This document shows positions 1 through 16,316 of a stretch of 16,316 bases of DNA, in pieces. The number at the start of each line of letters is the position of its first letter. Positions within the stretch are counted from its first letter, which is position 1. Position numbers and translations under genes: made by a program. A model generated the notes under the pieces. That model was not told where the DNA came from. It made no database searches and saw nothing but the letters and a program-made list of their open reading frames with translations. The DNA is from Candidatus Helarchaeota ASGARD archaeon Hel_GB_B (GTDB taxonomy: Archaea; Asgardarchaeota; Lokiarchaeia; Helarchaeales; HEL-GB-B): NCBI GenBank assembly GCA_005191425.1, contig SUPR01000077.1:1-16316 (forward strand). Reading direction: 5' to 3'.

Positions 1-28
1 TAACTAAAATCTTTTTGTTTTTTATCAT
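1..28 (-). CDS. Possible 5' end of a gene running off the window (MIKNKKILV...), resembling the first beta-strand of an NAD-dependent epimerase/dehydratase
   Basis: Minus strand from 28 reads ATG ATA AAA AAC AAA AAG ATT TTA GTT A, open to the edge, with GGT 4 nt upstream. K-K-I-L-V commonly precedes TGGxGFIG in extended SDRs (family knowledge). Only 9 codons are visible, and a second open frame from ATG 74 (MSCKKDK...) also reaches the edge. Confidence 0.4.
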
Positions 29-183
29 TGTAACCATTATTTAAATATTTACTTTTATCTTTTTTACAACTCATAATGAAAATTGATCAAGATCATTAAA
101 AATTAAAATATATATTGATTATTATAGAATAAGATATAAAATATTAAAAAATTGAGAATAAAAACATTTTGATTTAGTTAATA

Positions 184-903
184 TTAATTTTTATTTTTTA
201 ATAACTTAATGATTTCATCATTTTTTCTTTTAAATGCCATTGTCTTAAATAAAACCCACAGTATTCTCAATCCATCTTTTAGAACTTTTATATGAGATTT
301 TCCAACTTTTCGTTCATAAAAACTAATGGGTATTTCTTTGATTTTAATACGATTTTTTAATATTTTGACCAACAATTCCATACTAAACCCAAACCTTTTT
401 TCATCAAAAGGTTCAAGTTTTTCAATAATTTCTTTTTTAATAGCTCTAAAACCACTTTGTGAATAAGTAATTTTTTGTCTATAACAAATCCTTATAATCA
501 AGTGGACAAACAATTCACCAATCCTTTTATAGAGAGGAATTGGTTTTTCAATCCAACCAATGGTTCTAGACCCAATAGTGCACTCAACTTCTCCCTTGAT
601 TATTGGTTCTACTAAATTTTTAATCTCTTTTGGGTTATTTTGGCCGTCTGCATCAACAGTGACAATTATATCCCCTGTTGCATGTTTAATTCCATTTAGA
701 ATGGAGGCACCATAGCCCATATTATATTTATTCTTAACTACTTTAGCTCCATTATATTTTGCTTGTTGATATGTGTTATCAGTAGACCCATCATCCACAA
801 CAATTATTTCATGTTCCAATTCTTTAGGTATGGATAACAAAAAATCTTTAATAATTTTTCCTTCATTATAAGCCGGAATAATAATACTAATTTTTTTTTC
901 CAT
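184..903 (-). CDS. GT2 glycosyltransferase, polyprenyl/dolichyl-phosphate sugar synthase (DPM1/GtrB-like) type, 239 aa
   Basis: Motifs IIIPAYNE, VVDDGSTD, NMGYGAS, VTVDADGQ, SQSGFRAI, EIPISFYER..GKSHI..KDG. ATG at 903 is preferred over the track's TTG at 915 because MEKKISIIIP is a typical N-terminus. Confidence 0.9.
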   Translation of the reverse strand: MEKKISIIIPAYNEGKIIKDFLLSIPKELEHEIIVVDDGSTDNTYQQAKYNGAKVVKNKYNMGYGASILNGIKHATGDIIVTVDADGQNNPKEIKNLVEPIIKGEVECTIGSRTIGWIEKPIPLYKRIGELFVHLIIRICYRQKITYSQSGFRAIKKEIIEKLEPFDEKRFGFSMELLVKILKNRIKIKEIPISFYERKVGKSHIKVLKDGLRILWVLFKTMAFKRKNDEIIKLLKNKN

Positions 904-1212
904 ACCTTGAATCAATCCATAAAATTGATTATGATGTTAAATTTTGATTTTATATGTATTTTAAAATGTCATTCTAAACTTTTTGAAATTAATTGTTTTG
1001 TTCTTATATGCTTAATTAAAATTAAAAGTTTTTCCATTAAATATTGTTTGTATTTTTAGGGGATTATTTAATTAACGGAAATAATTTACAAACGATATAC
1101 ATGATTAGGTTAAAATAAAAATGTGATAAAATGCATATATCATTTAAAAATTAGTGTACTAAATAAATAAATAAAAATGAATAAATTAAATGTGTGTAAA
1201 TGAATAATTATC

Positions 1213-1232
1213 ATATTTAATTGATTAAATAT
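1213..1232. repeat. Perfect inverted repeat ATATTTAAT-TG-ATTAAATAT in the long divergent intergenic region
   Basis: Read directly: 9-bp arms, 2-nt spacer. The arms are pure A/T, so functional significance is uncertain. Confidence 0.5.
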
Positions 1233-1307
1233 TGAAAATATTTTGAAATAACTAATTTTATTTACATAAAAATACAATTTTATTTTGAAATTTTATATAA
1301 ATAAAAA

Positions 1308-1321
1308 ATTTTCATGAAAAT
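1308..1321. repeat. Perfect 14-bp palindrome ATTTTCATGAAAAT
   Basis: Read directly. A one-mismatch copy (ATTTTTATGAAAAT) lies at 9311-9324 in another divergent intergenic region. Confidence 0.45.
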
Positions 1322-1767
1322 ATATCAAGAAATTTATATTAAAAGATTTTAAAGATGATAAAGAGGAGAGACATCAAATTTAATGAATAATTTAATTGAT
1401 TGAAATTTATTTTAAAAACCATTTAATTAAAAAAATAATATTTAATGTTAATAAAATCAAAAAATTTATGAATATAATAAACAAAGACATTCTACCCAGA
1501 TTTAATTTAAGACCAAATAAGAATTAATGGAACATTTCATATAAAAAAAAGAGAATTCAGAATTTAAATTAAATAAAGAAGGAATTATCTAATAAGAAAT
1601 CTTAATTAATGTATTAGAGAAATATCGACCATGGGTTAAATAATTAAATTAAAGAAATAATTTACTATTCTATGCAATATCATAACGATAGAAATTTTGT
1701 ATTAACAATAAATGAAAAATTTACCAAAATAAAAAAAATATAAAATTTTAAAAATTGTATAAAAGAA

Positions 1768-3381
1768 ATGAGTAAAATAGATATGAGCGACAAAATTGTA
1801 GACATACAAGAGATAAGTGTTAATGCTACATGGAATTGGATATTCTTTATAATATCTACAATTTCGAATATAGCATTAAATATATTATATACGAATTTAT
1901 TAGGCCCGGAGTTATATGGAGAATATAAGATTGTTTTAATGATATATTCATTATTTAATTTATCTACAAATTTAATTAGTGGACTTGCAATAATAAAATA
2001 TGCATCAGCTCATGATAATAAAGAAAAAGGGATAAGTAAAGAATATTTTAAAGTAGGGTTATCAACTATATTGATGATTAAAGCATGTGTATTTATAATT
2101 TATATTTTTATAATTAGTAATATATTTGGTTCAGTATATTCGCCAGAAATAATCATGTATTCTAAAATTTATTTTATAATAATTTTAATTGAGCCTATAA
2201 ATACAATTTTTATAGCGTATAATGTTGCGATTTATAAAATTAAAAGGACGTTTATTATTTCTAGTTTTATACCGTTGTTATCATTAGTATTTTCGATTAT
2301 TGCGTTTTATTTTATTGAGATTTCAATCATGAGTTTATTAATATCAATTCTTTTATCGAATTTAATAATTTCAGTTATTTGGATTTATGTAATAATAAAA
2401 GATAGGCTATTCAGTAGGTTTAAATATTCGGATTTTAAATTATTAAAGCAATTATTTTTATATAGTATACCATTTTTTATTTCATCAGCAATATTTCAAG
2501 GAGTAAATTGGGCGGATGTATTTGCTGTAAGTGTCTATAGTATTGGAAATTCAGAATATAATGTAGGGATATATTCAGTTGCAAGGTCGACATTTATTTT
2601 AATAGTAGGATTGATGGACTCAATAATAGCAACATTGGCGCCAGCATTTGTAAATATATATAAAAAGGGAGACGTTAAAGAGCTGCAAGGTGCAATTGAT
2701 AAAGCGACAAAATATATTTCAATTTTATCGATTTTTTTATCATTAAGTTTAATTATTTTGTCCCCAATGCTTTTCAACTTGATATATCCGGCATATGAAT
2801 TAGCAGTGCCCATTTTGCAAATATTTTTGTTAGAACTTCCGTTAGGATGTACTGGAAGGATGTTATCACAATTAATATCAGCATCAAATAGAAAAATACT
2901 TTATAAATCGTTAGTAATTCCAATAATACAGTCTATAGTAAGTATTGGACTTATTTATTTATTTATGATATATTTTCAATTGGGGTTATATGGCGCTGTT
3001 ATTGGTGTACTTTTAGGAAGAATTTCAGGGGTGTTCTATGAATTATATTTTATGAAAAAAGTGATGAAGGTCGGAATAAAGTTTAAGTATTTTGTTAATC
3101 CACTAATATCCGGGTTAATTACATTATGTATTCTAATATTACCGTATTATATATTTAATTTTCTTGATATTTATAGAACATTCAATTTGATTTTAAAGAG
3201 TGCTATTTTGTTTTTTGTATCATGCATTTTTATGATATTATTTTCGATCGTTTTGATTTTATTAAGGACGTTTGATGATTATGATTATAAAAATCTTAAA
3301 ATTTTCTGTCAGAAGCGCTATTTATTGACTATTTTTGGTAAGCCAATATTATATTTAATTAATAAATTTAAAAAGAGTTGA
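1768..3381 (+). CDS. Oligosaccharide flippase, Wzx/MATE-like (MOP superfamily), 537 aa
   Basis: Many hydrophobic segments; N-terminal LYTNLLGPELYGEY, central ADVFAVSVY...VGIYSVA, APAFVNIYKKGD, FQLGLYGAVIG, which fit polysaccharide-flippase patterns; glycan-cluster context. Alternative start at ATG 1783. Confidence 0.88.
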   Translation: MSKIDMSDKIVDIQEISVNATWNWIFFIISTISNIALNILYTNLLGPELYGEYKIVLMIYSLFNLSTNLISGLAIIKYASAHDNKEKGISKEYFKVGLSTILMIKACVFIIYIFIISNIFGSVYSPEIIMYSKIYFIIILIEPINTIFIAYNVAIYKIKRTFIISSFIPLLSLVFSIIAFYFIEISIMSLLISILLSNLIISVIWIYVIIKDRLFSRFKYSDFKLLKQLFLYSIPFFISSAIFQGVNWADVFAVSVYSIGNSEYNVGIYSVARSTFILIVGLMDSIIATLAPAFVNIYKKGDVKELQGAIDKATKYISILSIFLSLSLIILSPMLFNLIYPAYELAVPILQIFLLELPLGCTGRMLSQLISASNRKILYKSLVIPIIQSIVSIGLIYLFMIYFQLGLYGAVIGVLLGRISGVFYELYFMKKVMKVGIKFKYFVNPLISGLITLCILILPYYIFNFLDIYRTFNLILKSAILFFVSCIFMILFSIVLILLRTFDDYDYKNLKIFCQKRYLLTIFGKPILYLINKFKKS

Positions 3382-3392
3382 ATTTATAATTT

Positions 3393-4517
3393 TTAGACAA
3401 TTTTTTTATAAGTTTCTACTATTTTTTCAGCAATTTTCTTGCTATTAAAATTGTTAATAGCGTATTCTCTCGCATTTTTAGACCATATATTTAGATCTTC
3501 GTTTAAGAGACGGTTAATTGCATCTGCCAATTTCATAAAGTTCATAGGAGGGACTAATATTCCTGAATATTCATGCTTGACTACTTCGGGGATTGAGCCA
3601 GACCAGGTAGAAATTACGGGAGTTCCGCATGCCATTGCCTCGATAAATACAAAACCAAATTGTTCGGTCCAAAAGTGGGTTGGAATACTGGGTACGACCA
3701 TTATATCTGCTATATTATATAGATCAGGAGTTTTTTCATAGGCAACGTTCCTTAAGAACCTAATATTTTTATGTATTCCTAACTTAAGAACCAGGTTATT
3801 GATATTTGTGCGTTCCGTTCCATTTCCTACAATTATAAGTATTAGATTTTTATGGCTCTTCAATAATTTGTAGAATGCATAAATTAGACTATAAATTCCC
3901 TTTTCCCAGACCAAGCGTCCTATAAAAAGAATTATTTTTGAATTTTCTGGAATATTAAGAAGTTTAAGCAATTTAGTATTTTTTGTTTTTGGAGCAAATG
4001 TTTGGATGTTAACACCACAAGGGATAACAGAAATTTTATCCTCAGAAACACCTTCAATGATTAAAGATTCTTTAGCGCGATTAGTGATTGCAATAAAATG
4101 CTTGGCATTTTGAAAAGTAGATTTTATGATCTTTAGAAATGGCTTTTTATGATAGTTAAAAGGAATATTTTCCCAAATTGTAACTATAGTAGGTTTACCA
4201 GATTTGATTGCTTGGTAAGTAAATATATGATATGTTTCTGCTGTATGGAGTAAGTCCATATCCTTTACAATTTTATTAAAACCCTTTAAAAAATAATCTA
4301 AATTTAATTTCTTTTGTATGTACAACTTTAAATATGGTATTTTATTAAGATAACTTAATTGATGGGTTTCAATTATTGGAAATTTTATACCTTGGATGTT
4401 GTAGAAATGTTCTTTGGGGACTATTCCCACAACATTAATTCCAAGTTCCGGGACGAACTCAAAAGTCTGCATTTCCCACTTATTAAAAAATGGTCCGCGA
4501 ATAATTCCAACTTTCAT
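3393..4517 (-). CDS. GT4 (GT-B fold, retaining) glycosyltransferase, 374 aa
   Basis: Motifs IPCGVN, ILFIGRLVWEKG, IVGNG, E-X7-E (EQFGFVFIE)AMACGTPVI. Start moved from 4559 to ATG 4517 (MKVGIIRG), which has GGTG 8 nt upstream and removes the overlap with rfbH. Confidence 0.92.
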   Translation of the reverse strand: MKVGIIRGPFFNKWEMQTFEFVPELGINVVGIVPKEHFYNIQGIKFPIIETHQLSYLNKIPYLKLYIQKKLNLDYFLKGFNKIVKDMDLLHTAETYHIFTYQAIKSGKPTIVTIWENIPFNYHKKPFLKIIKSTFQNAKHFIAITNRAKESLIIEGVSEDKISVIPCGVNIQTFAPKTKNTKLLKLLNIPENSKIILFIGRLVWEKGIYSLIYAFYKLLKSHKNLILIIVGNGTERTNINNLVLKLGIHKNIRFLRNVAYEKTPDLYNIADIMVVPSIPTHFWTEQFGFVFIEAMACGTPVISTWSGSIPEVVKHEYSGILVPPMNFMKLADAINRLLNEDLNIWSKNAREYAINNFNSKKIAEKIVETYKKIV

Positions 4518-4525
4518 AACAAAAA

Positions 4526-4529
4526 CACC
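4526..4529 (-). promoter_or_regulatory. Shine-Dalgarno-like GGTG; similar GGT(G) motifs at 7277-7280(-), 9169-9172(-) and 13176-13179(+), and GGAG at 15190-15193(+)
   Basis: G-rich motifs 5-8 nt upstream of the inferred starts in otherwise G-poor DNA. Confidence 0.55.
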
Positions 4530-4533
4530 AATT

Positions 4534-5850
4534 TTATAAATTATCAAAAAATTCGTCAAAACACTTTTTCATATATTCTCGCATTTCATTAGTGATACCA
4601 GGGTAAATTCCAAACCAGAATGTATTATTCATAATATAATCAGTATTTTTAAGGTCATCAATAACTTTATATTCTATTTCAGAATATGCTGGTTGTCTTA
4701 AAATATTGCCGGAAAAAAGAGGACGAGTAGCTATTTTCTTATTTTCAAGAAAGTTTACAATATCATTTTTAGTAAATGATACACCCTCTTTTATTGTAAG
4801 AATAAACCCAAACCAAGCAGGACTTGCTTTAGGAAGCGATTTTGGTAAATAAAAGTATTTGGAGTATTTTTTAAAATAATTATAGAAGAAATTAAAATTA
4901 TTTTTCCTTTTTTCAATAAAATTTGATAATTTTTTTAACTGTTCAACTCCTATTGCAGGTTGCATATCGACCACTTTTAAATTATATCCAATATGAGAAT
5001 AAATATATTTATGGTCATAACCAAAAGGCAATTTTCCCAATTGCCAACCAAATCTTTTACCACAAGTATTGTCATGTCCGGGTTCACACCAACAGTCCCG
5101 GCCCCAATCGCGGAATGATTTGATGATTCTATATAAATTTAGGTCATTAGTAATTAATGCGCCACCTTCACCCATTGTGATGTGATGTGCAGGATAAAAA
5201 CTGAAGGTTGAAATATCTCCGAATGTACCTACAAATTTATCATCAAATTTTGACCCTAATGCATCACAACAATCTTCAATTAAAAATAAATTATAGTCTT
5301 TTACAATTTCTAGTATTTTTTCTATATTAAATGGGTTTCCTAGAGTATGAGCTAAAACGATTGCTTTTGTTTTGTTAGTGATAACCTTTTGAATATCATC
5401 TACCTTAATATTATATGTCCCAATTTGAACATCTAAGAATACCGGGATTGCATTAATTTGAATTATTGGGTTTATTGTTGTTGGGAATGCTGCTGCAACT
5501 GTAATTATTTCGTCATTTCGTTTGATCCGTCGGTCCTCAAGTTTTGGCGATGTTAATGCTGAAAGTGCTAGAAGATTAGCAGACGAGCCAGAATTTGTGA
5601 GGACTGTATATTTGGAATTTAATAATTTTGAAAATTCATATTCAAATTTTCTTGCAAATCTACCTTCAGTTAACCAGAATTCTAAGGCAGAGTCCACTAG
5701 AGAAATTATTTCTTTTTCATCATATACTCTACCTGCGTATGGAACTTTAGATTTTCCAGGAATGAATTTAGCACTAGCTTTTTTTAGATTATATAATTCT
5801 TTTATTTTTTCATATATGATATTTTTAATTTCTTGTTCTTTTGAAATCAT
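4534..5850 (-). CDS. rfbH: CDP-4-keto-6-deoxyglucose 3-dehydrase (E1; RfbH/DdhC/AscC family), PMP and [2Fe-2S] dependent, 438 aa
   Basis: Motifs FIPGKSKVPYAGRVYD, WLTEGRF, NSGSSANL, EDCCDALGS, SFYPAHHITMGEGG (His at the Lys position of DegT-type aminotransferases), GRDCWCEPGHDNTCGKRF...YDHKY (C-X-C-X7-C plus His). Confidence 0.96.
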   Translation of the reverse strand: MISKEQEIKNIIYEKIKELYNLKKASAKFIPGKSKVPYAGRVYDEKEIISLVDSALEFWLTEGRFARKFEYEFSKLLNSKYTVLTNSGSSANLLALSALTSPKLEDRRIKRNDEIITVAAAFPTTINPIIQINAIPVFLDVQIGTYNIKVDDIQKVITNKTKAIVLAHTLGNPFNIEKILEIVKDYNLFLIEDCCDALGSKFDDKFVGTFGDISTFSFYPAHHITMGEGGALITNDLNLYRIIKSFRDWGRDCWCEPGHDNTCGKRFGWQLGKLPFGYDHKYIYSHIGYNLKVVDMQPAIGVEQLKKLSNFIEKRKNNFNFFYNYFKKYSKYFYLPKSLPKASPAWFGFILTIKEGVSFTKNDIVNFLENKKIATRPLFSGNILRQPAYSEIEYKVIDDLKNTDYIMNNTFWFGIYPGITNEMREYMKKCFDEFFDNL

Positions 5851-6731
5851 TTTTTCAGTTCACTTATTTTATTATACATTTTTTTTAATCCTACAATAGG
5901 GGTAGACATTTTAACATTTATAGTCCTAAGTAATTTATCAATTTTCAAGCCCGCATTGAGTGGCCTTGCAGCTACTTGACCTAGATCCTTCGTATAAACA
6001 GGTATTATTAATGTTGGGTCTAGATCAAATATATCAGCGGCAATTAAAGAAAACTGATAACGTGAAATTAATTCACTACCTACAACATTGAAAATGCCAA
6101 TTTGATCTTTTTGGACTAATTGTAAAGTAGCTTCAGCTAGATCTTCTACATATGTAGGAGTTCCTATTTGGTCTTTGGGAACTTTCAATATTTTATGATC
6201 TTTAAGTGTATCTATTAAACGATATATAAAGTTTTTTCTATTTCTTTCCCATCCATAGACAATTGTAGTCCTAATTATAAGATAATTTGATAAATTAGAT
6301 TTAATATTATTTTCAGTTTCTAATTTAGCTTTTCCATAATTATTAAGAGGATTTGGTAAATCAGATTCGGAATAAGGACCATTTTTACCATCAAAAATAT
6401 AGTCTGAAGAATAAAAAACTAATTTGATGTTGGACTTTTTAAGTAAATTAATTATATTTAAAGGCCCTTTAACGTTATATTTCCAACAGTCATCAAAATT
6501 GATTTCACAATATTCTACATTTGGCATTGCGGCAGGTAATAAGATTACGCTTGGCTTGAATTCAGAAATGATTGAATTTAATTCATTTTGGTCTAAGAAA
6601 TTTAAGTGTACCAGGTCTTTTGTTTTATTTGAATAGTAAGTTCCTAATATATCAAAATTTTTTGAAAATTTTTGAAATAAAGAGTACCCTAGGAACCCTG
6701 AAGCACCGATTATGAGGATTTTTGTATTCAT
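5847..6731 (-). CDS. RmlD-like NDP-4-keto-6-deoxyhexose 4-reductase (extended SDR), about 294 aa; nucleotide specificity uncertain
   Basis: Motifs IIGASGFLG, AAMPNVEYCE, YSSDYIFDG, PNPLNNYGKAK (YxxxK), IIRTTIVYG, DQIGTPTY. Its TGA overlaps the rfbH ATG (ATGA, 5847-5850). The start is probably ATG 6731; the track gives 6755. Confidence 0.88.
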   Translation of the reverse strand: MNTKILIIGASGFLGYSLFQKFSKNFDILGTYYSNKTKDLVHLNFLDQNELNSIISEFKPSVILLPAAMPNVEYCEINFDDCWKYNVKGPLNIINLLKKSNIKLVFYSSDYIFDGKNGPYSESDLPNPLNNYGKAKLETENNIKSNLSNYLIIRTTIVYGWERNRKNFIYRLIDTLKDHKILKVPKDQIGTPTYVEDLAEATLQLVQKDQIGIFNVVGSELISRYQFSLIAADIFDLDPTLIIPVYTKDLGQVAARPLNAGLKIDKLLRTINVKMSTPIVGLKKMYNKISELKK

Positions 6732-6820
6732 TAACTCTTCAAACTCCAACATCAAAATTTAAAATACAAAATATGGCAGTTAAAAAGTCATATAATTTGT
6801 TTAATTGTTATTATAATTAT

Positions 6821-7270
6821 TTAACCATGTTTTATATTCCAATTATAACCAATTTCCTTATCAAAAGGGTCTATTCTAACAATTTCATTAGGGTCATAAG
6901 GGTGGGTAGCGCAGTTAGCAACTATGGCTTTTTTATTACCAACTGCTTTAAATCCATTAATAATACCAGGTGGTACTTGAACTAAACAATAATTATCTTC
7001 CCCGATAAAAATTTCTTGAAGTTCTTTATAGGTAGTTGAACCTTTTCGATTATCATATAAAACTAATTTAATATTGCCCACAATGACAGCATAATTTAAT
7101 GTCATTTCTTTATGCAAATGCCAGCCTTTTATTGCATTTGGAAATATACATGAAAAATAAATTTCTCCAAATTGTTGAAAATGAGGATCAGTTTTTTTAA
7201 GCATGTGCATTACGATACCTCTTTCGTCCATTATCTTTTTTAATGGTATTATTTTAACGCCTTCAATCAT
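6821..7270 (-). CDS. RmlC-like cupin NDP-4-keto-6-deoxyhexose epimerase, short type, 149 aa
   Basis: Motifs DERG, EIYFS, IKGWHLH, LYDNRKGSTT, VPPGIINGF, YNW. ATG 7270 has GGTG 6 nt upstream; the track's start at 7282 is a TTG lying upstream of that motif. Confidence 0.88.
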   Translation of the reverse strand: MIEGVKIIPLKKIMDERGIVMHMLKKTDPHFQQFGEIYFSCIFPNAIKGWHLHKEMTLNYAVIVGNIKLVLYDNRKGSTTYKELQEIFIGEDNYCLVQVPPGIINGFKAVGNKKAIVANCATHPYDPNEIVRIDPFDKEIGYNWNIKHG

Positions 7271-7294
7271 AAAATACACCAATTCAATAATTAA

Positions 7295-8386
7295 TTATTT
7301 AATCCAATTTATTTTTCGTTTATTAGCAATTGAAATGAATTCATTAATTTGACTGACATCAAAATCATAGTCCGGTGTTTCTTGTTTATACCAATCAATA
7401 GTAAATTTAACAGCTTCATCAATGGTAAGTATAGGTCTCCAATTCAAATAAGTATAAGCTTTACTTGTATCTAATTTTAATATTTTTGTTTCGTGTAAGA
7501 AATTATCTGACGAGAGATTTTGCCATTTACCTGACCCCCAAATTTTTATGATTTTATCGACTAAGTTACTAACTGGTATAAGGGAATCATTATTAGGACC
7601 AAAATTCCATGCGCCAAGTAATTTTTTATTATTTTCTATTTTTGAAGCTAATAACAAATATCCTCCAAGTGGGTCAAGGACATATTGCCATGGGCGAATT
7701 GAGTTGGGATTTCTAATATCAATTGGTTCGTTCTTTTTCAGAGCAAGAATACAATCAGTAATAAGTCTATCAGAGCGCCAATCTCCACCACCAATTACAT
7801 TGCCAGCTCTGACGGTACAAATTGATTTATTATTAATTTTTGTATCATTTGTGTTAAAAAAAGAACTATTATAAGCAGATACTACCAATTCACAGCAAGC
7901 TTTACTAGAACTATATGGGTCATATCCACCAAGGGAGTCATTTTCTCTATATCCCCAAATCCATTCTTTATTTTCATAACATTTATCACTTGTAATAATA
8001 ACACCAATCTTAACAGATTCAGTTTTTCTAATACATTCTAATAGGTTTACGGTTCCACCAACATTAGTATCATAAGTCAATTTTGGGTCAGCATAGGAAG
8101 CCCTGACTAGAGCCTGAGCAGCAAGATGAAACACAATTTCTGGTTTATATTTTTTAAATATATCAAATAATGTTTGAAAATTTCTGATATCACCAATTAT
8201 ACTTGTAATTTTTTCATCTAATTTAGCTTTAACAAAATTATCATTAGAAGTATATGGGTCTAATGAGTATCCAATTACTTTAGCACCCAATTCATTTAAC
8301 CAAATAGATAGCCATGACCCTTTAAAACCAGTATGACCAGTAATTAAGACTTTTTTCCCATTAAAAAAGTTGTTGAATAGTTTCAT
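7295..8386 (-). CDS. rfbG: CDP-glucose 4,6-dehydratase, 363 aa
   Basis: Motifs LITGHTGFKGSWL, FHLAAQALVRASY, TNVGGTVNLLE, ITSDKCYENKEW, DPYSSSK, RAGNVIGGGDW, IRPWQYVLDPLGGYL, WNFGP. ATG 8386 overlaps the rfbF TGA (ATGA); the track start is 8395. Confidence 0.96.
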   Translation of the reverse strand: MKLFNNFFNGKKVLITGHTGFKGSWLSIWLNELGAKVIGYSLDPYTSNDNFVKAKLDEKITSIIGDIRNFQTLFDIFKKYKPEIVFHLAAQALVRASYADPKLTYDTNVGGTVNLLECIRKTESVKIGVIITSDKCYENKEWIWGYRENDSLGGYDPYSSSKACCELVVSAYNSSFFNTNDTKINNKSICTVRAGNVIGGGDWRSDRLITDCILALKKNEPIDIRNPNSIRPWQYVLDPLGGYLLLASKIENNKKLLGAWNFGPNNDSLIPVSNLVDKIIKIWGSGKWQNLSSDNFLHETKILKLDTSKAYTYLNWRPILTIDEAVKFTIDWYKQETPDYDFDVSQINEFISIANKRKINWIK

Positions 8387-9162
8387 TTTTCCCATATTCT
8401 CCAGAAAGCCTTATTTTCCTTCCATAATTTATTTAAGTAAACATAATCTCTTTCATTATCCAAGCAATTCCATAAACCTTTATGCTTATAGACCATTACT
8501 TCATTATCTTTTGTTAATTCAATTAAAGGACCATGCTCAAAATCACAATCTTCATCATCTGTTAAATAATCGAGTAATTTTTTATTAAATACCATAAACC
8601 CCCCGTTAATTAATCCTTTTGAGGTTTGTGGCTTCTCTTCAAAAGAGATTAGTTTATTTTGTTCCTCAACAAGCTCTCCAAATCTTGAGGGGGGATGTAC
8701 TCCTGTTATTGTCAATATTTTTCCATGGGATTCATGAAATTTGATCAATTCTGGGATATTTATATCCGCCAGTCCATCCCCATAAGTTAACATATTATTT
8801 TTATCTGTGATAAATTTTTCAGCTCTTTTTAATCGTCCACCTTTTAATGTATTCAATCCAGTATCTATTAGTGTTATTTTCCAGTTAGGTCGTTCAGAAT
8901 TTTTATGAAATTTGATAGCATTATTAGATAAGTCAATTGTGAGGTTATTATTTAGTAAATCGTAATTAACGAAGTAATTTTTAATAATTTCCCCTTTTAC
9001 TCCAAGTAAAATAATAAAATCATTATATCCATAGTAAGAATATATTTTCATTATATGCCATAAAATTGGTTTATCTCCGATATTAACCATTGGTTTTGGG
9101 ATAAGGTTAGTCCTTTGGCCGAGTCTAGAGCCCCAGCCGCCTGCAAAAATTATGACTTTCAT
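8383..9162 (-). CDS. rfbF: Glucose-1-phosphate cytidylyltransferase, 259 aa
   Basis: Motifs AGGWGSRL, PKPMVNIGDKPILWHIMKIYS, DTGLNTLKGGRL, LTYGDG, FEEKP, INGGF, YKHKGLWNCLD; directly upstream of rfbG; AGGT 6 nt before the ATG. Confidence 0.95.
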   Translation of the reverse strand: MKVIIFAGGWGSRLGQRTNLIPKPMVNIGDKPILWHIMKIYSYYGYNDFIILLGVKGEIIKNYFVNYDLLNNNLTIDLSNNAIKFHKNSERPNWKITLIDTGLNTLKGGRLKRAEKFITDKNNMLTYGDGLADINIPELIKFHESHGKILTITGVHPPSRFGELVEEQNKLISFEEKPQTSKGLINGGFMVFNKKLLDYLTDDEDCDFEHGPLIELTKDNEVMVYKHKGLWNCLDNERDYVYLNKLWKENKAFWRIWEK

Positions 9163-9368
9163 GCAATTACCTAATTAATAATAATTTAAAAAATATTGAT
9201 ATTCTAAATTTAAGTGATTTTTGAAATTTTTATTATTTCATGGCGCATTCAATTCATTATGAAAATATTTTTAATATTTTTATTTTTTATGGTTTTTAGT
9301 TATCTAAATAATTTTTATGAAAATTTGAAATGAAAAAGATTATCCATATTAATTTAATGTGAAAAATT

Positions 9369-10424
9369 ATGGAATATAAAAGAGTAGCTGTTTTAATTTT
9401 AACATATAATAATAAAGTTATATTAGAAAATCTATTAAAATCTATTAAGGAAAAAACACATTATCCAAATTATGAAATATTTGTAATAGATAATGGAGGG
9501 AGTGATGGGACAGATGAATTAATTAAGAAGCAATATGATTGGATTAAATTAATTAAAATTATTGATAATAAAGGGTTTATAGGGGGATTTAATGAAGGAT
9601 TTAAAAAAGTTGAGAAAAAATATGATTTTTATTTATTTTTGTGTGATGATATTTATATTTTAACAGAAAATTGGTTAAAAAAATTAATAAAGGAATTTGA
9701 TATAAATGAAAATTTAGGTGCTATTTTTCCTGTAGAAATTATACCCCCAGAATTTGGAGAAGCATGTAGTAAAGAAGAGAAATTTAACCGTATTAATATT
9801 TTTTTAAAAGAGCAAATTAATATTTATGAAAATTGGGCTAATACAAAATCACAAGAAAAGATTGCTCTTGGCCATGTCTTGGAAGGCCCTTGTTTATTAA
9901 TAAGAGCGGAAGTATTAAAATTAACGGGATTATTTGAGCCGCTTTTATTTCCAGCTTATTGTGAAGATACTGATTTAGGGTTGAAAATATTAAGAGCTGG
10001 ATATATTACTGCTAAAGATCCAAACGTTGGGATTATACATTTTCATTCAGTCAATTTTAGTTCATTATTACAACAATTTGAAAAACGTCTATTACTTGGC
10101 AGAAATAGAATAATTCAAGGTTTACTCCATAGAAAAGTAATAGATTTAATTAGGCAATTTTGGTTTGAATTTAAAACTTTTATTCATGATATTCTTAAAC
10201 TAAAGATCAATTTTTTATTATATTTGAAAAGTTATGTGTATATAGTAAAAAATCTTAAAAAAATCCTTCAAGCTCGTAAATTCAGGCAATTATTGTTCAA
10301 AAATGCAAAACACAAAGAATTTTTTATAGAATTCAGGAATAAAAATCTACATAAAATTATTTTCCAACCACCAATGTTTGATGCTAAAAAGATAATTTTA
10401 TGTCAAAATAAAGTAGTAAATTAA
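9369..10424 (+). CDS. GT2 glycosyltransferase, WbbL/rhamnosyltransferase-like, 351 aa
   Basis: Motifs VLILTYN, VIDNGGSDGT, NKGFIGGFNEG, LFLCDD, GPCLLIR, GLFEP, AYCEDTDL. Confidence 0.88.
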   Translation: MEYKRVAVLILTYNNKVILENLLKSIKEKTHYPNYEIFVIDNGGSDGTDELIKKQYDWIKLIKIIDNKGFIGGFNEGFKKVEKKYDFYLFLCDDIYILTENWLKKLIKEFDINENLGAIFPVEIIPPEFGEACSKEEKFNRINIFLKEQINIYENWANTKSQEKIALGHVLEGPCLLIRAEVLKLTGLFEPLLFPAYCEDTDLGLKILRAGYITAKDPNVGIIHFHSVNFSSLLQQFEKRLLLGRNRIIQGLLHRKVIDLIRQFWFEFKTFIHDILKLKINFLLYLKSYVYIVKNLKKILQARKFRQLLFKNAKHKEFFIEFRNKNLHKIIFQPPMFDAKKIILCQNKVVN

Positions 10425-10470
10425 AGTTAAAATAGCTTAAAATTCGATAATTAAAATAGTATGAACAAAA

Positions 10471-11100
10471 ATGATAGATAATTATCAAATAGTTAAAGGA
10501 TCGGCACACCATAAAATCCTTGAATTTGTTGAAAAAAATAAGAAGATATTAGATGTTGGATGTGGAAATGGACGATTAGGTCGATATTTAAACAAGTCCA
10601 GTAAAGAACTAGTTGGAATTGATATAAGCCGTAAAGCATTAGATGAAGCCAAACCTTTTTATGATAAAGTATTATTAATAAATTTGGAAAAAAATTTGAA
10701 TGATCAGTTTCAAATAAAATATTTCGATATTATTATTTTTGCAGATATTCTTGAACATTTGAAATACCCGCAAAAACTTTTAATCTCTATGAGAAAATTC
10801 CTTAAAGATGATGGATATATTATTACAAGTATCCCGAATGTTGCTTTTTATAGAAATAGACTTAATTTATTGTTAGGTAAATGGGATTATAAAAAGGAAG
10901 GAATCCTAAATATAGATCATTATAAATTTTTTACCTTAAAAACAGCTAAAGATTTAATAAATAAATCAGGGTTTCGAATTATTTCTACAAAATATTCAAT
11001 TACTGGTTCTAAATTAACAGATATGTTGAGAGGTTTTTTATTGAAATTTCCAAATTTATTTGCTTATCAGTTTATTTTTAAAGCTAAAAAGAAAACATAA
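10471..11100 (+). CDS. Class I SAM-dependent methyltransferase of the type found in glycan clusters, 209 aa
   Basis: Motifs ILDVGCGNG (motif I), VGIDIS, FDIIIFADILEHL, ITSIPN, GIL...H.KFFT. Confidence 0.88.
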   Translation: MIDNYQIVKGSAHHKILEFVEKNKKILDVGCGNGRLGRYLNKSSKELVGIDISRKALDEAKPFYDKVLLINLEKNLNDQFQIKYFDIIIFADILEHLKYPQKLLISMRKFLKDDGYIITSIPNVAFYRNRLNLLLGKWDYKKEGILNIDHYKFFTLKTAKDLINKSGFRIISTKYSITGSKLTDMLRGFLLKFPNLFAYQFIFKAKKKT

Positions 11101-11130
11101 ATTAATACATTAGTTATTTGGTAATTTCGT

Positions 11131-12285
11131 GTGAATAAAATGAGAATTGCGTTTTTTTCCCCTATATTACGATATGGCGGTGATGTGACAAATGCTTTTG
11201 AAATTGCTAAAAAATTAGCAAATGATCATAAAGTGGTTTTCATTAATAGTGAGATTTCTAAAAAATATCAGCGGTTAAAGAAAATTCCGTTTAAAGTCAA
11301 ATTTCTTAAGGATATTAAATATCCCTTATTAAATTTTATATCACCATATTTTTATTTACCAAGATATTATGAAATTTTCCAGGATTTTGATATTATTCAT
11401 TCGTCTACCCCAAGATTGAATATGTTGGCTTCAAAAATCAAAAAAAATCTTGGTATACCATTTATTTATTCGACCCATATGGTACCACGTTTTTCATTTA
11501 ATAGTTATCAAATCGAAAATACATTGTTATATTTTTTAGTATCAGATTGGTTGAGAAGAGGAATAAAAAATGCAAATGCAGTAATTACGCCCACTAATTT
11601 CGTCCGGAATTTATTAAAAAGAAAGTTTAATGTAAATTCAATAGTAATACCAAATGGTATAAATAAAAGTTTATTTTTACGGTCTCCAGATCAGAATTAC
11701 AAACGGAAATTAAATATGTTAAATAAGCGAATTATTTTATTTGTTGGACAGATTAGAGAAAGTAAAGGTATCCATATTTTGATTAAAGCATTAAATATAG
11801 TAAAACAAAAAGTTCCTAATATTATTTTATTATGTATAGGTGAATCTCCATCACCAAAAAATAACAAATATTATTTATTTTTGAAGAAATTGATTAAAAA
11901 ATTAGGTTTAGAGCAATCAGTTAAGTTCTTAGGTTCGATACCTTTTGAGCAATTGATATCTACCTATTCTATTGCAGATTTATTTGTATTACCATCTCTT
12001 TCTTATGAATATCAAGGAATAGTACTATTAGAAGCGATGAGCTCAAATGTTCCCGTTGTTGCATCGGATTCAGGAGGTATTCCAGATATGATAATAGATG
12101 GTAAAAATGGACTTTTATTTAAAAATGGAGATTATATTGAATTAAGTGATAAAATGATAGAGATCTTGGAAAATTCAGATTTAAAAAATAATTTGATTAA
12201 ATGTGCCAATGAAATAATCGATAAAAAATACAAATGGGAGATAATAGTTAAAAAAACATTAAAAATATATAAAAAATTTGCTTAG
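11131..12285 (+). CDS. GT4 glycosyltransferase, about 381-384 aa
   Basis: Motifs MRIAFFSP..YGG, FDIIH, VIPNGIN, ILFVGQI..SKG, ADLFVLPS, E-X7-E (EYQGIVLLE)AMSSNVPVV. Start is GTG 11131 or ATG 11140. Confidence 0.92.
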   Translation: MNKMRIAFFSPILRYGGDVTNAFEIAKKLANDHKVVFINSEISKKYQRLKKIPFKVKFLKDIKYPLLNFISPYFYLPRYYEIFQDFDIIHSSTPRLNMLASKIKKNLGIPFIYSTHMVPRFSFNSYQIENTLLYFLVSDWLRRGIKNANAVITPTNFVRNLLKRKFNVNSIVIPNGINKSLFLRSPDQNYKRKLNMLNKRIILFVGQIRESKGIHILIKALNIVKQKVPNIILLCIGESPSPKNNKYYLFLKKLIKKLGLEQSVKFLGSIPFEQLISTYSIADLFVLPSLSYEYQGIVLLEAMSSNVPVVASDSGGIPDMIIDGKNGLLFKNGDYIELSDKMIEILENSDLKNNLIKCANEIIDKKYKWEIIVKKTLKIYKKFA

Positions 12286-12305
12286 TTGAAATATGTTAAT
12301 AAGAT

Positions 12306-13016
12306 TTATTTTAATACAAATCGTCTTGTCGATTTAATTAAATAATTTAGAGTATATTTATAATTTATACGCGACCAGAATATGGACAGCAAATAGTATA
12401 AATCAATTGTTATTCCCAGAATTATAATTGCAACAAATACATTTATCGATTGAAAAATATTTAGAATTAGACTTAAATTAAAGAAAATATAGTGATGTGA
12501 AATAAATATAGTTAAAGATAACTTTCCTAAGTAATATGTACCTCTAATATTGAACTCTTTATATTTTATTATTATCAGACCAATAATAGCATAAGTAAAA
12601 CTGATAAAATCTCCTATTAAAAATATTCCAATTAAAATAAAAATGGGGATCAATATTAATAAGTATTTGATTTTTAATTTTTTAAGATAATAACACAATA
12701 TTTTGTTTATAGCAATTATCTGAAGTATACCATAATAGAAGAAAATTCTTACTCGGTCAATTATCAACCCCAAAGTTGTTAAATTTAATATACACCCCAT
12801 TAAAAACAAAACAGAAGATTCGACAAGGACTCCTTTAATTTTACTTTTAGAATAATAAGAAGCCATCCCTGAGGCAAATAAAAACAGCGGAATTGCAAAT
12901 TTACCAATTATTATCGGAATAAGATAATTTCCCGATAACCATAAAATCACATGAATAATGAGCATACTATAAGTTGCAAGTTCTCTAATTAAATCAATAA
13001 AATTGTTGTGAGTCAT
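12306..13016 (-). CDS. Small integral-membrane acyltransferase-like protein (AT3/DUF1624-HGSNAT-like), about 236 aa
   Basis: Largely hydrophobic. First helix IDLIRELATYSMLIIH carries R-X10-H; also PLFLFASG, YGILQII and GKLSLTIFISH. These match transmembrane acyltransferase patterns (family knowledge). Start ATG 13016; the track gives TTG 13022. Confidence 0.7.
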   Translation of the reverse strand: MTHNNFIDLIRELATYSMLIIHVILWLSGNYLIPIIIGKFAIPLFLFASGMASYYSKSKIKGVLVESSVLFLMGCILNLTTLGLIIDRVRIFFYYGILQIIAINKILCYYLKKLKIKYLLILIPIFILIGIFLIGDFISFTYAIIGLIIIKYKEFNIRGTYYLGKLSLTIFISHHYIFFNLSLILNIFQSINVFVAIIILGITIDLYYLLSIFWSRINYKYTLNYLIKSTRRFVLK

Positions 13017-13136
13017 TTTCAATACTGTGTTCTTTTTTATTATTTTAAGATATCATATCAATTACAATTAAAATATAAAAACAATTTTAATGAGATAGAT
13101 TTAAGTCTAATTGATTAACAGAAATTATTTATTAAA

Positions 13137-13158
13137 TTAATTGAATTTATTCAATTAA
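13137..13158. promoter_or_regulatory. Perfect 22-bp inverted repeat TTAATTGAAT-TT-ATTCAATTAA, candidate operator for the divergent acyltransferase / GT2 genes
   Basis: Read directly: 10-bp arms, 2-nt spacer, ending 26 nt upstream of ATG 13185. The regulatory role is inferred. Confidence 0.5.
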
Positions 13159-13184
13159 AAATTAAAATATTAAATAGGTTTAAA

Positions 13185-14129
13185 ATGGCTGCTAAAAATC
13201 AAACCCCTCTTCTTAGTATTATTGTTTTGACAAACCCATTTCGGCCTGTTCAATTAACATTAGATTGTATTAGGTCAATATCTGAGCAAGATTATTCTAA
13301 AATTGAATTAATTGTTGTTGATAATAATTCAAGTTCAAAAGATCTTAGAAAACTGGATTTACATTTGGAAAATTATCAAAATAGATTTACAGATATCCTT
13401 TTAATTAAAAATAAAAAAAACTATGGATATCCTAAAGGAAATAACATAGGGATCATAAATTCCACAGGAAGCATTATTGCTATAATGAATAATGATATTG
13501 AATTAGAACAAGATTTAATCAAAAAATGTGTTAATCTTTTAACTTCAAGAAAAGATGTTGGAGTTGTTGTACCTAAGATTGTTTATTGTTCAAATCCAAA
13601 TATTATTTGGTATGCAGGAGGAATTATTGACCCTAGATATAGATTAGTTTGTAGACATCGTGGTCTAATGAAAAGAGATACAGGGCAGTTTGATGATATT
13701 TCTGAAACTGATTATGCTAATGGTTCATGTTTTTTTATTAAAAGAGAAGTATTTAAAAAAGTAGGATTATTTGATCCATTTTATTTTCTCTATTATGAAG
13801 AAGCCGATTTAAATTATAGAATAAAATTAGCTGGATATAAAATTATATATATAGGAAATACGAAAGTATTTCATAAAATTAAACATACAGAGATATCAGC
13901 CTTTCAATTATATTTATATATAAGAAATAGGTTCATATTTGCAATTAAAAATTTTAAAGAAATAGACCTATTGGTATTCTTAACCACACAATTTTATGCC
14001 ACAATTATAGAATTTCTTAACCAATTCCCAAGTAGTATGAAAATTAGATTGCTTTTTAAAGGAATAATAGATGGAATAGTATTTGGAACTAGAAAAAGAA
14101 AAAACTCTAGAATTGTTAAATTATTATAA
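13185..14129 (+). CDS. GT2 glycosyltransferase, WbbL-like, 314 aa
   Basis: Motifs LSIIVLT, LIVVDNNS, NYGYPKGNNIG, IMNND, NGSCFFIKREVFKKVGLFDP, LYYEEADL, IRNR; AGGT 5 nt upstream of the ATG. Confidence 0.92.
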   Translation: MAAKNQTPLLSIIVLTNPFRPVQLTLDCIRSISEQDYSKIELIVVDNNSSSKDLRKLDLHLENYQNRFTDILLIKNKKNYGYPKGNNIGIINSTGSIIAIMNNDIELEQDLIKKCVNLLTSRKDVGVVVPKIVYCSNPNIIWYAGGIIDPRYRLVCRHRGLMKRDTGQFDDISETDYANGSCFFIKREVFKKVGLFDPFYFLYYEEADLNYRIKLAGYKIIYIGNTKVFHKIKHTEISAFQLYLYIRNRFIFAIKNFKEIDLLVFLTTQFYATIIEFLNQFPSSMKIRLLFKGIIDGIVFGTRKRKNSRIVKLL

Positions 14130-14132
14130 TTA

Positions 14133-15203
14133 GTGGAAATATTGATGAATAATGTTAAAGCACCTAAAGTTTCAATATTAATGGTATTAAAAAATAATGC
14201 AAATACAATAAAAAAATGCGTAAAATCAATTTTAGATCTAAATTTCAAAGATTTTGAGTTGATAATCCTTGATAACAATTCAGATGATAATTCACTTGAT
14301 TTTGTAAAAAGTTTTTCAGATCCAAGAATACAGATTTTTTCACTTAAGAGAAATTTAGGCTATGCTGCAGGAAATAATTATTGCTATCAGCGTTGTGTAG
14401 GGGAATGGATATTAGTAGTTAATCCAGATATTATAGCAGATAAAAATTTAATTGATGAACTACTGAAAGCATATAATTTTATTTCAAAATCAATTGGTAA
14501 TGAAAAAATAATCTTATCTCCAAAAATTATTTTATTAGATAACACTATTAACTACATTGGAGGAAATATAAATATCTTAGGATTTTCTACTGTTAAAGGG
14601 TTAGGAAAAATAGATAATTATAAAAAGAAATATGAACTTACCGACTTTTTTTCTGGGTGCTGTTTTTTTATCAAGACAAAGCATTTTAAAGCGTTAGGAG
14701 GATTTGATCCATATTATTTTATGTACCATGAGGATGTAGATTTTTCTTTAAGAGCAAGATATGACATGTTTAAAATTTTTGTAATCAATACCACAAAAAT
14801 TAAACACATGAAACATCTGGAAGACTTTAAACTGACAAATTTAAAATATTACATGATCGAACGAAATAGATTATTAACATTAATTAAAAATTCACCATTT
14901 ATACCATCTACAATTTTAACAATTCTTTTTTTCGAGCCTATTTTAATTATACAGTCTTTTTTTATTCATAAATCAAGAATGAGGGCTCTTATATATGTAA
15001 ATATATTCAAAGTCTTTAAAAAATATTTGAAATATAATAAATTTGTCAAAAAAAATTTAATTTTAAAATTTAAAACTAATTTTCAAGATTTTGATCAATT
15101 TATTGGGTCAAGACTAGTGTCACTTATAATTCTAATTTTGAATTCGTATATTAAAATTATCTATAATTTATTTTGGAAAAAGTTATATCGGAGAAGTGAA
15201 TAA
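14133..15203 (+). CDS. GT2 glycosyltransferase, WbbL-like, about 352-356 aa
   Basis: Motifs PKVSIL, IILDNNSDD, NLGYAAGNN, VVNPD, SGCCFFI, GGFDPYYFMYHEDVDFSLR, ERNR. Start is GTG 14133 or ATG 14145. Confidence 0.92.
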   Translation: MEILMNNVKAPKVSILMVLKNNANTIKKCVKSILDLNFKDFELIILDNNSDDNSLDFVKSFSDPRIQIFSLKRNLGYAAGNNYCYQRCVGEWILVVNPDIIADKNLIDELLKAYNFISKSIGNEKIILSPKIILLDNTINYIGGNINILGFSTVKGLGKIDNYKKKYELTDFFSGCCFFIKTKHFKALGGFDPYYFMYHEDVDFSLRARYDMFKIFVINTTKIKHMKHLEDFKLTNLKYYMIERNRLLTLIKNSPFIPSTILTILFFEPILIIQSFFIHKSRMRALIYVNIFKVFKKYLKYNKFVKKNLILKFKTNFQDFDQFIGSRLVSLIILILNSYIKIIYNLFWKKLYRRSE

Positions 15204-16316
15204 AAATCAGGGTCTGTCTAATAGATGATTCAGTAGGTCTTACTGGAAGCGGAATTTATTTATATTTCATAGCCAAAAAGTTATTGGAAAAAAATAATCA
15301 AGTATTTTATATTCATCAAGTGGATACCAAGCATATAAATGATTTAAAATCATCTAATAATTTTAAGTCCATAAAAATCGGTGAAAAATTTCATAATAAA
15401 CTTCTAATGCTAAATAAATTGAGTTATATTACACCCTTAAAATCTGTTATTAAAGAATTATTAGAAAAAAATGATATTGATTTAGTGCATTTTAATGAAT
15501 CATTTAATCCATATTTTTTAAGTATAAATCCGACTTTAAACAAATTTAATGTTAAATCGATAACTACAGCGCATGGTTGTGCTAATTATGAATCTGTAAA
15601 AATTGTTTCACATCCATTAGTGGGTTTATTGGAAAAAGTTTCACATTTGATTTATTATCCACCGCTTTTATCTTACGAAATATTGAATTTACCAAAAATA
15701 CCACACTATATCTGCGTTACCAAGGGAGTTAAGAAGCAATTAACAAAAATAGGACGGAAATTTTGGTATAAAGATTTTTCACCTAAAATGCGATATATTC
15801 CAAATGGAATTGACCTTAAAAAATTTTCATTAAGAACACCTGATGATAAATATTTAAAAGAATATAAAAAGACCGAGAATGAAATAATAATTTTGTTTTC
15901 AGGAGGTTTAGTAATCAGAAAATTACCATTTTTGTTAATTAAAAGTTTTTATTTGCTTTTGAAAAAAGTACAGAATGTACGATTAATTTTTGTAGGGGGA
16001 GGAAGATTATTAAATTTATGTAAAATTCTTGTACATTCTTTAGATATTCAAGATAAAGTGAATTTCTTGGGATATGTAGAACACAATGAAATTCCAAAAA
16101 TATTATCAATTGCAAATATTTTTGTATTACCTTCAATTTACGAAACTCCAGGAATTAGCTTATTAGAAGCAATGGCGATGAAAGTCCCTGTAATCGCATC
16201 AAATTTACCAGATATTAATGAATTGATAATTAATAAAAAAAATGGGATATTATTCGACAATGATAATGATGCTATAAAAAATTTATATAAAAAACTAAAA
16301 GAATTGATTATGGACG
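15200..16316 (+). CDS. GT4 glycosyltransferase, 3'-truncated by the window edge, at least 372 codons, probable ATA start; absent from the ORF track
   Basis: Hand translation is open from 15200 to the end: IKIRVCLIDDSVGLTGSG...DIDLVH...SITTAHG...YIPNGID...ILFSGGLVIRK...FVGGG...NIFVLPSIYETPGISLLEAMAMKVPVIAS (E-X7-E). An in-frame TGA at 15197-15199 bounds the 5' end. Confidence 0.92.
   Translation, partial: MKIRVCLIDDSVGLTGSGIYLYFIAKKLLEKNNQVFYIHQVDTKHINDLKSSNNFKSIKIGEKFHNKLLMLNKLSYITPLKSVIKELLEKNDIDLVHFNESFNPYFLSINPTLNKFNVKSITTAHGCANYESVKIVSHPLVGLLEKVSHLIYYPPLLSYEILNLPKIPHYICVTKGVKKQLTKIGRKFWYKDFSPKMRYIPNGIDLKKFSLRTPDDKYLKEYKKTENEIIILFSGGLVIRKLPFLLIKSFYLLLKKVQNVRLIFVGGGRLLNLCKILVHSLDIQDKVNFLGYVEHNEIPKILSIANIFVLPSIYETPGISLLEAMAMKVPVIASNLPDINELIINKKNGILFDNDNDAIKNLYKKLKELIMD

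Follow-up and report, generated by a model that had tools for sequence, protein, structure and literature searches.

The DNA analysed here, a contig of 16,316 nucleotides from a Candidatus Helarchaeota archaeon (referred to as the window), carries a six-gene operon that probably makes a CDP-activated 3,6-dideoxy-L-hexose, which would then be passed to a surface glycan. CDP-ascarylose, or else the C4 epimer of that sugar, is the most likely product. Sugars of the 3,6-dideoxyhexose class count as rare, occurring in a few Gram-negative O-antigens and in nematode pheromones, and Asgard archaea are relatives of the eukaryotic ancestor. If the prediction is true, an Asgard archaeon displays such a sugar on its surface and the sugar repertoire of archaeal glycans is enlarged; a point against the prediction is that a 2024 review of archaeal N-glycans does not mention a 3,6-dideoxyhexose (PMC11407970). 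The type of pathway is already known and the new element is its Asgard archaeal host, which makes the advance incremental.

The operon and its glycan cluster

The operon occupies positions 3393-9162 on the minus strand and consists of rfbF, rfbG, a gene for a short RmlC-like cupin, a gene for an RmlD-like reductase, rfbH (E1) and a GT4 glycosyltransferase gene. The six identities, their order and their strand had been read from the sequence in an earlier note, and all were borne out by profile scans and the ORF map. All six genes are intact and neighbours either overlap or lie at most 65 nt apart, consistent with a single operon; rfbG and rfbF overlap by 13 nt, the E1 and reductase genes by 4 nt.

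RfbF, RfbG and RfbH each exceeded the curated equivalog cut-offs of their NCBIfam profiles. For rfbF/ddhA (8383-9162), encoding the glucose-1-phosphate cytidylyltransferase that makes CDP-glucose, TIGR02623 gave 322.8 bits (cut-off 300.25); for rfbG/ddhB (7295-8395), encoding CDP-glucose 4,6-dehydratase, TIGR02622 gave 475.3 bits (cut-off 278.45); and for rfbH/ddhC/ascC (4534-5850), encoding E1, the CDP-4-keto-6-deoxyglucose 3-dehydrase dependent on PMP and a [2Fe-2S] cluster, NF011936 gave 689.5 bits (cut-off 423). The last gene (3393-4559; PF00534 150.8 bits, plus PF13439) encodes a GT4 that, judged from its sequence and position, is the likely candidate transferase for the dideoxy sugar.

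A surface-glycan cluster surrounds the operon. An AT-rich divergent intergenic region (9163-9368), the presumed promoter region, separates rfbF (minus strand) from a GT2 gene (plus strand). This GT2 gene opens the remaining part of the cluster (9369-16315, plus strand), in which Pfam and NCBIfam scans identified, in order, GT2, a SAM methyltransferase, GT4, GT2, GT2 and a GT4 truncated at the contig end, together with a membrane acyltransferase-like gene on the minus strand (12306-13022). On the other side, a Wzx/MurJ-type polysaccharide flippase gene (1768-3381, plus strand; PF01943 48.1 bits) is convergent with the operon and a GT2 resembling AglJ/dolichyl-phosphate-hexose transferases is encoded at 184-915 on the minus strand (PF00535 109.6 bits; TIGR04182 132.6 bits, under the cut-off). 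In the syntenic Helarchaeota contig L108, the rfbF orthologue is 82% identical, a GT4 orthologue (70% identity) holds the equivalent position, the flippase position is conserved and the rest of the glycan cluster is collinear at 71-73% nucleotide identity.

E1 and its electron supply

Residue-by-residue alignment of E1 with the Yersinia pseudotuberculosis enzyme (PDB 3BCX; E 4e-158) showed that counterparts of His220, Cys193, Cys251, Cys253 and Cys261 are retained, as are the cofactor stretches YPAHHITMGEGG, EDCCDAL and RDCWCEPGHDNTC. His thus replaces the aminotransferase Lys and the [2Fe-2S] ligands (C-x57-C-x-C-x7-C) are complete. Because every cluster ligand is retained, identity as a ColD-like, cluster-free dehydrase was rejected.

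Textbook E1 requires an E3 reductase (RfbI/AscD), defined here as a plant-type ferredoxin plus FNR-like FAD/NAD domains, and this component had been overlooked in the pathway first proposed. No E3 gene was found in the window by Pfam and NCBIfam scans or within 10 kb in L108, and the genome, which is 93.7% complete, gave zero matches to PF00175 (NAD_binding_1) and PF00970 (FAD_binding_6). At 80 other rfbH loci, no ORF within 10 kb of rfbH joined a ferredoxin-type Cys motif to an FNR-type motif. The E3-less state is therefore usual, and the general point is that E1 enzymes often occur without a nearby E3 gene.

Cupin and reductase: recurrence, chemistry and nucleotide

The cassette recurs across other archaea and bacteria. 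The five-gene order is identical at L031, L039, L059, L108 and L162 and the same five genes are rearranged at L047 and L161; the set was found in contigs labelled Helarchaeota, Promethearchaeota and Altiarchaeota, and rfbH also turned up in contigs of Methanobacterium, Methanoregula and Micrarchaeia. The idea that the pathway might be particular to this archaeon was thus contradicted by rfbH and the five-gene set in further archaeal contigs. From this recurrence it follows that the operon is novel in its host and not as a system, its kind of pathway being known already.

Among seven sampled contexts of rfbF-SDR-cupin-reductase modules with cupins at least 72% identical, four include E1 and three do not; cupins 72-74% identical to that of the window were found in four-gene modules lacking E1. 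The pair therefore need not use a 3-deoxy intermediate, and the branch bypassing E1 that the earlier note had allowed for is plausible. More generally, the cupin and reductase would form a portable pair common to 6-deoxy and 3,6-dideoxy CDP pathways. These modules also fit an unlikely reading with two products, in which the pair acts mainly on the 3-hydroxylated CDP-4-keto-6-deoxyglucose to give a CDP-6-deoxy-L-hexose of the L-rhamnose or 6-deoxy-L-altrose type. E1 would then divert part of the flux to a 3,6-dideoxy sugar completed by that reductase, either after epimerisation or without it, and possibly belonging to the D-series (paratose or abequose type). A precedent exists in Campylobacter jejuni HS:41, where a 3,5-epimerase and a promiscuous C4-reductase from one gene set yield both CDP-6-deoxy-L-altrose and CDP-D-fucose (PMC12369002). 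Against it, E1 is presumably co-transcribed within the operon, its gene sharing the 4 nt overlap with that of the reductase, and the five genes are kept as a unit across several phyla, which would be hard to explain were the product of E1 left unprocessed by its neighbours.

The dideoxy-L-hexose reading assigns the epimerisation to the cupin (gene 6821-7282, minus strand), of which the product is 149 aa, with the ATG at 7270 as the likely start. Its description as RmlC-like held for the fold and for PF00908 (57.8 bits, cut-off 27); as a canonical RmlC (EC 5.1.3.13) it failed, TIGR01221 giving only 37.9 bits against a cut-off of 155.75 and the catalytic residues other than His being unaligned. 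Of the canonical set, a His base, a Tyr acid, a Lys and a His-Asp dyad, solely the histidine of GWH aligns with Escherichia coli RfbC; RmlC Lys73, Tyr133 and Asp170 (Lys72, Tyr132 and Asp169 in RfbC) have no aligned counterparts and the C-terminal segment of RmlC is missing. Motifs found are GWHLHKE, NGFKA and THPYD. The AlphaFold2 model (pLDDT 96.9) has an RmlC-like fold and matched PDB 3EJK with a TM-score of 0.94 and 42% identity over the structural alignment. This structural-genomics entry, titled 'dTDP sugar isomerase' and derived from Desulfovibrio desulfuricans G20, belongs to the same short subfamily as the window cupin (E 1e-30) and supplies information on fold, not on activity. The short cupins of CDP cassettes lack the RmlC Tyr/Lys/Asp set, have a conserved H53 and carry His or Tyr at position 125; 3EJK is their sole structure. 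An experimentally shown archaeal RmlC, Agl13 of Haloferax volcanii, is of similar size (gene of 471 bp; PMC4022621).

A 3,4-ketoisomerase role was considered because of the H-x-H-K motif, which the cupin shares with FdtA and QdtA. That it is ketoisomerase-like or inactive, the operon then making a different, undescribed CDP sugar, would also accord with the missing Tyr/Lys/Asp set, with a weak PF05523 FdtA match (24.8 bits) and with the second histidine, H53, being kept in 89 of 99 sequences as against 58 of 99 for the first, yet we judge it very unlikely. PF00908 outscores FdtA. In the profile search, epimerases (E 1e-13 to 1e-9) ranked far above QdtA (2e-7) and FdtA (5e-6). After 3EJK, the top PDB fold matches were all 3-, 5- or 3,5-epimerases of 4-keto sugars, with no ketoisomerase among the top 50; the ketoisomerase role is disfavoured by both rankings. 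Moreover, a paralogous short cupin with the same motif (44% identical) fills the RmlC slot of the cupin-RmlB-RmlD operon of this genome, and likewise in 10 sampled genomes of the same class, and a 3,4-ketoisomerase would have no role on a 3-deoxy sugar. The cupin is accordingly proposed, on sequence and model, as a C5 epimerase of the CDP-4-keto sugar, acting also at C3 if the 3-OH is present.

Its partner (5847-6755, minus strand) is predicted to be an NAD(P)H-dependent 4-ketoreductase of the RmlD family of SDRs. PF04321 gave 197.4 bits and TIGR01214 192.4 bits, under its cut-off of 224.05; the motifs GASGFLG (GxxGxxG) and YGKAK (YxxxK) were both found, and the true start is probably slightly downstream of the TTG at 6755. 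Identity to the dTDP-context RmlD of the genome is 39%.

The window contains no RmlA or RmlB according to profile scans, as the earlier note had observed, though RmlB, within the separate cupin-RmlB-RmlD operon (contig C165), and an RmlA-like gene (contig C132) occur elsewhere in the genome; the syntenic 20-kb region of L108 has neither. The two cupins mentioned account for the only PF00908 matches in the genome. In phylogenetic trees, the window cupin fell in a clade of CDP-context cupins (support 100/100) and the reductase in a clade of CDP-cassette reductases (100/99); both clades are separate from dTDP-context copies, and their sampled members adjoin rfbF, rfbG or rfbH only. This counts against a dTDP-only role and, with the separate operon, upholds the assignment of the pair to a CDP pathway. 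That the two proteins are a second dTDP-L-rhamnose set, or enzymes for another nucleotide, placed in the CDP operon by chance while an unlinked reductase finishes the CDP-4-keto-3,6-dideoxy intermediate is therefore very unlikely, a reading that draws on their matches to dTDP-named families (PF00908, PF04321, TIGR01214) and on the fact that sequence does not reveal nucleotide specificity, but has against it the rhamnose operon already in the genome, the CDP-only neighbours and the lack of RmlA/RmlB in the window and the L108 region. The general point is that one genome can hold distinct epimerase/reductase pairs for its dTDP and CDP sugar operons.

Also as the note had stated, the window has no RfbJ/S/E-like gene: profile scans found no other SDR able to fill that role. 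Candidates beyond the contig were rejected as well. The extra 379-aa SDR in L108 is GalE-like, its orthologue (86% identical) sitting on contig C36 in this genome, and for the SDR lying past the opposite end of L108 no close orthologue exists in the genome (best match 37%). The L-sugar logic first proposed thus holds, with epimerase and 4-reductase genes standing in for RfbJ/S/E.

Proposed pathway and known systems

In the pathway we favour, leading to the dideoxy-L-hexose, RfbF would form CDP-D-glucose, RfbG would convert it to CDP-4-keto-6-deoxy-D-glucose and E1 (RfbH; PMP, [2Fe-2S]) would remove the 3-OH, being re-reduced by a general low-potential donor, e.g. ferredoxin or flavodoxin, rather than by a dedicated E3. 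The short cupin may then invert C5, which loss of the 3-OH leaves as the sole stereocentre beside the 4-keto group, and the RmlD-like reductase would reduce C4. RmlD-type stereochemistry would give CDP-ascarylose (3,6-dideoxy-L-arabino-hexose), otherwise the L-lyxo epimer would result; the GT4 at the operon end would transfer the sugar to a putative glycan acceptor. The order of steps is the one we infer. As the cupin-reductase pair also occurs in modules without E1, a side branch yielding some CDP-6-deoxy-L-hexose is plausible. A bolder proposal, which we consider improbable, is that the CDP-cassette short cupins form a mechanistically distinct class of C5 epimerases that, with their own reductase clade, might make 3,6-dideoxy-L-lyxo-hexose. 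This sugar would add a sixth, so far unseen member to the natural 3,6-dideoxyhexoses and decorate an Asgard surface, with E1 driven directly by archaeal ferredoxin.

With RmlC/RmlD (E. coli RfbC/RfbD; H. volcanii Agl13/Agl14), the window proteins share both folds, the reductase motifs and the expected chemistry, i.e. epimerisation beside a 4-keto group followed by 4-reduction. They differ in scoring under the TIGR01221 and TIGR01214 cut-offs, in the unaligned Lys, Tyr and Asp of the cupin, and in belonging to a CDP operon, phylogenetically apart from the dTDP-context copies of the genome. C. jejuni HS:41 (HS41.21-HS41.17) shares the CDP-glucose route with a cupin-type epimerase and a C4-reductase acting on a CDP-4-keto-6-deoxy sugar, and there the epimerase sets whether a D or L product, CDP-D-fucose or CDP-6-deoxy-L-altrose, is made; it differs in lacking E1, so that the product retains its 3-OH, in its larger epimerase (26.6 kDa with tag) and in a subsequent pyranose/furanose mutase, which is absent from the window (PMC12369002). 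SpnQ, the TDP-4-keto-2,6-dideoxyglucose 3-dehydrase of spinosyn biosynthesis, is, like the enzyme described here, an Fe-S E1 homologue without dedicated E3, and accepts general-purpose ferredoxin or flavodoxin reductase pairs as partners (PMC8987622); its TDP substrate, antibiotic pathway and actinomycete host set it apart.

The CDP-ascarylose system of Y. pseudotuberculosis O:5a (AscA-F = ddhD-ddhA-ddhB-ddhC-ascE-ascF) has the first three enzymes in common with the window, at the level of equivalog matches, as well as the E1 His220 and Cys ligands. In both, epimerase-type and 4-reductase-type genes, likened to AscE/AscF by enzyme type, replace prt, abe and tyv, and a flippase and a glycosyltransferase then come (PMC5399914). 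Unlike that system, the window lacks E3 (AscD/DdhD), places the epimerase and reductase genes ahead of E1 and belongs to an Asgard archaeon, in which the glycan is probably dolichol-linked.

Gene content and host of the operon

The window is the entire 16.3-kb contig (C159) of a 3.54-Mb genome bin, 28% GC, with a completeness of 93.7% and a contamination of 4.9%. On its minus strand lie rfbF (8383-9162; TIGR02623 322.8 bits, cut-off 300.25), rfbG (7295-8395; TIGR02622 475.3 bits, cut-off 278.45), a gene for a 149-aa cupin (6821-7282; PF00908 57.8 bits; TIGR01221 37.9 bits, below the cut-off of 155.75), an RmlD-like SDR gene (5847-6755; PF04321 197.4 bits; TIGR01214 192.4 bits, below the cut-off of 224.05), rfbH, encoding E1 (4534-5850; NF011936 689.5 bits, cut-off 423) and a GT4 gene (3393-4559; PF00534 150.8 bits). 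The six genes form an operon, in which adjacent genes overlap or are separated by at most 65 nt. The cassette described by the earlier note at 3393-9162 was confirmed in every detail by ORF listing and family scans.

By the same methods, the remainder of the contig was identified as a surface-glycan cluster, comprising a Wzx-like flippase, an AglJ-like GT2, three more GT2 and two more GT4 genes, a SAM methyltransferase (10471-11100, plus strand) and a membrane protein weakly resembling HGSNAT/acyltransferases (12306-13022, minus strand). The latter two are conserved in L108, a 336-kb Helarchaeota contig, and suggest that the glycan is O-acylated and methylated too. An 850-bp non-coding gap (916-1767, ∼17% GC) separates the AglJ-like GT2 and the flippase. 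At the equivalent position L108 carries a gene for a 379-aa GalE-like SDR, the orthologue of which (86% identical) is located on another contig of the Hel_GB_B genome (C36:41953-43089), so this gene was moved or replaced.

Over its full length the window aligns collinearly with L108 at 71-78% nucleotide identity, and the six operon proteins are 68-85% identical; the window contig is therefore assigned to an Asgard archaeon and not to a contaminant. The cupin has its closest homologues, at 85% identity, in 'Candidatus Helarchaeota archaeon' and Promethearchaeota MAGs, and the archaeal marker aCPSF1 is present on another contig of the same bin.

E1 and its electron source

The window E1 was aligned with E1 of Y. 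pseudotuberculosis (PDB 3BCX; E 4e-158). It retains His220 as well as the four published [2Fe-2S] ligands (Cys193, Cys251, Cys253 and Cys261) and is accordingly a redox-dependent E1. A ColD-type enzyme was ruled out by the same ligands. The textbook partner of E1, E3, is a ferredoxin-FNR fusion. No E3 gene was found in the window or within 10 kb in L108, and the Pfam families NAD_binding_1 and FAD_binding_6 gave zero matches in the whole bin. In a set of 80 rfbH loci taken from other genomes, the four cysteines were retained in 79 and His220 in all, and a ferredoxin-FNR protein was encoded within 10 kb of rfbH in none. The missing E3 is not peculiar to the window contig. SpnQ, an E1 homologue, runs on general ferredoxin or flavodoxin reductase pairs (PMC8987622), which makes a general low-potential donor the likely electron source of the window E1.

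Judged by the same 80 loci, the commonest rfbH neighbour in environmental genomes is a ∼600-aa thiamine-diphosphate enzyme (32 loci), which is not a 4-reductase. Genes for C-methyltransferases and split transketolases occur frequently as well, and together these neighbours hint at branched-chain (yersiniose-like) CDP sugars.

Predicted product and alternatives

By established carbohydrate chemistry, C5 is the sole stereocentre adjoining the keto group in a 4-keto sugar deoxygenated at C3, so an RmlC-type enzyme could yield only the C5 epimer. Subsequent reduction at C4 would give ascarylose (L-arabino, the RmlD-like outcome) or its L-lyxo epimer. A CDP-3,6-dideoxy-L-hexose is somewhat favored as the main product, ascarylose being the more likely of the two isomers.

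The five sugar genes recur elsewhere. They keep the window's order in three bacterial MAGs, from Patescibacteria (L031), a deltaproteobacterium (L039) and Bacillota (L059), in L108 and in contig L162, the cupin of which is labelled Altiarchaeota by NCBI. Rearranged sets are present in L047, an Anaerolineae MAG, and in L161, a Promethearchaeota genome. In L161 the cassette is directly preceded by genes of the LuxC and LuxE families (acyl-protein reductase and synthetase; 2502-4897). The dehydratase slot in most copies (L031, L039, L047, L059, L161-L163, L169, L170) is occupied by a ∼325-aa SDR, which, where compared, is ∼30% identical to the TIGR02622-type RfbG of the window. With this SDR being usual, the window and L108 pair a canonical DdhB-type dehydratase with a portable cupin-reductase pair.

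Cupins sharing 72% or more identity with that of the window were sampled in seven contexts. An E1-type DegT is present in four, and the other three are rfbF-SDR-cupin-reductase modules of four genes that lack it. The pair is thus a portable unit for both 6-deoxy and 3,6-dideoxy CDP sugars, which makes the E1-bypass branch raised earlier plausible. Mixed products from the window operon are rated improbable; this is the strongest of the alternatives.

Among 301 sampled Asgard genomes, rfbH scored over the cut-off in only seven; the other Asgard copies do not exceed 55% identity and are without a window-type cassette. The Asgard distribution is patchy. In archaeal genome data rfbH is common, e.g., in contigs of Methanobacterium, Methanoregula and Micrarchaeia. 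Another Asgard genome has an rfbH-like frame (L122; G148:C200:54-860) that is interrupted by two stops, a TGA and a TAA, and probably represents a pseudogene or an error in assembly.

In favor of an epimerase role of the cupin, its AlphaFold2 model is confident (pLDDT 96.9) and matches the orphan structure 3EJK (TM 0.94), followed only by RmlC-like 3-, 5- and 3,5-epimerases (TM 0.80-0.86). In a profile search, the ketoisomerases QdtA (E 2e-7) and FdtA (E 5e-6) score behind epimerases (E 1e-13 to 1e-9). Evidence against an epimerase comes from an alignment to E. coli RfbC, in which the catalytic histidine is the sole aligned catalytic residue; Lys72, Tyr132 and Asp169 have a counterpart in neither the CDP- nor the dTDP-context short cupins. 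Conservation in the family is highest at K48, W50, H53, D73, R75 and N119. Judged by its sequence, the cupin is not a canonical RmlC; the model predicts an RmlC-like fold, and the chemistry is probably RmlC-like as well, a non-epimerase function being very unlikely. Whether such an enzyme is 3- or 5-specific cannot be predicted from the catalytic residues (PMC9095892). Haloferax Agl13, an assayed archaeal RmlC, is likewise short (471-bp gene; PMC4022621), the likeness being one of size.

That the pair acts only on dTDP substrates, which the earlier note had named as a refutation, is the least probable alternative. The Hel_GB_B genome has its own cupin-RmlB-RmlD operon on C165 (13254-15433, cut by the contig end; RmlB TIGR01181 469 bits) and an RmlA-like gene on C132. 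Ten Asgard genomes sampled from the same class (L132-L134, L136-L142) keep this arrangement, with the RmlC slot filled by a ∼150-aa cupin without the canonical RmlC Tyr, Lys and Asp. The C165 cupin is 44% identical to that of the window, and these two account for all PF00908 matches of the genome. Cupins adjoining rfbF, rfbG or rfbH form one clade (100/100) on a long stem, spanning archaea and four bacterial phyla. Reductases from CDP cassettes form a 100/99 clade, separate from the 97/95 clade of dTDP-context RmlDs. Cupin motifs also differ (CDP type: NGFKG and T-x-P-H/Y-D; dTDP type: HGFKA and TELYNY). The separate C165 set, trees and motifs disfavor dTDP-only action and provide good comparative evidence that the pair serves the CDP pathway.

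Comparison with known systems

A literature search found no report of an archaeal glycan containing a 3,6-dideoxyhexose. The closest known system is the asc module of Y. pseudotuberculosis O:5a (PMC5399914), and the closest assayed CDP route using a cupin plus a reductase is the CDP-6-deoxy-L-altrose pathway of C. jejuni HS:41 (PMC12369002). The window cassette differs from known systems by its lack of E3, its gene order, its non-canonical cupin and its archaeal host.
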